Positions 1-62,920 of a DNA stretch of 62,920 bases are shown in pieces. The translations under genes and the position numbers were made by a program. The stretch is taken from positions 1 to 62,920 of the IMG/VR virus record IMGVR_UViG_3300037808_000193, one strand, 5' to 3'. Numbering within the stretch: position 1 is the stretch's first letter; every line of letters starts with the position of its first letter. Origin of the DNA: a virus (taxonomy: Duplodnaviria; Caudoviricetes). Under the pieces are notes generated by a model. That model made no database searches. It worked only from the letters and a program-made list of their open reading frames with translations, and was not told the DNA's origin.

Positions 1-568
1 TGTTCTCATTCCACGAACCCATCTGGTTGGTGACACCAACAGCAACGGTGAGTCCTGTCACTTGAAGTGGAGCCGTGCTATCAGTGGCTGCTACCTGAGT
101 GTCAGTGACCCAATCACTAACGAGGTTGAACGTTGAGATCGAACGCACACCCAGGTCGTAGGTGACCCCGCTCTCCAGACCATTGATTCGGTAGTTGTCC
201 GACGCAGTGGTGGTGGCGTAGGTGTACTCAGAGTCCCCCGACCTCTTCCACCTGACCTCGAACATCGCCACCTTGGCAACAGAGGTGTCTGGGAACGTCC
301 ATGCAAGGTTGATCCAGACGTTGGTGGCATCTGCACCTGTCGTTGGTGTGAGCCCTGTAACGACATCTGGCGTACCTGTGACCAGTGGCAGGCCACCGCC
401 ACCTTCACCAACCTCTGGTCCTCCACCCACGGTGAGAGAGCCGGGGATGTGAACTCCCGATGCACCGATGATGAGGTTTCTGGCCAGATTCGTTTCGAGC
501 TTCTTGAGCCGACGATCCAGGTCCCAAAGGATGTTGTTGGGCTTGGGTGTTTGGTAGACGCTGCTCAT
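1..568 (-). CDS. 5' part (variant allele) of the FN3 tail protein seen complete at 60796-62871
   Basis: ATG at 568 corresponds to 62871, preceded by an AGGAGGTG RBS; the frame is open to the window edge. Confidence 0.9.
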   Translation of the reverse strand, partial: MSSVYQTPKPNNILWDLDRRLKKLETNLARNLIIGASGVHIPGSLTVGGGPEVGEGGGGLPLVTGTPDVVTGLTPTTGADATNVWINLAWTFPDTSVAKVAMFEVRWKRSGDSEYTYATTTASDNYRINGLESGVTYDLGVRSISTFNLVSDWVTDTQVAATDSTAPLQVTGLTVAVGVTNQMGSWNEN

Positions 569-617
569 GTCAACATCACCTCCTTAGTTATTATCATGCC
601 TGGTTAAATTCAGCGGT
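1..617. repeat. Terminal overlap copy 1 (imperfect direct repeat of 62304-62920); indicates a circular or circularly permuted genome
   Basis: Base-by-base comparison gives 617 nt colinear with 62304-62920, 16 substitutions and no indels. Confidence 0.97.
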
Positions 618-2273
618 GTACACTCCGCTCGCACAATCAAGTGTGAGACGAATCAATTTCATAGATCGTGTTGTCCAGTTGATATTTCCCCATGTGCCAT
701 TGATGGTCACTGTGTCACCAGGTAGGAGGTTGCCAGCAATGACAGCAGCGAAGTCACTGTCTGTCAGGGTGCAGGTGAACGTTTCGATGGTGTCCTTCCT
801 GCTGGCCAACTCACCGGCTGCAAACTCATCGAGCTGGTCGATGTCCCATCCAGTAGGTGCCCTGAGAACCTCTTCCCAAGCGATCCCCAAGTCAGTGGTG
901 TCGGAGGCGCCTGCCTCTTCTCGATCAGGCCCAGAGCCATCACCAAGGACAGTGATCGAGTTGGCAACGGGAGCACCATCACGGACGTAGTTGGTGATTG
1001 CAATGATGTTCGAGCTAGCACCATCAATCTGCAGGTTGTAGGTCGTCTTGGCTGAACCCAGCGGTCTACCGAACTTGATGTACCGGATGGTGTCGACACC
1101 ATTCCACGACACTCTGAGGTCTAGGCCGTTCTCGATCTCAGTCAGTGACTTGATGGCCTCCCAGATGTTCTCGTGGTCAGCGTGCTGATAGGCGATGGCC
1201 AGGTCAGTGCCGATGCTGGAGTTTGCAGGGTCACCAGTGATGTTGAGGTCATCTTTGCCAGATGGCCCTGTTTGCCCAAGAACTGTCAGGCCTTGTGCAT
1301 GGTCAACTAGCCCTTCGGCAATGACCAGGATGTCTGACCCTGTTCCCGAGCTTCCGTAGAAACTGAGCGACTCCTCCAGATACAGGCCGATGCTGTCCCA
1401 GTAGATAGCCGAGTTCGGAGAAGCTGAGCCACCTGGCCAGTAGAGCCTGATCTCGACCGTTTCCCCTCCATACACCAAGATCTCGAATTCGACCCTGATC
1501 CACTCATTGCGTGCAGTGGTGTCATCGATGCGGGTGTACCAGTGGCGTCCTGTCCAGACGTTGCTGAGCTGGGTCTGGATGTAGAAGCCTCGGAAGTCGA
1601 AGGGTTTCCCGTTGTAGGTGTAGGTGCCATCGTCACGGATGTAGAACCACGCCTTGCACACCACCACGTGGAAGAAGTTCTCCCCGGTGAACAGAGCCGC
1701 CGTCTCTTGGATGACCTGGTTGTCTGTCCCGTGGTAGTCGTCGGGATCGATGGGAGAGTCGATTGCATCCCCATTGGTCCTGACATCAGCGGCCCTGTTG
1801 TCACCAAGTATTCTCAGGCTCTGGGTGCCCGTCTTGAAATACGTGGTGTCGTAGGACATAACAATGTCAGTACCGGGATCGTTCTCACTCCACCCTGTGC
1901 CCAACTCCATGTCACCGTTGGTGAGCAGGTTGGTCCTGGCTGAGTCACCCACGTACCGCTTCTCGAAGTAGTAGGTGAGGCCCTGGCAGCTGACCATCAG
2001 GTGAGAGGCAGTCAACTGAGTACGGGTGACGATCCCCCAGAACACCGTGGTGCTGTCACGCTCGATGCGGATCTCACTATTGATCGACATCTCGGTGATG
2101 CTGCCAACACTGGCGTGATCGACCGGAATCTTCAGAGTTGCTGCATCATGGTCGTTCAGCACCCAGGTGATCTTGTCAACTTGGGCATCGAACTCACCAC
2201 TGCCGGTATGGATAGTGGCGATCGTGGCTCCGAGGTTGTCCCCGTCCACGACATACACCGTGTACGTGGTCAT
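594..2273 (-). CDS. Minor tail / baseplate hub (Tal-like) protein with an inserted carbohydrate-binding-like domain
   Basis: Follows Dit and tape measure; TNLLTNGDME...YWDSIGL CBM-like insert; ANSITVLGDGSG and LLPGDTVTI motifs typical of siphoviral minor tail proteins. Confidence 0.75.
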   Translation of the reverse strand: MTTYTVYVVDGDNLGATIATIHTGSGEFDAQVDKITWVLNDHDAATLKIPVDHASVGSITEMSINSEIRIERDSTTVFWGIVTRTQLTASHLMVSCQGLTYYFEKRYVGDSARTNLLTNGDMELGTGWSENDPGTDIVMSYDTTYFKTGTQSLRILGDNRAADVRTNGDAIDSPIDPDDYHGTDNQVIQETAALFTGENFFHVVVCKAWFYIRDDGTYTYNGKPFDFRGFYIQTQLSNVWTGRHWYTRIDDTTARNEWIRVEFEILVYGGETVEIRLYWPGGSASPNSAIYWDSIGLYLEESLSFYGSSGTGSDILVIAEGLVDHAQGLTVLGQTGPSGKDDLNITGDPANSSIGTDLAIAYQHADHENIWEAIKSLTEIENGLDLRVSWNGVDTIRYIKFGRPLGSAKTTYNLQIDGASSNIIAITNYVRDGAPVANSITVLGDGSGPDREEAGASDTTDLGIAWEEVLRAPTGWDIDQLDEFAAGELASRKDTIETFTCTLTDSDFAAVIAGNLLPGDTVTINGTWGNINWTTRSMKLIRLTLDCASGVYTAEFNQA

Positions 2274-2276
2274 GTC

Positions 2277-2726
2277 TTAGATACCTGCTTGAAGATCTGG
2301 GTTTGCTGCTATGTAGGTGACTGACCAGCTGAGTGTCGAAGGTGACCCTCTCACAAAGCCGATCTGTGGCTGCTGGCGAAGCCTAACGAGAGCGTGACGA
2401 GTGCCAGCAGGCTCGTACACGATGACCTTGCCATCAGCAGAGACTGCATCGGTGATGTTCTCGAACATCTGCATGGCTTCCCACCAGTCAGAGCCCGATG
2501 CAATGACAACTATGCCTGCAACAGTGATCGAGCGGGAAGCGTAAGTGGCATTGGTGATAACCGAACCATCGGTTGCCATCCTCTTCACCAAACGAACATC
2601 AGGAGCTTTGGAGCCCCAGCCTCGGATCTCACGTACCCACCAGATGTTGCCATCAGAGTCAGCCGTGTCATCGTTCGTGCGAAGGGTCGTAGGAGTGCTG
2701 TTCACCAGATCGATTCGAGTACCCAT
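2277..2726 (-). CDS. Distal tail (Dit-like) protein
   Basis: Immediately after tape measure; IRGWGS...DG...SRSITVAG...IAANP pattern of actinophage Dit. Confidence 0.7.
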   Translation of the reverse strand: MGTRIDLVNSTPTTLRTNDDTADSDGNIWWVREIRGWGSKAPDVRLVKRMATDGSVITNATYASRSITVAGIVVIASGSDWWEAMQMFENITDAVSADGKVIVYEPAGTRHALVRLRQQPQIGFVRGSPSTLSWSVTYIAANPDLQAGI

Positions 2727-5443
2727 CAGTTGCCATTCCTCGGTGAAACGATGTCCCCGTAGACAATGTTCGGGTCGACACCGTTGAAGACGAACTGATC
2801 ACCAGTGCTCTGTGGGCCGCCCACTGGGAAGTTAGGCTCGAAGTCCTCGTAGGGAACATCTCTAGGGCCTGGTGCAGGTGGAAGGCTACCCTTACCGAAC
2901 CAGCTGTAGCTGAACACCAGCGGGTTGGCATCAATATCGGCAACAAGCTTCAGCCATGAAGGGAAAAGCTCTTCATCGAAGAAGACAGATAGATCATCGA
3001 GTTTGGACTGTGGGACGCCCAACCTCTCAGCCAACTCCTCAGCGGTCAGCCCCCAGTTGCTGGAAATCAGCTCCTGCTTTGCTTGAGCTGCCAAGAACGC
3101 TTCTTCTAGCCCAAGACCTTCTACTGACAAGGCCAGCGCCAAGTTCTCAGCGAGGGCCATCTGTTGCAGCTGGAACTTGGCAAGCTCTCTTTCACCCATG
3201 TTCAGAGCCTCAACCATGGTTCCGGTGGAGTCCTTGACCACTGCACCGAGGAGAGTCCCTGCTGCCTCTGGTCCCGCCATGATGATCTCCGAGACCGTCT
3301 TGGCATTGAGGCCCATCGACAGGGCCGTCTTGATGTTGTCGGTGAAGCTAGTGAACTCACCGATGGTGCCACCGAACAGCTTGCTGATCCCACCGGCTGT
3401 CGGGTTCTCCAGCTCGAACAGACCTGGGGCCACAGAGCCTGTAGCGCCAATGCTCCCTGCTACAGCGGCAGTTGCTTCGAGAAGATCCTTCTTCCAGTCA
3501 GCACCCGCCGCCGTGATGTAGTCAGCCATCCTCTGAGCGTGGAACATTGCATCCTTGGTGTACCGAGAAAGCTGGTTCCCTCCCTCGGCGAGATCATCAC
3601 CAACAGCTGGTCCGAAGACTGCGTTGTCCCTCATCTCCTGCTCCAGCTTCAGACGATCAATGTTGCCCCTGGCTTGCTGGCCCTTCTCGAATTCGATCAT
3701 CTGGTTGATGAAGGAGGCGGTTCCGTCACCTTCCAGCTTGAAGGACTGTCCACCCTCACCAGTGGTTATAACACCACTATCGTCATCACCGAACCTCAAG
3801 CTCTTACCACCAACGGCAAGCCTCAGGCCGGTATCGAAGTTGTAACCAGTTCCGTTAGCTCCAACGTTGGCGAACTGGTCGATGAACTTGTCGAGAGGGA
3901 TACCGTTGGCAATTAGCTGCTCTTGGAAACCAAGGTTCTGCCCGAGCTGGTTCTCGATGAACTCTCGACGCTGAGCGATTCGGTTGTCGTCATTCCTGAA
4001 GAGGCCAGATGCTTCAGGACCTATCTGCTGTCCCAGTCCTGGGTTGAATACACCTTGAGTAGTGAGAGCAAACCGGATGTTGTCCTGTGTGAGCTTACGA
4101 ATCTCGTACAGAGGGTTGGCCTTGGCAGCTGCAGCTCCAGCAGCATTGGCATCATCCGAGTGGCGGTCAAATACAGATACGGCCTGAGAGCTAGAGCTAG
4201 CACCACCAAGGAATGGTGCAGCAACAGCCGACAAAGCCAAGAGTTGACCAAACCCGAACCCTCCACCACCAGCAAGCATCGACAGGTTGCTGATTGCGTT
4301 GGCGAACTTGGCACCAGTCAGCAGGAGGATCACCGTGTTGAGAACTGGTGGGGCATCTGCCAACACCTGCATCAATGCAGTAAGCGCTTCAATCAGCGGG
4401 TTGAGGATGGTGATTGCCCCTTGGATGCCAACCATGGTCAGAAGCTGCAATGCTGGCTCGGCTGCTTCATAGAGGCTCATGAACGATTCGACCAGATCGA
4501 GGATATTCTCACCAAAGGTAGAAAGATCAGCATTCCTGGTCAGGTCGATGAAGAAGTCGATCATCCTCTCTGCTGCATCACCCATGCGCCCGATGATCGG
4601 GTAGAGAGCACCACCCTCTTCTGTGGCCTTGCGGAGCCCCTTGATGAGGATCTCCTGAAGGTCAACCCACTTGCCGTATGCCGGTAGCAACTGTTCACCT
4701 ACAGCTAAGTAGGTCTCCTGCACATGTCTATTGAGAGATCTCTGTCTCTTGCCTGCTGATTCCAGCGAGGCCTCGTAGGTGCCGGTGATGGTCGTTGCCT
4801 GTTCGAGGACGGCATTGACGATGGCCTGGGTCTTCTCGGTCTCGGTCAGAGCCTTGACCGTCTTGCCAAGCTCCTCTGCGTACTTCTTCATGGCGTTCTC
4901 AGGGGTGACCTGGACACCAGCGGTACGCAGGACTTCTGACTGCCTGGTGACAACGCCATAGAGGATGCGTTGCAGGGTGTCAGATGAATCCTTGCCCGAG
5001 AGCACAGCGAAGTCCTGTGATGCACGAGCCAGCTTCGGGAGTGAGTCGAGGTCAAGCCCCATCCTCAATCCCTGAGAAACGGTGGACTGAGCAACTGCTG
5101 TCGTGATGCCCAGATTCTTGATGGCTTCCACATAGCCCTGGATCTCAGCTACCCGCCTGCCATTCTGTTTCGACAGGTTCTCAAGCACGATGTCCATCTC
5201 TTGGACTCGTGACGCCACACTGATCGACTGCCGAGCAATGTTGGCAAGACCAGATGCCACCTTCTCGAACACACGGGCAGCAATGATGCCCCCGGCGATG
5301 TCTTTCATCCTGCTGAGGGCACCGTTGGCACGCCTGTTGTTGGACTCCATGCTCTTCATCGACCTGTCGATGGAGCCAACCTTGCGGTCCAGGTCTCGGA
5401 TGTCAGCACGGAAGGTGACTAGAACATCTTCGATTGTTGCCAT
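2726..5443 (-). CDS. Tape measure protein
   Basis: 905 aa, Ala/Gly-rich and helical with central hydrophobic segments; downstream of the tail chaperones. Confidence 0.9.
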   Translation of the reverse strand: MATIEDVLVTFRADIRDLDRKVGSIDRSMKSMESNNRRANGALSRMKDIAGGIIAARVFEKVASGLANIARQSISVASRVQEMDIVLENLSKQNGRRVAEIQGYVEAIKNLGITTAVAQSTVSQGLRMGLDLDSLPKLARASQDFAVLSGKDSSDTLQRILYGVVTRQSEVLRTAGVQVTPENAMKKYAEELGKTVKALTETEKTQAIVNAVLEQATTITGTYEASLESAGKRQRSLNRHVQETYLAVGEQLLPAYGKWVDLQEILIKGLRKATEEGGALYPIIGRMGDAAERMIDFFIDLTRNADLSTFGENILDLVESFMSLYEAAEPALQLLTMVGIQGAITILNPLIEALTALMQVLADAPPVLNTVILLLTGAKFANAISNLSMLAGGGGFGFGQLLALSAVAAPFLGGASSSSQAVSVFDRHSDDANAAGAAAAKANPLYEIRKLTQDNIRFALTTQGVFNPGLGQQIGPEASGLFRNDDNRIAQRREFIENQLGQNLGFQEQLIANGIPLDKFIDQFANVGANGTGYNFDTGLRLAVGGKSLRFGDDDSGVITTGEGGQSFKLEGDGTASFINQMIEFEKGQQARGNIDRLKLEQEMRDNAVFGPAVGDDLAEGGNQLSRYTKDAMFHAQRMADYITAAGADWKKDLLEATAAVAGSIGATGSVAPGLFELENPTAGGISKLFGGTIGEFTSFTDNIKTALSMGLNAKTVSEIIMAGPEAAGTLLGAVVKDSTGTMVEALNMGERELAKFQLQQMALAENLALALSVEGLGLEEAFLAAQAKQELISSNWGLTAEELAERLGVPQSKLDDLSVFFDEELFPSWLKLVADIDANPLVFSYSWFGKGSLPPAPGPRDVPYEDFEPNFPVGGPQSTGDQFVFNGVDPNIVYGDIVSPRNGN

Positions 5444-5466
5444 CCCCGTCTACCTTCCGTACTGAG

Positions 5467-5706
5467 TCATCTGATTATTGTCGCCGGTCTCTGTCCTAGC
5501 TTCCCCGGCTTGTTCTGTGCTGTCTTGTTCTCACGTGACTTGATGTCACGATGCTCTTCGATCTTCTCCTGTTCGACCTTCAGGAAGACCATCCACTCTT
5601 GAAGCTTGGTCGAGGGCAAGGCCAGGATCTCGTCTACATCCACGATTCCCAGTTCCTTCGCCAGTGAGTAGGCGAAGTACCTCAGCCCCCGTTCCCTCAG
5701 TTTCCC
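5467..5706 (-). CDS. -1 frameshift extension of the tail assembly chaperone (gpGT-like)
   Basis: Slippery G GGA AAC at 5706-5700 just before the stop; the -1 frame (KLRERGLRYFAYSLAKELGIVDVDEILALPSTKLQEWMVFL...) is open to TGA at 5467. Confidence 0.85.
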   Translation of the reverse strand, partial: GKLRERGLRYFAYSLAKELGIVDVDEILALPSTKLQEWMVFLKVEQEKIEEHRDIKSRENKTAQNKPGKLGQRPATIIR

Positions 5707-6098
5707 TCAAGAGTCTCGACCTCCTCGTCCGTCATGCCCGAGAGGATCATGCCCTTCTCATACACACGGTCAAGAGCACGGCCGCTCTTGCGACCAAGGG
5801 CTTCGACATCACCTGGCTTGAAGAGGGTCTCCCCCTCCTCATCGACCATCACCCGAGCACAGAACTTGGCCCGAGTGTTGTCACTGTCGATGCGGGCAGT
5901 CTTGCCACGCCCCTTGATCATCGAGGCCTCGAAGGCGTCTCGATCTTTGCCGGTCAGCCCCTTGATCCAGACAGTGCCACCCCATTCAGGAACATCGATG
6001 AGTTCCATCTGGGTGTCGTCTGAAGCAAGGATGCTCTCAGCGGTGAGGGTCATTGGTGCCGGTGGCACCGTCTCCTCGTTAGTCGTTGTCTCCGTCAT
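5697..6098 (-). CDS. Tail assembly chaperone (gpG-like)
   Basis: IDVPEWGGTVWIKGLTGKDRDAFE motif; ends LEGN on a slippery site; start refined to MTETT. Confidence 0.88.
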   Translation of the reverse strand: MTETTTNEETVPPAPMTLTAESILASDDTQMELIDVPEWGGTVWIKGLTGKDRDAFEASMIKGRGKTARIDSDNTRAKFCARVMVDEEGETLFKPGDVEALGRKSGRALDRVYEKGMILSGMTDEEVETLEGN

Positions 6099-6363
6099 CG
6101 GCTTCGTCAGCCCCTTCAAGTGTGACCTCAATTGCGAGGTCGTCCGTGGTTACCACGTCACCATGAAGGTGAAGCTCTTCAGCTTCGTTCGACAGAGATG
6201 AAACGAATTCCTTCTCAGTCTTCATGCTGCATTCGATCTTCACCTTGGTCACGTTGTCACCTTTCGACCATGACAGGTCGACCTTGGTGACGGACTTCAG
6301 CTTACGTCCATCGGCGATACAGATGAGGTGACCATCTGCCCCGGTGTCAAAGATGAGTCTCAT
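6079..6363 (-). CDS. Hypothetical protein
   Basis: ORF filling the gap between tube-like gene and chaperone; start refined to MRLIFD. Confidence 0.5.
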   Translation of the reverse strand: MRLIFDTGADGHLICIADGRKLKSVTKVDLSWSKGDNVTKVKIECSMKTEKEFVSSLSNEAEELHLHGDVVTTDDLAIEVTLEGADEADDGDND

Positions 6364-6364
6364 A

Positions 6365-6976
6365 TCAGGGTCCAAACGAGAAGGATCGGCCATTGGCATC
6401 TGCAGCACCAGCAAACTGGATCTGCTCGATGACCAGTGAGTCCCAGTCACCCGAGTTGGTGACCTCGGAGATGTAGGCCCACATGGCACAGTCGGGTGTA
6501 CCGCTATACAGCTCGTAGAACGAGAGCACCACTTGGGTGTCGGCTACGAACTCGTCTTGGAAGTACTCGTCCCAGTTCTGCAGACGATCGATTGTGGCGG
6601 AGCAGTCCTTCACCACGGGGAGCCGGGACATGAATGCTGTGGATGCAGCACCCTGGATCAGCGTCGTGGAGTCTTCGTTCTGCCCCCTCAAGCTCCGTGA
6701 GTAGCCACGAGCCGAGGCGATCGATGTCATGGGCAGGTAGGTGCCGGTGCAAGTGGGAGCCACCACAACACCTGTGAAGGTGATCGTCCCGAAGAGACGG
6801 TCCACGGTGGAGATGGTGCCAGTGCTGGCAGTGATTGTTGCTGTCGGCGACCAGACACGCTTTGAGGTGTCAGTGATCTGCCAGACGTTGGACCCCAGGT
6901 CCGTCATTGCCTCCGTAGTGAAGGCAGCCGGTGTACCAGGAAGGTCCACATCTACGTTGTAGCCAACAGAAGTCAT
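6365..6976 (-). CDS. Second tail-tube-like protein with N-terminal beta insertion
   Basis: C-terminal half (EDSTT...MSRLPVVKDCSATI...IQFAG) parallels the adjacent tube protein (DISE...MQRLAGIKDASYQI...ISLEG). Confidence 0.65.
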   Translation of the reverse strand: MTSVGYNVDVDLPGTPAAFTTEAMTDLGSNVWQITDTSKRVWSPTATITASTGTISTVDRLFGTITFTGVVVAPTCTGTYLPMTSIASARGYSRSLRGQNEDSTTLIQGAASTAFMSRLPVVKDCSATIDRLQNWDEYFQDEFVADTQVVLSFYELYSGTPDCAMWAYISEVTNSGDWDSLVIEQIQFAGAADANGRSFSFGP

Positions 6977-6988
6977 GATGAACTCCTA

Positions 6989-7393
6989 TCAGACGAGGGC
7001 GACAGCGCCGGTACCTTCGAGAGAGATGGAAACCTCGACAGCCCCGTCGTAGGTGACGTTGGTGTCGAAGGTGGCGACCACGACTTGCTGCTTGAAGCCG
7101 TTGGTGCCATCAGGGAGCCACTGAGCCCACAACTCGGTGTAGCTGATCAACTCACCACGAATGGCAACCTGACCATTGGTGTCACCGGAGTCGTAGAAGC
7201 CCTGGATCTGGTACGACGCATCCTTGATGCCAGCGAGCCGCTGCATGTAGGTGTTGCCGATTTCGGAGATGTCGATGGTGCCACCACGCCAAGACATCGA
7301 TGCCGAACGAATCTCATCGACTGCGTAGTAGGTACCAGCTCCACCGGCGACTACCGAGACGTTGAATAGTGACGTGCTACCTGCAACTGCCAT
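6989..7393 (-). CDS. Major tail tube protein
   Basis: Size and position; RLAGIKDASYQIQGFYD...GQ...VEVSISLEGTG tube pattern. Confidence 0.8.
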   Translation of the reverse strand: MAVAGSTSLFNVSVVAGGAGTYYAVDEIRSASMSWRGGTIDISEIGNTYMQRLAGIKDASYQIQGFYDSGDTNGQVAIRGELISYTELWAQWLPDGTNGFKQQVVVATFDTNVTYDGAVEVSISLEGTGAVALV

Positions 7394-7396
7394 GGG

Positions 7397-7639
7397 TCAG
7401 CTCCCTGCTGCTTCCAAGAGGCCGTGGTACTCGTAGTCACAGAGCTTGCACATCCAGTGCTCGCCTTTCCTGTCACCAAGCACCCCAAGATCGAATCGAT
7501 CGTTCGAGGGATGACTGCACTCGGTCTCTTCTTCCGGTTCTTCCTGCTCTGGAACGAGCATCGACGCCAGCTCTTCGATCTCTGCATCGAGCATGTCTCG
7601 AAGGGCAACAAGGCGTCGGTAATGGGCTCGCACATCCAC
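7397..7639 (-). CDS. Small protein with coiled coil and C-x-H...CxxC zinc-ribbon-like end
   Basis: ECSHP...WMCKLCDY. Confidence 0.6.
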   Translation of the reverse strand: MDVRAHYRRLVALRDMLDAEIEELASMLVPEQEEPEEETECSHPSNDRFDLGVLGDRKGEHWMCKLCDYEYHGLLEAAGS

Positions 7640-7677
7640 AGGAAGATTGTCTCACAGGGTCACAGCGGATCTTGGAA

Positions 7678-8100
7678 CTACGCAGGCACCTTCATCACGC
7701 TGAAGTTCACGACATAGAGGGTCCGTTGCTTGTCATCTTGATCGACGACCGATGGAACACCCGTCGGCAACATCGAATGCCAGAGAGTCGAGCCCAACGT
7801 TGCCTCACGAACAGCAGCGGGTATCTCGGTATACAGCTCCCACACGTCGGTGTGTGCCTCGGCTGGGAACTTGGACCGACAGATGATCTGGATACCCAGA
7901 AGCTCCATGATTGCAGTGGCTCGACCGCCAAGTCCCCAAACTGGAGCTCCACCTGGGGTCTCTCGGATGAAACACCCTCTGTTGGGTGTCCCGGCCCACT
8001 CGGGAGAGCTGTTCCCGAAGATGTTGTGCCCCGTACCAGACTTGATCCACTGCGAGTACGTGGTGTCTATGTGATCAACGATCTCTTCGATGGTGCTCAT
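7678..8100 (-). CDS. Tail terminator / tail completion protein
   Basis: Synteny; ETPGGAP...IQIICRS...DQDDKQRTLYVVNF pattern; start refined to MSTIEE. Confidence 0.75.
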   Translation of the reverse strand: MSTIEEIVDHIDTTYSQWIKSGTGHNIFGNSSPEWAGTPNRGCFIRETPGGAPVWGLGGRATAIMELLGIQIICRSKFPAEAHTDVWELYTEIPAAVREATLGSTLWHSMLPTGVPSVVDQDDKQRTLYVVNFSVMKVPA

Positions 8101-8495
8101 GATCCGAATGTTCCTGACATCTGCTGAGTCATGCTTGCCGACCATGAACGGCCCAACTTGGGCAGCTCTTCACGGAATGGCTTCTCCAGGTACTTGGGTC
8201 CAGTGCCAGGAGTCGTCCAGTTGGATCTCTCAGGCAGCTCGTGGACTCGCCACGCATACCTCGATGCAACACCACCGAACCCGAAGTTGACGACCACCTG
8301 ATGGTTGTTGATCTCGGGTTCCTCCACGAAGTTGGAATCCCTGAGATGACCATCCTTCATCGGGGTGATGGGAATGGCTTTGCCAATGATCACCCAAGCG
8401 GTCGTGGTGAATACCTTCCCGAATGCTTTCGGGGCATCCTTCACGTACTTCCGGCTGTGCTCAAGCAGCTTCGTCTTGACCTCGATGGTTGCCAC
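8097..8495 (-). CDS. HK97 gp10-like neck protein
   Basis: TPMKDGHLRDS, YAWRVHE, GPKYLEKPF motifs. Confidence 0.8.
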   Translation of the reverse strand: MATIEVKTKLLEHSRKYVKDAPKAFGKVFTTTAWVIIGKAIPITPMKDGHLRDSNFVEEPEINNHQVVVNFGFGGVASRYAWRVHELPERSNWTTPGTGPKYLEKPFREELPKLGRSWSASMTQQMSGTFGS

Positions 8496-8860
8496 TAGTC
8501 ACCTCTCACCCGAACTGTCTGGTGGTGGAGCTTCCCGTACTCGTCGTAGGCGATAGTCACCGAAGTGACCTCGAAGCTCACCAGTTCCAGACCGTCGTCT
8601 TGGAAGATCCCTTCCACAGTGATTCGATCACTCTCGTGGATAGGGACGTCATCGAGAAGGATGACCGATGCTGAGTGATGTCTATCCTCACCCGTGGCAC
8701 TGCGAGTCCTGCTCGGTGTGCTGTAGGAGAACCGGCACCTGAACGTGGCACTTGGTGACTCAGTGACCGTGCCCTGCCAGTCGGCATCGGACTTCGGGTA
8801 CTGGTGACCAATGAACACCAGCAGGTCTCCCCATTCAGCGAGAGCCTGTGCGTTGGTCAT
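8495..8860 (-). CDS. Head closure / stopper protein
   Basis: Synteny and beta-rich pattern (RSATGED...IHESDRITV...YDEYG). Confidence 0.7.
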   Translation of the reverse strand: MTNAQALAEWGDLLVFIGHQYPKSDADWQGTVTESPSATFRCRFSYSTPSRTRSATGEDRHHSASVILLDDVPIHESDRITVEGIFQDDGLELVSFEVTSVTIAYDEYGKLHHQTVRVRGD

Positions 8861-9354
8861 ATGTCAGCTCGAAGCTCGTTCGGGTTGTCCATGCCACCGG
8901 GGTTGTCGTGCATCCCCTTCGAGAAAGCACCTTGCTCGATCGACGTGTCGTTCGTGTAGGTCTCTTTCCGGCTCACCTTGTGAGCGGCCATCCATGGAAC
9001 ACCCGTGCTCTTGGCAGCCTCGGAACGAAGGTTGGCCGAAGTGTTTCTCAGGGTGTTGACCAGCTCCCCGTAATTGATGGTCAGGTCGTTGATCGTTCTC
9101 GACGCCATCCCAGCAAACCTGTTGGCGAGGGTGTCTGCAGCAAGGGCACCAGCCAGGTACTCGTTGTCTCCAGCCTCACTCAGGAAGTAAGCAATCTCCT
9201 GGTCACCCATGAGAGGGCGGGCCTCGTTGGTATCACCCAGATGCAGACGTGTACGGGCAAGCCTTCCGTCTGCCGAATCTGTCTGCAGAAGGTCGGGATC
9301 GTAGTTCCAGTTCACGCCTGCATCTAGTGACATTCTCAGCCACCTCCCGTTCAA
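8857..9354 (-). CDS. Head-tail adaptor
   Basis: WNYDP...RLHLGDT...MGDQEIAYFL...INDLTINY...FSKGMHDNP pattern; real start may be 9333. Confidence 0.75.
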   Translation of the reverse strand: MNGRWLRMSLDAGVNWNYDPDLLQTDSADGRLARTRLHLGDTNEARPLMGDQEIAYFLSEAGDNEYLAGALAADTLANRFAGMASRTINDLTINYGELVNTLRNTSANLRSEAAKSTGVPWMAAHKVSRKETYTNDTSIEQGAFSKGMHDNPGGMDNPNELRADI

Positions 9355-9843
9355 CTACGAGAGCATGGACTGTAGGCCGCTCACGAGGGTTGGCCTGTTG
9401 CTGTCCAGCTCTTCTGCCTGCATTACAGCCTCGATCGTATCGCTGTCTTGGCCCTCCATAGCAGACAACACCTCTTTGACGCTCAGATCGAGGAGAGATT
9501 CGATCGTCATCTCCTCCTGAGACTCTTCCTCAGGCCCTTCTGGCCCCACAGGCTCTACCTGGGGCTGGATGGGCTCTTGCACTGCCACAGCGGCCTGCTG
9601 TGGGGCGTTGGCCTCCTGAATCTCCCTGAGCTGTTGCTCTCGGTAGGCAGTGTGAGGGTTCAGAACATCTGGGTCGATCTCTGGGACGACGTAGCCCTCT
9701 GGGTATGCCCCTTCTCGAACCAAGCGGGAACGCAGCAGTGCATCGAGGTTGGGGAAGAACTCTGCCTCTGGGACAGGCTCACCCGGCTCTCTCCACTCTT
9801 CCCCGACCTTGATCCTCTTGTTTGCAATGAAGCCCATGACCAT
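9355..9843 (-). CDS. Hypothetical head-region protein
   Basis: Small N-terminal domain, P/Q/E linker and a C-terminal helical domain (LSVKEVL...AEE...RPTLV). Confidence 0.65.
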   Translation of the reverse strand: MVMGFIANKRIKVGEEWREPGEPVPEAEFFPNLDALLRSRLVREGAYPEGYVVPEIDPDVLNPHTAYREQQLREIQEANAPQQAAVAVQEPIQPQVEPVGPEGPEEESQEEMTIESLLDLSVKEVLSAMEGQDSDTIEAVMQAEELDSNRPTLVSGLQSMLS

Positions 9844-9880
9844 CTCCTCAACGGTTACCCGCTCATCTTATCCCAGAGAC

Positions 9881-9910
9881 AGAAGAAGCCGGGACCCGAA
9901 GGCCCCGGCT
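9881..9910 (-). terminator. Intrinsic terminator after the capsid/decoration genes
   Basis: AGCCGGGGCC-TTCG-GGTCCCGGCT followed by TCTTCT on the minus strand. Confidence 0.75.
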
Positions 9911-9936
9911 CAATCAGTGATCCCTCGGCAAAGGGG

Positions 9937-10410
9937 TCAGTCGGCTACGTCGTAGTCGATGTGAAGCACACCGACGAACTCAGCCCAGTCAGCCGAAGCA
10001 GCAGTGGTCACAACCGACACAGCGGTAGTGGCCAGAGCAGTTCCGACGAGAGCACCACCACCGGGGAAGATCCCGGTAGCAGCACAGCTCTGTGCAGCGT
10101 GGAAGCCATCAGCGTCACCGCCCGTTTCACCGACAGCAATGCCAGTGTTCAGGGTCTTGGTGCCACCAGTGGCCTCGGCAGTGGTGACCTCAAGGGTCAC
10201 CTCCCGCACGATGCAGCCTGCAGGCAGGTTCTCGGTGGTGTCCGTCTCTGAACCGTCTGCATTGGCAGTCAGAGCAATCGAGAGACGACCAGCCGTGAGG
10301 CCAATCTCCTCGGTCGCTTCGAGCGAGTCCAGACGAGTGTCGAACGCCTCGGTGTTGGCTGCAGCCTCAACGGTTGCAAGCTTGGCACGTTGGTAAAGCA
10401 GGACGTTCAT
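9937..10410 (-). CDS. Putative capsid decoration/spike protein
   Basis: Directly after the major capsid gene; short coil plus a beta-rich domain (LPAGCIVREV...G...DADGF). Confidence 0.55.
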   Translation of the reverse strand: MNVLLYQRAKLATVEAAANTEAFDTRLDSLEATEEIGLTAGRLSIALTANADGSETDTTENLPAGCIVREVTLEVTTAEATGGTKTLNTGIAVGETGGDADGFHAAQSCAATGIFPGGGALVGTALATTAVSVVTTAASADWAEFVGVLHIDYDVAD

Positions 10411-10422
10411 GACAGGCTCCTA

Positions 10423-11397
10423 TCAGGCCACGGCCGAGGTGAAGAAGTAACCAAGGTCACTCGCAATCACCTTCATGTCGTATGCCATCTCACCCTCAAC
10501 ACGATCTGCCTTGAGGTTCTGCTGACGGAACCGGCTGATGCGGGTACCGAAGGCAGATGCCCCGAGGAGACCACCCCAGGTGAACACGTAGCCAGCTGAG
10601 GGCTGCATGATGCCTGGGTTGGGGTTGGCGTAGCACAGGAGTGCGGACTTGCCGACGATGAACGCCATCGAGGCAGTAGCACCCTCGTTGGCAGTGTTCT
10701 TGATGGCGTCGGCAACGACGATCCGGCTCACTCCGAAGAGACCAGCCAGAAGATCCTCGGTCATCAGGCCACGCTGGGTGTACTTGATGCGGTCGAGGAT
10801 GTCTGCATGGTTCCGAAGGGTGGCAAAGACCTCATGGCCCATGACCAGCACGTTGGGCTTGTAGCCCGTGTTCTGCTGGACTCGGGTGAGGCCGTTCTGC
10901 ACATCCTGAATCGGATCGCTGGACACGTTGTCCCACTGAAGGAACTGGTCTCCAGTCGGGCCAGACGAAACGCCGGTCATGTCCTTCTCCCACACAGAGG
11001 TGGTCATGAAGGTCGAGGTCCAGTCCAGGTCCCGCTTCAGCATGAGCTGCTGAGTCACGAACTGGGTGGCCTCACGATCGACGTTGATCGGGTTGTCAGC
11101 ATTGGCACGAGTCTGGTCATCCACGTCCTTGTGCAGGGCGAAGACATCGCAGTAGTACGTGCCAGTGGTGAGGGTGTAACCCGAACCAGCAGACTCAGTG
11201 CCTGGGGCACGGAGAGCTGCATCGGTCCGATACCACTGGTCCTTGTCATAGCTGAAGTACTGATCAGCCTGCTTCTGGACGGTGATACGGGGGAACACCC
11301 GATCGGCGATGAAGTTGCGACCTTGGGTGTACGCAACAGAGATGGTGGTGAGCGGCCTACTGACGTGAACGTCAGATGGCGTAGGGGACGAAGGCAT
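10423..11397 (-). CDS. Major capsid protein (HK97 fold)
   Basis: PTPSDVHV.RPLTTISVAY, FIADRVFP, KPNVLVMG, DLGYFFTSAVA. Confidence 0.92.
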   Translation of the reverse strand: MPSSPTPSDVHVSRPLTTISVAYTQGRNFIADRVFPRITVQKQADQYFSYDKDQWYRTDAALRAPGTESAGSGYTLTTGTYYCDVFALHKDVDDQTRANADNPINVDREATQFVTQQLMLKRDLDWTSTFMTTSVWEKDMTGVSSGPTGDQFLQWDNVSSDPIQDVQNGLTRVQQNTGYKPNVLVMGHEVFATLRNHADILDRIKYTQRGLMTEDLLAGLFGVSRIVVADAIKNTANEGATASMAFIVGKSALLCYANPNPGIMQPSAGYVFTWGGLLGASAFGTRISRFRQQNLKADRVEGEMAYDMKVIASDLGYFFTSAVA

Positions 11398-11409
11398 GGT
11401 TCAGATCTC

Positions 11410-11784
11410 CTAGGCCAGTGCCACTGGATCGGGATTGACGAACATGGTGATGACTTCCCCATCGGCACCAGCACTACGTGCCTGACCGATCACAAAGTCA
11501 GCTGAGGCTGCGACCTCTGCCCGACCATCAGCACCTGCAGTCAAGTTCTGACCGATGGTGATGGTAGCACCTGCGTACACCTTGCAGACCCCGAACGTGC
11601 AGACCGAAGCAGCTTTGCCAGCTGCATCAGGCTTGTTCTGGAGGATGCCGATGCACAGCTCTCCTTGAGAGGCTGCCACAGAGACATCGCCTGCCGTCTC
11701 CAACACCATGAACTCACGGTAGTTGGCCGACAGGTCGGCATCTGCTGGGAACGTCTCACAATGGTTCCAGTTGTCGGATGCCAT
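11410..11784 (-). CDS. Capsid cement/decoration protein (DUF2190-like)
   Basis: IGILQNKP...GVCKVYAGATITIGQNLTAGADGRA. Confidence 0.8.
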   Translation of the reverse strand: MASDNWNHCETFPADADLSANYREFMVLETAGDVSVAASQGELCIGILQNKPDAAGKAASVCTFGVCKVYAGATITIGQNLTAGADGRAEVAASADFVIGQARSAGADGEVITMFVNPDPVALA

Positions 11785-11785
11785 G

Positions 11786-12703
11786 TCAGTTCACCTCCGA
11801 GGCGACGTGCTGTGCGTACAGGCTAGGGTTCTCGACGATGATCTCGTCGTATGCCTGGGCGTAGGAGATCTCACGCTCTTCGGACCGACGCTTGGCCAGA
11901 CCTTCCAGCTGATCTTCTGCCTTGGACACTTCTCCACCGAAGGAGTCGTTGCCCACGGTGCTGAAGAGCTTGCCAGCGAGGACCTGCTCATCGGCTGCCT
12001 TGAGAACCGTGTCGATGGCTTCCCACTCAGCAGTGTCGAGCTTGGCCTGTGCCGACTTCACGACGGGACCGAACTGATCGGCCTCCACCGGGAGGTTGGC
12101 GTAGTCCGAGCGGACCTTGCTGATGGCTTCCTTGATCAGTTGCTGGTCGTGCATGGCCTTGGTGATCTTCACTGCCTCAGCAGCATCACTCTTGGCCTTG
12201 CTCAGCTCCTGCTTCTGGGCCTCGAAAGCAGCTCGGACCGCAGGATTGGACTTCATGATCTTCTCCAGATCATCCGTCTCTTCCACGGTCTCTTCGTCAC
12301 TCTCTTCGGAATCTTCGTAGTACTCAGACTTGCTCACAGCGTCACGAGCATCACGGTCAGCAAGGAGATCGGCGACGCTCTTTTCGAGAGTGTCCTGATC
12401 CTCTTCGTCCGTAGTCAACTCATCGATGACGTCGAGAGCTGTGTCCAAGTCCTTCTGAAGGTCCTCGAAGTGAGCGAACTGCTCCTCCGTAAGGCCATCC
12501 AGATTGATCTGGGGCATAGCTTCCTCCTGGTCGTTGCTGGTGATCGTATCGCCAGTTTCGTCCTCACTTGAGAACTTCTCCAGCTCTTCGGTGTCATCTC
12601 TACTCTTGCTGAGAATGACATTTGCATCCTGGTTGGCACCAGCACCAACCAGAGAAACCTCGTCGTACTCCATTTCGGAGAGTTCTGTTTGTTCGTCAGG
12701 CAT
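11786..12703 (-). CDS. Capsid scaffolding protein
   Basis: EVSLVGAGAN N-terminus, acidic coiled coil, ISYAQAY...NPSLY C-terminus; many hydrophobic-x-K sites. Confidence 0.8.
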   Translation of the reverse strand: MPDEQTELSEMEYDEVSLVGAGANQDANVILSKSRDDTEELEKFSSEDETGDTITSNDQEEAMPQINLDGLTEEQFAHFEDLQKDLDTALDVIDELTTDEEDQDTLEKSVADLLADRDARDAVSKSEYYEDSEESDEETVEETDDLEKIMKSNPAVRAAFEAQKQELSKAKSDAAEAVKITKAMHDQQLIKEAISKVRSDYANLPVEADQFGPVVKSAQAKLDTAEWEAIDTVLKAADEQVLAGKLFSTVGNDSFGGEVSKAEDQLEGLAKRRSEEREISYAQAYDEIIVENPSLYAQHVASEVN

Positions 12704-14069
12704 TCTTCAAGCCTCCAGATGGGTCGATATCAAACCCACCAGTTCCCTTGCGAGCAGCATCAATCAAAGCCTGCCCTGTCTTGCCTTCGCCCACAGCCCT
12801 CATAACACTTGGCTTCCACCGAACTTGGCCAGACCTGGTGACCTCACCAAGACGCACTCCATCTTTGGTGCTGATCTTCCTGCCCTCAACCTTTGTTCCA
12901 CCAGGAATAGCGACTCTTCGCACCTTTCCACCAGGCATCCGGTACGAAACAGTGCTTGTCCCAGCAGTGCCACCACCACGTTTGATATTGCCACCCTTGC
13001 CACCGCTAGCGGCCCTTCCACCACCTGAACCCGAGGTGAACCGACCATCAGAGCCATGGTTCATGTTGTACTTACGAAGCAGGACATGGGCCTTGCCCAG
13101 TGCAATCTTCTTCTGACGTCTGGTCACTTCATCATCTTCCGGTACGGTACTGACATGAACGTCAGACGGGGTGGGCGAGGTCTTCCTGAGACTGTTGCGC
13201 TGGCGAAGCTGAATCACCCTGAGAGCAGATGACGCCTTGTGAGGGAGTGATCCGATCTTCTTCTTGCGTGGCTTCTTCCTCCCACCACCAGCGTTGATCT
13301 TCTTGGCATGACGGACCGATGAGCGGGACAGGTGAGTGCTTGCCGGTGAGGAAGAGCTGAAGCCCCGGCTCACACCCTTGGGCAAGGCCTTGTTGACGTT
13401 GAGCTTCATCTGACGATCATGCATGGAATTCGAGATGCGAGCCGCCTTCTCTTTACTCATTCCCTTCCTCCGAAGTGCTTCGTAGATGTGGGGGTACTTG
13501 ATCGAAGGACCATGATCCCCTCCAGGATTCTTTCGACCTTTGCGCTTGCCACTGATGGTGATGGAATCACCTCTGACGTTTCCACGTCCATCAACTGTGA
13601 AGCCTGAATCGTCAGACTTGGCCACCTTGGCGGCCACGGTGGGAGGAGCTTGCCGACGACGGCCCTTCCCATGGACGGAGAACATCTTGTATCGGCCACT
13701 CTTCACGCCCTTCCAGACCGAATCGTCGTGGACCTTGTACCCCACCCACCAGCCTTCAGGCACAGTCCCTTCCTTGATTCCAAGAGCGGCCATCTTCTCC
13801 TTGGTGAAGACCACACTCTCGACCAGAGTGGCAACACCCTTCTGAACATGCTCAACGCCTCCGTCACGGCTCTTCAGTACGAAGTCATAGGCGGCACGCT
13901 CAAGATCGTCCTCATGCCGGATGTAGTCACCATCATGATCTACAAGGAGCTTGCCTTCCTTGTCCTTGTAGACCTGAGCCCAGCCAAAGACAAGCTGGCG
14001 GTCATCGTTGGTCTTGATGATCTCACAGTCAGTCACTTCATCACCATCTTGTTCTTGTGTAGTTCCCAC
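12696..14069 (-). CDS. XkdF-like prohead protease with long basic C-terminal extension
   Basis: RQLVFGWA, VDHDGD, LERAAYDFV, EH...LVESVVFT, GWWVGYKV.D..VW..VKSG.Y.MFSVHG. Confidence 0.85.
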   Translation of the reverse strand: MGTTQEQDGDEVTDCEIIKTNDDRQLVFGWAQVYKDKEGKLLVDHDGDYIRHEDDLERAAYDFVLKSRDGGVEHVQKGVATLVESVVFTKEKMAALGIKEGTVPEGWWVGYKVHDDSVWKGVKSGRYKMFSVHGKGRRRQAPPTVAAKVAKSDDSGFTVDGRGNVRGDSITISGKRKGRKNPGGDHGPSIKYPHIYEALRRKGMSKEKAARISNSMHDRQMKLNVNKALPKGVSRGFSSSSPASTHLSRSSVRHAKKINAGGGRKKPRKKKIGSLPHKASSALRVIQLRQRNSLRKTSPTPSDVHVSTVPEDDEVTRRQKKIALGKAHVLLRKYNMNHGSDGRFTSGSGGGRAASGGKGGNIKRGGGTAGTSTVSYRMPGGKVRRVAIPGGTKVEGRKISTKDGVRLGEVTRSGQVRWKPSVMRAVGEGKTGQALIDAARKGTGGFDIDPSGGLKNA

Positions 14070-14374
14070 CCTCTGGACAGGTGACGGAACCGCTCATCCC
14101 TGGTCATAGTAGGCACTGCACCCTCGGTCTCCGTGATCTTCAGGAATCTGAGAGCCACGATCCACACAGCCAGTGGGTCTGAATGATCGATGAGTACAGG
14201 GGTTCCTTCATATCTGATAAGGGACCCTTGACAGTCAGAGAACACGTTCCTGAAGCCTCGATCGCCCTCAATCTTGCCAGGACGACGGAAGAGAACCTCG
14301 ACCGGGGTGTCATAGGGAGCCTTCTTCCACCGACCCTTGAAGGCGAACCTCTGGGGGTGTGGAGGCCGAGCCAT
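14033..14374 (-). CDS. Hypothetical protein
   Basis: ORF coupled between neighbouring genes. Confidence 0.5.
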   Translation of the reverse strand: MARPPHPQRFAFKGRWKKAPYDTPVEVLFRRPGKIEGDRGFRNVFSDCQGSLIRYEGTPVLIDHSDPLAVWIVALRFLKITETEGAVPTMTRDERFRHLSRGWELHKNKMVMK

Positions 14375-14547
14375 CAGGCCAACATCCTGTGCTCATCACA
14401 CAGATAGCGGACTACATCGTTCCCAGTGTGCTGTCCCTTCACCACGTACCTCCTGGCAGGTGCCCTACACAGCGGTGAGCGGCAATCGAAGAAGGACCCG
14501 TCGTCATGGACGGGAAAGTCACCGAATAGCTCCGTGGAGGCTGACAT
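14374..14547 (-). CDS. Small putative zinc-binding protein
   Basis: CRSPLC...LCDEH; start refined to MSASTEL to limit overlap with MuF. Confidence 0.45.
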   Translation of the reverse strand: MSASTELFGDFPVHDDGSFFDCRSPLCRAPARRYVVKGQHTGNDVVRYLCDEHRMLA

Positions 14548-16798
14548 CCACAGCTTCTCGATCTGCTGTGAATCTGATTCGGTCGACGTTGAAGTACTCC
14601 CGTCGTCGTGTGAATCGAGGCTCTTCTGGTCGCTGTCCCTCTGGGAGGTAGTCGATGGTGACGTGTGGTGTCCATCGGAAGTTCTTGGAGCACTCGATTC
14701 CATGCTTCTCCAGTCCAGCAACCAGAACTCGTCGGATCTCACTCAGGTTCCTAACCACGGGCTTCCGCCACCATGGAATCATCCCCTCTGAGTTGGGGCC
14801 AGGCTCGAATGTCCCGTAGTCCTGCTGAAGGAAGCCGAACGATGGTCCGAAGAGCATCCCGATTGCTTCCATCACCGACTCAATGTTCTTGCGGTCTTCT
14901 TCACTCAGTGTCGAGGCATCGTTGGTGAGAAACGCCAAGGTGATGTGATGATCACCAGGCTCTGTGCCACCTTCAACAGCGATCTGCTGAGACAGGCTCT
15001 CGGGAATGGGCACTGAGATCATGGCCCCACCATGGCTGGCCTTGTCCTCTTTGGTGATCGTCACCTTCAGAGCGTCTCGAACTTCCTTCCAGAATCCCAC
15101 GTCGTCCTTCTCCAGAGCAGCAGGGTTGTCACGCATCCAGCGGTTGATCACCTTCACAGCATCAGCAATGGACTTGCTCAGGGTGTTGGTGCTCTTGGTC
15201 CCGTTCCAAGCCACGTCCTCAGTCATCAGGAACTTGTCGAACCCACGAATGCTGGTGATGCCGGGGAGCAAGCTGTCACCGAACTTCGCCACGTAGTCAG
15301 AACCTGACATGAACGGTGGGTCGATGCTGCCCTGGCTGGAATTGAGGAACTTCTGAGCTACCCGAGCGGTCTCACCAGGACTTGGGGTGTAGCCGTACCT
15401 GGCCCAGACGTAGGCACCGTTGAAGTTGCCACCAGATGAAGCATTAACCTCCATGGTGTGGAAGCCAGACCGAGCATAGGAATCCTCCCACTCAGCCATC
15501 ATCTTGGTTCCCGCTCCTCTGCCCTGCAGCTCGGAGTTGACCTCGAAGAACTCGTTGACCACTACACCATCGTTTGGCCGAAGGGTTCGAGTGAACGAAC
15601 CAGCTTGACCACCATCCTGGTAGTAGAGCGTGCCTTCCACTGAGATCTCACTGTCGCCCCAGTCGTAGACAGAATCGACCTCAGCACGGATGACCTCACC
15701 ATTGGCAGTCTTGATCTCCCCCTCGAAGATGGCTGCAGCTTGAGCTTCAAGCTCCTCCTGCTCCAAGTTGCTGGCGGACCTAGACATGTCAGCAACCAAC
15801 AATCCACCACCTGGGCCACTAGTGAAACGACCATCAGACCCGTGGTAGGGGTTGAACTTACTAATGGTGACAAGCTCATTCTCAGTGAATGACTTAGCCA
15901 CATCGGTCGCCCTCACCAGACCAACAGCGCAACGGCAGTTTGGGTGGGCTGGGGGTCCTGGGTAGTTGACACTGTTGGTCGGTGAGGTGAAATCCATCCC
16001 GATAGCCCTGGTTTGCAGGTTCATCGGGGCACAGATCTTGCAGAGCCGCTCGTCAGCACCAGTGTGCCACTGCTGGACCAGCTCATTGGCGTCGATGTAC
16101 CCGTCGTTGATTGCCTGCTCCCAGGCGGCTCTTCGGCCGATGTTGGCAGCAGTGTGCAACTCAGTACGGGCAATGGTCTTGGCTCGACGGACAAGGTGAC
16201 GCTCAGCTGCAGCATCAGCCACCTTTCTGGCTACAGCAGCGGGATCACCGGCCCTGATCCTGGCGTTGTACAGGTTGGTGACAGCTTGAGCATCCCGAGG
16301 TGTGAGACCAATCATCGGCTTGATGATCTTGGCAGTCTCAGCGGTCGTAACGCCTTGGGTCCACGACGTTTCCATGGCCCTGGTGATTGCATCACGTGTG
16401 TTTGAAGAGATCCCGATCACCGTAAGAGCTGCATGGTTCCTGAGCTGAGTCACCACACGAGGGTCGTAGCCATCGAAGTGAGCTGACATTCTCACTGGTG
16501 TCTGGCGGAACTGCCGATCAGCCCAGGCATCGAAGTCCTTGGCAGTCTGCTGACCAGCACGAGCTTCCACCTCGGTGCTCACATTGCCAAGGAGCACCTG
16601 AAACCTGTTGAGCGGTGTTGCACCGATGTTGTTCTCGATGGAATCGAGGAAGGCACCGAGATCCTGACCTCTGAACGAGTTCTTCCATGCATTGATGAGG
16701 TTGAGGAATCCCTCGATGATGCGTCGTTCAGGGCGAGAGGGTCGGTTGGCAGGTGTTGGCCTCGTGCCCAGAACCGTGGGCTTCCGACGAAGAGGCAT
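14519..16798 (-). CDS. MuF (phage Mu F-like) minor head protein fused to GNAT acetyltransferase and 2H phosphoesterase domains
   Basis: RAKTIARTE, CKIC, PPAHPNCRC (MuF); ELQGRGAGT and GAYVWARYGY (GNAT); HITL and PHVTI (two HxT motifs). Confidence 0.88.
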   Translation of the reverse strand: MPLRRKPTVLGTRPTPANRPSRPERRIIEGFLNLINAWKNSFRGQDLGAFLDSIENNIGATPLNRFQVLLGNVSTEVEARAGQQTAKDFDAWADRQFRQTPVRMSAHFDGYDPRVVTQLRNHAALTVIGISSNTRDAITRAMETSWTQGVTTAETAKIIKPMIGLTPRDAQAVTNLYNARIRAGDPAAVARKVADAAAERHLVRRAKTIARTELHTAANIGRRAAWEQAINDGYIDANELVQQWHTGADERLCKICAPMNLQTRAIGMDFTSPTNSVNYPGPPAHPNCRCAVGLVRATDVAKSFTENELVTISKFNPYHGSDGRFTSGPGGGLLVADMSRSASNLEQEELEAQAAAIFEGEIKTANGEVIRAEVDSVYDWGDSEISVEGTLYYQDGGQAGSFTRTLRPNDGVVVNEFFEVNSELQGRGAGTKMMAEWEDSYARSGFHTMEVNASSGGNFNGAYVWARYGYTPSPGETARVAQKFLNSSQGSIDPPFMSGSDYVAKFGDSLLPGITSIRGFDKFLMTEDVAWNGTKSTNTLSKSIADAVKVINRWMRDNPAALEKDDVGFWKEVRDALKVTITKEDKASHGGAMISVPIPESLSQQIAVEGGTEPGDHHITLAFLTNDASTLSEEDRKNIESVMEAIGMLFGPSFGFLQQDYGTFEPGPNSEGMIPWWRKPVVRNLSEIRRVLVAGLEKHGIECSKNFRWTPHVTIDYLPEGQRPEEPRFTRRREYFNVDRIRFTADREAVDVSLHGAIR

Positions 16799-18420
16799 TA
16801 CTCCCCCAGGGTGCTGAAGTCACCAGTGATAATGGCCTTCTTCACTTTGTCCCGACGAGCTTGAGCTTGGGATGCACTTTGCTGGCGGGATGCCTGCTCA
16901 AAGTCCTCTTTCCTTCGTCGGTCAGTGTCTTCCCGATCTTCCTTACGGTGACCTTCGGACGCCTCAGAATCCTCCCCACGTCTACGATCCGTATCGTCAC
17001 GATCCATGAGGTCTCGTACATTGGTGTCGTCCTGAGCTTCCTGTTGTTGAAGCAACGGCGATGTCGGCTCTGCGTCTAGGTCCTTCTCTGGGAGCCCAGC
17101 AATCTCTCGAAGCCATGCTTCCAGAGTGTCATCGGGGAACAGAGGCATTCCGATCCCCGAGAGCGTCTGCATGTAGGCCGCCATCTTCTGGAGGTCTGGT
17201 GACTCGATGTCACCATGCATGATCTTGGGTGGGTCTTCAACGTTGATGCCGTTGAGCCGTAGAAGGCGGGGAACTGCCTGTCGGTTGAGGATGGCAGCAA
17301 TGCTGTCCAGCCATGCACCAGTAGCCACGGCAAACAGGTCGGTCTTGTCATCGTGGAGGGCAAACGAGCCAGTGCTGTTGTGACCAACGAGGAGAAAGTC
17401 AGCAAGAGCAGCCATTGTGATCCGCTGGTCGTACCTCTGGATGATCGAGTTGGTGTCGAACTGACGAGCACCACCAGTGGACATCAGGGAGAGGTCGAAC
17501 ATCTTGTTGCCGTGTTCGTCATAGGCGAGAGGGAACATCACGCCCTCTTGCTCATCCCTACGGATGTTGACGATGATCTCCTGCATTGCGTTGAAGACGG
17601 CCTTCTTGTCAGCGGAGGCGTTGGCGTCGAAGAACTCGGGTGGTGCATAGCCCACCGGCAGACCTGCAAGGTCACGTTCGATGCCTGTGGCCTCGATCTC
17701 CTCGATCCTCTTCTTGAAGTACCAGGGCCGATAGGCACCCCGAAGCAGTGACCGCCCCTCTGGGTTGTTCTTGTGGCTCATCGTCCTGAACAGCAGAGCC
17801 TTCTCCATCGGGATGAAGGACATCTTGTAGAACGGAGGAGCTTGCTGCCACGCACCGAGGATCTCGCCACTTTCGGCATCAATGGCCCACGAGATGATGG
17901 TGTCCTGAGAACGGATGGAGAGACGGTGCCATCCGATCTTGCCGTCCTTGAAGCGGCTGTCGGGCTTGGAGTCGATCCTGCCCACCTCGTTCACGGAGAG
18001 GGATTGCTCCCCTTCACGCTTCTTGTAGACGATCTCGTGGAAGCTGTAGCCGAAGACCAGCATGGACAACACCTCGGAGATGAAGTCCTCCCAGGAATCG
18101 GCCATGTCCTGCATACATTCTTCGATGAACTCAGCGGCCTCTTCGGACCCATCACCCTCACCAGGGTCAACGTGCCACTCAGCCTGACGAATCAGCATGT
18201 CGATGACATGGAGCATCCCGCTCACCACGGGATCGTTGGTGCTCATCTCCCGGTAGACCTCGACGGCCCTTTGGCCCATCAGGGTGACCAGGAACTCCTC
18301 TGAGATGATGCCACCGAACCGCTTCAGGCCTGTCTGGCCCAGCTCAGTCATCTCGTCGTAGTTGAAGTCTTCGGTTCTAACACCAGCTTCGTGGAAGAGG
18401 TTTGCACCTGTGTCCGTCAT
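16798..18420 (-). CDS. Portal protein
   Basis: VYREM..DPVV, LVFGYSFHEIVY, NNPEGRSLLR.AY.PW, ERDLAGLPV. Confidence 0.92.
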   Translation of the reverse strand: MTDTGANLFHEAGVRTEDFNYDEMTELGQTGLKRFGGIISEEFLVTLMGQRAVEVYREMSTNDPVVSGMLHVIDMLIRQAEWHVDPGEGDGSEEAAEFIEECMQDMADSWEDFISEVLSMLVFGYSFHEIVYKKREGEQSLSVNEVGRIDSKPDSRFKDGKIGWHRLSIRSQDTIISWAIDAESGEILGAWQQAPPFYKMSFIPMEKALLFRTMSHKNNPEGRSLLRGAYRPWYFKKRIEEIEATGIERDLAGLPVGYAPPEFFDANASADKKAVFNAMQEIIVNIRRDEQEGVMFPLAYDEHGNKMFDLSLMSTGGARQFDTNSIIQRYDQRITMAALADFLLVGHNSTGSFALHDDKTDLFAVATGAWLDSIAAILNRQAVPRLLRLNGINVEDPPKIMHGDIESPDLQKMAAYMQTLSGIGMPLFPDDTLEAWLREIAGLPEKDLDAEPTSPLLQQQEAQDDTNVRDLMDRDDTDRRRGEDSEASEGHRKEDREDTDRRRKEDFEQASRQQSASQAQARRDKVKKAIITGDFSTLGE

Positions 18421-18461
18421 GCCTCAGTCCTTAGGTCTCGTGGTCAGATGGTACTTCCTCA

Positions 18462-18581
18462 CTAAGGCTTCGCCCGAGACCGGAGCCACATCAGAGCAAA
18501 GATGACTGCTACGGGGAGTACGACCCACTTGGCGTACATCCCCAGCACCCACCACATCAGTTCTCGCTGGACCTCATCCAT
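18462..18581 (-). CDS. Small membrane peptide (39 aa, not in ORF track)
   Basis: MDEVQRELMWWVLGMYAKWVVLPVAVIFALMWLRSRAKP fills the terL-portal gap. Confidence 0.5.
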   Translation of the reverse strand: MDEVQRELMWWVLGMYAKWVVLPVAVIFALMWLRSRAKP

Positions 18582-18585
18582 GGCC

Positions 18586-19995
18586 CTACATGTTGGACCA
18601 GTAGTTGGCCTTCCCCAGAGACTCCGGCATGGTGATCATGATCTGACGTTGACGACCCGCCCAGCACATAGCACCAGCCACCACACTGTCAGGTGGGTGA
18701 GCCTTGCCGAACAGAGCGTCGATCGACACGTACTTGTGCTCAGCAAAGGCGAAGTCGATCATGGGTGAGGTCATCTCATCACTCTCGATTGCAGTGATGT
18801 AGTTGCTGAACAGATCAGTTCTACGTCGACCCGTCATGACAATCGGGGTCACCTTCGGCACGTCCAGGTAGTCATGGACCACATTGCCGACACCTGTTGC
18901 ATCGTGAACCAGCGGTGAGTCGAACTTCTGGCACCTACGGTTCACAGCCTCCACCATCATCGGCCATGGTCTACGGCCCATCCTTGACCAGGCAACACGC
19001 TTCCACGGTGTGCAGTCAGTGCGGAACGTATCGATGATGGTCCAGTCCCTCTCCTTGGCCCAGTCCACCCCGGTGACGTAGTAGCCGTGAGGATCAGGCT
19101 TCTCGAAGGTGAACTCCTGGCCTTCCTCGCCATCCACTCGTTTCCTCTTCGGATCACCGAACCCGAACAGGTGGTTCACCGAATCACTGTCGATGGCCCT
19201 TCCCTCGAAGCTTGGCTCCTGAAGGTCGTACTCGGTCTCCCACATGTGGCGGGACACCTCAGACTTCTTCCTCTGCACAGCGTCAATGGGCAGCCACCCG
19301 TGAGGCTCCATCGTCTCCCGATAGCACCATTCGTAGACAGGCCAGCCTTTCTCGTGCGCCCTGTTGAGAATGACGCTCATCGTCTTGTCTGGGTACTGGT
19401 GAGTAGATGACATCACAATCTGTGACGTGAGAGTGCTCGTACTCATCGGCTGGCCCAGAGACGATTCGAGGATGTCGTACTCCATCTCATCAATCTCATC
19501 GAGGCGGAGACGTTGGGGGTGAGGACCACGGACTGACTTCTGGGATGCCATCAGTGCTCGGACGTATCCACCATTGATCAGCTTGGTGTCGAACTTGGTG
19601 GGCTCCTTGGCCAGCATCCCCACTGGAGCTAGCGGTGCATCCCACATCTCACCCATCACCTCGACCACACGGAGGGACTGGAAGGACGATCCACCCAGAA
19701 CAGTCACCCCAGCTCTCAGGAGAGTGCTCTCAGCCATCGCTAGAGCAGCCAGCGTCTGGCTCTTGCCCCCGAACCCACGAGAGGCCTTCCAGACCGTTAC
19801 GGGGTATCTGGCAAAGAATGCATCAGCAAAGGCCTCGAACGGCGCCCTGTGGTTTGGGCACACCCTCTTGCGTGGGATCTCCATCCCGAATAGGGCCTGC
19901 ATGGCAAACCACAGCTCGTCATCAGTCTGTGGAGGACGCCGCATGACCAACGATGGTGTGGTCGGTCCTGTCCCCTGAGTTGCAAGGTCAGTCAT
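18586..19995 (-). CDS. terL: Terminase large subunit
   Basis: SRGFGGKS Walker A, LRLDEIDE Walker B, GVDWAKERD, DATGVG and PPDSVVA nuclease motifs. Confidence 0.93.
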   Translation of the reverse strand: MTDLATQGTGPTTPSLVMRRPPQTDDELWFAMQALFGMEIPRKRVCPNHRAPFEAFADAFFARYPVTVWKASRGFGGKSQTLAALAMAESTLLRAGVTVLGGSSFQSLRVVEVMGEMWDAPLAPVGMLAKEPTKFDTKLINGGYVRALMASQKSVRGPHPQRLRLDEIDEMEYDILESSLGQPMSTSTLTSQIVMSSTHQYPDKTMSVILNRAHEKGWPVYEWCYRETMEPHGWLPIDAVQRKKSEVSRHMWETEYDLQEPSFEGRAIDSDSVNHLFGFGDPKRKRVDGEEGQEFTFEKPDPHGYYVTGVDWAKERDWTIIDTFRTDCTPWKRVAWSRMGRRPWPMMVEAVNRRCQKFDSPLVHDATGVGNVVHDYLDVPKVTPIVMTGRRRTDLFSNYITAIESDEMTSPMIDFAFAEHKYVSIDALFGKAHPPDSVVAGAMCWAGRQRQIMITMPESLGKANYWSNM

Positions 19996-20004
19996 GCCCT
20001 CACC

Positions 20005-20298
20005 CTACAGGAGCAATTTCTTCCTCTTCGCCTGCACCATGATGTCGGCCAGTGCTTCAGCCGTCTTGCCATGGAACTTGGCTTGGTAGTCCCAGTAGTC
20101 GATGACCTTCAGCTCACACAGCATCTCGATGAGGACTTCAAGCCGGATCTGCGGGATCAGTTGCTCCCAACCCGTGGCCCCCATGCTGACCAGCTCTTGC
20201 ATCTTCGAGTGAGTGCTTGACTCCAGCTCCTCAATGCCATCTGGCGCTGGGCCGAACTTCTCGATCATCGGGCTGATGACTTCTTCATCCTGGGTCAT
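20005..20298 (-). CDS. Hypothetical protein, first gene of the late operon (possibly leaderless)
   Basis: TATGAT (-10-like, 20310-20305) lies 6 nt before ATG at 20298, with no SD. Confidence 0.55.
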   Translation of the reverse strand: MTQDEEVISPMIEKFGPAPDGIEELESSTHSKMQELVSMGATGWEQLIPQIRLEVLIEMLCELKVIDYWDYQAKFHGKTAEALADIMVQAKRKKLLL

Positions 20299-20313
20299 CC
20301 CGTGATCATAACG

Positions 20314-20357
20314 CAGAAAGCCCCACCCCTGGTTCTGCAACGGGGGTGAGGCTTCTG
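20314..20357 (-). terminator. Terminator-like hairpin
   Basis: CAGAAGCCTCACCCCC...GGGGTGGGGCTTTCTG. Confidence 0.6.
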
Positions 20358-20388
20358 GCTTGATGTCTGAGTTGCGAAGTTCAGGTGA

Positions 20389-20805
20389 TCAAGACACACG
20401 ATCCATGTCAACGATGTACCCGGCTCCCACACCAGCGTCTGTCAGCTGCCCGTAGGCCGCCTCAGCATCGTCGGTGAAGGTGGTGACACCATTGATTGTT
20501 GACATGAACCGATCTTCTCCGTTCCACAGAACACGAATGGCTTGAGCCATCGAGTACATGTTCTCGTGGGACACGTTCATCTTGAGGTCCCGGCGAAGCA
20601 GACAGGCCACACGGGCCACGACGACCTCTCGGCCTTCAATGAACTGAGTCATGTTCCCCTGGCCACTGTTCAAGTGATCGTGTGGAGACTGGTCGATGTG
20701 CAGCTTCGTAGCTCGGATGTAGCCACGCTCGCACCATCCGTGGAGGGTCGAGGCTGGGATGCCGTACTTGGCATCTAGTTCGTTCAGGGTCATGACAGCA
20801 TTCAT
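20389..20805 (-). CDS. MerR/excisionase-like HTH DNA-binding protein
   Basis: MTLNELDAKYGIPASTLHGWCERGYI. Confidence 0.75.
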   Translation of the reverse strand: MNAVMTLNELDAKYGIPASTLHGWCERGYIRATKLHIDQSPHDHLNSGQGNMTQFIEGREVVVARVACLLRRDLKMNVSHENMYSMAQAIRVLWNGEDRFMSTINGVTTFTDDAEAAYGQLTDAGVGAGYIVDMDRVS

Positions 20806-20811
20806 TCTGTT

Positions 20812-20866
20812 TCACCTCCTCAGGTGATTAGTTCACCATGGTAGCTCAGTGAGTGATTGGTGACAA
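20812..20866 (-). promoter_or_regulatory. Sigma70-type promoter and SD-occluding hairpin of the HTH gene
   Basis: TTGTCA-17nt-TACCAT (20866-20838); TCACCT-GAGG-AGGTGA hairpin covers the SD. Confidence 0.6.
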
Positions 20867-20936
20867 CATCTTTGGGAATTCGACTCTCACCGCACCAGAC
20901 GCAGATAGCTCAGCCTTGAGTTTCGGAGGCAACGTC

Positions 20937-21881
20937 TCACGCCTCGTCTTCTGTTGGTCTGTCGCTGGTTCCTGCTGCATGGTCACGTCTTGTACCCCTT
21001 GGATCTGGGATGGTTACTTTACCCCGTCTCCCCTCTCGGGTAGGAGTTTCAGATGCCTCCAACATGGAGAGGTAGATGGGCTCGTGAATCTGCACCCACT
21101 TCTGCGGTGGATCATCGGGATCGTGGTTGATGTCGGCAGTGCTGTCCCACCCCAAGGTGACATCTACCTCCCAACCAGCTGCATAGTCACCGTCTGGCTC
21201 AGCGGTCACACCAGCAGGCAGATCGAGATCCACCTCGATCATCAGCTTCCCGTCCACCACCTCTAGACGAGTGGTGTTCAGGGGTCTGGACATCTGTGGC
21301 TCATCTTTGCGGATGGTGATGGGGGGTTGACTGTTGAAGTTGTCGTTGGTGCTATCGGAGGTAACGATCTGGGACCACTGTGGCATCGACATGCCCTGGG
21401 CATTGACGTTCTCGTCGAAAGTAACCGGAGGAGGTGCAGACTGGCTCAGGCTCGCTTGTTTCTCGTAGTGCTGCCTGGCCTTCTCCAACTCTCGGGCCGG
21501 TGCCCCTATAGCTTGGGCATCAGCAGCCCGTCTCTCTTGCCGAGCACCTACAGTCACAGTACTAGCGGTAGTGATGACATCAGCTCTGCTGACCATGCCA
21601 TTGGCAACCCCGGCCATCCACGTTTGCTCAGGGGTTCTGCCCGTTGGCCCGTACTGATCGTTCAGGATTTCCAAAGCAAGGTGGAATCTGTCCTGCCTGT
21701 TCCGTTCGGCAGCATCGTTGTGACTGAACGAGCGGTGCATGGTGAGAATGTCATCGTCTGTGATGACACCATTGGCCACCTTCCGTACTACCTCTGGATC
21801 GTGATACCCACTCTCAGGTCCGAATGCTTGGTAGAGGAACTTCTTGGCCTCCAGGATTCGCCGTAGCCTAATTGCGTCCAT
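20937..21881 (-). CDS. Hypothetical protein
   Basis: Long ORF; start refined to MDAIRL. Confidence 0.65.
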   Translation of the reverse strand: MDAIRLRRILEAKKFLYQAFGPESGYHDPEVVRKVANGVITDDDILTMHRSFSHNDAAERNRQDRFHLALEILNDQYGPTGRTPEQTWMAGVANGMVSRADVITTASTVTVGARQERRAADAQAIGAPARELEKARQHYEKQASLSQSAPPPVTFDENVNAQGMSMPQWSQIVTSDSTNDNFNSQPPITIRKDEPQMSRPLNTTRLEVVDGKLMIEVDLDLPAGVTAEPDGDYAAGWEVDVTLGWDSTADINHDPDDPPQKWVQIHEPIYLSMLEASETPTREGRRGKVTIPDPRGTRRDHAAGTSDRPTEDEA

Positions 21882-22020
21882 TGAGTGCTCTTTCGATTCG
21901 GGCAGCACCTTCCCGTTCCCGGCTTGCCACCAGCTCTTGGGCCATGTTCTCGTCCATCCCACTGTTGATCAAGCGAGATAGCAGCTCGTCATCAGCTAGG
22001 TCATCCCAGTCATGCAGCAT
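21868..22020 (-). CDS. Small hypothetical protein (50 aa, not in ORF track)
   Basis: MLHDWDDLADDELLSRLINSGMDENMAQELV... preceded by an AGGTG SD. Confidence 0.55.
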   Translation of the reverse strand: MLHDWDDLADDELLSRLINSGMDENMAQELVASREREGAARIERALNGRN

Positions 22021-22054
22021 CTTCGTTCACCTTTCGTTACTAGTGACTGTATCA

Positions 22055-22309
22055 CTAGATGTCAGGGCTGAATACCTCGTCGTAGTAACCACGGTCCAGC
22101 TCGTACTCCAACAGCGACGAGCCTCGATGCTCAATCACCAGTCCGTGCCCCATCAGTCTCTTCAACACCAACCTCTGGCTGGCTTTCGGAATGTTCGTCA
22201 TTGCCGCCACCTGGGTGTTCGTCAGTCTCTTCCCTTGTGATCTTGACAAGAACGCCTTTGTCGTCGTTATGTCTGCCTTCGTCATCTTGCTCAGTACTGA
22301 TGCTATCAC
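22055..22309 (-). CDS. Winged-helix DNA-binding protein overlapping the terS 3' end
   Basis: LTNTQVAAMTNIPKASQRLVLKRLMGHGLV...LLEYEL wHTH pattern; GAGGTGAG SD upstream. Confidence 0.65.
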   Translation of the reverse strand: MIASVLSKMTKADITTTKAFLSRSQGKRLTNTQVAAMTNIPKASQRLVLKRLMGHGLVIEHRGSSLLEYELDRGYYDEVFSPDI

Positions 22310-22979
22310 TCTCGCTCACCTCTTCACTCTCGATGCGTTGTTCAGCTCTTTGTACCATCTCTCGGTCCACAACGGTAGGGACGGGGAGATTGCTGATCGA
22401 CTCCTCACTTATTACTTCGGCATCTACGATCCCCATATCAAGGCCTTCTGCCTCAGCAGCTTTGACTACTTCAGCACGAGCATCCCGCAACGCTTGGATG
22501 TACTCGACACTGTTGCCCTCGATCACCACGGTGTGTCGGGACTCCATCGTCCCCGAAACGTTCATGTCGATCTTCTCTGCGGCATCGGTACCGAGGAACT
22601 TGGCTCGTCGGTCCATGACCAACAGCATCCGGTCCATAGCTCTGAGCTTCTGATCGTAGGAAGCATCCTCATCACGGAAGATGGCGAAACACTGAACCGT
22701 CATCTCGTCGAGACGTGCCAGCTCCAGGTTCACTACGTCTTCAGCCCCGACATCAAGCAGGATCTCCTTCAGACCTCGCTGGACGGCTTGGTGGGCCGAG
22801 GATGGGTCGTTGTAGCCCAGCTCGTCTGCAATCTGCCTGAACGTCAATCCAGCCTTGCGTAGTTCGATGGCATTGGTGGTCCGTTCAGTGACGGCCTCCA
22901 GATGCTTCATCTCATCGTTCTTGCGTTGAGCAGGGGAACGGCGGCTCTTCACAGGCTTCTCTGGTCGATCTGCCACCAT
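22131..22979 (-). CDS. Putative terminase small subunit (HTH)
   Basis: AIELRKAGLTFRQIADELGY...LELARLDEM...AMDRML.VMDRRAKFLGTD, typical of actinophage terS-like proteins. Confidence 0.75.
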   Translation of the reverse strand: MVADRPEKPVKSRRSPAQRKNDEMKHLEAVTERTTNAIELRKAGLTFRQIADELGYNDPSSAHQAVQRGLKEILLDVGAEDVVNLELARLDEMTVQCFAIFRDEDASYDQKLRAMDRMLLVMDRRAKFLGTDAAEKIDMNVSGTMESRHTVVIEGNSVEYIQALRDARAEVVKAAEAEGLDMGIVDAEVISEESISNLPVPTVVDREMVQRAEQRIESEEVSESDSISTEQDDEGRHNDDKGVLVKITREETDEHPGGGNDEHSESQPEVGVEETDGARTGD

Positions 22980-23530
22980 CAGATCCCCTCAATAGTGGTA
23001 CGTCGAGGAATGTCTACAGTCACCCGACTCCGCCCAGTTGGTTGCACTTGATCCTCTTCGTTCATCTTCTGAACCTTCTTCTCCCAATCACTACTGGTGT
23101 GGGGATCACTAGCGAAGATCACCTTCGACTGGTCCTTCGTGAGAATCACCCACTTGGCACCATGAACAGTCCCTTGAGAGGCATCCTTGAATTTCGGGGT
23201 GACATACACATGGGGGTTACGGAAATGAGCTATGTCCCGAGCTTGCCCCGACAAAGGGCCGCCTTCGATGATCAGGACACACGTGCTGAGATACTCATCC
23301 CACTCTTCCCATGTCTTGCCCCTGTAACCATCGGGGAGACGACAGACAACGGCATCCCAATTGCCACTGTCGAGCAGATCCCCGAACTTGTCAAAGCTCA
23401 TCGTCTCGCCTCTTCCCTGAGGCCCACTCGTTATGCCCCACGAAGCACCAAGGGCTACTGTCACGGCTACAGCGGTAGAACTGAGCTTTGGGGCACGCTT
23501 CACACCCTTCGTACACAGGGATGGCGTCAT
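22979..23530 (-). CDS. Hypothetical protein
   Basis: ORF; true start possibly MSFDKF. Confidence 0.55.
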   Translation of the reverse strand: MTPSLCTKGVKRAPKLSSTAVAVTVALGASWGITSGPQGRGETMSFDKFGDLLDSGNWDAVVCRLPDGYRGKTWEEWDEYLSTCVLIIEGGPLSGQARDIAHFRNPHVYVTPKFKDASQGTVHGAKWVILTKDQSKVIFASDPHTSSDWEKKVQKMNEEDQVQPTGRSRVTVDIPRRTTIEGI

Positions 23531-23589
23531 ACCTCTCCCCCTGTTCTCCCTTCCGTCGCTGTCTCAGCTCTGGAATCATGGTGACTCCC

Positions 23590-23838
23590 TCACATGTAGA
23601 TATGAATGACTATACCGTGAGAAAGTGACACGGTTTGGAAGAAGTCCATATGTTCGGGAACATCAGCGGCGTTACCAGTGAAGAGCACGAAGAACTTGGT
23701 GATGGTGTCACCTGGCTCGAACCAAACAACAGGGATACCCGTCTTGCCCTCTTCCCCGAATGACAAGATCCGCTCACACCGGATGGATAACTCCCCCAGT
23801 CCCTCGAACTTCTCCTTGTACACAAGTCGTTCTGTCAT
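23590..23838 (-). CDS. Conserved small phage protein
   Basis: VYK...ILS.G...PVVW...F.V.FTG...P...FFQTV...G.V.HIY pattern. Confidence 0.6.
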   Translation of the reverse strand: MTERLVYKEKFEGLGELSIRCERILSFGEEGKTGIPVVWFEPGDTITKFFVLFTGNAADVPEHMDFFQTVSLSHGIVIHIYM

Positions 23839-24107
23839 GGTGACTTCCTCACTATTGGTACTCCCGCTATTACGAGAGCGTCGTACTCTGCTTCATTGAT
23901 GTTGATTCGGTCAACACCGTCTTCGTCCTCGAAGTTCACTACGTGGCGGCAACCATGCGTCTCTTCCTCGTACTCAAACACCGTCCACTCGAAGTCCACT
24001 CTGAGCAAACGACCGATGGTGAGCAGTCGTAGGTTGGCCAAAGTCGCTGTTTCCAGTGCCAGACGTGCTGTTCGTGCTTCGTCGGGAAACGATTCACCTC
24101 TAGCCAT
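23835..24107 (-). CDS. Hypothetical protein
   Basis: ORF with GAGGTGAG SD, coupled to the next gene. Confidence 0.55.
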   Translation of the reverse strand: MARGESFPDEARTARLALETATLANLRLLTIGRLLRVDFEWTVFEYEEETHGCRHVVNFEDEDGVDRININEAEYDALVIAGVPIVRKSP

Positions 24108-24219
24108 CGGTCATCTCATTCACAACTCACCTCTCATGTCGTTGTGACCGTGAATTTACTACGTGTTCGAGCATGTGTCACAGATACGTAACAAATAGTT
24201 TGGGTGATGTAGTAACCTA

Positions 24220-24462
24220 GTGATCATGTCACCACCAGAAGAACCTGTACCCAATGACCTTTCGTCCCTACCTGATGCGGGACTACCTGGGGATATTCGG
24301 GAGTCAGTAGATGTCCTTGCCCGAAACTACTCACAAGCCATCACAGCCATGATGGAAGCAGGACTCAGCGAAGGTGCTGCCTGCTACATGGTTGCTGTCA
24401 CCTTTGGGAAGATTGGGGTGATCTTGCTGCCACCATCAGCCATTACGGAGAGGGAAGAGTGA
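24220..24462 (+). CDS. Hypothetical protein (small plus-strand island)
   Basis: ORF divergent from 24107 across an AT-rich gap. Confidence 0.55.
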   Translation: MIMSPPEEPVPNDLSSLPDAGLPGDIRESVDVLARNYSQAITAMMEAGLSEGAACYMVAVTFGKIGVILLPPSAITEREE

Positions 24463-24635
24463 TCCCGACCCCGAAACCCGTACCACCCAAGAAGCCATGG
24501 CTCTGTCGTCTCGGCCTTCACAAGATGAGATACACGAGAGACATGGAAGAAGGGAAGCTTCAGCTGTTCTCATGCGAGAGAGCTGGCTGCTTCGTTGGTG
24601 ACATTCACATCAACCGAGAATGGGAGAGACCATGA
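24459..24635 (+). CDS. Small Cys/His protein (58 aa, not in ORF track)
   Basis: GTGA-coupled; WLCRLGLHK...SCERAGC. Confidence 0.5.
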   Translation: MIPTPKPVPPKKPWLCRLGLHKMRYTRDMEEGKLQLFSCERAGCFVGDIHINREWERP

Positions 24636-24849
24636 GCCAAGAACGAAGGGATCTTCTCGTTCAACGAAAGCACGAACTCACCAGTGAGCTTGGTGAGCTA
24701 AACATGAAGTTCCCAGTACCGGCGTAGGCCCGATGGCTCACCCGAAAGTGAGTACATCGAATGATCAAACCCGACCATCAAGGCGAGCCATCCTCCACCG
24801 ACACTTGATGCACTTGTGGTCATGAGTACATTCATGGTCAGAACGTAAC

Positions 24850-24875
24850 AAGGACGGTCCCGAAGGACCGCCCCT
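24850..24875 (-). terminator. Terminator hairpin between convergent units
   Basis: AGGGGCGGTCC-TTCG-GGACCGTCCTT. Confidence 0.7.
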
Positions 24876-24947
24876 GCCAGTATTGCTTGGTTCTCTCATC
24901 TGCTCCGTCTCATCTGAGGAGTGATGAGGGTCCACCAGATGAGAGAA

Positions 24948-25166
24948 TTACCGTCGGCCAATGGTGCTGTTGAAGGTGATGGTGCCGTTGCGGATGGTGC
25001 CGACGCTGTTGCCTCGACCACGACCTGCCAGGCTCACTCGGTTGCCCGAGATGCTGACCTGATGAAGCGTTCCGCCTCCACGGACGAAAGTCTTGCCACC
25101 ACGACTAACAGGTTGACGTGACTGACCTGCCAGACCGGAAATGGCTCCACGAGTTACGTTGCCCAT
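24948..25166 (-). CDS. Small Gly/Arg-rich basic protein
   Basis: 72 aa with no acidic residues; AAGGAG SD. Confidence 0.7.
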   Translation of the reverse strand: MGNVTRGAISGLAGQSRQPVSRGGKTFVRGGGTLHQVSISGNRVSLAGRGRGNSVGTIRNGTITFNSTIGRR

Positions 25167-25228
25167 TTGTCTCTCCTTGAGTAGGAACCCCAGGATAGGT
25201 GACGCACCCGCTCATTCCCGATACTTCT

Positions 25229-25417
25229 CTATGAGGTTTGCCCCGTGGTTGCTGGGCTAACCCCACTTTTCATCCAGTGCAACTCTTGGCCCTCTGGTGT
25301 CTTACGAAGGTGCATGATCTTCCAGCCGTTGATAGCTCTGCCCTGCACACCAGGCGGTATCACACGACTCAGTGGGTAGTGGGTCACATGGAGGTGAGTG
25401 ACTTCATCACTTTCCAT
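25229..25417 (-). CDS. Hypothetical protein
   Basis: ORF in operon. Confidence 0.45.
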   Translation of the reverse strand: MESDEVTHLHVTHYPLSRVIPPGVQGRAINGWKIMHLRKTPEGQELHWMKSGVSPATTGQTS

Positions 25418-25568
25418 AGCCTGCCTTCCTCAGTTCGTTTCGGATGTCGAGCAGACGATCCTGAACCTCGTTCAGCGGAAGAGTGGACACACCACTGGCC
25501 TTCCTCTCGACCAACTCCGACAGGTAGTAGTCGACCTCAACGATGAAAACCTTCTTCTTCTCAGTCAT
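25407..25568 (-). CDS. Small hypothetical protein (53 aa, not in ORF track)
   Basis: MTEKKKVFIVEVDYYL..., overlap-coupled on both sides. Confidence 0.5.
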   Translation of the reverse strand: MTEKKKVFIVEVDYYLSELVERKASGVSTLPLNEVQDRLLDIRNELRKAGYGK

Positions 25569-27087
25569 GGTCACCACTCATCTTGTCGAAGTCATCGACC
25601 CCGGCTTCCTCCTGCTTGTGACGATCGAACACAGCACCTCGCCTGATCTCAGCTCGGTTGGCCAGGAAGTGAATCCTCTCCACCCCGAGGCTGGTGTGAT
25701 CGAGTAGCTCCACGATCCGCCTTGCCGGGTTGCCTCCATAGACCAGCAGGTTCTTCGGCTTGAGCTTGCCGATGATCAGCTTCATGGCCTCTGCGTAGTC
25801 AGTCTCCTCACCGATGCCACTGATCGACTGACCTTGGAAGCTCAGCCATGGCAGACCCACTGGGATACCCGCACAGCTCAGGTCGATAGCCCATTCATCG
25901 AGACGGAAGGGCTGAACGTCGGGGATGATCTTGATCCCCACCTCCTGCATGTACCGACCAACCCACTTGGCCCGGTAGGCATTGAAGACGTTGAGAGCAT
26001 CAGGCCCGTTGGTGAACAGCGAGAAGTTGGGTGTGAGTGCTCCCAGCATCCCGACACGCATCATCCGGCTGACGTAGTAGCTCGGGTACTCCCAGAACGG
26101 CTCGAAGTGGCGGTCATGGGTGTAGAAGCCCATGTAGGCACGATCGAACGGAAGACCTGAAGCTGAGTCCACCCCGGTGTTGTAGAGGTAGTGGCTCACA
26201 CCATCATCTGGTGTTGCATCACGTCCCGCCCATGTCGTCAGGTCTTCAGGCAGATCATCGAGGACCATCCCGATGCTCAGCTCTGGGATGTCGAAGATGG
26301 CATTCCCTGGTGGGAAGTTCACATCATCCCGAAGCATGATCATCGACTCTTCGTCACCCTCAACATCATCGAGGCTGGAGATCTTCTTGGTGCCGACAAG
26401 CTTGGGCTCCCGCTCATCCACCACATCAGCTGCCTCGACCTCGTTGTCGAAGTCTTCGTCGTCAAGATCCGTGTCGTCCTTGACTCCGACAGCATCATGC
26501 ACAGAGTCGGGGTCCTTGCTGACAGGGATGTTCGGCATCGAGATCTTGGGTCCCGCACCAGTGTTCCCAATCTCTGGGCCACGAAGAAGGCTGGGGTCGA
26601 TGGGCTTGTTCTCCTTGGCTGCGTCCATGACCCTCTGAGCAGCCGCCTGAGAGAAGCCAGTGCCCTTCAGGTTGGGTACACGGCTCAGCACCTTTGCAAG
26701 GATGTCCTGACGGTACGTGCCTGCATCAGCCAAGGCATTGTCGGCCAACACCATGTTCTCGGCCTGCTCGGGAGTAGCCCTCACCCAGCAGGTGGCTACG
26801 AACTCTCGCTCCCCCGGCTCAATGTGGATGTTCAGGTCGTCATCGTGGAACCCGTTCTCGTTCAGATACACCATGCCCTTGTGGGTGTGGTTGCCAGCAA
26901 GGATCACGTCATCGACCCGGTTGGCCAGGATCGGACGGAATTGACCGTTGACAGCTAGGGACTCTGCGATCCCCTCGACATCTCCGACCCGAGGGTTGTC
27001 CTCGTAGTACTTCAGGTCATCGACGTGGACCATGGTGATTTCATGATCGACCACGATCCCCTCGACGTGCTCTACCTCAGCCATCAC
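25561..27087 (-). CDS. ParB/Srx-like N-terminal domain fused to a DUF4417-like domain
   Basis: NPRVGDV..IAESL...GQFRPI...ILAGNHT, LADN (ParB-N); FYTHDRHFE.FW..P...LTPNFSLF...FNAYRAKWVGRYMQEVGIKIIPDV (DUF4417). Confidence 0.8.
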   Translation of the reverse strand: MMAEVEHVEGIVVDHEITMVHVDDLKYYEDNPRVGDVEGIAESLAVNGQFRPILANRVDDVILAGNHTHKGMVYLNENGFHDDDLNIHIEPGEREFVATCWVRATPEQAENMVLADNALADAGTYRQDILAKVLSRVPNLKGTGFSQAAAQRVMDAAKENKPIDPSLLRGPEIGNTGAGPKISMPNIPVSKDPDSVHDAVGVKDDTDLDDEDFDNEVEAADVVDEREPKLVGTKKISSLDDVEGDEESMIMLRDDVNFPPGNAIFDIPELSIGMVLDDLPEDLTTWAGRDATPDDGVSHYLYNTGVDSASGLPFDRAYMGFYTHDRHFEPFWEYPSYYVSRMMRVGMLGALTPNFSLFTNGPDALNVFNAYRAKWVGRYMQEVGIKIIPDVQPFRLDEWAIDLSCAGIPVGLPWLSFQGQSISGIGEETDYAEAMKLIIGKLKPKNLLVYGGNPARRIVELLDHTSLGVERIHFLANRAEIRRGAVFDRHKQEEAGVDDFDKMSGDHD

Positions 27088-27376
27088 TTCTCCTCTTACG
27101 GATGATTCGTTTGCGATCTGATTCTGTCAGCCCGCCACAGAACCCGAAAGGCTCAGATGAGGTGACATCTTCATATTCTATGATCCACTCACGGCAGTCT
27201 GCGAGCACTGGACAACCATTGCAGATGTCCCTGGCTGTTCTGATCCTCGACCACTTGCCGTTCTCACCACGGGAGTCCTCGAAGTTGTTGCGTGGGAAGA
27301 AGAGATGGGTCAGCCCCTTACAGGCGGCTCGTGTAAGCCACTCTCGCTCCGTGGAAGTAGACACAGGCAGCATCAA
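27077..27376 (-). CDS. whiB: WhiB-family Fe-S transcription factor
   Basis: W..RAAC...LFFP...IC.GCPV..DC...G..GGLTE.DR. Confidence 0.92.
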   Translation of the reverse strand: MMLPVSTSTEREWLTRAACKGLTHLFFPRNNFEDSRGENGKWSRIRTARDICNGCPVLADCREWIIEYEDVTSSEPFGFCGGLTESDRKRIIRKRRSDG

Positions 27377-27806
27377 TCAGATCTTGGTCCTCGTGGATGC
27401 CACCGAAGCCCTCAGTGTGGGCGATGAACCAGTCCGTGACCTTCTCTTTCGATGCATTCCCATTCCCCACTACCGATTTCTTCCACTCAGTATTGGGGAC
27501 CAAGGTTACTTCTGCACCGCTGATATGGAGTGATGCTTGTGTTGACCCACTCACAAACGCCAACGGGAGTACTGAACGAGTGTTCTTCGGATGGATGAAG
27601 GGAGCCTCGATGTAGGCGAGGTGGAGCTGGTCCTGGCAGTACTCGTTGGTGAACTTCCGAGCTGACCTGAATGCCTGAGCTGCCCTCACACCATGGTCGT
27701 CTGACTTCCACTCGTAGGAGATCCAACGGATGGTGTCGTCAGTGTCGGAGTGCCAGACGATGGCTGTCTTGCGGGAGCTGAGGTCCCAACCCGACACGAC
27801 AGTCAT
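27318..27806 (-). CDS. ruvC: RuvC-like Holliday junction resolvase
   Basis: GWDLSS, YIEAPF, WKKSVVGNGNASKE, DLIDA. Confidence 0.88.
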   Translation of the reverse strand: MTVVSGWDLSSRKTAIVWHSDTDDTIRWISYEWKSDDHGVRAAQAFRSARKFTNEYCQDQLHLAYIEAPFIHPKNTRSVLPLAFVSGSTQASLHISGAEVTLVPNTEWKKSVVGNGNASKEKVTDWFIAHTEGFGGIHEDQDLIDAACVYFHGARVAYTSRL

Positions 27807-28015
27807 CCTGCATTGGCCTCTTCCTCTGCATACTCCTCATTGAGGATCATGGCTTCCTGCTCTGCCGACATCTCGGCATGAGGGTGGCCCTTGAGGAACC
27901 TCGCCACCACCTTGTGAGCTGGTGGAGCGTTGTCGAAATACTCAACCTCGTCGGTGTCGTAGACGATCCAAGTTCCATTGGGCAACTCGGTGCATTCATA
28001 TCTCATCTGGTGCAC
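27803..28015 (-). CDS. Hypothetical protein
   Basis: Coupled ORF. Confidence 0.5.
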   Translation of the reverse strand: MHQMRYECTELPNGTWIVYDTDEVEYFDNAPPAHKVVARFLKGHPHAEMSAEQEAMILNEEYAEEEANAG

Positions 28016-28176
28016 TCCTCACACGTGATTAGCGACTCCCAGGATGCAAAGTCAACATCCATCATAGGCACACCCGACTTGACCGTGGCTGTTGCCCCAC
28101 ACCTGGCAGTTAGTTCCCTCTTGCCCTTGCCCGACTTCGAGTCCTTGAGCATGTGAGTCATTCTGCAACTAGCCAT
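28003..28176 (-). CDS. Small zinc-finger protein
   Basis: TH...ARCG...ITCEEC; start refined. Confidence 0.5.
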   Translation of the reverse strand: MASCRMTHMLKDSKSGKGKRELTARCGATATVKSGVPMMDVDFASWESLITCEECTR

Positions 28177-28453
28177 TGGACACGAACTCATATGTCTGGC
28201 TGAAGATCTCGGGCTTGCAGGGGTAGAACTCGCCATGTACCCCCTTGATTATCCAGTCACCAATGTTTGCCACCATGGTCCCTTCAAGAGTGTCAATCTT
28301 GATTCCTCCCTCACGCCTTACCTTCCCGCCACACCACCTAACCAACTCGCCCACCCTCTCATAGGTGACAAGATCAGCTTCGATGATGACTGGCTTCTTC
28401 CGGTACTTAGGCATCTGGGTCCTCGAATCGTGCTTCAAACAACATCTGCTCAT
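28169..28453 (-). CDS. Conserved small phage protein (KYRKKPV.IEA family)
   Basis: KYRKKPVIIEA...IDTLEGTM.A..GDWIIKGV.GEFYPCKP.IF..TYE; likely start at MPKYRK. Confidence 0.8.
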   Translation of the reverse strand: MSRCCLKHDSRTQMPKYRKKPVIIEADLVTYERVGELVRWCGGKVRREGGIKIDTLEGTMVANIGDWIIKGVHGEFYPCKPEIFSQTYEFVSNG

Positions 28454-28871
28454 ACGTCAACCTGCGACTTCCAAGCTCACTGGACCTCTTGCACATCTCG
28501 GTGAACATCCTCAACTCCCCAGTACGAAACTTGTACCCAGGGTCACCTTTGGTGATATGGCCATCAGCTTCCATTCGATGAAGATCAATGGTGATTTCTG
28601 CAGCACGTGAGTAGTAAGCATCCGCCACCTCCTGAAGAGTCATGACACCTTTGTCGATAGGTGGCTCCACCCTCCCCATAAGCACGTCCTTCATCTCATC
28701 CAATTCGTCTCTCAACTGTTGGACGGCCACTGCTCCGTGATCGACCCTGAAGAAACGGAGGGGAGGCCGACGCTTGCGGTTACCTTTCCCCTCTTTCCCT
28801 TTCTTGTTGGCAGATCCACCCGTGACACGGACACGTCTTGGTCCCTCGGCCATTCCTTGCTCCTCTCGCAC
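28407..28871 (-). CDS. Hypothetical helical protein
   Basis: Basic N-terminus and helical body; overlaps the Cas4-like gene. Confidence 0.6.
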   Translation of the reverse strand: MREEQGMAEGPRRVRVTGGSANKKGKEGKGNRKRRPPLRFFRVDHGAVAVQQLRDELDEMKDVLMGRVEPPIDKGVMTLQEVADAYYSRAAEITIDLHRMEADGHITKGDPGYKFRTGELRMFTEMCKRSSELGSRRLTYEQMLFEARFEDPDA

Positions 28872-29614
28872 ACATCTGTGTAGTTGCAGCCCCGATAGGC
28901 ACCGATCTTCTCTTTGCAGTCAGGCAACATTTCGGGGAGTTGCTTTAGTTCTATCACCGACCTCGAACTCTTCACGTACCTCAGAATCTCATCGGTGATG
29001 AGCGGATCACGTTCGATACGGAACTCTTTCCAATCGTTGGTGTCCTTGTTCTCGTACAGCACGTACCAGAGATCCATCCCGGTCAGCAGCATGTAGGCGT
29101 GAACCTGCCAGATGTGATGCTCCAGCGGTCTCTTCATCCTCACGATGATCGTGTACTGGTAGCTGTTGCACCCTTTGATCTCGACGCCAAAGTTCTCGGC
29201 AAAGTTCACACCATCAGCAGTGCCGATCATCCCGTGGTCCTGCATCAGATGTTCGATGGTGTCGATGACCCCACACTCCAGCAGAACGGCTTGCCATCTC
29301 AGGTGTCGCCAGTGACCATCGAGGAACAGGTTGCTGAGGACAGCATTCCTGATCTCGTCACGTCCAGCATTCTGAGTAGCACCCAACCATTGGAAGACCC
29401 CTGCCCGGTAGCAGTGAAGGCTCAACGAGCTAGCAGCAAACGAGCTGTGCCTGATACGTCCAGAGCCCGCCAGCTGGTTGGTGATGATCTCGATGGTCTC
29501 CTCTGAGTAGTAGGGACCAGGGTCGAGCATCATGTACTTGGTGACAGCGGGAGTGATGGCCAGCTTGCCCTGAAGCCCGATCGAGATCTTGCTCAGATTG
29601 GGTGTGGATCTCAT
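28712..29614 (-). CDS. Cas4-like PD-(D/E)xK exonuclease
   Basis: ASS...CYR, GHWRH, GTADG, EIKG, Q..AYM, and C-terminal C...C.Y..VC cluster. Confidence 0.85.
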   Translation of the reverse strand: MRSTPNLSKISIGLQGKLAITPAVTKYMMLDPGPYYSEETIEIITNQLAGSGRIRHSSFAASSLSLHCYRAGVFQWLGATQNAGRDEIRNAVLSNLFLDGHWRHLRWQAVLLECGVIDTIEHLMQDHGMIGTADGVNFAENFGVEIKGCNSYQYTIIVRMKRPLEHHIWQVHAYMLLTGMDLWYVLYENKDTNDWKEFRIERDPLITDEILRYVKSSRSVIELKQLPEMLPDCKEKIGAYRGCNYTDVCERSKEWPRDQDVSVSRVDLPTRKGKRGKVTASVGLPSVSSGSITEQWPSNS

Positions 29615-29763
29615 TCGACCTTCTTCAGCGTGTCTTTGTTGAGCGTGACTGGAGGTGACCCATCTCGGTTGTCAACCTTGACCCACCGCCAGTCTCCCCA
29701 CTCACCAACTATATACCCACTGATAGTAGGACCAGCTGTCACTCTGTCACCAGTATTAGTCAT
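29611..29763 (-). CDS. Small SH3-like protein (50 aa, not in ORF track)
   Basis: ATGA-coupled at both ends; GDRV...GYIVG...WVKVD. Confidence 0.5.
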   Translation of the reverse strand: MTNTGDRVTAGPTISGYIVGEWGDWRWVKVDNRDGSPPVTLNKDTLKKVE

Positions 29764-30188
29764 CTGCGATACACGTACCCTTCAAGGACGATGCCATTGG
29801 CAAACTCCACCACGTAAAGGGCGTCCTTCCCCTCCTTGGCAGACTCACGAAAGTGCTTGGCAAGTTCATCAGCACCCAACGTGTGACTCTTGTTAGCCAT
29901 CTTGAACTCACCTACCTCATCGGCATTTGAGGCATCACCCTTGATCTTTCCAGCACCAGAATTTGGGTGAGGTCTCATGTTGTAGACCTTGGCGGTCGGT
30001 GCCTCGTTCTCCCGGCCCTTCACCTGAGGGGTCTTCTCCTTGTACGGGAAGAGATCGTCCCGATCCACTGACCGACAGTCCTTGCACACCTCGAACCGAA
30101 CGTTGGTGTGGTTGATGCACCGACACTGGCGGATCACCTTGTCACAATCACTACACCTGGTGATCCCATGACCAAGCAAGCTACTCAC
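29760..30188 (-). CDS. Hjc-type resolvase/endonuclease with N-terminal zinc finger
   Basis: CSDC...CRC...CKDC; G...E...PNSGAG.IKGD...EFK. Confidence 0.75.
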   Translation of the reverse strand: MSSLLGHGITRCSDCDKVIRQCRCINHTNVRFEVCKDCRSVDRDDLFPYKEKTPQVKGRENEAPTAKVYNMRPHPNSGAGKIKGDASNADEVGEFKMANKSHTLGADELAKHFRESAKEGKDALYVVEFANGIVLEGYVYRR

Positions 30189-31128
30189 TCAGCTTCTCCC
30201 AAATTCCATCGAGCAACTCTTGGTCGTCTGACATGGCGGCCTTGAAGGCGTCCTTGCCTCTGACCTCAGTGTCCCCAAACTTGTACGTGCCCTTCTTCGG
30301 CTGGGTGATGATCCCTTCGAGCATGGCTGTATCGAAGACGAACCCGAGATCATCCACACCATCCCCGAACATGAAGGTGAACTTCACCTCCTGGTGCGGC
30401 CTGGACAACTTGCTCTTCTCAAGGTGGGCTCGGATCACCTGCCCGATCACCCTCTTGTCTTCCTTCACCTTGGACGACTTGAACATGGCCACCCTCATCG
30501 AGGAGTAGAAGGGCAGAGCCTTCCCGCCTGGCGTAGTTACTGGTGAACCAAAGGTGATTCCGACATTCATCCTCGTCTGATTGATGAAGAGGAGTGCCGT
30601 GTTGTTGTTGTACGTGGTGATCTTACGAAGGGCCTGTGACATGAGAGCCGCCAACCTGGCTGGTTGCACTGGATCTCGGGAAGACTTCTCGGCTTCTGTC
30701 TTCGGGAGAGTGGCAGCTACTGAGTCCCAGACGACCAGGCCTACTCCTGCTCGGACGAGGGCGACTGTTGCGTCGACGGCTTCTTCACCAGTCTCAGGGT
30801 GCATGACGATGAGCTTCTCGGTGTCGACACCAAGGGCGTCAGCCCAGCTCGGGTCGAATGCATTCTCCGTGTCGATGATGGCGGCCGTGAGGTCGTTGTC
30901 TTGGGCAACAGCACATGCACTGAGGCCAACGTATGACTTGAGCGTTGAGAAGTCTCCGAAGATCTCCGTCGCCCTCCCCATCGGAAGCCCGCCACCGAGA
31001 AGATAATCAACAGGAGTAACACCAGTAGGTAGGTAATCGACAACAAGAGAAGGATCTGAACCAAGTTTGATGACATCGCTACCTAGCTCCTTGTTGATCA
31101 CGTTCATCAGCTCTTTGGCTGTCGTCAT
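30181..31128 (-). CDS. recA: RecA/UvsX recombinase
   Basis: PTG...D.LLGGGLP.GR.TEIFGDFSTLKS, IDTENAFD, VVWDSVAA, FINQ, TPGGKALPFYSS.R. Confidence 0.95.
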   Translation of the reverse strand: MTTAKELMNVINKELGSDVIKLGSDPSLVVDYLPTGVTPVDYLLGGGLPMGRATEIFGDFSTLKSYVGLSACAVAQDNDLTAAIIDTENAFDPSWADALGVDTEKLIVMHPETGEEAVDATVALVRAGVGLVVWDSVAATLPKTEAEKSSRDPVQPARLAALMSQALRKITTYNNNTALLFINQTRMNVGITFGSPVTTPGGKALPFYSSMRVAMFKSSKVKEDKRVIGQVIRAHLEKSKLSRPHQEVKFTFMFGDGVDDLGFVFDTAMLEGIITQPKKGTYKFGDTEVRGKDAFKAAMSDDQELLDGIWEKLSE

Positions 31129-31660
31129 GTGATGTGGTCACTTTCATCGTTACCTTCCCACGGCCAGACTTGGCCGGGGACATATCTACAATCTTCTGGG
31201 TGAGTTCGTCGTCAGACAAGCGGAACATCTCACGAACCATCTTCAAGTCACCGAGGTCAAGCTCACAATCGGGGTCTTCATCACCACGGTTCATGTCATA
31301 ACCCAAGTCAGCGATCGTCTCGACTATCCGCACCCACAAGTGCTTCTTCTCTGGTGCCAGAGGGACACCTGCATCGACGCCTGACATGGCGTACTTCTGC
31401 ATGGCAGACCTCACCCTCTCTGCATTACGAGAGTCCTTGGCTCGTGACTTCACTGTCACCCGGCCACCCTCCATCGACATGCGAGTTTCGATGTTGGTCT
31501 GAGTCACAGCCAGAGACTCGAACAACTCCTGTGGGAAGTTGACGATGACCTCGTAGCCGAGAGTCTCTGGATCTTCCGAGATGGTTCCGGTCAGAATCGA
31601 CATGCACATCATGAAGAGTGAGTAGTCGCCCTGTCCGAGCCTCTGCCAGTCCTCAGCCAT
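31079..31660 (-). CDS. Hypothetical protein
   Basis: Coupled between dnaE and recA. Confidence 0.6.
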   Translation of the reverse strand: MAEDWQRLGQGDYSLFMMCMSILTGTISEDPETLGYEVIVNFPQELFESLAVTQTNIETRMSMEGGRVTVKSRAKDSRNAERVRSAMQKYAMSGVDAGVPLAPEKKHLWVRIVETIADLGYDMNRGDEDPDCELDLGDLKMVREMFRLSDDELTQKIVDMSPAKSGRGKVTMKVTTSHDDSQRADERDQQGAR

Positions 31661-34326
31661 CAGAGCCCCAGAGACCCGAGTGCCCCAGCATCTTGCAGCT
31701 TGAGTAGCACTCCGTTGAATTCACCATTGGCTGCATAATTCTTCCCTCCTGATACAGCTCTACTATCCGTATTGTTTATCAGATCATCAATGGTGTCGAA
31801 AGGTGCGTTGGTGAATATCTCACTAGCCGCCTTGATGCCAATCCCATCAATCGAGGACAGGCCCTTTCGGATTCCCCTCCTCTTCTTGTCGATGGTCCAC
31901 ACGTCACCAGAGATGTTGACATCGGGTGGCAGGATTCTGATCCCCAGCCTCCTCGCCTCCCTGACGTAGAGCTTCTCCTTCGGAGTGCCAGCTGTCGTCT
32001 CCAGCACTGCCGTCATGTACTCCAGCGGGTGGTGGGTCTTGAGGTAGGCAGCCTGGTAGCCCATCAATCCGTAGGCAGTGGCGTGAGCTTCGTTGAACCC
32101 GTAGTCGGCAAACCCTTTCATCTGATCCCAAACCCAATCTGCCTCTCGGCTACTCATGCCAGCAGCAACACAGTGAGCCTTGACAGCGCCACTGAACTCT
32201 CGGAACACACCATGGGACATCGTGAGCTGAGATCCCGACGCCTTCACTGCATCGAGGAACTTGTTCATCAGCTCGTAGCCCATGCCAAGATCCCGCAGGA
32301 TGTCCATGACTTGCTCCTGGTAGAGCACCACGCCCTGAGTCGTCTTCAGCGCCTTCTCGATACAGGGGTGAGGGTAGTCAGGGGGTGGGACACGCTTGAA
32401 TCGACGGTCGATGAACGTGTCGGTCTGGCCAGTCTTCATAGCTGCGGGCCTGAAGAGGGCCATGGCGTCGATGCAATCCTTCACCGTCCTCGGCTTGAGC
32501 TTCTTCGTTCCCCAAGCGTTGGCCTTGCCATCGAACTGGAAGATGCCGTTGTTCGGCTCCACCTTGCGGAGTGCCTTGAACGTCTCCTGGTCCTTGAGTG
32601 GAATCCACCCGAGACCATCGAGTGGGTCACGGTCGATCATCTCCAAGCACCGACGCATGGTGGTGAGTGTCCTCAGCCCGAGGAGGTCGAGCTTCACGAA
32701 GCCCAGCGCCTCCACTTCCTTCATCTCATACTGGGTGACGGTGTTCTTGCTCGATGGGATGAGCATGGTCGGCACGTAGTCAGAGATCGGTAGCCCTGGT
32801 GGCTCGATGATGAACCCGGCAGCGTGCGACCCTGGTGCCTTCGAGATGTCCAGGCCACCCAGACTCCTGATGATCAGCTGCTCGTCTTCCGGCAGATCGG
32901 AGATGGTGTCGACCCATCCGTACTTGGCCTTGAAGTCTTCTGGACCCATGTCCCGACGTTTGCGGGAGATGTACTGCACGAACAGTGACCCCCGGTCATA
33001 GTCATCGACACCCATGGAGTTGTAAGTGCCAATCTGACAGATGGTGTACTTGTCACTCAGGTAGTCAACGATGTCCTGACGGCGAGTGTCCTCTACGTCT
33101 ATGTCGATATCTGGTGGCTTGGTCCTGTCTTCGGTCATGAACCGATCGAACCCGACCTTCCATTCGATGGGGTCGATGTTGGTGATGTCGAGCATGTAGC
33201 AGACGAGTGACCCGTTGGCCGATCCTCGAATGTTGAGGAGGATGCCCTGCTTCCTGGCCCAGCGGCACACCTTGGCCACGAAGAGCAGGTAGTCAGCAAA
33301 CCCCGTCTTCTCGAACACCTCGATCTCGTGCTTGAGCCTCTTCATGTACTTCGACGGGATGCTGTCTGGCCACCACTCTGCAGCTGCCTTCCACAACAGG
33401 TTCTCCATCGACCTCTGCGGGTTCTTGGCCACGTGTGGCACTTGGAACCTGTAGTTGTCGATAGCTGGTATGGCCATCTTGTTCAGGTCGATGATGTCTC
33501 TGAAGGACGCCAGAGCTGCGTTGTAGACCCGCTGGGTCGTCCTGGTCTCGGCGTAGTGGTCCTTGATCCACTTCTGCTTGCACAGGTGATAGGCGTCACC
33601 AGGGAAGGCCGCATCGTCGTCTGGGTCCAGGCCATGGATGACCATCCTCTTCATTGCGTCGTGCAACGGGACCTGATCGAGGTGGCAGTAGTGAGAGTCG
33701 TTGGTGATGACCACTGGGATGCCGGTCTTGTTGGCGATCTCCCAAAGTGCCTCGGTGATGCTGACATCATCAGATGAACCATCCGGCTGGATGGTGTTGT
33801 GCATCTGAGTCTCGATGTAGGTGTGAGGGAACCTCTGGGCAAACCACTGGGCGATGCCTATGGCTCTCTGCTCACCATGGTTCAGCAGAGTCTGGATCAG
33901 AATCCCGAAGAAGCAACCTGTGGTGATAAGGACATCAGCACCACAACGCTGGGCAAGAATGTCCAGGTCGTCGAAGTCGATCCTTGGCTTCCGGTGGAAG
34001 GCTGATCTTTGGTGAGAGCGGGACGATAGCTCGACCAATCCCTTGTACCCGTCGAGGTTCAGAGCCAACACACCCATGTGGTAACGCTTGGCGTCCTTGT
34101 CGGCCTTGTCGTGGACGAGGTAGAACTCCTCGCCAGGGAAGGGCGCAAGGTTGTGTTTCTTGCTGGCCTTGTATAGCTCGATCGTTCCCGACATGTTCCC
34201 ATGGTCGGTGAGAGCTATCCCCGGCTGATTGTTACGTGCAGCAGTCTCGACCATCTCAGTCACTGAGCCCATGGCGTCTAGCGATGAGTAGTGGGAGTGT
34301 GCGTGCAGATGAAAGAACGAACCCAT
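31660..34326 (-). CDS. dnaE: Family C DNA polymerase (DnaE alpha; PHP, polymerase and HhH domains, no C-terminal OB)
   Basis: HLHAHSHYS.LD, TDHG, NDSHY, RGSANGS, PDIDID, HAAG, KLDLLGL, YQEQVM, YGFNEAHA. Confidence 0.96.
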   Translation of the reverse strand: MGSFFHLHAHSHYSSLDAMGSVTEMVETAARNNQPGIALTDHGNMSGTIELYKASKKHNLAPFPGEEFYLVHDKADKDAKRYHMGVLALNLDGYKGLVELSSRSHQRSAFHRKPRIDFDDLDILAQRCGADVLITTGCFFGILIQTLLNHGEQRAIGIAQWFAQRFPHTYIETQMHNTIQPDGSSDDVSITEALWEIANKTGIPVVITNDSHYCHLDQVPLHDAMKRMVIHGLDPDDDAAFPGDAYHLCKQKWIKDHYAETRTTQRVYNAALASFRDIIDLNKMAIPAIDNYRFQVPHVAKNPQRSMENLLWKAAAEWWPDSIPSKYMKRLKHEIEVFEKTGFADYLLFVAKVCRWARKQGILLNIRGSANGSLVCYMLDITNIDPIEWKVGFDRFMTEDRTKPPDIDIDVEDTRRQDIVDYLSDKYTICQIGTYNSMGVDDYDRGSLFVQYISRKRRDMGPEDFKAKYGWVDTISDLPEDEQLIIRSLGGLDISKAPGSHAAGFIIEPPGLPISDYVPTMLIPSSKNTVTQYEMKEVEALGFVKLDLLGLRTLTTMRRCLEMIDRDPLDGLGWIPLKDQETFKALRKVEPNNGIFQFDGKANAWGTKKLKPRTVKDCIDAMALFRPAAMKTGQTDTFIDRRFKRVPPPDYPHPCIEKALKTTQGVVLYQEQVMDILRDLGMGYELMNKFLDAVKASGSQLTMSHGVFREFSGAVKAHCVAAGMSSREADWVWDQMKGFADYGFNEAHATAYGLMGYQAAYLKTHHPLEYMTAVLETTAGTPKEKLYVREARRLGIRILPPDVNISGDVWTIDKKRRGIRKGLSSIDGIGIKAASEIFTNAPFDTIDDLINNTDSRAVSGGKNYAANGEFNGVLLKLQDAGALGSLGL

Positions 34327-34369
34327 ACGGACTCACCTCCGTTCTTAGTTTGCCACCTAGAAATGAGTG

Positions 34370-34425
34370 AGGGGTAGGCCCGGTGGGAAGGCCTACCCCT
34401 CTGCCAGGTCGGTGGGTCCCTGACA
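34370..34425 (-). promoter_or_regulatory. Twin hairpins in the dnaE leader
   Basis: TGTCAGG-GACCCACCGA-CCTGGCA then AGGGGTAGGCC-TTCCCACCG-GGCCTACCCCT; both loops contain CCCACCG. Confidence 0.55.
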
Positions 34426-34482
34426 AGAACCACACTACCTGACTATTGGTGAGAACGCAACCCTAGATTAGGATCGCATCTT

Positions 34483-35436
34483 TCAGGTGACGGCATCCTC
34501 GATTGCGTCGATGTAGACCTGACGGTTCTTCGACGACACCTTGAGGCCGATCTCCTTGGCCAAGGTGCGGAGTGCAGTGATCTTCATGTCTGGCAAAGCG
34601 TCGAGGTCAACGGTGATGGACTCTTCGTCATCATCAAGGTCTTCATCATCGTCATCGTCCAGATCGAAGTCATCGTCGTCATCATCGTCTTCGTCATCAT
34701 CGAGGTCTTCGAGGTCGTCGTCATCTTCCTCGTCTTCCTCTTCATCTTCATCTTCATCACGACTTGCCCGGCGAGATCCCTTCCTCGTGGTGGGCTTGGC
34801 TCGTCCCGACTTGTCCTTCGGCTTACGACGTGGCTCCTCTTCTTCCTCGTCATCGTCATCCACATCGTCAATGTCATCGTCGTCGAAGTCGTCCTCTCCC
34901 GAGACCGCCTTCTCCCACTCCTCGTACATGCCGATGAGGAATTCCTCAGTGTCGACGACCTTGTACTTCTTGAGGTTGATCTTCGACTCGTCCATGGGAT
35001 CGAACCGATATCGGGTGTCGGTTCCCTTGCCCCGACGAGTCAGCTCGAAGTCACGGTCCATGATGGTCCCACGCTTCTCGCAACGAGCAAGCAGATCATC
35101 TGCCAGTGACGACGGCAGCTTCATCGGGTAGACCTTCCCCTCCTCAATATCGAGGACACAGGTCATCACCCGCTTTGAAGGACCGAAACGTCCACCGGAT
35201 GCTTCTCCGTCATCACCCTCTACAAGGGGACGGAACATCCTGACCTCTTCATCGAAGACCTCTCGGTAGCCAGTCCAACCATCGGGCTCGGTGAGGAATC
35301 GCACCATCACGTCTTCATCTTCCCCGATGAACTTGACGAAGTGCTCTCCACCTCCCTGCTTCAACCTCTTCTTGGCTTCTTGGATGGAGCCGAATTTGCC
35401 CCCTCCTTGAAGCTTGACCTTCTTCTTCGTTGCCAT
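34483..35436 (-). CDS. gp32-like ssDNA-binding protein with long acidic tract and C-terminal Rho-N/HEH-like domain
   Basis: VRFLTEP...DRDFELTRRGKGTDTRY; D/E tract; LPDMKITALRTLAKEIGL; start refined to MATKKK. Confidence 0.8.
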   Translation of the reverse strand: MATKKKVKLQGGGKFGSIQEAKKRLKQGGGEHFVKFIGEDEDVMVRFLTEPDGWTGYREVFDEEVRMFRPLVEGDDGEASGGRFGPSKRVMTCVLDIEEGKVYPMKLPSSLADDLLARCEKRGTIMDRDFELTRRGKGTDTRYRFDPMDESKINLKKYKVVDTEEFLIGMYEEWEKAVSGEDDFDDDDIDDVDDDDEEEEEPRRKPKDKSGRAKPTTRKGSRRASRDEDEDEEEDEEDDDDLEDLDDDEDDDDDDDFDLDDDDDEDLDDDEESITVDLDALPDMKITALRTLAKEIGLKVSSKNRQVYIDAIEDAVT

Positions 35437-35618
35437 GTTGCTCCCTTGAGCTGATCTTGACACCGCCAGTGACTCACGTACTGACTGGTGATAACCATAT
35501 CACAGAGGTGTGATTCGGTGTTCCATGACCCTACTGACGGGGTGGGACATTACGTTTCACCTGCATCCGAAGGACATATATAGGAGTAACGGTGGTTGCT
35601 GCTCCTGAGTCCAGGCGA

Positions 35619-35658
35619 GAAGAAACCCCGACCCAGTACGTCGGGCCGGGGCTGCTTC
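35619..35658 (-). terminator. Terminator ending the early operon
   Basis: GAAGCAGCCCCGGCCC...GGGTCGGGGTTTCTTC. Confidence 0.7.
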
Positions 35659-35723
35659 CCTAGCAACTCGGAGGTGAGTGGCTCCGAACTTGTCTCTCTA
35701 CTTATAGGAAGGATTGCTGTTAC

Positions 35724-36119
35724 TCACGGTCTCCGCAACTTCCTCTGAGCCTTGACGATCTTGTCGATTTGGTCCTCAGCTTCTGGGGTCAACGGCATCA
35801 GGCCGTTAGCTCTCGCTTCCTCGCCTGAACCGAACACCTCGACACCACTCGGCTCTGGGGGTTCGATCCCATATATACGCAGAGCGAGTAACTCGTGGTG
35901 ATGACCTCTGTTGCTGTGACAATCACCCCAACCACGGCACATCTTCTGTGTCTCACCCAATCCTGACCAGTGGCACAGGAACTTGGCTGGTGGTTGATGC
36001 ATCGTCTCCGCATCGAACTCGACGAGCTTGTCGTACTCGTCTGGGTGCCACACAGCTGGTGGAACGTCCTTGCGGTACGGACACGAGGGACATGGAACGT
36101 CCCTGAACTCCTCAATCAT
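35724..36119 (-). CDS. DUF6283-like Cys-rich protein
   Basis: PCPSCPYRKDVP..VW...EYDKL...F.CH...CRGW; start refined after the GAGGTGAG SD. Confidence 0.75.
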   Translation of the reverse strand: MIEEFRDVPCPSCPYRKDVPPAVWHPDEYDKLVEFDAETMHQPPAKFLCHWSGLGETQKMCRGWGDCHSNRGHHHELLALRIYGIEPPEPSGVEVFGSGEEARANGLMPLTPEAEDQIDKIVKAQRKLRRP

Positions 36120-36138
36120 CTGACTCACCTCACTTTCT

Positions 36139-36190
36139 CCTGCCCTGAGAGCAGGTGGAACCCCACCACCGAAGTGATGGGGAACCATCT
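36139..36190 (-). ncRNA. Conserved two-hairpin intercistronic RNA motif, copy 5
   Basis: AGATGGTT-CCCCATCAC-TTCG-GTGGTGGGG-TTCCA-CCTGCTC-TCA-GGGCAGG. Confidence 0.8.
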
Positions 36191-36194
36191 GGCA

Positions 36195-36641
36195 TCAGAG
36201 TGACGATTCCCAAAGGTTGATCTCTTTGACAATCTGCTTGTCGATCCGAATCGCTCGGAACGGCCACTTCTCGGCCCGAGTGCAGACACGAGCTACATGG
36301 TTGCCCTTGCGTATCGTCCACTGCGTCTCGGTGGTCTTGCCTGTGCGATGTCCGCAGGCAAGCACATCCATCTCGTTGTGATTTGGTGCCTTCGACGCTG
36401 GCTGATCCAGAGCAACGATCACCGTCCAGTGTTTGCATCGGGTACAGAACCCGAGCCACATCCAGTCAATGCCTTTGCCCTTCTGATCGCCGTCGTAGAT
36501 CATCACGTAGGAGTCGGAGGAATCCAACACCTGACGGATGGTCGTCGGTGACGGGCCAATGCCGAACTCCCCAGGGGTTCCGCCCTGGGTGATCAGGATT
36601 CCGTGCATGAGGTCCATTGCTTGCTCGGTATCAGTCATCAC
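36195..36641 (-). CDS. Hypothetical protein with CxxC...CGH
   Basis: FCTRCKH...LACGH. Confidence 0.6.
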   Translation of the reverse strand: MMTDTEQAMDLMHGILITQGGTPGEFGIGPSPTTIRQVLDSSDSYVMIYDGDQKGKGIDWMWLGFCTRCKHWTVIVALDQPASKAPNHNEMDVLACGHRTGKTTETQWTIRKGNHVARVCTRAEKWPFRAIRIDKQIVKEINLWESSL

Positions 36642-37027
36642 TTCACCGTCACTCTCAGGTAGGGCCTCTTGGGCGTTTCGGTTGTTGCTGATTCGATCAA
36701 CTTCTCGTCGATCTCTCCCAGCGCCACCGCTGCTTCGAGGAGCTTGGGGTCGATCACCTTCTTGGTGACCTTCTCCACTACATCCTCTGGCAGATTGTCC
36801 AGAAGCTCTACCGGGTCGATGTTGCGAGTGACTCCTGCCACGAGGGCAATTTGGACATCACCACGTGAGGTCCCCCGAATGAGGTCCCTCTCCATGTCAC
36901 CTTTGACCATCGTTTCGATGATCTGCTCTTGGAAGGATCGGTACTCCGCCTCGGACTCCTCCTTGGACTCCTTGGCATCGAGCATGTTCTCGACCCAACT
37001 CAGCTTGATCTTGGCTGGTTTCGCCAT
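36638..37027 (-). CDS. Conserved hypothetical protein
   Basis: Coiled coil then KVTKKVIDPKLLEAAV..GEI...PYLRVT; start refined to MAKPAK. Confidence 0.7.
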   Translation of the reverse strand: MAKPAKIKLSWVENMLDAKESKEESEAEYRSFQEQIIETMVKGDMERDLIRGTSRGDVQIALVAGVTRNIDPVELLDNLPEDVVEKVTKKVIDPKLLEAAVALGEIDEKLIESATTETPKRPYLRVTVK

Positions 37028-37050
37028 GATCTTCTCACCTCCGTTTGTTT

Positions 37051-37101
37051 CCTGCCGGATGACAGGTGGAAGGGCACCTCCGAAGAGATGCCCAACCATC
37101 T
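37051..37101 (-). ncRNA. Conserved two-hairpin intercistronic RNA motif, copy 4
   Basis: AGATGGTT-GGGCATCTC-TTCG-GAGGTGCCC-TTCCA-CCTGTC-ATCC-GGCAGG. Confidence 0.8.
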
Positions 37102-37103
37102 AC

Positions 37104-37229
37104 CTACCGACTGCCTGACCAGTAGCTCCTAAGCAGCTCGAACTGTCCGTTGGACATCATCGCCACGATCAGAATCACGATCACGACGATGGCTGTCCAT
37201 GTCAGGTTCCTGAACGTTGTCTCAGTCAC
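37104..37229 (-). CDS. Small membrane peptide (41 aa, not in ORF track)
   Basis: MTETTFRNLTWTAIVVIVILIVAMMSNGQFELLRSYWSGSR. Confidence 0.55.
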   Translation of the reverse strand: MTETTFRNLTWTAIVVIVILIVAMMSNGQFELLRSYWSGSR

Positions 37230-37689
37230 GTCGTGCCGAGCTTTGTGTCGGGATGTTCACCTTGACCTTGCCACCACGCCTCGGAGCAGATGGCCTGCCT
37301 GCCGCCAGGAGGGCGTCGACATCCAACTCGTCCAGAGTCTCGATGGTTTCGGTGACCATGGTGATGTAGTCATCAGCATCCTCTTCGGATACGTCAGACG
37401 TGTCGATGCCTGCGTACTTCTGCAGCATCGCCTTGGTCATCAGGTTAAGCACCCCGAGTGTGTTCGGGTCCCAGTCGAGGAACAGTCCGTTCCGCTTGGG
37501 AAGCCACTCTCCCTTACGAGCTGACCAGTACCACTCCCGAAGGTTGACGTGATGCGTGACGGTCGGGCCGTCATACTTCGTCATCTCCACGAGAGTCGCC
37601 ACCAGCTTGCTCTTGTCTTCTACCAGGACGTGCTCGAAGAGCGTCTCAATGTCCTTGTAGTCAGGCTTGGGTGTCGCTTGCTTTGCCAT
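37222..37689 (-). CDS. PC4/YdbC-like single-stranded nucleic-acid-binding protein
   Basis: VNLREWYW....GEWLPKRNGL.L resembles the PC4 signature; start refined to MAKQAT. Confidence 0.6.
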   Translation of the reverse strand: MAKQATPKPDYKDIETLFEHVLVEDKSKLVATLVEMTKYDGPTVTHHVNLREWYWSARKGEWLPKRNGLFLDWDPNTLGVLNLMTKAMLQKYAGIDTSDVSEEDADDYITMVTETIETLDELDVDALLAAGRPSAPRRGGKVKVNIPTQSSARRD

Positions 37690-37709
37690 TGTTCTCACCT
37701 CACTGTTGT

Positions 37710-37765
37710 CCTGCTGAGTAGCAGGTGGAAGCTCACCCCCATGGTTAGGGGATGAGCAACCATCT
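37710..37765 (-). ncRNA. Conserved two-hairpin intercistronic RNA motif, copy 3
   Basis: AGATGGTT-GCTCATCCCC-TAACCAT-GGGGGTGAGC-TTCCA-CCTGCT-ACTC-AGCAGG. Confidence 0.8.
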
Positions 37766-37766
37766 A

Positions 37767-37862
37767 TCACTCAGCCTTGGTGATCTGATCCAACGCAACC
37801 TCGGCAATACGAAGCTTCGCCTTCAGGATCTCGATCTCACGCCGTAGCTGTTTCTTGGTCAC
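37767..37862 (-). CDS. Small coiled-coil peptide (31 aa, not in ORF track)
   Basis: GTGA-coupled; MTKKQLRREIEILKAKLRIAEVALDQITKAE. Confidence 0.45.
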   Translation of the reverse strand: MTKKQLRREIEILKAKLRIAEVALDQITKAE

Positions 37863-38308
37863 TTGCCACCACGAGTCTGAACCTTGACCTTGCCGGTGGC
37901 CTTGGCTACCGGCTTCTTCTTGGCCGTGGCTTTCTTCGTGGTAGGTGCTGTCTTCTTGGCTGCCGCAGCTTTGGGTGTTGCCTTGGTCGGAACCTTGGCC
38001 TTGCCCTTGGGCCGTTCCTGCTTCTTGGCAGAATCGGCCTTGGCTTTGGACTCCCTCCGAGCTTTGCGTGCCGATCGTTCGGCAAACGCTTCCTCAGAGT
38101 TGAGTTCCTTCACCCGTTCCTCGGTGCCTTCGCCTCCGACAAGACCAACTCCAGGGATCTCCATGATCCCGTCTGAATTGATCGTCTCGAAGATCACCAT
38201 GGCCAGAGCGTCGAGAACTTCCTCGACATGCTTCTTGGCGTCCGATGTGCGACACCTCGTCTTCACTGCGTCATAGACAACCGATCCTACGATCTCTTGA
38301 CCTGACAT
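37859..38308 (-). CDS. HU-like N-terminus with Lys/Ala-rich histone-H1-like tail
   Basis: KKHVEEVLDALAMVIFETI..DG.MEIPGVG resembles HU/IHF helices; KA-rich tail; start refined. Confidence 0.55.
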   Translation of the reverse strand: MSGQEIVGSVVYDAVKTRCRTSDAKKHVEEVLDALAMVIFETINSDGIMEIPGVGLVGGEGTEERVKELNSEEAFAERSARKARRESKAKADSAKKQERPKGKAKVPTKATPKAAAAKKTAPTTKKATAKKKPVAKATGKVKVQTRGGK

Positions 38309-38329
38309 GTGATTCTCACCTCCGTTATT

Positions 38330-38380
38330 GGTGCCGGTTAGCACCATGGGATGCACCCTCCCCGAAGAGAGGATGCACCC
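38330..38380 (-). ncRNA. Conserved two-hairpin intercistronic RNA motif, copy 2 (variant)
   Basis: GGGTGCATCCTCTC-TTCG-GGGAGGGTGCATCC-CAT-GGTGCT-AACC-GGCACC. Confidence 0.7.
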
Positions 38381-38386
38381 GAGTTG

Positions 38387-40327
38387 TTAACCGGCCGTTG
38401 CGACGACGCTCCGCATTGCTCGAACAACCATGGCCTTGGTCATGGTCACAACGTCGTCGAAACTCTCGACGTTGCTAGCCACACTGCAGCCATGATCACC
38501 ATGAGACACAGCTCCGTTGATCCCGTACAGGGCAGTAGTCACGCCCGCACGGTTCATCGACTGGATCACTTCATCTCCTCGATTGCTGGCCCAGTGACCA
38601 TCGGTCACCGTGACCATCATCCGAATCGAATCTGAATCCCTCGACAGGAGCCAGTGTGCTGATTTGCTCAAGCAATCGCCTGGGTCAGTGCCTCCCCTCA
38701 TCTTGAAGGAGAGCATCTCACCAGACTTTGCTTTGTCACCCACGTCATAGACGATGAATGACTCGGTGTTGTAGGCGTACACCACACAGTCTCCGCCAAC
38801 CTGGTCGACGGAACGCTTCAGCAGCCAAGCAGCCCGAGCTACTTCACTCGACATCCCGGCCATCGACCCTGAGATATCCAGGGCAACCGCCATGTTGATA
38901 CGAGTTGCGTAGTCATTGTCTTGGAACGAGTCGAACGGTTCCCGAAGGAAGCGTTCGCCAGCTTCAGCTTGCATGATGCGTGAGATGTTGGGCCGACCGA
39001 GACGGTCAGGTTCCCAAGCACCCTCAGCCTGAACACGAAGGTCCCCGAAGACACGAACGATCTTCTTGGAAGCCATACGGTCATCGCCAGTAGCACTCAC
39101 TGGGGAGCCGTCGATCCTTTCGGTATCAACGCCCTTGCCCTGTGACATCACCTGTCGAATCGACTCAAAGATCTCATCGAGATGCTCACTGGCGACTTCA
39201 CTGTCCTGTGCCTCTGATTGAGCCTGGAAGAGTTCCGAGGTGATCTCGTCACTCGTCCAGTCGTTGACATCAGGACTATCACTCCCTGCCGACTCCCCAC
39301 CTGGGGTGTCGCTGGAAGATTCGTCTGTGTTATCCGAACCATGGTCATCACTGGCAGCCTCACCAGAGGTTTCCCCCTGGCCATCCTGCCCGACATCCCC
39401 ATCGTTGCTGTCCACTTGCTCTTGCTCTTCGTCGTTGTCGCCGTCCATGTCGTCATAGTCGACATCGTGGGACTCGATGTGTTGTGCGTCGGCATCTTGA
39501 CTATCTGCCTTCGCACCATCTCGACGCTGACGCCCCGTCTTCTCTGAATCGTCAGGACCACCCCTCTCGGGACGATCCGGCCAGTGACCAACTCCTGATG
39601 CTTGATCACCGTTCGCCATCCTCTCGGAGCCCGAAGGCATACCCGATTCGTTGGATGGCTTGGTGATGATCGTGTGGATACGATCCACAATCACTCTCAC
39701 ATCCGACTCGGAAGACGGAGTGAGTATCAGTCGTTGGTACTGCCTGACCAGAGATTCGATCTCGTCAGCGTGCCCACTTGGCTCGAACATGGCCTTCGCA
39801 CCGTCCCTCAGAGACTGAGGAAGGTAGTGACGGCCACACACGAGAAGCCACAGCCCGTCGTCCACGTTCTGGAGTCCGCCCCTGAGGTTAACCAGGAGGT
39901 CTGTCACCAGATTGGTAAAGAGGTCTTCAGCCACTTCGTAACGACTGACGAACAAACGCTCGATGCGTTGGTCCTCCAGAACGTTGAAGATGAACATCTT
40001 CAGCGTGTCGCCGAAGAAGCTGCCAGCCACCTTGTACCAAAGGTCAAAGGGTGTGTAGAGCACGTGTGCCACTTCGTGGTAGTTCACACCGATCAGGTTC
40101 CGAAGAAGTGATCGGGTGAGATCCGGTGGTGTCCCATCTGCTCGTCGCCCGTACTTGGTTACGTTGAAGGTGATAACACCACCATCGGTCCATGCAGGAG
40201 CATTCGCAAGATGAGCACTGTGTGGATGACCACGAGTGACTCTCAGCTTGGTATGTCCGGTGATGATCTGATCCGTCTTCTGAAGGACCCTCATCGCCGC
40301 ATCAAGCTTACGCTCAATACTTATCAT
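38387..40327 (-). CDS. vWA (MIDAS) protein with N-terminal HExxH zincin-like domain (CobT-like MoxR partner)
   Basis: AWTDG, YHEVAHV, FNVLEDQRIE, acidic linker, LDISGSM, GGT, VTDG. Confidence 0.88.
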   Translation of the reverse strand: MISIERKLDAAMRVLQKTDQIITGHTKLRVTRGHPHSAHLANAPAWTDGGVITFNVTKYGRRADGTPPDLTRSLLRNLIGVNYHEVAHVLYTPFDLWYKVAGSFFGDTLKMFIFNVLEDQRIERLFVSRYEVAEDLFTNLVTDLLVNLRGGLQNVDDGLWLLVCGRHYLPQSLRDGAKAMFEPSGHADEIESLVRQYQRLILTPSSESDVRVIVDRIHTIITKPSNESGMPSGSERMANGDQASGVGHWPDRPERGGPDDSEKTGRQRRDGAKADSQDADAQHIESHDVDYDDMDGDNDEEQEQVDSNDGDVGQDGQGETSGEAASDDHGSDNTDESSSDTPGGESAGSDSPDVNDWTSDEITSELFQAQSEAQDSEVASEHLDEIFESIRQVMSQGKGVDTERIDGSPVSATGDDRMASKKIVRVFGDLRVQAEGAWEPDRLGRPNISRIMQAEAGERFLREPFDSFQDNDYATRINMAVALDISGSMAGMSSEVARAAWLLKRSVDQVGGDCVVYAYNTESFIVYDVGDKAKSGEMLSFKMRGGTDPGDCLSKSAHWLLSRDSDSIRMMVTVTDGHWASNRGDEVIQSMNRAGVTTALYGINGAVSHGDHGCSVASNVESFDDVVTMTKAMVVRAMRSVVATAG

Positions 40328-40357
40328 GTTCTCACCTCTTGTTAGTTGCTAAACCAC

Positions 40358-40413
40358 CCTGCCTGAGAAGCAGGAGGAAGGGCACCCCTTCGCAGAGGGA
40401 TGCCCAACCTTCT
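40358..40413 (-). ncRNA. Conserved two-hairpin intercistronic RNA motif, copy 1
   Basis: AGAAGGTT-GGGCATCCCT-CTGCGA-AGGGGTGCCC-TTCCT-CCTGCT-TCTCA-GGCAGG. Confidence 0.8.
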
Positions 40414-40418
40414 ATCTC

Positions 40419-41303
40419 TCAGTCTTCGTACTCGACTCCGTACTCCCTTTCCAGGTCCGCACGGTTCAGGTCGAACACGTTCTTGACTGCCATCTTCTCG
40501 TCTGCAGAGAACGCATTGACGAAGTTGTCGATCGCACCGTCGAAGCTCACGGCTTGAGCAAGTTGCTCAAACTCCATGAGCTGATTCGTGGCCACGGGAG
40601 TTTCGATGTTCCCCTCGTTGTGCTGAGCCCTGATCTGTCGGGCAATTCGCAGCAACGTATTGGAGAACACCAGCTGCTCCTCGGTCACGTCGTCGTAGTC
40701 GAACGACATCTTCACGGCGAACCGATTCTTGAATGCGTAGTTCAGGGGCCTCGTACCCTCGTAGTCGGGGTTGTAATCGCCGATCACCAGCAGCTTGCTG
40801 TTGGCAATGATGATTTCACCACCGTTCTCCACGAGAGAGATGGTCCGACGTTTGTCAGTCAAGCCGAACATGGTCGCAGCCACCTTGGCAGGGAGGAAGT
40901 TCACCTCGTTGAGGAGGAGAACGCCACCGTGCCTCGCCAGCTTGGTCACAGGTCCGTCTTGCCAGACGTAGCCAGCACCAGTCTTCTTTGGTGCGTAGGT
41001 CCCGAACAGCATCGCCGGATCGGCAGCACCGTTGCATGGAACGCTGTAGACGGGGAAGTTGTTGCGTGCTGCGTAGGCGTATACCGCACTGGTCTTGCCA
41101 GTGCCGGTTGGGCCGTCGATCAACACGCTGTACCCGAGCCGATGGGCTTCGCCGAGGAACTCGAACTCACTCACACCAGATGACACTTCCCGACTGATGT
41201 AGTCGGTGTCGTACCAGCTGGGGGGAATGAGGTCCGCAACCTCTTTGTTCCAGGCCGGGGCCTTCTTCTTCGTCGCAGTCTTGGTTGTTGTAGCAGTAGC
41301 CAT
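40419..41303 (-). CDS. MoxR-family AAA+ ATPase (CbbQ/NirQ/CobS-like)
   Basis: GPTGTGKT, WQDGPVT, LLLNEVN, NPDYEGTRPLNYAFKNRF. Confidence 0.92.
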   Translation of the reverse strand: MATATTTKTATKKKAPAWNKEVADLIPPSWYDTDYISREVSSGVSEFEFLGEAHRLGYSVLIDGPTGTGKTSAVYAYAARNNFPVYSVPCNGAADPAMLFGTYAPKKTGAGYVWQDGPVTKLARHGGVLLLNEVNFLPAKVAATMFGLTDKRRTISLVENGGEIIIANSKLLVIGDYNPDYEGTRPLNYAFKNRFAVKMSFDYDDVTEEQLVFSNTLLRIARQIRAQHNEGNIETPVATNQLMEFEQLAQAVSFDGAIDNFVNAFSADEKMAVKNVFDLNRADLEREYGVEYED

Positions 41304-41433
41304 TTCTGTTCACCTCACGTTGAGTTGCGTAAGGAGGACAAGATGTAGCTAAACACCTCGCCCTCCACAGAAGACACCGAGCAAATTACAAGTTGCTAAG
41401 TGGTCATTAGATCAGTCGCAGCTGACTTTACAG

Positions 41434-41772
41434 TCAGGGTGTGACATCCATCATCGGTGGCCAGGATGCTTGTGAGGGTGTAGGGGCGTCTTCCGCCCCG
41501 GTGAGATCAGCTTCTGACCAGCATTCCCGGTATGCACACTGTGCAGCCCAGGTGATTGCCTTGTAGTAAGCCTTCGCCCAGTCACCCTCGTCATCCCACT
41601 TGAACGTCTTGATGATTGATGGTCGCCGACGGTTTCCCTGTCGGTCATGAGAGGGACCGTGACCAAACACGGTCACTTTGGAGGCTTCCGCATCGGGATC
41701 TTGCAATACCCGATAGGTGCATCCCATCCCTTCGATGGTTGCCATCGTCATCTCTTCGATCGTAAGCGTCAT
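41434..41772 (-). CDS. Hypothetical protein, first ORF of the early operon
   Basis: GGAG SD before MTLTIEEM; the longer track start runs into structured non-coding sequence. Confidence 0.55.
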   Translation of the reverse strand: MTLTIEEMTMATIEGMGCTYRVLQDPDAEASKVTVFGHGPSHDRQGNRRRPSIIKTFKWDDEGDWAKAYYKAITWAAQCAYRECWSEADLTGAEDAPTPSQASWPPMMDVTP

Positions 41773-41779
41773 GGTTACT

Positions 41780-42630
41780 CCGTTCCGCCCGATGTCCTCT
41801 GTGGAGGTGAGGTGAGAATTCTGTTCTGATCGGCATCGCCCGTCACATTGGGCTCGGACCGTATGGATTGCTAGGCACTTCAACAGCTTGGGAACCGCAT
41901 CTCCTGGTCTTCATCTACCTCCAAGAGCCCTTCCACAAACCTCTGTAATCCACAGACGACCATTCGCCACTTCAGAATACTGACTTTATGTCATCCTCTC
42001 ACTAGGTGAGATTCTGACCTCTCAGGCTGCACGTGCGTTCCTAGCTCATGCATCGCCCGAACGGTTACCTATCACTTTCACGGTGGGATACTTGCTCCCA
42101 TCGACAATTACTCGTGATCCCTTGCCATTGTCAGCGTGTCCGAAGGCTTGCTCTATCGCCTGCCGGTTGCTTCTCTGTTGATTGTCAAGATGCGTCTTAG
42201 TCAAGTCTGACCGACACCATCGAAGTAGCTAGGCTCCCGCCCCTCATAAGTGGGCTTTGCAAGATCACGAGACCGGACTACCAAGGGTCGATTCCGTAGG
42301 GTTCTAACCCCTACCTACCCTGCCGAATTACAGAATTCAGAACACTTGCCACTAGGGCCAACAGAGGTTTGATCCTCCGCCATGTTGTTCTCACGGCTTG
42401 TCACTCAGTCGTTCTCACTCTTGCCATGGCACGCATAGTCCAACGATCGGACCGTTCCTAGTTGTCCTAGCCCCGTAGCCGATTGATACGGGGCTAAGTC
42501 CCTGGTCATGCCTAGCGTTCGATTGTCAAGGTGCTAGATCCCTATTGGAACCCATTGGGAGCTGTCACCCAGACTCCCAGTCTGAGCCATCACTCCCGGC
42601 CCGAGTAGACCGAATCACCGACCTACTCAC
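41780..42630 (-). ncRNA. Candidate large structured RNA / leader (~850 nt)
   Basis: No credible ORF; many hairpins, most with G-U pairs favouring the minus strand; long-range helices; two boxA-like boxes; TGTGATAGTGT -10-like element just upstream. Confidence 0.6.
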
Positions 42631-42659
42631 CTAGGACACTATCACAGCTAGTGAGGTTG

Positions 42660-43060
42660 TAACAGGGACCCTAGGGGTCCCCTGTCGGCACCCTGGCACC
42701 CTGGCAGTAGGCCTAGGGTCACCACTAGCACAGAATCGATTCTAAGGCCTCTCAGAGCCGTTCTAAGGCCCTACTAGGATTCTGTGCTATGGGTATAGCC
42801 AAACACCCTGGCAAGCTCTTAGAGAGCCTCTCAGGCACCTCTCCTGGCAAGTGAGGTTTCTAGCACCTAGGCCACATTGACCAGCCCGACCCCTCACTGA
42901 GATCATATGAAAGGTCATGAGATAACCAAAGATTCCATTCTCACCTGTATCATGACTTTCCAGGTATTTCATGCAATTCTAGGGAGGATGTGATTCTGGC
43001 AGAAATTCAGCGACACTCAGCATTTCTGTTTTGGGCTTCTGAGGCAGAAATTCTCTCGTC
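42660..43060. repeat. Cluster of palindromes and short repeats (candidate origin or packaging/control site)
   Basis: ACAGGGACCC-TAG-GGGTCCCCTGT; GGCACCCT tandem; 12-bp inverted repeat 42726-42737/42778-42789 enclosing TTCTAAGGCC x2; GGCAGAAATTC x2. Confidence 0.5.
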
Positions 43061-43161
43061 GCTCAGTACTGGTGATCTCAGCTCGAAATGTGAGAAAGTT
43101 ACCTACCGCATCTTCAGATGATAGAGTGACAATTGCACCACCAGTAACTAGGAGAGAACTG

Positions 43162-43632
43162 ATGGCGGAAGAAGCAGTTGAGACAGTCAAGCTGGACCCT
43201 CTCACAGGGACCACCATTGGCACCCAGTCATGGGTCATCGCTACTGAGATGGCAGCTGGTGGAGAGGGCAAAGGGGAGGTGATCGACCGCATCAAGGCCA
43301 GAGTCCCCGAGACCACACGCTCAGGGACCCCCAACCCGATAGCTCAGAGAGTCAACACAGTGCTCACGCAGCTTCGCCAGAAGGGCTGGACCGTCGAGGA
43401 GTCATGGAAGCTCGTCCCTCCAGCAGAGGGAGAGGCACCCAAGCCCAAGGCACCAGCCAAGAAGCCTGCCAAGAAGGCGGCCTCCAAGACCAAGAAGGCT
43501 CCTGCCAAGAAGACAGCAGCAAAGCCCAAGGTCACTGAGAGGGCAGCGGTGACCAAGGAGGGCAAGGTCGTACCAACCAAGCCCAAGGTGACCGGGAAGC
43601 GTAAGATCGTGAAGAAGAAGGTGACTGCCTGA
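43162..43632 (+). CDS. Lys/Ala/Pro-rich DNA-binding-like protein
   Basis: AGGAG SD; helical N-terminal domain plus KKPAKK tail; the only sizeable plus-strand gene. Confidence 0.75.
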   Translation: MAEEAVETVKLDPLTGTTIGTQSWVIATEMAAGGEGKGEVIDRIKARVPETTRSGTPNPIAQRVNTVLTQLRQKGWTVEESWKLVPPAEGEAPKPKAPAKKPAKKAASKTKKAPAKKTAAKPKVTERAAVTKEGKVVPTKPKVTGKRKIVKKKVTA

Positions 43633-43658
43633 CCCGCCCTTGGGCAATCACTTTCTAG

Positions 43659-43688
43659 GAGGCCGGGGTGTGGAAGCCCCGGCCTTCT
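43659..43688. terminator. Hairpin terminator between convergent genes
   Basis: GAGGCCGGGG-TGTGGAAG-CCCCGGCCTT. Confidence 0.7.
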
Positions 43689-44552
43689 TCATGTGTATCG
43701 GTCCGCAAGAGCACGAAGCTTCTTGGGCTTCATCTCCCCAGGGTCCTTGGCTTTGACCCCATCCTTGCGTCGACCGAACATCTTCCCGTCTACCCGACGT
43801 AGGTTCAGAACGAACTGCTCGTGCTTCAGCCTGTCGTAGATAGCCGCCTCAGCCTCTTGCCCAGCTCTGTCGTTGTCGAGCATGAGGATGATGTCCGTAG
43901 CACCCATCCTCCGCAGCTCACCGACCTGATAGTCACTGATCCTCGAACCCAGGATGGCTACAGCACTCATGCCGAACTGGTCGAGCTTGATTGCGTCGAG
44001 TGACCCCTCACAGATGAAGATCGGCATGTCATACGACCTCCAAGCCCCGAACAGGATCTCGCTGATCTTCGAGCCCTTGGGGTACTTGTACCGGACCCTC
44101 ACGTCATGGTCGAGATACCGACGGATGATTCCCCTCAGCCTTCCCATGTGGTTCCTGTACGGGATGGTTACCGCATTCCTCATGGGGTCGTAGCCGAGAT
44201 CCCACTTCTCCACGATGTTGTTGTCGAACCCACGCTCTCCCCAGTAGGGATGCATCACGCTCTGGCGGTACTTCCTCAGCACGTGCTCAGGTAGAGCTTC
44301 TTCAGGCTCCAGAGACAACCGTTCAAGGATGCTCTTGCCCGACAACATCGAGGTTGCCTCTGGAGCCACACCTATAACGCCACCAAGGTGACCGCCCTTG
44401 CCACAAGCGTGGCAGTAGTACAGCCCCTTCTCGACGTTCACCCTCATAGAGGGATTCGTGTCCTCATGGAAGATGCAGAGGCAATCCCACTCATCACCAG
44501 ACTTAGATCTGATGTCGAGATTACTCTCCGCCCACTGCTCATATTCTCTCAT
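43689..44552 (-). CDS. dnaG: DnaG-like primase (CHC2 zinc finger and TOPRIM)
   Basis: LCIFHEDTNPS...YCHAC; ICEGSLDA; LDNDRAG; KDPGE. Confidence 0.9.
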   Translation of the reverse strand: MREYEQWAESNLDIRSKSGDEWDCLCIFHEDTNPSMRVNVEKGLYYCHACGKGGHLGGVIGVAPEATSMLSGKSILERLSLEPEEALPEHVLRKYRQSVMHPYWGERGFDNNIVEKWDLGYDPMRNAVTIPYRNHMGRLRGIIRRYLDHDVRVRYKYPKGSKISEILFGAWRSYDMPIFICEGSLDAIKLDQFGMSAVAILGSRISDYQVGELRRMGATDIILMLDNDRAGQEAEAAIYDRLKHEQFVLNLRRVDGKMFGRRKDGVKAKDPGEMKPKKLRALADRYT

Positions 44553-44564
44553 GAGATTATGGTA

Positions 44565-45884
44565 TCACCCCAGATTGATGACACCGGCTCCTTGAGTGAC
44601 GGTTCTTGGAACCCTGCCAATCCCACCATGGTTGACCGTCACAACAGGGTGACGGTCAGTAGACGATCCCTTGCACAGAACATCACCCGCAGGCCAGTTA
44701 CCGATGAACTCACACCCCGTCACAGTCACCCGTGGGAACTCACCAGCTGGAACAGTCTGGTAGACCCGCCCTGATCCGGCCATCACTGCTGCATTGACAA
44801 TCGGGTGATCGTGACGCTGATCCCCTGCATCGAAGGTGCATCCGACCACAGTGATCTGATCACTACCGACCACAGGATCAGACTTGGCGATCTCATTGAG
44901 AGAGCTGTTCCTCAACACCTTGACTGGAGTGTGCATCCCTGAGAAGTGACAATCTCTGATGTTGATGTTGCGGGCACCCCACTTGTGGATGACAACACCT
45001 TCACCACCCTGGCTTGTTGACCCAAGAGGTGCAGCACCTGGGTCACTCCAGCTGTAGGGATCGACGCTGTTCCTCGATGGGCCAATGACAGTGCAGTTCT
45101 GAATCACCCAGTTGTCGCCGCCCTTGATGTCAATGAAGTTCTCACCAATCCTCAAGTTGGGTCGACCGGCAATGGTGAACCTCTCACCCGTCCACTCTGC
45201 AGTGCAGTTCTCAATGACCACCCCGTCAGAGTTGTAGCTGTGGATGCAGTCCGCACCGATATCGAGGAAGTCACAGTGGTGGATGTGGATGTTCTTGACT
45301 CCACCACCCATCCAGAAGACCACGGTGTCCCTGTTGATGCTGGTGTGGATGAACCTGCTGCAGCGGACGTTGTAGATCTCGATGTCCTGGGCACCATGCA
45401 TCTGGACGAAGTAGCCAGTGGAGGCTCCCTTGTTCCCAATGTGCTCGATGTCCCTGATGACGACATGCCTGTCGTTCTTGCCCAGGTAGATCATCCCAGC
45501 GACCGTTGCACCTGGCTCGGCCATGATGGTGATCGGTTTGTCTGCTGTCCCCTGGATCGGAGGATGGTTGGCCGGGAGGATGGTGACGTGAGCCCGAGCT
45601 GGGTCAGGGTGAGCCTCCATCACATAGGTGTCCCCAGGCTGAGCCGCCGCCATAGCGCTGGCCAGGTTCTTCACTCCTGCCCGAACCATGATTGCGTCAT
45701 CTGGAACGACACCACCAATGGGGTCAGGGACACCATCTTCACCACTGCCATCATCCGGTGGTTCATCAGTCGGCGGGTCATCTACAGGAGGCACATCACC
45801 AACCTTCAGCCCTTCAGCAATGTTCCAGATGCTCTGGCTGTGAGCCTGGATAGCCGTCATTTCGTCTGTCAGTGACATCATCAC
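44565..45884 (-). CDS. Right-handed parallel beta-helix protein (pectate-lyase-like)
   Basis: LASAMAAAQPGDT, GTADKPITI, repeated I..C / DIK rungs (GADCIH, GENFIDIKGG). Confidence 0.8.
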   Translation of the reverse strand: MMMSLTDEMTAIQAHSQSIWNIAEGLKVGDVPPVDDPPTDEPPDDGSGEDGVPDPIGGVVPDDAIMVRAGVKNLASAMAAAQPGDTYVMEAHPDPARAHVTILPANHPPIQGTADKPITIMAEPGATVAGMIYLGKNDRHVVIRDIEHIGNKGASTGYFVQMHGAQDIEIYNVRCSRFIHTSINRDTVVFWMGGGVKNIHIHHCDFLDIGADCIHSYNSDGVVIENCTAEWTGERFTIAGRPNLRIGENFIDIKGGDNWVIQNCTVIGPSRNSVDPYSWSDPGAAPLGSTSQGGEGVVIHKWGARNINIRDCHFSGMHTPVKVLRNSSLNEIAKSDPVVGSDQITVVGCTFDAGDQRHDHPIVNAAVMAGSGRVYQTVPAGEFPRVTVTGCEFIGNWPAGDVLCKGSSTDRHPVVTVNHGGIGRVPRTVTQGAGVINLG

Positions 45885-46204
45885 TACTTCCGCTTGAGCT
45901 TGACCTTACGAGGTAACTTGATGTCACTACCATATCTCCTCAGCTGCTTTACTTCGTTCTTCCAGCGGAATGGGGTCATTGGCAAGCAGATGTTACAGAT
46001 CCGGTAGAACTTCCCGTGGTCACAAGGGATGCCGTTGCAATGGAGCTTCTCACAGCGGGAGTACTTCAACCGGCACAGCTCACACCGAGCTTCTCCCTTG
46101 GGTTCCGGCTTCTTGCGTGGCGGCTTCTCAGTCGCCTTCCATGCCTGGAGCTTCGGTCTCGTCTTCTGAGATGAGGATGAGGATTTCTTCTCCGTTGGAG
46201 CCAT
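45884..46204 (-). CDS. Basic Cys-rich protein
   Basis: CELC...C...HC...CDHG...CNIC. Confidence 0.55.
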   Translation of the reverse strand: MAPTEKKSSSSSQKTRPKLQAWKATEKPPRKKPEPKGEARCELCRLKYSRCEKLHCNGIPCDHGKFYRICNICLPMTPFRWKNEVKQLRRYGSDIKLPRKVKLKRK

Positions 46205-46526
46205 AGACCATCACCTCTCCCGTCCCGTAGCTAGTGAAGATCTCGATCATGCCGAGCTTAGTTTCCAAGAGGATCATCACATCATCGTCATCATCTGGCT
46301 CGATGGTGACAACAAGATCTCTGCTTTGGTACTCACCCCAGTAGTGGGCGATCGGAACCTCTCCATGGCGTGAAGAGTTGAGCTGTGCTGGCCAATCAGG
46401 CATCTGGGGTCTCCTTGGTACTGCTCCTGGTCGGCTCCGTATGGAGGCAGTCTTCATCCCCGGCATCGTGGTGAGCACACTCACAATTGGGAAAGACATC
46501 AGCTTCCAAGTTCCACCATGCAGCAC
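46128..46526 (-). CDS. Hypothetical protein (start uncertain, likely MPDWP)
   Basis: Acidic beta-rich ORF. Confidence 0.45.
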   Translation of the reverse strand: MLHGGTWKLMSFPIVSVLTTMPGMKTASIRSRPGAVPRRPQMPDWPAQLNSSRHGEVPIAHYWGEYQSRDLVVTIEPDDDDDVMILLETKLGMIEIFTSYGTGEVMVYGSNGEEILILISEDETEAPGMEGD

Positions 46527-46701
46527 CGAGCTTGGTGCTGATGTGGTCGATGCTCCGCTTCATGCCCTTGTGCCAGTTCATGTCGTTCCGGTCAGTGGTT
46601 GGGCAGTTGCTCATCTCCACACTGAACTTCTCACAGGCGATCATAAGAGCATCGTATTGTGATTCTGTCACTCGTAGAACGAGAGTCTTGGTCGTAGTCA
46701 T
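46396..46701 (-). CDS. Hypothetical protein
   Basis: Ribbon-helix-like N-terminus (LVLRVTESQYDAL). Confidence 0.5.
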   Translation of the reverse strand: MTTTKTLVLRVTESQYDALMIACEKFSVEMSNCPTTDRNDMNWHKGMKRSIDHISTKLGAAWWNLEADVFPNCECAHHDAGDEDCLHTEPTRSSTKETPDA

Positions 46702-46805
46702 ATCGTGTACTCGTCGTACACCTGGCTCTGCTCTTCCTCATCTTGGGTGAGAAAGTAAGCAGCAGCAAATGATCCTACGAAGACACCCGCTAAGAACTTG
46801 AACAT
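46698..46805 (-). CDS. Small membrane peptide (35 aa, not in ORF track)
   Basis: GAGGAGG SD; MFKFLAGVFVGSFAAAYFLTQDEEEQSQVYDEYTI. Confidence 0.6.
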   Translation of the reverse strand: MFKFLAGVFVGSFAAAYFLTQDEEEQSQVYDEYTI

Positions 46806-46832
46806 AGTTCCTCCTCACGAGTGATCTTATCA

Positions 46833-47252
46833 CTAATGAGGGTGGGGGTGACACTGCCACTGACGCCACGGGTTTCCGTGTTGGCCATCTCGTGCTGTGA
46901 CATCAGCGGCCAGCTCAATGGCAAGAACAGGGTCGTACCTGTTGGCAGAACGTGTTAGGGGTTCTGACCATCCCGACCTCTCAGCTTCCCGGTTCCAGGT
47001 ACCAGCGAGGAACTGGAAGATTCCTCCTGCTGTGCTGTCGGGGTTCTTGGCTGTCGACTTCCATGTGGACTCACACCCGACGACTATCGAGGCCTTCTCA
47101 GAATCAGTCGTCGCATGGTCATCGAACACGTACTCCAGGTATGGACGAATGTTGTTCTCACATTGATCGGGAGTACCACACTCGCTCCTCGCCACCATCA
47201 TCATCCACACCACTAGTAGCAGCTCTCCCACTCTTCTCTCCCTTGAAGTCAA
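46833..47252 (-). CDS. Lysozyme-fold lytic transglycosylase (SLT/Rpf-like)
   Basis: CES.W...A.N..STAGGIFQF...TW...W.QW.C. Confidence 0.82.
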   Translation of the reverse strand: MTSRERRVGELLLVVWMMMVARSECGTPDQCENNIRPYLEYVFDDHATTDSEKASIVVGCESTWKSTAKNPDSTAGGIFQFLAGTWNREAERSGWSEPLTRSANRYDPVLAIELAADVTARDGQHGNPWRQWQCHPHPH

Positions 47253-47748
47253 GGTCGATCAGCTGCATAGCGACGGCTAAAGCCTGCAATTGCACATAGG
47301 CAAACGTTCGGTACACGTCCTTATGTCCCTGGACGTGGATCGGCTGATGACCAGACCCAGAGAGTACAGCGTCCAACCCTGGAGATACATCCCCAGCGTG
47401 ACAACAGTCGAACCCGATCCACCACACGTTGGTCTCAGTCACGTCGATGACACCAGCAAAGGTGAGGCCGCCATGGCAATACACCTCATCCTCAATATAG
47501 GGGTAGCCAACTCCATATAGAGGATCACCTTCGGTGACACCTGCATACCCACACCAGTGACCAGTCACGTCATGGCGGAGAGCAAAGCACTTCATCGTCT
47601 TGCCCTGGTAGGTCATGTTCCAGAAGGCATAGTCAGGCTCGGTCATCCATGGGCCATCTGCCCAGGTGCTCTTGTCGATGTGCCTGTCTTGCCCCGAAAC
47701 TAGCCCGCTGATGGTGTCAGCCAGCTGCTCAATCGTCTCGGTCATCAT
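47158..47748 (-). CDS. Conserved phage hypothetical protein
   Basis: GHWCGY.GV...HGGLTF...WWIGFDCCHAGD...YRT..YV. Confidence 0.75.
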   Translation of the reverse strand: MMTETIEQLADTISGLVSGQDRHIDKSTWADGPWMTEPDYAFWNMTYQGKTMKCFALRHDVTGHWCGYAGVTEGDPLYGVGYPYIEDEVYCHGGLTFAGVIDVTETNVWWIGFDCCHAGDVSPGLDAVLSGSGHQPIHVQGHKDVYRTFAYVQLQALAVAMQLIDLDFKGEKSGRAATSGVDDDGGEERVWYSRSM

Positions 47749-49012
47749 CTTTGTCCTTCATGTCCTGAGCTTGGTCATACGTGATCTCGCTGAACTCACC
47801 ATCGTTGGGTAGGAACTTCGTCCAGAAGGTGATCCCATCACGTCCGTGCCGATACTTTGCCAGGTTCACCCGGTGAACAGAGCGGGAATACTGCTGCAGC
47901 ATGATCACGGCGTCAGCGTCTTGGCCGATCGAGTCTCCGTAGGCCAGATTCTCTACTCCTGGGATGTCACGCTTTCCTGCCCCGGCCCTGTTCAACTGAG
48001 CAGCTGTGACGATGGGGACCTGATAGCTCATCGCCAGAGTCTTCAGTTCACCCGAGAGTTTCTGCACTGCCCTCCAGTCGTCACCGATCATGGACATCAG
48101 CGTCATGTAGTCGATGAACACCACATCGGGCTTGTTGCGCTCGATGAGGCTGGCGATCTCTAATGGACCTACCTGGCCTCGACCACGGTCAGAAACATGG
48201 AGCCTGCCTGGGTAGTGACCCGGCACCTTCTTGAGCCAATCCCTATATGTAGAGGGACCAACATGACCAGTGGTGAGTTCCTGACTAGTGAACTTCAGGT
48301 GACCCGCTGCCTTGTGCATCTGGTTGCTCATCACGGTGTGAGCCCTGACGAGAATCTGTTCTCGTGGTTGCTCCAACGAACAGAACTGCACTGCGTACCC
48401 GGCTTTGACGGAAGCGACTGCCATGTTGACGAGAGCCCAGGTCTTGCCTTGCCCGAGACGAGCACCGACCACCCAGAGGTGGCCTGGCATGGGTCCACCA
48501 GTCCTTGCGTCGAGCGTGTCGTATCCGGTGGGTGTACCCGATGCCCCGTGCTCTTTGATCCTGGCAGCGAGGCCTCTGATGTACCGATAGGCAGCATCGA
48601 AGTCGGCTATGGCGTCATGATCACCATCGGCTCCATCCAGCTCTGTTCTCAGCCCGACGATGCCGAGGTGAAGCTCACGCAGAACCTCATCGACCATGCC
48701 CCTGTCCTCGATGCCCTCTACACCCCGTTCAAGGAGCCGCTTGAGCACGAACTGGGAGTGCTGGGCATGGACCTCTTCTACTAGGGGCTTGGCCTCTCCT
48801 GCGTCGGTTCTCAGGATCTTGAAGTCTGGGAAGCGGGACTTGAAAGAGTTCTGGCCTGGAGACTTTGCGTACTTGGTGACGAACCTCTCAATCCACACCC
48901 ACTCTTTCTTGTGGATGTGGAAGTGGTTCGAGTTCACCCCATGCTTTGCTGCAGTCCGGTAGTCACGATGCTTGACCACATAGCTGATCAGCACCGATTC
49001 TGGATTCGCCAT
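47729..49012 (-). CDS. dnaB: DnaB-like replicative helicase
   Basis: PTGY..LD..TGG, GARLGQGKT, SLEQ, FIDY, AAQLNR, IGQDAD, KYRHG. Confidence 0.93.
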   Translation of the reverse strand: MANPESVLISYVVKHRDYRTAAKHGVNSNHFHIHKKEWVWIERFVTKYAKSPGQNSFKSRFPDFKILRTDAGEAKPLVEEVHAQHSQFVLKRLLERGVEGIEDRGMVDEVLRELHLGIVGLRTELDGADGDHDAIADFDAAYRYIRGLAARIKEHGASGTPTGYDTLDARTGGPMPGHLWVVGARLGQGKTWALVNMAVASVKAGYAVQFCSLEQPREQILVRAHTVMSNQMHKAAGHLKFTSQELTTGHVGPSTYRDWLKKVPGHYPGRLHVSDRGRGQVGPLEIASLIERNKPDVVFIDYMTLMSMIGDDWRAVQKLSGELKTLAMSYQVPIVTAAQLNRAGAGKRDIPGVENLAYGDSIGQDADAVIMLQQYSRSVHRVNLAKYRHGRDGITFWTKFLPNDGEFSEITYDQAQDMKDKDDDRDD

Positions 49013-49060
49013 CTACTTATCACCTCACGTGTTGTAATCATCAAGGTATCCCAGAAAGGA

Positions 49061-49112
49061 AGAAGGTGCCAGGACCCCTCTCCCCCGACGGGATGAAGTC
49101 CTGACACCTTCT
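49061..49112 (-). terminator. Long hairpin ending the late (structural) transcript
   Basis: AGAAGGTGTCAGGAC...GTCCTGGCACCTTCT followed by TCCTTTCT. Confidence 0.6.
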
Positions 49113-49168
49113 CGCAGTCAAACGTGAGGTGAGTCACTGCTTGATCTACATCATAGGTGATTACAACA

Positions 49169-49501
49169 TCAGATGTCTATCACCGTGCAAGGCCCGTAGG
49201 CGATGGTGTTCGTGAGACCTCCGATGGTCACACGCAATCGGTACCAGTAGATGCCGGGTACCGGGATGTCTGAGTTCGACACGCTGACGATGCATACCCC
49301 ATCGGTGTCGTCACCCGAGACAGAACCTGCCTGGCTGAACTGCAAGTTCTCGTCGCTGTTGTTGTCGTAGACGTAGAGGGTGATGTTTGTCTGGCCGGTG
49401 AAGTCGTACTTGCCACGGGTCCCATCAGCCAGCTTGCGTCGGACGGTGAATGACAGCTGCGGGTCATCACCATGCTGTAGCTCGATCGGGTGACGGCTCA
49501 T
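49169..49501 (-). CDS. BppU-like Ig-fold structural protein
   Basis: GDD..L.FTV...DFTG...G.C.V...D...PG.Y.Y.L.VT. Confidence 0.65.
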   Translation of the reverse strand: MSRHPIELQHGDDPQLSFTVRRKLADGTRGKYDFTGQTNITLYVYDNNSDENLQFSQAGSVSGDDTDGVCIVSVSNSDIPVPGIYWYRLRVTIGGLTNTIAYGPCTVIDI

Positions 49502-49632
49502 TGGCAGGATTCACATCCCTCTGGGTTCTCCAGATCACAGGCTTCGTAGTCGACCTCGATCGGCTCGTCCTCTTCAGCCATCCATTCATCAAGATCGTCA
49601 AGATCCTGCTCGCCCACGTTGATCAAGCTCAC
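49498..49632 (-). CDS. 44-aa acidic peptide ending ACDLENPEGCESCQ (not in ORF track)
   Basis: GTGA/ATGA-coupled on both sides. Confidence 0.75.
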   Translation of the reverse strand: MSLINVGEQDLDDLDEWMAEEDEPIEVDYEACDLENPEGCESCQ

Positions 49633-50333
49633 GTTGTCCTCTTCCCTACCTTCACCCCGATGGTGACCAGGATGACTCCTGCTGACGCCAAGAGTAGTGC
49701 CAGGTATGCAATGGCAGTGGAGCTACTCCCGGTGCAAGCCAAGCCGCCAGGAGGGCACTCATCCTCTGGAGGAGTCGGGATGGTGGTCGTCACCACAGGA
49801 GTAGAGGTGGTGGTGTCGATGTGAGGCCTGGTCGTGGTGGTGATGACGGGAACAGTGGTAGTGGTGCTCGGCGGGGAGCCTGTGCAACCAACGACCGTCA
49901 CCATGGCCAAGACACTGTTGGCTGAGTCAGCAGGGGTATTGCCATGGACAACACGCCACTGGGTCTTCGAGCCCCGTTCGTAGGTACCGAGCGGGATGTC
50001 GATCAGCTCGATCACATCATCGGGAAGATCGGGAGACAGTGCAGTCACTGTCCCATCGTCGAACTCCACGTAGACGTTCTCCCCGGCCTGGATCTTGTCA
50101 GTCGGGTGAGACTCGTAGTCAGCGAGGTGAGTGACGGTGACGATGAACTCATCACCAACGGGGACACTGACCCAAGCAGTAGGTCCATCCCCGGCAACGA
50201 AACGGGCCGACTGAACGGAAGTCGTCTCACAGTAGGGAGCAAAGTAGTCGGGGTCTTCTTGAGCCCCCGCTTCATTGGTCATGCCTACGAGTAGTGAGCA
50301 GATCACCATCGTGACAATGATTCGGAATTTCAT
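49629..50333 (-). CDS. Secreted cell-surface protein with an LAxTG-type sorting signal
   Basis: Signal peptide (AGA-QE), Thr/Pro stalk, LACTG, TM helix and basic tail. Confidence 0.8.
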   Translation of the reverse strand: MKFRIIVTMVICSLLVGMTNEAGAQEDPDYFAPYCETTSVQSARFVAGDGPTAWVSVPVGDEFIVTVTHLADYESHPTDKIQAGENVYVEFDDGTVTALSPDLPDDVIELIDIPLGTYERGSKTQWRVVHGNTPADSANSVLAMVTVVGCTGSPPSTTTTVPVITTTTRPHIDTTTSTPVVTTTIPTPPEDECPPGGLACTGSSSTAIAYLALLLASAGVILVTIGVKVGKRTT

Positions 50334-50465
50334 CTCGCCTCCACGGCCAGGTAATAGGTATGACTTATTACCTTATCACCTTTTGAAATTATGAAAATCC
50401 CTACTAGTTACCTAATCAGCTACTACCAGATACCTCCGGTATCTAGTACTACCTGACATGGCCTG

Positions 50466-53400
50466 TCAAATTTCGTGAGTGATTTCTTGAGAAGCTGTGA
50501 TCTGTTCACCGCTTGTGTCTTCCGCTACTACCTCATGTTCGTAGCTCACAAGAACATCAATCTCTGACTGGTCGAGGGAGACAACTTCTGTTCCCGCTTC
50601 AATTTCGATTCGGTGTTGGAAGTACCTACTTGCCCGGTACAGGAACTCAGTGACGACAGTGCTGAGTGTTCCGGCAAACGTGACAGCGCCAGTGAAGGCC
50701 CTATGCAATGTTGAAGCGTTGGATTCAGTTCCCGATGGTGACAAGGTTCCATCGAGTGATGCACTGACCTTCTTTGTTACCTGGCCAGTACTACTGGTCG
50801 TGCCGGTAGTTGTCTTGCGGGCCTTCTTGACAAGAGCACCAGCCCAAGTCATTGCTCCAGCCATGGCTCGACGGAAGGTACCGGAGGTGGAAACAGCTCC
50901 AGAACTGCTGAGAGAGCCTGAGAGCGGGTGTGAGGTCTTCCTGCTCAAGGTGCTGCTGGAGGACACAGAACCAGTCACCGCTCGTCCTGTGAGATTCTGA
51001 AGCACTCCTGACGGGGTGATGGCACCTACCAGGGACAGGAGCTTCAGCTTGATCGTGCTGATCGTGGCCTCAGGGGTGATGGTCCCCTCAGTCGAGATCT
51101 GGGCTTCCTTCGTGATCCCGCCACTAGAGGCCAAAGACCCAACCTTCGAGGTGAACACCTTCACCTTGAGAAGACCGGCCATGGTGACCGTGCCCACGAC
51201 AGCCAAGAACTCTGCCGAGAGGGTCGCGAGGGTTCCTGCAAAGGTCACCACTCCCGACAGGGTGGTGGAGACACCCTTGATCAGAGTGTTGGTCGGGGTG
51301 ATCGTTCCATCGACCACCTTCCCCACCTTCCTGCTCAGGGTGGCCGAGGAGGAGACAGATCCTGAAGAGGAAATGCCTGGCTTCTTGAGCATGGAGCCCG
51401 CACTGGAAATAGCTCCCAGCACTGAGGTCGAGACACCCTTGGTGATAGCCCCTGCCGAGGTCACAGCTCCGGTCAGAGCAAGGACAGCAGAGCGGACAGA
51501 AGACTGGACACCCGACGGGACAAGACTGCCCCCAAGTAGCACCTTTGCCCTGTTCAGGAGGGTGCCAGCACTGGACATTCCACCGGACATCGAAGTGGAC
51601 GTTCCACGGGCCAAAGTGGCATCAGGAGTGACTGTTCCAGCGACCACCTTCTGGGCCTGATTGGTAAGCACTCCTGAACTACTGGCTGATCCAGTGAGGG
51701 AACGCTGAACCTTCATCACCAAAGAACCAGCAAGACTCATGGTTCCGGCTATTGCCTGCTGGACCAACCCAGCGATGTAGTTGGTGGCCAGGGTGGCGGC
51801 AGAGGTGACTGCTCCCGCCAGTTTCTTCCCTGCCTTGTTGAGCAAGGTTCCCGAGAGAGGACCAATCACCACGATGTCGTCGTAGTAGGTGTCCATCGGG
51901 TTGAGGCTGTCGTCGTAGTCCTCACCAGGACGGAGCGATACACGGATGTTGTCGTAATCGGCAGTAGCTGTACCTGTGATGGTGTGCTTGGTCCAGTCGG
52001 ACTCGATGGTCAGCTCGTTGGTGCCGATGTAGGCGATCCACTCTGAAGCAGTCCACCCATCGTCGTATGCCTGCAGACCCATCCAGCCCTCGGAGTTGGT
52101 GACTCGACCAACAGGCGACCCCGTGTGCTTGACCCAGAACTCCAGAGTGAAGGTGGCCCCTGACTTGATGGGTGAGTGACCGATCCCGGTGGTGGTTGCA
52201 ATGTAGTGGTCTGCAGTAGTCCCGTCTTCGAGGTAGTGGAAGCTCAGGGTGCCGCTGTGGGCCTCAGAACTGGACTCTTCCCACGTGTCGGCACCGATCG
52301 GGTTGTACCAGCCACCGATGTCGTTGGCACCACCCGTGTCATCGGCATTGATGGTGTGTTGATCCCCGAGCTGACCTACCAGCGACTTCTGGGCCTGCTT
52401 GACCAAGGCCCCAGCACTGCTCACAGTTCCTGTGAGGGCACGAGAGATCTGACGCACCAGAGTGCCAGCAGATGTCACGGCACCCGTCAGTGGCTTCTGA
52501 GTCTGCTTCACGAGGGAACCAGCAGATGTCACAGAGCCCGTCAGAGAGCGCACGAAGGCCGAGACAGTGCCCAACACCCCTGAAGAGGTCAGAGAGCCGC
52601 TCAGCGTGGTCTGGGTCTCCTTGACGAGAGTGGAGCCGAAGGTCATGCCGCCTGACAAGGACAGCATCTTCAGGAAACTGGTTGCCAGAGCACCAGCGGA
52701 CGACATGGCTCCGGTGAACGCAAGCTGAGCCTGCTTGACCAGGACACCGGCCGATGTCACTGCACCAGCCAGCACCTTGGAGGGCTTGCGTGCCAGAGTG
52801 CCTGCCGATGAGATTGAGCCCGTGAGTGGCTTCTGAGGTTCCTTGGTGAGCTGACCCACACTGTCGATGTCCCGCATCTGAGCCAGCGTCAGGGCCTGAT
52901 CAGTAATCATCAGGAAGTCGAAGTCGACCTGACTACTGACGACCCCGAGGTCGGGAGAGAACCACGGGTCAGTACCAGCGAGGTGGAAGCCGGTGCCGAG
53001 GGTGTAAGTGTCGTCAACCTCAAACTCACCATCGAGGTACAACGAGCCGGTGCCATCGCTGCGGACAACCCACCCGATGGTGTGCCACTCGTCATCGCTG
53101 ACGTGACCCATCGGCCCGCCGTAGATGGACTGGTTGGCTCCACCCGAACTGTCAATCCTGAGGTACAGCCGGGAATTGGTGCCGTCCTGTGAGATCACCA
53201 ATCCACTCGTGCCGTAGTTCATCCATGAGAACCAAGTCCTGTAGCTGGCGTCGACTTGGTTGCTCTTGAAGCGGAACATGATGGTGGTGTCACCACCCGA
53301 GGCAAAGCCTGCTGGCATGTCGAGCTGGAGCTGTTCGGTCACTGCCTCGGTGTCTCGGAAGCCACGACCAGAGAGGCCGTCGACGAAGGTGGAGATCGTC

Positions 53401-55556
53401 TCTGTCACGATCGCTTCGGTGCCGTAGTTGGTCACCGTGTCGTTGTCGAAGGTGAACATCCACTCGGTGGTGGTGAGGTCCAGGTCGTGAGGGATGAGGT
53501 ATCCCTCCAGCGGTTTCTGAGCCTGCTTGGTCGTGACTCCAGCTGAAGTAGCTGCACCAGCAAGCCCCTTCTGAACCTCCATGGTGAGGGCACCAGCAGA
53601 GGTCATGGTGCCAGCTACTGCCTGGGTCTCACTCCCGGCTGCAGCAAAGGTGATCTTGGCGGTGTTCGTGTAGGTGTCAAGCAGGCTGTCGTCACTCTTG
53701 ACGATCCTGAATTCGATCTGCTCACCTTCAGCATCAGTCGTCCCCTTGATAGCCCAGGCGACCTCTGAATGGTTGTTCGAAGCAAGGTCGATGGCATCTG
53801 TGCCGTTCTCATCATCCCAGACACGGCCTGTGGTGAAGGAGCCAGTGCCACCAGTGATCCGAGCTGAACTGATGGCTTCACCAGAGGCAGTGATGAAGCT
53901 CGATGCCGACATCTTGACCATGACGGCCCGATGCACAGTGACAGCGAACCCGGTCTCGTTAGTGCCGCCCGTGTCGTTGGTTACGTACATCCACAGGCCA
54001 CCGGGGGTCTGAGTTCCGATGTCAACGGTGATGTCGATGGACGTGTCGGCCCACGAGGTGACGGTCTGGGTGGTCTTGGTGGTGGAAGCCGTGTAGGTGG
54101 AGTGACTACCCAGCTCGACCTTGCCTGTGCCCTGAGCGGCCTCGTAGTTCGTGCCAGTCAAGGTGATCAGGGTGTCTTTGTCCCTGAAGTCCTCGTCGGT
54201 CTCGACGTCGGTGATGGTCGGGTCGGCGGGTGGGAACAGACTCGAAATCCGAACGATTGAAATGCCACCGGACTCGTTGACGAGACTGCCCGATGCTGTT
54301 CCGATCCGGTCGTTTCTGAAATACACCGAGTCGTTAGCGGATAACCCGGTCAGTAATGTCGCCGTAGCCAACGCAGCAAAGCCTGCTGTGCCGGTCCCTC
54401 GGTTGTAGGCAGCAGCGCCCGCCGTTTGGTCGTTAGTGGTATTCACTCGGAAATGGGCAGACGGGACAGCTCTAGTCACTGCCTCATAGGTGAGGACCGC
54501 TTGCGAGGCCATCGCCAAATAATCACCGGCGTTATCGACATCAAGATTCGTGTTCCCCGTCGAGTGGGTGAACGCCGCCGTGTCGATGTAGGGGTTCGTG
54601 TCCCACGCAAAGTCCGTGGCCGCAGTGTTGAAGTCGCCGGTCGTCGCTTCCACGATGATCGCTTCGGCACCGGCTGGGAGTTCCACTAGCTGCATAGTGC
54701 ACCCGAGGAAATCTTCGCCGCCATGCTCACGAGAAACGACCTCTAGCGCAGCGTCGTCACCAGATGTCACGTCGAGAAGACAGACGTTCGAGTAGCCACC
54801 CCAATCAGAATTGTCGGTGTCTCGAATATATGTTTGGGAGTACGAACCGGGAACCGGGGTCCCGCCTTGCGTCACCCGGCCCTGATACTCCGAGCGGCTG
54901 ACCGGGTTAACCTCCGTGCTCTTTATCGAGTAGACAGCCAACACCAAATTGTTGGTAGCCATGTCAACATTCACGCCAGTCCGGGTGAACGTCGCATCCT
55001 CTTCGACCGTGGCATCCAGCACCGAGACAGCCGCGTTGTTGGCGGTAGCTGTTACCGCCGACCCCTCATAGCGGCCATAATCCCAAGTGTCATCGAGCTT
55101 GAGGATCGTGATACCGGAACGATCAGCTACCCGGTTCTGCGTCCCCGTAGTCGAGTTGTCTATCCGCTCGCTGCGGACTTGTAACTCGTCGCCGGTGCCG
55201 GTAGTCGTAGAGACGTTGATAATCGCCGCCGAGAACGTGACGTGTTCCTGCGAGCCCGAATTCTTGCGGATGTATCCAGTAGAGAATCCCTCGTCAAGCT
55301 CGGTGCCCGCCAACGTGAACGTCGTCTTCCAGTTCAACCGTTCGTTGTTGGTGGTGTCTGTCGTCCCGCACTGATCCGAGCACAGCACCAGGAAGTGGCC
55401 GGTTTCCCCGAGCGTGAACGTGCCAGCCGAGTAGGTGATACCCGTGCCGACGTTGGCGACTGCGGTGTCCCACAGGAGCAACAGGTCAGAGCCAGCGTCA
55501 GGAATGGTGTCCGTGTTGGACGCATTCCTCATGATCTTGTAGTCACCGGCCGTCAT
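50466..55556 (-). CDS. Giant modular fibre/adhesin (beta-sandwich modules, IPT-like, LamG, CBM-like, ~22-aa repeats)
   Basis: Repeats such as LAGAVTSAGVLVKQAQ; DDEWHTIG...LYLDG (LamG); YYDDIVV (CBM-like); start refined to the ATGA-coupled MTAGD. Confidence 0.8.
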   Translation of the reverse strand: MTAGDYKIMRNASNTDTIPDAGSDLLLLWDTAVANVGTGITYSAGTFTLGETGHFLVLCSDQCGTTDTTNNERLNWKTTFTLAGTELDEGFSTGYIRKNSGSQEHVTFSAAIINVSTTTGTGDELQVRSERIDNSTTGTQNRVADRSGITILKLDDTWDYGRYEGSAVTATANNAAVSVLDATVEEDATFTRTGVNVDMATNNLVLAVYSIKSTEVNPVSRSEYQGRVTQGGTPVPGSYSQTYIRDTDNSDWGGYSNVCLLDVTSGDDAALEVVSREHGGEDFLGCTMQLVELPAGAEAIIVEATTGDFNTAATDFAWDTNPYIDTAAFTHSTGNTNLDVDNAGDYLAMASQAVLTYEAVTRAVPSAHFRVNTTNDQTAGAAAYNRGTGTAGFAALATATLLTGLSANDSVYFRNDRIGTASGSLVNESGGISIVRISSLFPPADPTITDVETDEDFRDKDTLITLTGTNYEAAQGTGKVELGSHSTYTASTTKTTQTVTSWADTSIDITVDIGTQTPGGLWMYVTNDTGGTNETGFAVTVHRAVMVKMSASSFITASGEAISSARITGGTGSFTTGRVWDDENGTDAIDLASNNHSEVAWAIKGTTDAEGEQIEFRIVKSDDSLLDTYTNTAKITFAAAGSETQAVAGTMTSAGALTMEVQKGLAGAATSAGVTTKQAQKPLEGYLIPHDLDLTTTEWMFTFDNDTVTNYGTEAIVTETISTFVDGLSGRGFRDTEAVTEQLQLDMPAGFASGGDTTIMFRFKSNQVDASYRTWFSWMNYGTSGLVISQDGTNSRLYLRIDSSGGANQSIYGGPMGHVSDDEWHTIGWVVRSDGTGSLYLDGEFEVDDTYTLGTGFHLAGTDPWFSPDLGVVSSQVDFDFLMITDQALTLAQMRDIDSVGQLTKEPQKPLTGSISSAGTLARKPSKVLAGAVTSAGVLVKQAQLAFTGAMSSAGALATSFLKMLSLSGGMTFGSTLVKETQTTLSGSLTSSGVLGTVSAFVRSLTGSVTSAGSLVKQTQKPLTGAVTSAGTLVRQISRALTGTVSSAGALVKQAQKSLVGQLGDQHTINADDTGGANDIGGWYNPIGADTWEESSSEAHSGTLSFHYLEDGTTADHYIATTTGIGHSPIKSGATFTLEFWVKHTGSPVGRVTNSEGWMGLQAYDDGWTASEWIAYIGTNELTIESDWTKHTITGTATADYDNIRVSLRPGEDYDDSLNPMDTYYDDIVVIGPLSGTLLNKAGKKLAGAVTSAATLATNYIAGLVQQAIAGTMSLAGSLVMKVQRSLTGSASSSGVLTNQAQKVVAGTVTPDATLARGTSTSMSGGMSSAGTLLNRAKVLLGGSLVPSGVQSSVRSAVLALTGAVTSAGAITKGVSTSVLGAISSAGSMLKKPGISSSGSVSSSATLSRKVGKVVDGTITPTNTLIKGVSTTLSGVVTFAGTLATLSAEFLAVVGTVTMAGLLKVKVFTSKVGSLASSGGITKEAQISTEGTITPEATISTIKLKLLSLVGAITPSGVLQNLTGRAVTGSVSSSSTLSRKTSHPLSGSLSSSGAVSTSGTFRRAMAGAMTWAGALVKKARKTTTGTTSSTGQVTKKVSASLDGTLSPSGTESNASTLHRAFTGAVTFAGTLSTVVTEFLYRASRYFQHRIEIEAGTEVVSLDQSEIDVLVSYEHEVVAEDTSGEQITASQEITHEI

Positions 55557-56905
55557 AAGAGGGGTACGTCTTCCCACTCGGACGCAGGGTCACCAACTAC
55601 TCGCCACTGCAGCTTGAACGTTGTGGAGTCTGGATCGTCCACGGCTTGTATCTGCTGCCTCAGAATGGTGGTGGTCTCAGATGCTCTGCTGCCTTCGTCG
55701 GTGTCTTGTGCTTCGAGTGCCGTGGCAGTTGTGGGGTCAGCGTCATCGTCGTACCACCGGAAGCTGTTCTGCTCCAGGGTCGATCCTGCATCGAGCAACA
55801 GAGCAATCAGCCACGAGCCACCCTCCGTGCCCTCGATCCGGTTGAAGGCAGCGCTCTTGCCCTTGACGTCCATGTCCATCGTTGCCGATGCACCGTCACC
55901 TGTGTAGACGTGAGCACCACCACCACTAGTGGCGAGGTTAGATGCGCCATTCACCATGGCTGTCTGCTCGTGAATAACGGTTCCGTCGATGGTGACCTGG
56001 ACGTACACGCCACCACCCGAGCCGCTGGCGTTGACCTCTGACAGGTAGCTGTTCAGCAACAGCCACTTGTTCGTGCCTCCGCCACCATTGATGGTGATGG
56101 AGTCATGTTCGGTGTAGCTAGTCGATGTCGTCTGAGTTTGGGTGGTGTCGTTGTTGTAGTCGGCGTCCTCGAAGGTGTCGGCATTCAACAACAGGCATTG
56201 CCATCCGTTGCACAGAGCTATGTCTAGAATGTCGTTGTAGTCCAAGTCGATGGTCTGAGACCCGTTCGGTGCGATCCTTGCCACCGAGACGAACGGCTCG
56301 AACTCATCGTTGCTGTTGTACTGCGGGTCCATCTCTGAGATCACAGTTCCACCAAGGGTGATCCTGGAACTGGTCCCGCTGGCTGCTACTGAGTTGGCCA
56401 TCAAGGCCGAAGAGATCATGTAGTAAGTGCCACTGGCAGGAGTGAAGGTGGCGTACTCAGCCCACGCTGCGCCGTTCTGACTCCTGTCAGTCAGGTCTTC
56501 ATGCCAAACATCCCCGGTCTCTTCCTTGAGGGCGATGATGGAGATATTCCTGATGTGAGCAGTGTCAAGAGCAGCGGTTGTCAGGAATTGCATCTTCATC
56601 GTCTTCGAGGTGCCATCACCCTCGAAGGTGGCCAACTGGATGAAGGAGCGGTACCGATAGTCGGTGGTGTCGTCCTGGTGAGGGTTGTGACCGATCAGAT
56701 CCCCATAGCTCGTTCCATCCACCACGGTCTGAGCACGGGTAGTTGCACCATTGTTCTCAGCAGCAAGATCGAAGCTGAAGATGACGTACCACGTGCCAGT
56801 AGAGAAGCTGGCCGTGAGGTGACTGGCGACGTTGGTGTCAGTCAGCGAGGTAGAGGTCGTGTTCTCTTCGGTTGCCCGGTAGACGCTCTCATAGGTGCGT
56901 GCCAT
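55553..56905 (-). CDS. Virion structural/fibre protein
   Basis: Three beta-sandwich repeats (TTSTSLTD, QNGAAWAE, TTSTSYTE); C-terminal QNSFRWYDDD segment. Confidence 0.7.
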   Translation of the reverse strand: MARTYESVYRATEENTTSTSLTDTNVASHLTASFSTGTWYVIFSFDLAAENNGATTRAQTVVDGTSYGDLIGHNPHQDDTTDYRYRSFIQLATFEGDGTSKTMKMQFLTTAALDTAHIRNISIIALKEETGDVWHEDLTDRSQNGAAWAEYATFTPASGTYYMISSALMANSVAASGTSSRITLGGTVISEMDPQYNSNDEFEPFVSVARIAPNGSQTIDLDYNDILDIALCNGWQCLLLNADTFEDADYNNDTTQTQTTSTSYTEHDSITINGGGGTNKWLLLNSYLSEVNASGSGGGVYVQVTIDGTVIHEQTAMVNGASNLATSGGGAHVYTGDGASATMDMDVKGKSAAFNRIEGTEGGSWLIALLLDAGSTLEQNSFRWYDDDADPTTATALEAQDTDEGSRASETTTILRQQIQAVDDPDSTTFKLQWRVVGDPASEWEDVPLL

Positions 56906-56918
56906 GCCGCACCCCTAC

Positions 56919-57338
56919 TCAGTCTGGGGTCGTCGGGATAGACGACCGATCAGGGACGTGCTGGGTACGAATGATCCGACGTTGGATCTGAGCCAAACGC
57001 TTCACGGCCAGCAGCAGATTGTTCCTGCCTGCGCCCGTAGTGAGGTCCAGCCCCTCAACAGACCCGATGATCAGATCGAGCTGACCCAGAGCGTTATCTC
57101 TCAACGAGAGCCTGTCTGGGTCCTTGCCAGCATCTGGGTCGTAGATAACCGAGTTGAGGATGGCCTGAATCTCTTCATCGCTGAAGGTCCCGGTCCCGTC
57201 GAGGATCGAAGAATCATTCGATCCCTGTTCACGTTCCCCCGTAAGCCCCCACCCTTCGGGGAGTTGCCTGGCAGGGTAAGCGGCTGTGAGAGCTTCATGA
57301 ATCTGCTGGAGGTTCACCTGACCAGTAGTCAGGGCCAT
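56919..57338 (-). CDS. Hypothetical protein (possible fibre chaperone)
   Basis: ORF among fibre genes. Confidence 0.6.
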   Translation of the reverse strand: MALTTGQVNLQQIHEALTAAYPARQLPEGWGLTGEREQGSNDSSILDGTGTFSDEEIQAILNSVIYDPDAGKDPDRLSLRDNALGQLDLIIGSVEGLDLTTGAGRNNLLLAVKRLAQIQRRIIRTQHVPDRSSIPTTPD

Positions 57339-57341
57339 GGA

Positions 57342-58076
57342 TCAGCCTCCAGCAGAGATGGTGAGGTCGTAGGTGGTCTCCAGGCTGTCCGAGGATGCCA
57401 GGTTGATCACGGAGAACACAGAGCGGTCCATGAGGATGCCTGAGCCCACGGTGGCCGAGGTGAGAATGCCATGCTCCACAACGGCTGCAGAAGCATCCAC
57501 GGTATTGGTGGCAACCGTCTGGAAGATGTTGGCGGATGCACCTTCGACCTGAGTACCAGTAGCACGGGTGTTGTCGGCCGTGTACTGGGTGGTCAGCTCA
57601 GTGGCAATGTCGGTATTACCAATGGCTTCAGCCGTGCTGGCTGTACCGATGCCGTGGTATATGTAGTCACCCAAGCCAAGGCCATCGACCAGCTCGTCCA
57701 CAACGTCGTTGACGAATGCGGTTGTCACCACCTGCATGGACACCAGGCCAAGGTCGTAGACCTGGCCGAACTGCTCAGTCTTGGGACCCTTGAACACTTT
57801 GATCCAGAGTGAGCCGGTGAGGGTCGGAAGACCGAGCGCCCGAGCGGGTGCCCACTTACGAATGCCCCTCTGGATGTTGACGAGGTTCCTCGTCTTCCAG
57901 CTCCGAATGTCCTTCGGCTGGTTCCGATGGGGAAAGGCGTTCTCCCACACATGCCTCAGGGTGTACGGGTTCCCCGCCTGAGGGTGTGGAAGGGAAGGGT
58001 TCTCGATACGCCCGTTCCCTCGGATGACCCGCATACCAAGCTCACCCGTCGGCTGAGCGTTTCCGTCGTTACGCAT
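57342..58076 (-). CDS. Minor structural protein
   Basis: YHGIGT...L.TE...EHGI...G.LMDRSVF..INL...DSL..TY.LT pattern. Confidence 0.7.
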   Translation of the reverse strand: MRNDGNAQPTGELGMRVIRGNGRIENPSLPHPQAGNPYTLRHVWENAFPHRNQPKDIRSWKTRNLVNIQRGIRKWAPARALGLPTLTGSLWIKVFKGPKTEQFGQVYDLGLVSMQVVTTAFVNDVVDELVDGLGLGDYIYHGIGTASTAEAIGNTDIATELTTQYTADNTRATGTQVEGASANIFQTVATNTVDASAAVVEHGILTSATVGSGILMDRSVFSVINLASSDSLETTYDLTISAGG

Positions 58077-58147
58077 AGCAACTCCCTGCTGATGAGTGCG
58101 TCTTGGGTGACAGAGTAGCCCGCCTAGAGGCTGCTACTCGGAACTGC

Positions 58148-58456
58148 TTACTGTGGCGGGAGTGGGTTGCCACCACGGTCAACTGGCCCGTCATAGGTAG
58201 GAACGGTGCCAAGGCCGGTGTAGGCCTGCAGGGTTCGGATTACGAACCCCACGAAGCCACCCAGAGCAGCCATAGCTGCCGACACAGCAGCAGCCGCCAG
58301 GACAGAGAGATCAGGGAACTCTGCCGAGCCACCCGTCCACTCCTGCACTGCTTGAAGCGCACCAATGACTGAAGTGGCGAAGAGTGCGATGAATGTCCAC
58401 AAGGCAGTGAACAAAGCTGGCTTGAGGCCAGGGAGCTTGGTGAATAGATCACTCAT
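58148..58456 (-). CDS. Putative holin
   Basis: Two TM helices (ALWTFIALF; AAAAVSAAMAALGG) near the endolysin. Confidence 0.7.
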   Translation of the reverse strand: MSDLFTKLPGLKPALFTALWTFIALFATSVIGALQAVQEWTGGSAEFPDLSVLAAAAVSAAMAALGGFVGFVIRTLQAYTGLGTVPTYDGPVDRGGNPLPPQ

Positions 58457-58461
58457 TGGTT

Positions 58462-59004
58462 CTAGTCTTCCTCTATTGGGTCAATGACTTGGACGATGTT
58501 GCTGGTAGCAAAGATGGCTTGGCGCTTGTCTCCAGCTCCAACCTCGCCGACGATCAGGAACTCATAGATTCCTGGGTTCAGTGGGAGGCCATCGACGTGA
58601 TCGAGGACGATGCCCTCAAACGTCTCTGTCTCGCACTGCTCCGAGGCAACGAAGCTGAGAGGAGCGTTTCTGATGAGAAGAGCCACACGAGTGTTGGTCT
58701 CAGGATCAACGAGCCACATGGAACCTACCCCTGCCACGTCTTCGTCGACACACACGTTGCGGATCAACGAATAGGTCCCGTCGATCTCGATGACGTCGGG
58801 CACGATCTCGAACTCGTACACCTCGACCGGATCATAAGGGCCATCACCCCTAGAAACTGCAATGAGGACACCTGTCATGAACACCATGAAGATGATCAAA
58901 GCAGCTACGACACGGCGCCCACACATGACAGCTAAGTCGTCATCCCAGAAGACCCTCTCGAATCTTCCTGAACTGATGTGGCCGGTCTCAACGTCAACTG
59001 ACAC
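58462..59004 (-). CDS. Single-pass membrane protein in the lysis cassette
   Basis: One TM helix plus a beta domain with a Cys pair. Confidence 0.6.
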   Translation of the reverse strand: MSVDVETGHISSGRFERVFWDDDLAVMCGRRVVAALIIFMVFMTGVLIAVSRGDGPYDPVEVYEFEIVPDVIEIDGTYSLIRNVCVDEDVAGVGSMWLVDPETNTRVALLIRNAPLSFVASEQCETETFEGIVLDHVDGLPLNPGIYEFLIVGEVGAGDKRQAIFATSNIVQVIDPIEED

Positions 59005-59321
59005 TACGTGCCTTCCAGAAGCTGCAAGCGATTGTCTTGGCGCTCTTGGTGAGCATCTATCTGTGGCTTCCAGATTGTCACATCTCGGACGTGATCCTTG
59101 ATACTTGTGATCTCGGCCATGACGGTCTCGTGGTTCTCGTCGATCTTCCTGTTGGTCCCCTTGAGGCGATCGGGCACCGTACCGATCGACAGGGCAACAG
59201 GTGACGCAGGGTCGAAGTGCTGGTTGGTGTGAGACACCTTCTGAAACAGCCTCACCACCACAGCCATCAGAGGAGTTGTCCCACCAAGTACGGATAGTGC
59301 TATTGCAAGCCAGTCAGGCAT
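59004..59321 (-). CDS. Membrane-anchored coiled-coil protein in the lysis cassette
   Basis: N-terminal TM helix, C-terminal coiled coil. Confidence 0.65.
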   Translation of the reverse strand: MPDWLAIALSVLGGTTPLMAVVVRLFQKVSHTNQHFDPASPVALSIGTVPDRLKGTNRKIDENHETVMAEITSIKDHVRDVTIWKPQIDAHQERQDNRLQLLEGT

Positions 59322-59404
59322 GTTCAGTCACCAACTTCTTTCTGTACCCCGAACACGTAGTCTGAATATTACTCCCGCACTTCTAGAGACCCCGTTAATA
59401 CTGC

Positions 59405-60391
59405 CTACCGATGGAAGTCAAATACACCACCATCTGATCCGATCATCTGAATCCACGAATCAGTGATCAGTATGGCGGTCACAATGTCACCAACGAGCTT
59501 TGGTGCGTAGTCCTTCATGAACGCCTGATGGTTACCTGGGTACCAAGCATCCCCGAAGGTGAAGATCCCACCATCACTACCGATGAGCCAGTAACCACTG
59601 CCTGTTGAAGTCGGCAACAACTTGGTGATCGGTGCAGCGATGTCATGATATGACAGATCACCATGGAAGGGAGCGTCGAACATGGGGATGACGGTCCCCT
59701 CGGTGTAGTACTTCCACATCGGGTAGCGGTACGTCTCTCGGTTGAACTTCCCAGCCGGAACCATCACGTAGTCGACCAGCTGCCCTCGACCGTCAGAGGT
59801 TTGTGGTGGAGCGTTCACCAACTGCTGGAGACGACGAGCCTCAGCGAGCAGCATCTCGATCTCACGAGCTGAGAAGCCTGGATCGAACCGACGCCATGGG
59901 TCTGCAGCTGCATGAGTGATGAACCCACGAGCACCACCCATGGCTTGCTCCCTGGTGAGTGACACCAGAGGGATATTCATGTCCACTGACCACTCAGCGA
60001 TGACCCTGGCAGCCTGAAGGGCGTACTCACCCTTGCCCTCATCATCGAGGTCCCAGGTCTCATCATCCCGGTACTCCTCGGCCTTGGTAGCCATGGAGAG
60101 GTGAGCCGCGTAGTGGTTGAAGCCGTACCTGCATCCCCACGAACGCATCTTGCGAGGGTTCCACATGTCAACCCTGGAGTCACGGTCAACGACGGTGTGG
60201 TAGCAGCCCGGTGAGCTACGACGCTGAAGGTAAGCGGCCATCTTCTCAGCGTTGTCATCTCCTAACACGTAGTCAGGCATTGACTGGGTGGTGTGAAGCA
60301 TGATGACTCGGAGTTCTTGAGTCAACGGAGCGCCCTGGCTAGAGGCGGGTGGATGCTCTTCGAGGTAGAAGGTGCCTTGTGTGTAGTTCAT
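59405..60391 (-). CDS. Endolysin: N-acetylmuramoyl-L-alanine amidase with C-terminal wall-binding repeats
   Basis: IMLHTT, YH.VVD, ITH...RR.DPG; GYWLIGSDGGIFTFGDA repeat. Confidence 0.88.
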   Translation of the reverse strand: MNYTQGTFYLEEHPPASSQGAPLTQELRVIMLHTTQSMPDYVLGDDNAEKMAAYLQRRSSPGCYHTVVDRDSRVDMWNPRKMRSWGCRYGFNHYAAHLSMATKAEEYRDDETWDLDDEGKGEYALQAARVIAEWSVDMNIPLVSLTREQAMGGARGFITHAAADPWRRFDPGFSAREIEMLLAEARRLQQLVNAPPQTSDGRGQLVDYVMVPAGKFNRETYRYPMWKYYTEGTVIPMFDAPFHGDLSYHDIAAPITKLLPTSTGSGYWLIGSDGGIFTFGDAWYPGNHQAFMKDYAPKLVGDIVTAILITDSWIQMIGSDGGVFDFHR

Positions 60392-60720
60392 GCTTCTGAC
60401 CTCAGCTCTTCGAGTTCTTCCATCAGCTTCGTGATGATCACCTTGCCCTGGACGTTCTCTCTAGTGAGAGCAGCATTGACAAGGAGAAGCTCTTCAACCA
60501 TGCCACTGAGCAGCTCACCCGGCTTGTTGACGTTGATACCGCTCGGCGTTTGCGTCGCAAATGGCATCCTGATCGGCGGCAGCTCGGAGGGCTCCTCTGA
60601 TTGCTCGGAGGTAGTCCTCGTCACTTCCTTTGGGAGCTTCTTTGCCTCTTCCGACATCGGCTCTGGCAGATCCACTCTTGGATGACCTTCCCCAAATTCC
60701 TCTTTGTCTGTCATCGCCAT
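60388..60720 (-). CDS. Hypothetical coiled-coil protein
   Basis: AGGAG SD; ATGA-coupled to the endolysin. Confidence 0.6.
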   Translation of the reverse strand: MAMTDKEEFGEGHPRVDLPEPMSEEAKKLPKEVTRTTSEQSEEPSELPPIRMPFATQTPSGINVNKPGELLSGMVEELLLVNAALTRENVQGKVIITKLMEELEELRSEA

Positions 60721-60795
60721 CGCTTCTCCTCAGATCGGACACCAGTGGTGGCCTTGGTTGCTTTGATCGGAACCTCATGACCAAAGGTTACTTGA

Positions 60796-62871
60796 TCAGA
60801 TTCCTGCCTCGTTCATACGCCTGACTACATCCTGAAGGACTCGCCAGGGAACAGGCGTCAGGTAGTGGTCGTTGATCCCCACCGGAATGTCATCATCATC
60901 TCTGGGTGCTGCAAACGGCATGTGTTCTGCCACGTTCTCAGCGATGAACCCGATTCTGGGGCTACCCGGTGCTTTCTTGTAGCTGAAGTGAACGGGATCA
61001 ATGCTCTCAAGCATCTCGTATGCGTAGTCCAGCGTTAGTGGACGAACATCCTCTTTCACTCTGATGGACGATGAGAGGGTGCCGATGATGTTCCCGTCAG
61101 CAGCACGAGAGCTGTAGAGGGCTCGCTCGTCAGTAGTGGCAGAGACATCCTTGGAGTACCAGGAGGTCCCCAGATCCCACTTGGCGAGGATGGTTGCACC
61201 ACCAATTCCACCCAACAATCTCCCGTAGCTCGTGGAAGATCCGTCATACCAGTTGTCCAGGTGTAGCTCGTTACTCCAGGCATTGCCATGATCAAGCAGG
61301 AGTTCGGCACCCTCTGTAGCGTGATCCGAAGTGACTGTCAGTAGGCCAGCACTAGAGGCCCATGAAAGCGATGCGATCATGTCACCAGTGGGGTCCTCGA
61401 AGTAGATGTTCTCACCTTGCAGGTACACGTCGTCTGCAGCCATGAGGTTCAAGTCGTCCATTGACCTAATGGTGATTGAACCAGCAGTCTTGAAGTTCGG
61501 CGGAACTGCAGCGCCGTAGATAGTCGCTCCGCTCTGGGTGAAGATGTTGATTTGCGGGTATGGAGTAACTCCGCTCGCAGTAATGTTGATGTCATCACTA
61601 ATGGTGATCCCACCGTGGCCTTGACCGTCTAGATACATGGCTGTGTCAAACAAACCAACTCCCCAGGTGAGCTGGCCCGATAGGACACCGCCGTCATAGA
61701 GGGAAACGGACTGGCCAGATATTGATACGTAGTTACCAGATGACCCAGTAGCCAGAGTCCCCTCAATGGTGGCGTTGACTGCACTCAGAACACCAGCGGG
61801 CGTGACCTTGAAGTCAGAGTTCAGGTCACCGAACGCAGCATCACCCGACCACATGTTGCCCGTGCTGTCGATGTGCAGACCGTTGGCTCCACCGATGTTG
61901 AACCCGGTAGTGCCATCGAGGCCGGTGATCTTGATATCTGTGAACTCAGCGGACCCGTCACCCCTAAGGATGAGGGACGTACCATCAAAGCTTTCGATCT
62001 TGGAGTTGACCGAGTTACTGAGTGTGAGGATCTCAGTACCAATCGTTCCAGCCTTGATCTTGTCAGCGGTCAGCTCAACGATGTAGGCCGAGGGAATCAG
62101 GATCGTGTCGTCGTTGGCAGAGGTAGACCATGTGCCAGCGTTGCCTGACTTATCGACTCCTCTTACCCGCCAGTAGTAGGTCGTGTTGTTGTTCAGACCA
62201 TCGACGGTGAGAAGTGAGGCAGTGACTATCTGATCGACTGTCGGTGAGCCGAAGCCCGAGTTGTTGTCGACCTGCACCTGGTAGTGGGCGAGGTCAGCTT
62301 CACTGTTCTCATTCCACGAACCCATCTGGTTGGTGACACCAACAGCAACGGTGAGACCTGTCACTTGAAGTGGAGCCGTGCTATCAGTGGCTGCTACCTG
62401 AGTGTCAGTGACCCAATCACTAACGAGGTTGAACGTTGAGATCGAACGCACACCCAGGTCGTAGGTGACCCCGCTCTCCAGACCATTGATTCGGTAGTTG
62501 TCCGATGCAGTGGTAGTGGCATAGGTGTACTCAGAGTCACCCGACCTCTTCCACCTGACCTCGAACATCGCCACTTTGGCAACAGAGGTGTCTGGGAACG
62601 TCCATGCCAGGTTGATCCAGACGTTGGTGGCATCTGCACCCGTCGTTGGTGTGAGCCCTGTAATGACATCTGGTGTACCCGTGTTCAGTGGCAGGCCACC
62701 GCCACCTTCACCAGCCTCTGGTCCTCCACCCACGGTGAGAGAACCGGGGATGTGAACTCCCGATGCACCGATGATGAGGTTTCTGGCCAGATTCGTTTCG
62801 AGCTTCTTGAGACGACGATCCAGGTCCCAAAGGATGTTGTTGGGCTTGGGTGTTTGGTAGACGCTGCTCAT
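60796..62871 (-). CDS. Tail fibre/tip protein with two FN3 domains and a C-terminal S74-type intramolecular chaperone
   Basis: FN3 motifs (GLESGVTYDLGVRS; YYWRVRGVDKSGN); SSIRVKEDV...GFIAENV. Confidence 0.85.
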   Translation of the reverse strand: MSSVYQTPKPNNILWDLDRRLKKLETNLARNLIIGASGVHIPGSLTVGGGPEAGEGGGGLPLNTGTPDVITGLTPTTGADATNVWINLAWTFPDTSVAKVAMFEVRWKRSGDSEYTYATTTASDNYRINGLESGVTYDLGVRSISTFNLVSDWVTDTQVAATDSTAPLQVTGLTVAVGVTNQMGSWNENSEADLAHYQVQVDNNSGFGSPTVDQIVTASLLTVDGLNNNTTYYWRVRGVDKSGNAGTWSTSANDDTILIPSAYIVELTADKIKAGTIGTEILTLSNSVNSKIESFDGTSLILRGDGSAEFTDIKITGLDGTTGFNIGGANGLHIDSTGNMWSGDAAFGDLNSDFKVTPAGVLSAVNATIEGTLATGSSGNYVSISGQSVSLYDGGVLSGQLTWGVGLFDTAMYLDGQGHGGITISDDINITASGVTPYPQINIFTQSGATIYGAAVPPNFKTAGSITIRSMDDLNLMAADDVYLQGENIYFEDPTGDMIASLSWASSAGLLTVTSDHATEGAELLLDHGNAWSNELHLDNWYDGSSTSYGRLLGGIGGATILAKWDLGTSWYSKDVSATTDERALYSSRAADGNIIGTLSSSIRVKEDVRPLTLDYAYEMLESIDPVHFSYKKAPGSPRIGFIAENVAEHMPFAAPRDDDDIPVGINDHYLTPVPWRVLQDVVRRMNEAGI

Positions 62872-62920
62872 GTCAACATCACCTCCTTAGTTATTATCAT
62901 GCCTGGTTAAATTCAGCGGT
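62304..62920. repeat. Terminal overlap copy 2
   Basis: Matches 1-617 at about 97% identity. Confidence 0.97.

Follow-up and report, generated by a model that had tools for sequence, protein, structure and literature searches.

In the genome of an uncultured marine phage, an anti-RBS feature that is real and non-random occupies the gap ahead of the gene for the replicative helicase: the 21 nt covering the dnaB SD (arms A' and B', one contiguous stretch that is present as a single copy in the genome) have their reverse complement upstream in two pieces (arms A and B), set in swapped order, and the two resulting inverted repeats flank a strong hairpin (T2). On the strength of predicted RNA folding, we tentatively take this gap to be a terminator/promoter junction in which B (plus A in read-through RNA) would close the dnaB ribosome site in cis, a reading that we consider possible while giving it somewhat less than an even chance. 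All of the evidence comes from in silico analysis of one genome, a complete contig of 62,920 bp that was analysed over its whole length (the window) and that recurs among seawater metagenome runs.

Gene order and elements of the dnaB upstream gap

The genome has a G+C content of 56% and carries every credible gene on the minus strand, where dnaB (49012-47729) stands first in a replication block that also includes genes for a primase, a MoxR-type AAA_5 ATPase, a DNA polymerase, RecA, a RuvC-like protein and a ParB-nuclease; an SLT-domain protein and a beta-helix protein are likewise encoded within the block after dnaB. The replication block is followed by portal, head-morphogenesis and tape-measure genes, after which the gene order passes round to a tail-fibre-like gene (62871-60796) and then to a 1703-aa protein and two ORFs of 234 and 110 aa, the latter of which ends at 49169 (GC3 0.77; no Pfam match). 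The site considered here is the 156-nt gap between this last ORF and dnaB. Judging by gene order, the tail-side genes are presumed to be late and the dnaB/replication genes to be early. The dnaB start codon (ATG 49012) is backed by a conserved N-terminus, in which E5, L8, I9 and S10 are nearly invariant in the alignment. The minimum of the cumulative GC skew falls at 48-50 kb, and beyond 50 kb the curve stays flat or climbs as far as the window's end; since all genes lie on one strand, this skew is confounded by transcription and may reflect gene content, not replication.

Read along the minus strand, the gap and its margins present a promoter-like site, a stop codon, arm A, arm B, hairpin T2, a pyrimidine-rich tail, A' and B' in that order. 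The elements, together with the genes referred to below, are:

49169 to 49501, minus strand: final gene of the presumed late, tail-side block; 110 aa, taken from the ORF list, with stop codon TGA at 49171-49169
49150 to 49179, minus strand: sigma70-like promoter match TAGACA-18-TATGAT, 10/12 (shuffles mean 0.4)
49158 to 49168, minus strand: arm A, TGTTGTAATCA, directly 3' of the stop codon and within the promoter spacer; complements A' (11 nt, 100%)
49121 to 49136, minus strand: arm B, the anti-RBS element, with its core TCACCTCACGT at 49132-49122
49061 to 49112, minus strand: hairpin T2, an 18-bp outer stem (G-U pairs included) plus a 4-bp inner stem
49047 to 49060, minus strand: pyrimidine-rich tail TCCTTTCT running into TCTGGGATA
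49030 to 49040, minus strand: arm A', TGATTACAACA, the standby region immediately 5' of the dnaB SD
49020 to 49030, minus strand: arm B', ACGTGAGGTGA, the dnaB RBS, with the SD core GAGGTGA at 49026-49020, 7 nt before the ATG
47729 to 49012, minus strand: dnaB-like replicative helicase, 427 aa (Pfam DnaB_C, 1.3e-28)
43689 to 44552 (44552-43689), minus strand: primase, replication block
40419 to 41303 (41303-40419), minus strand: MoxR-type AAA_5 ATPase gene, replication block
31660 to 34326 (34326-31660), minus strand: DNA polymerase, replication block

Arm A is unique in the genome (among the 31 matches found, the 29 others each carry 2 mismatches), and the core of arm B (49132-49122) matches the reverse complement of the dnaB RBS (49030-49020) at all 11 nt, with 91 nt between the arms. 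With the two upstream pieces having changed places, helices A:A' and B:B' cross instead of nesting, and we infer that they could form together only as a pseudoknot-like stack, for which the 25-nt linker between A and B would be long enough. A preliminary description of this DNA, made from the letters before the present analysis, had already picked out most of these parts, and they are borne out here: the minus-strand string at 49140-49113 is present as quoted, ahead of the hairpin at 49112-49061; the 11-nt match claimed to the neighbouring dnaB RBS (49020-49030) is the perfect complement of 49132-49122 given above; the interleaving 11-bp inverted repeat (49030-49040/49158-49168) is likewise perfect and does cross the first repeat; and the TAGACA-18-TATGAT match reported upstream was recovered at 49179-49150.

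Hairpin, promoter match and predicted folding of the putative leader

Hairpin T2 contains the longest uninterrupted stem found genome-wide (19 pairs, the next being 15), and its 70-nt window has the lowest folding energy among the windows listed (-42.7 kcal/mol). It is a stable GC-rich stem-loop directly after the last tail-side gene, with a stem of the kind expected of intrinsic terminators, and was not called in our terminator scan, which allows loops of 3-8 only. In bacteria, intrinsic terminators and 3'-UTR-derived sRNAs place a GC-rich hairpin and a pyrimidine tail at the operon end, with the seed immediately 5'. The present arrangement resembles the latter RNAs in having T2 and its tail at an operon end and B as a seed just 5' of the terminator, and it differs from typical intrinsic terminators in the weakness of its U-tract (the pyrimidine-rich UCCUUUCU holds 5 U in 8 and is interrupted by C). 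T2 is likely a partial terminator and a 3'-end stabiliser. The genome holds a second, canonical-looking terminator-like hairpin, T1 (9911-9886), with a similar C-interrupted tail. The 9-mer TCTGGGATA has only two perfect genome copies (9869-9877 and 49047-49055, minus strand), which lie a few bases past T1 and T2, respectively; both are then followed by GATGA and may represent a shared post-terminator signal.

The match at 49179-49150 is the sole promoter-like site in 48800-49400 and the best of 9 minus-strand promoter matches genome-wide, 6 of which fall at intergenic segments (9.5% of the genome); from its position we infer a transcription start near 49143. As no promoter-like site lies between T2 and the dnaB SD, the dnaB message must begin upstream of B and T2 or arise by read-through. 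Two other roles for the region were considered and rejected: a structural antiterminator (pairing between B and the T2 5'-arm extends over only ~5 bp, as against the 18-bp stem) and a leader peptide (a 49-aa ORF starts at GTG 49137 without an SD, 13 nt from the -10 hexamer, which is too far for leaderless initiation).

Folds of this region are more stable than those of shuffled sequences (z -5.45 for 181 nt and z -4.86 for 144 nt, with 0/200 shuffles as stable in each case). In a leader running from ~49143 into dnaB, the probability of being unpaired is 0.02 for B and 0.03 for the SD core, meaning that anti-SD:SD pairing dominates the predicted ensemble, on the premise (suggested by the promoter match) that the two arms share a transcript. 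The SD core is more open (0.32) in an RNA that begins after T2. In read-through RNA, nested folding prefers A:A' (0.03) and leaves the SD partly closed (0.29). The suggestion, made in the preliminary description, that a cis structure hides the dnaB SD is therefore upheld in silico for the promoter-derived leader (unpaired probabilities of 0.02-0.03 and folds more stable than shuffles), and holds less well for the read-through RNA, whose nested fold leaves the SD partly open. The SD region of dnaB was only 12th lowest of 67 genes in a naive scan for accessibility, a caution against reading too much into the occlusion.

Under the cis reading, T2 would end the transcripts of the tail-side block, probably only in part, and the host-type promoter overlapping the last stop codon would start the dnaB message upstream of T2. 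In the ensuing ~130-nt leader, the 11-nt element B would fold back across T2 onto the dnaB SD, and in read-through transcripts arm A would also pair with the 11 nt that immediately precede the SD; the dnaB ribosome landing site of 21 nt would thereby be sequestered in cis and translation of the helicase throttled. RNase III-type cleavage of the long duplex is a candidate for the relief of such a block. The promoter-derived leader does not explain arm A, since this arm lies upstream of the putative start. Furthermore, a promoter, a terminator-like hairpin and a closed SD would place a double lock on a gene that is needed early, which is awkward unless the lock is opened.

Systems with comparable logic are known. 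In the icaR mRNA of Staphylococcus aureus, pairing between the 5'UTR and the 3'UTR brings a pyrimidine-rich anti-SD motif onto the SD, which blocks initiation and creates a double-stranded RNase III substrate (PMC3868564). The two cases are alike in that a short anti-SD motif in an untranslated region complements the SD of the message, and they differ in placement: the icaR motif resides in the 3' UTR of its own gene, whereas here it lies upstream, in a dnaB 5' leader that doubles as the 3' UTR of the operon before it. Also unlike icaR, the present feature consists of two split 11-nt segments flanking a terminator hairpin and is known from sequence alone. In phage T4, the RBS hairpin of the lysozyme gene e is closed or open according to the transcript start site; in an arrangement of this type, closure of the SD depends on the promoter used, the internal start being downstream of one of the two arms that make up the closing helix. 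Arm A is similarly placed upstream of the putative start near 49143; unlike in gene e, however, the shorter transcript here keeps a second closing arm (B), and promoter choice alone would thus not open the dnaB SD.

Chance expectation, distant relatives and DNA-level explanations

Perfect inverted repeats of at least 11 nt within 250 nt number 9 in the genome, as compared to a mean of 4.19 in 300 first-order genome shuffles (at least 9 were obtained in 9/300), whereas paired repeats with abutting arms occurred in only 5/300 shuffles, and here the shared arm also falls on an RBS. The match of arm B has to be read with the caveat that 7 of its 11 nt correspond to the generic strong SD GAGGTGA, which has 43 genome copies.

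The frequency of lone 11-nt repeats lends some weight to a different explanation, namely that no RNA-level regulation takes place and that the gap is a terminator plus a promoter, the repeats being DNA-level sites (operator-like or belonging to a replication origin beside dnaB) or neutral products of mutation of the RBS region by template switching or inverted duplication. Arm A does lie between the -35 and -10 hexamers, the classic position of an operator, and a short palindrome (ACATC-T-GATGT) overlaps the -35 hexamer; the cumulative GC skew minimum at 48-50 kb and the missing anti-RBS element in distant relatives (see below) point the same way. We nevertheless judge this explanation to be rather unlikely, for two non-palindromic arms that are 11/11 identical to their complements and jointly cover exactly the RBS are a better fit to base pairing than to protein sites; neither arm recurs as members of an operator family would, a repeat search found no iterons, and the skew carries the confounding by transcription noted above. 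A replication origin at the gap was rejected on similar grounds (its only hints are the GC-skew minimum and the AT-rich arms, and iterons are lacking), as was a MITE-like insertion bounded by A and A', of which no other copies were found and in whose flanks no target-site duplication was seen.

In order to follow the feature among distant relatives, 68 of 80 IMG/VR loci were used, which yielded 54 distinct dnaB upstream regions; the other 12 loci were excluded beforehand because the match lacked its N-terminal end or lay too close to where the locus begins, and further regions were dropped when fewer than 275 nt were available upstream or when the 100 nt upstream were the same as in another region. 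Among these 54 regions (relatives with at most 45% DnaB identity), the longest perfect anti-RBS complement measured 8 nt; with no comparable complement in any of them, the anti-RBS element is not conserved at this level of identity. A hairpin of -30 kcal/mol or stronger precedes dnaB in 6/54 of the regions, which indicates that an operon boundary ahead of dnaB is recurrent while the anti-RBS element is not. When no contiguity was required, the RNAduplex energy between the dnaB RBS and its upstream sequence (-22.7 kcal/mol) was unremarkable, 11/54 relatives being stronger.

Closer relatives were sought by megablast against phage records and by DnaB peptide scans of IMG/VR and JGI metagenomes, none of which returned any, and the exact anti-RBS-gap-RBS pattern had 0 matches in IMG/VR. 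The best full-length DnaB identity was 45% in IMG/VR and 38% in cultured phages (Gordonia phage GMA6), and a protein search retrieved two DnaB proteins, 69% identical, solely in Logan assemblies. Four seawater runs mapped over 40300-50400 revealed, at low depth, one variant (45056) and none across the junction; the low word shares of these runs reflect low coverage, not divergence. Searched against Rfam, the whole genome gave 0 matches at the gathering score, and at E up to 10 the matches in 48900-49300 were no better than chance.

Complementarity to the ribosome sites of the replication block

Arm B complements other ribosome sites besides that of dnaB. Seven genes of the replication block share an extended SD, A(C/A)G(T)GAGGTGA(G), which in four cases forms part of a repeated intergenic module, and the 11-mer identical to the dnaB RBS also forms the MoxR RBS (41320-41310). 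The sites concerned are:

36121 to 36133, minus strand: RBS of the DUF6283 gene (ATG 36116), complementary to B over 13 nt without a mismatch, the longest such match genome-wide
41310 to 41321, minus strand: RBS of the MoxR-type AAA_5 ATPase gene, a 12-nt perfect complement of B (49132-49121)
49020 to 49030, minus strand: dnaB RBS, an 11-nt complement of B
37694 to 37703 (37703-37694), minus strand: RBS, a 10-nt complement of the B region
34330 to 34339 (34339-34330), minus strand: polymerase RBS, a 10-nt complement of the B region
41807 to 41816, minus strand: second non-coding copy of the B core, CTCACCTCAC, with an anti-SD-like tract CTCACCTCACCTCC, 35 nt before ATG 41772 and ~490 nt before the MoxR RBS

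The start of the DUF6283 gene is most likely ATG 36116, behind the module SD, and probably not the longest-ORF ATG 36188 or GTG 36128. The intergenic module occurs in four copies on the minus strand (40416-40325, 37772-37687, 37112-37025 and 36198-36114), each with the order stop codon, AGATGGTT, hairpin, TTCCACCTGC-loop-GCAGG, A-rich spacer, extended SD (G)TGAGGTGAG and ATG. The first three stem positions of the module hairpin co-vary among copies (GGG/CCC, GCT/AGC, CCC/GGG), in support of a hairpin under selection as RNA or DNA; the modules may be sites of processing or stabilisation between early genes. Two ORF-poor stretches (41773-43016, ~1.2 kb, and 24108-24947, ~0.8 kb) contain several strong hairpins and repeated CTTGACAATC motifs (in the 42530 and 42190 regions); they gave no tRNA or Rfam match and may harbour non-coding RNAs, promoters, an origin or the packaging site. 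Another anti-SD-like tract, ACTCACCTCC, lies at 35671-35679 in a small hairpin, ~20 nt before a terminator-like hairpin at 35653-35624.

These complementarities raise the possibility that B acts in trans, i.e. that a ~91-nt transcript running from the promoter to T2, or a fragment of the late-message 3' UTR, exposes B and lowers the translation of replication genes late in infection. The succession of promoter, seed, strong hairpin and pyrimidine tail is the layout of a small RNA gene, both A and B lie within the 3' UTR of the upstream block, and B is roughly half open (P unpaired 0.47-0.55) both in the short RNA (49143-49053) and in the isolated 3' UTR, with CUCACC in a 6-nt loop. Moreover, when complements of the B region elsewhere in the genome are ordered by length, the first five (13, 12, 11, 10 and 10 nt) are all RBSs of the replication block, and GTGAGGTGA has 8 genome copies as compared to 1.37 expected: 4 serve as SD and 4 stand in anti-orientation, one of the latter being the second non-coding copy (41816-41807), upstream of the MoxR-containing operon. 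Against this, any strong SD scores well when 7 of the 11 nt are a generic SD complement, and with seven RBSs this alike, chance can account for the additional nucleotides matched at MoxR (1 nt) and DUF6283 (2 nt). A host-type promoter would, in addition, make the RNA early and not late, the tail holds just 5 U in 8, arm A targets nothing besides dnaB, and the RNA is without an Rfam family. We regard action in trans as unlikely.

The preliminary description had proposed a ~95-nt sRNA or 3'-UTR fragment with a seed specific for dnaB and the MoxR gene. The match to the latter's RBS (41308-41329) does exist, with 12 nt perfect, then 4 mismatches and then 4 matches; the specificity does not hold, as the seed complements an SD common to seven genes and finds its longest match (13 nt) at DUF6283. 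The target ranking that had been proposed as a check, run by duplex energy over 68 start regions, likewise failed to single the two genes out (MoxR 6th, dnaB 13th), the energy ranking of duplexes being non-discriminating in this GC-rich genome. The mirroring of an RBS class by B would suit a global trans regulator, yet, with 7 of the 11 nt generic to the SD, it is also the trivial outcome of mirroring the dnaB SD.

The resemblance between the reverse complement of B and the consensus early RBS of this phage also allows B to be read as a true plus-strand RBS, serving a tiny antisense ORF (GTG 49129 or TTG 49141, 24-28 aa), the TTG lying 8 nt after the RBS-like sequence. Such an ORF would have very few codons and run antisense to the end of a well-supported gene, in a genome whose other genes are all on the minus strand, and the plus strand is without a promoter-like site in 48800-49400; we hold this to be highly improbable.

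Among phage RNAs, the c4 antisense RNA of P1 and P7 recognises its target through two short, separate segments (a'/b'). It is encoded upstream in the same operon and acts at the RBS of the downstream gene (PMC8198154, citing Citron & Schuster 1990). The likeness lies in a phage RNA located upstream in the operon facing a downstream RBS site, and in the use of two segments. The c4 RNA differs from the present case in being processed and structured; neither such a fold nor a processing signal is evident here, nor did we see an immunity or antirepressor context, or a match to an Rfam family.

The trans interpretation has a far-reaching form, in which all late messages would end in a 3' UTR mimicking the ribosome tail, plus a few bases that lend specificity (perhaps joined by the ~91-nt RNA), that pairs in trans with the SDs of the replication block and makes up an RNA-only early-to-late switch; we think it improbable that such a switch exists. 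Within it, dnaB would be bound by two segments and MoxR, DUF6283, the polymerase and others by one. With a switch of this kind, early protein synthesis would be turned off by the very increase in late transcription, and were the trans interpretation true, it would provide a simple RNA mechanism for the temporal shut-off of early genes in phages without obvious transcription regulators. Returning to occlusion in cis, which we favour, the pairing between the split arms and the dnaB ribosome site would, if it works, be a compact case in which a phage adjusts the amount of its replicative helicase by RNA folding at an operon junction, a single hairpin acting at once as terminator, stabiliser and scaffold for the occlusion of the SD.
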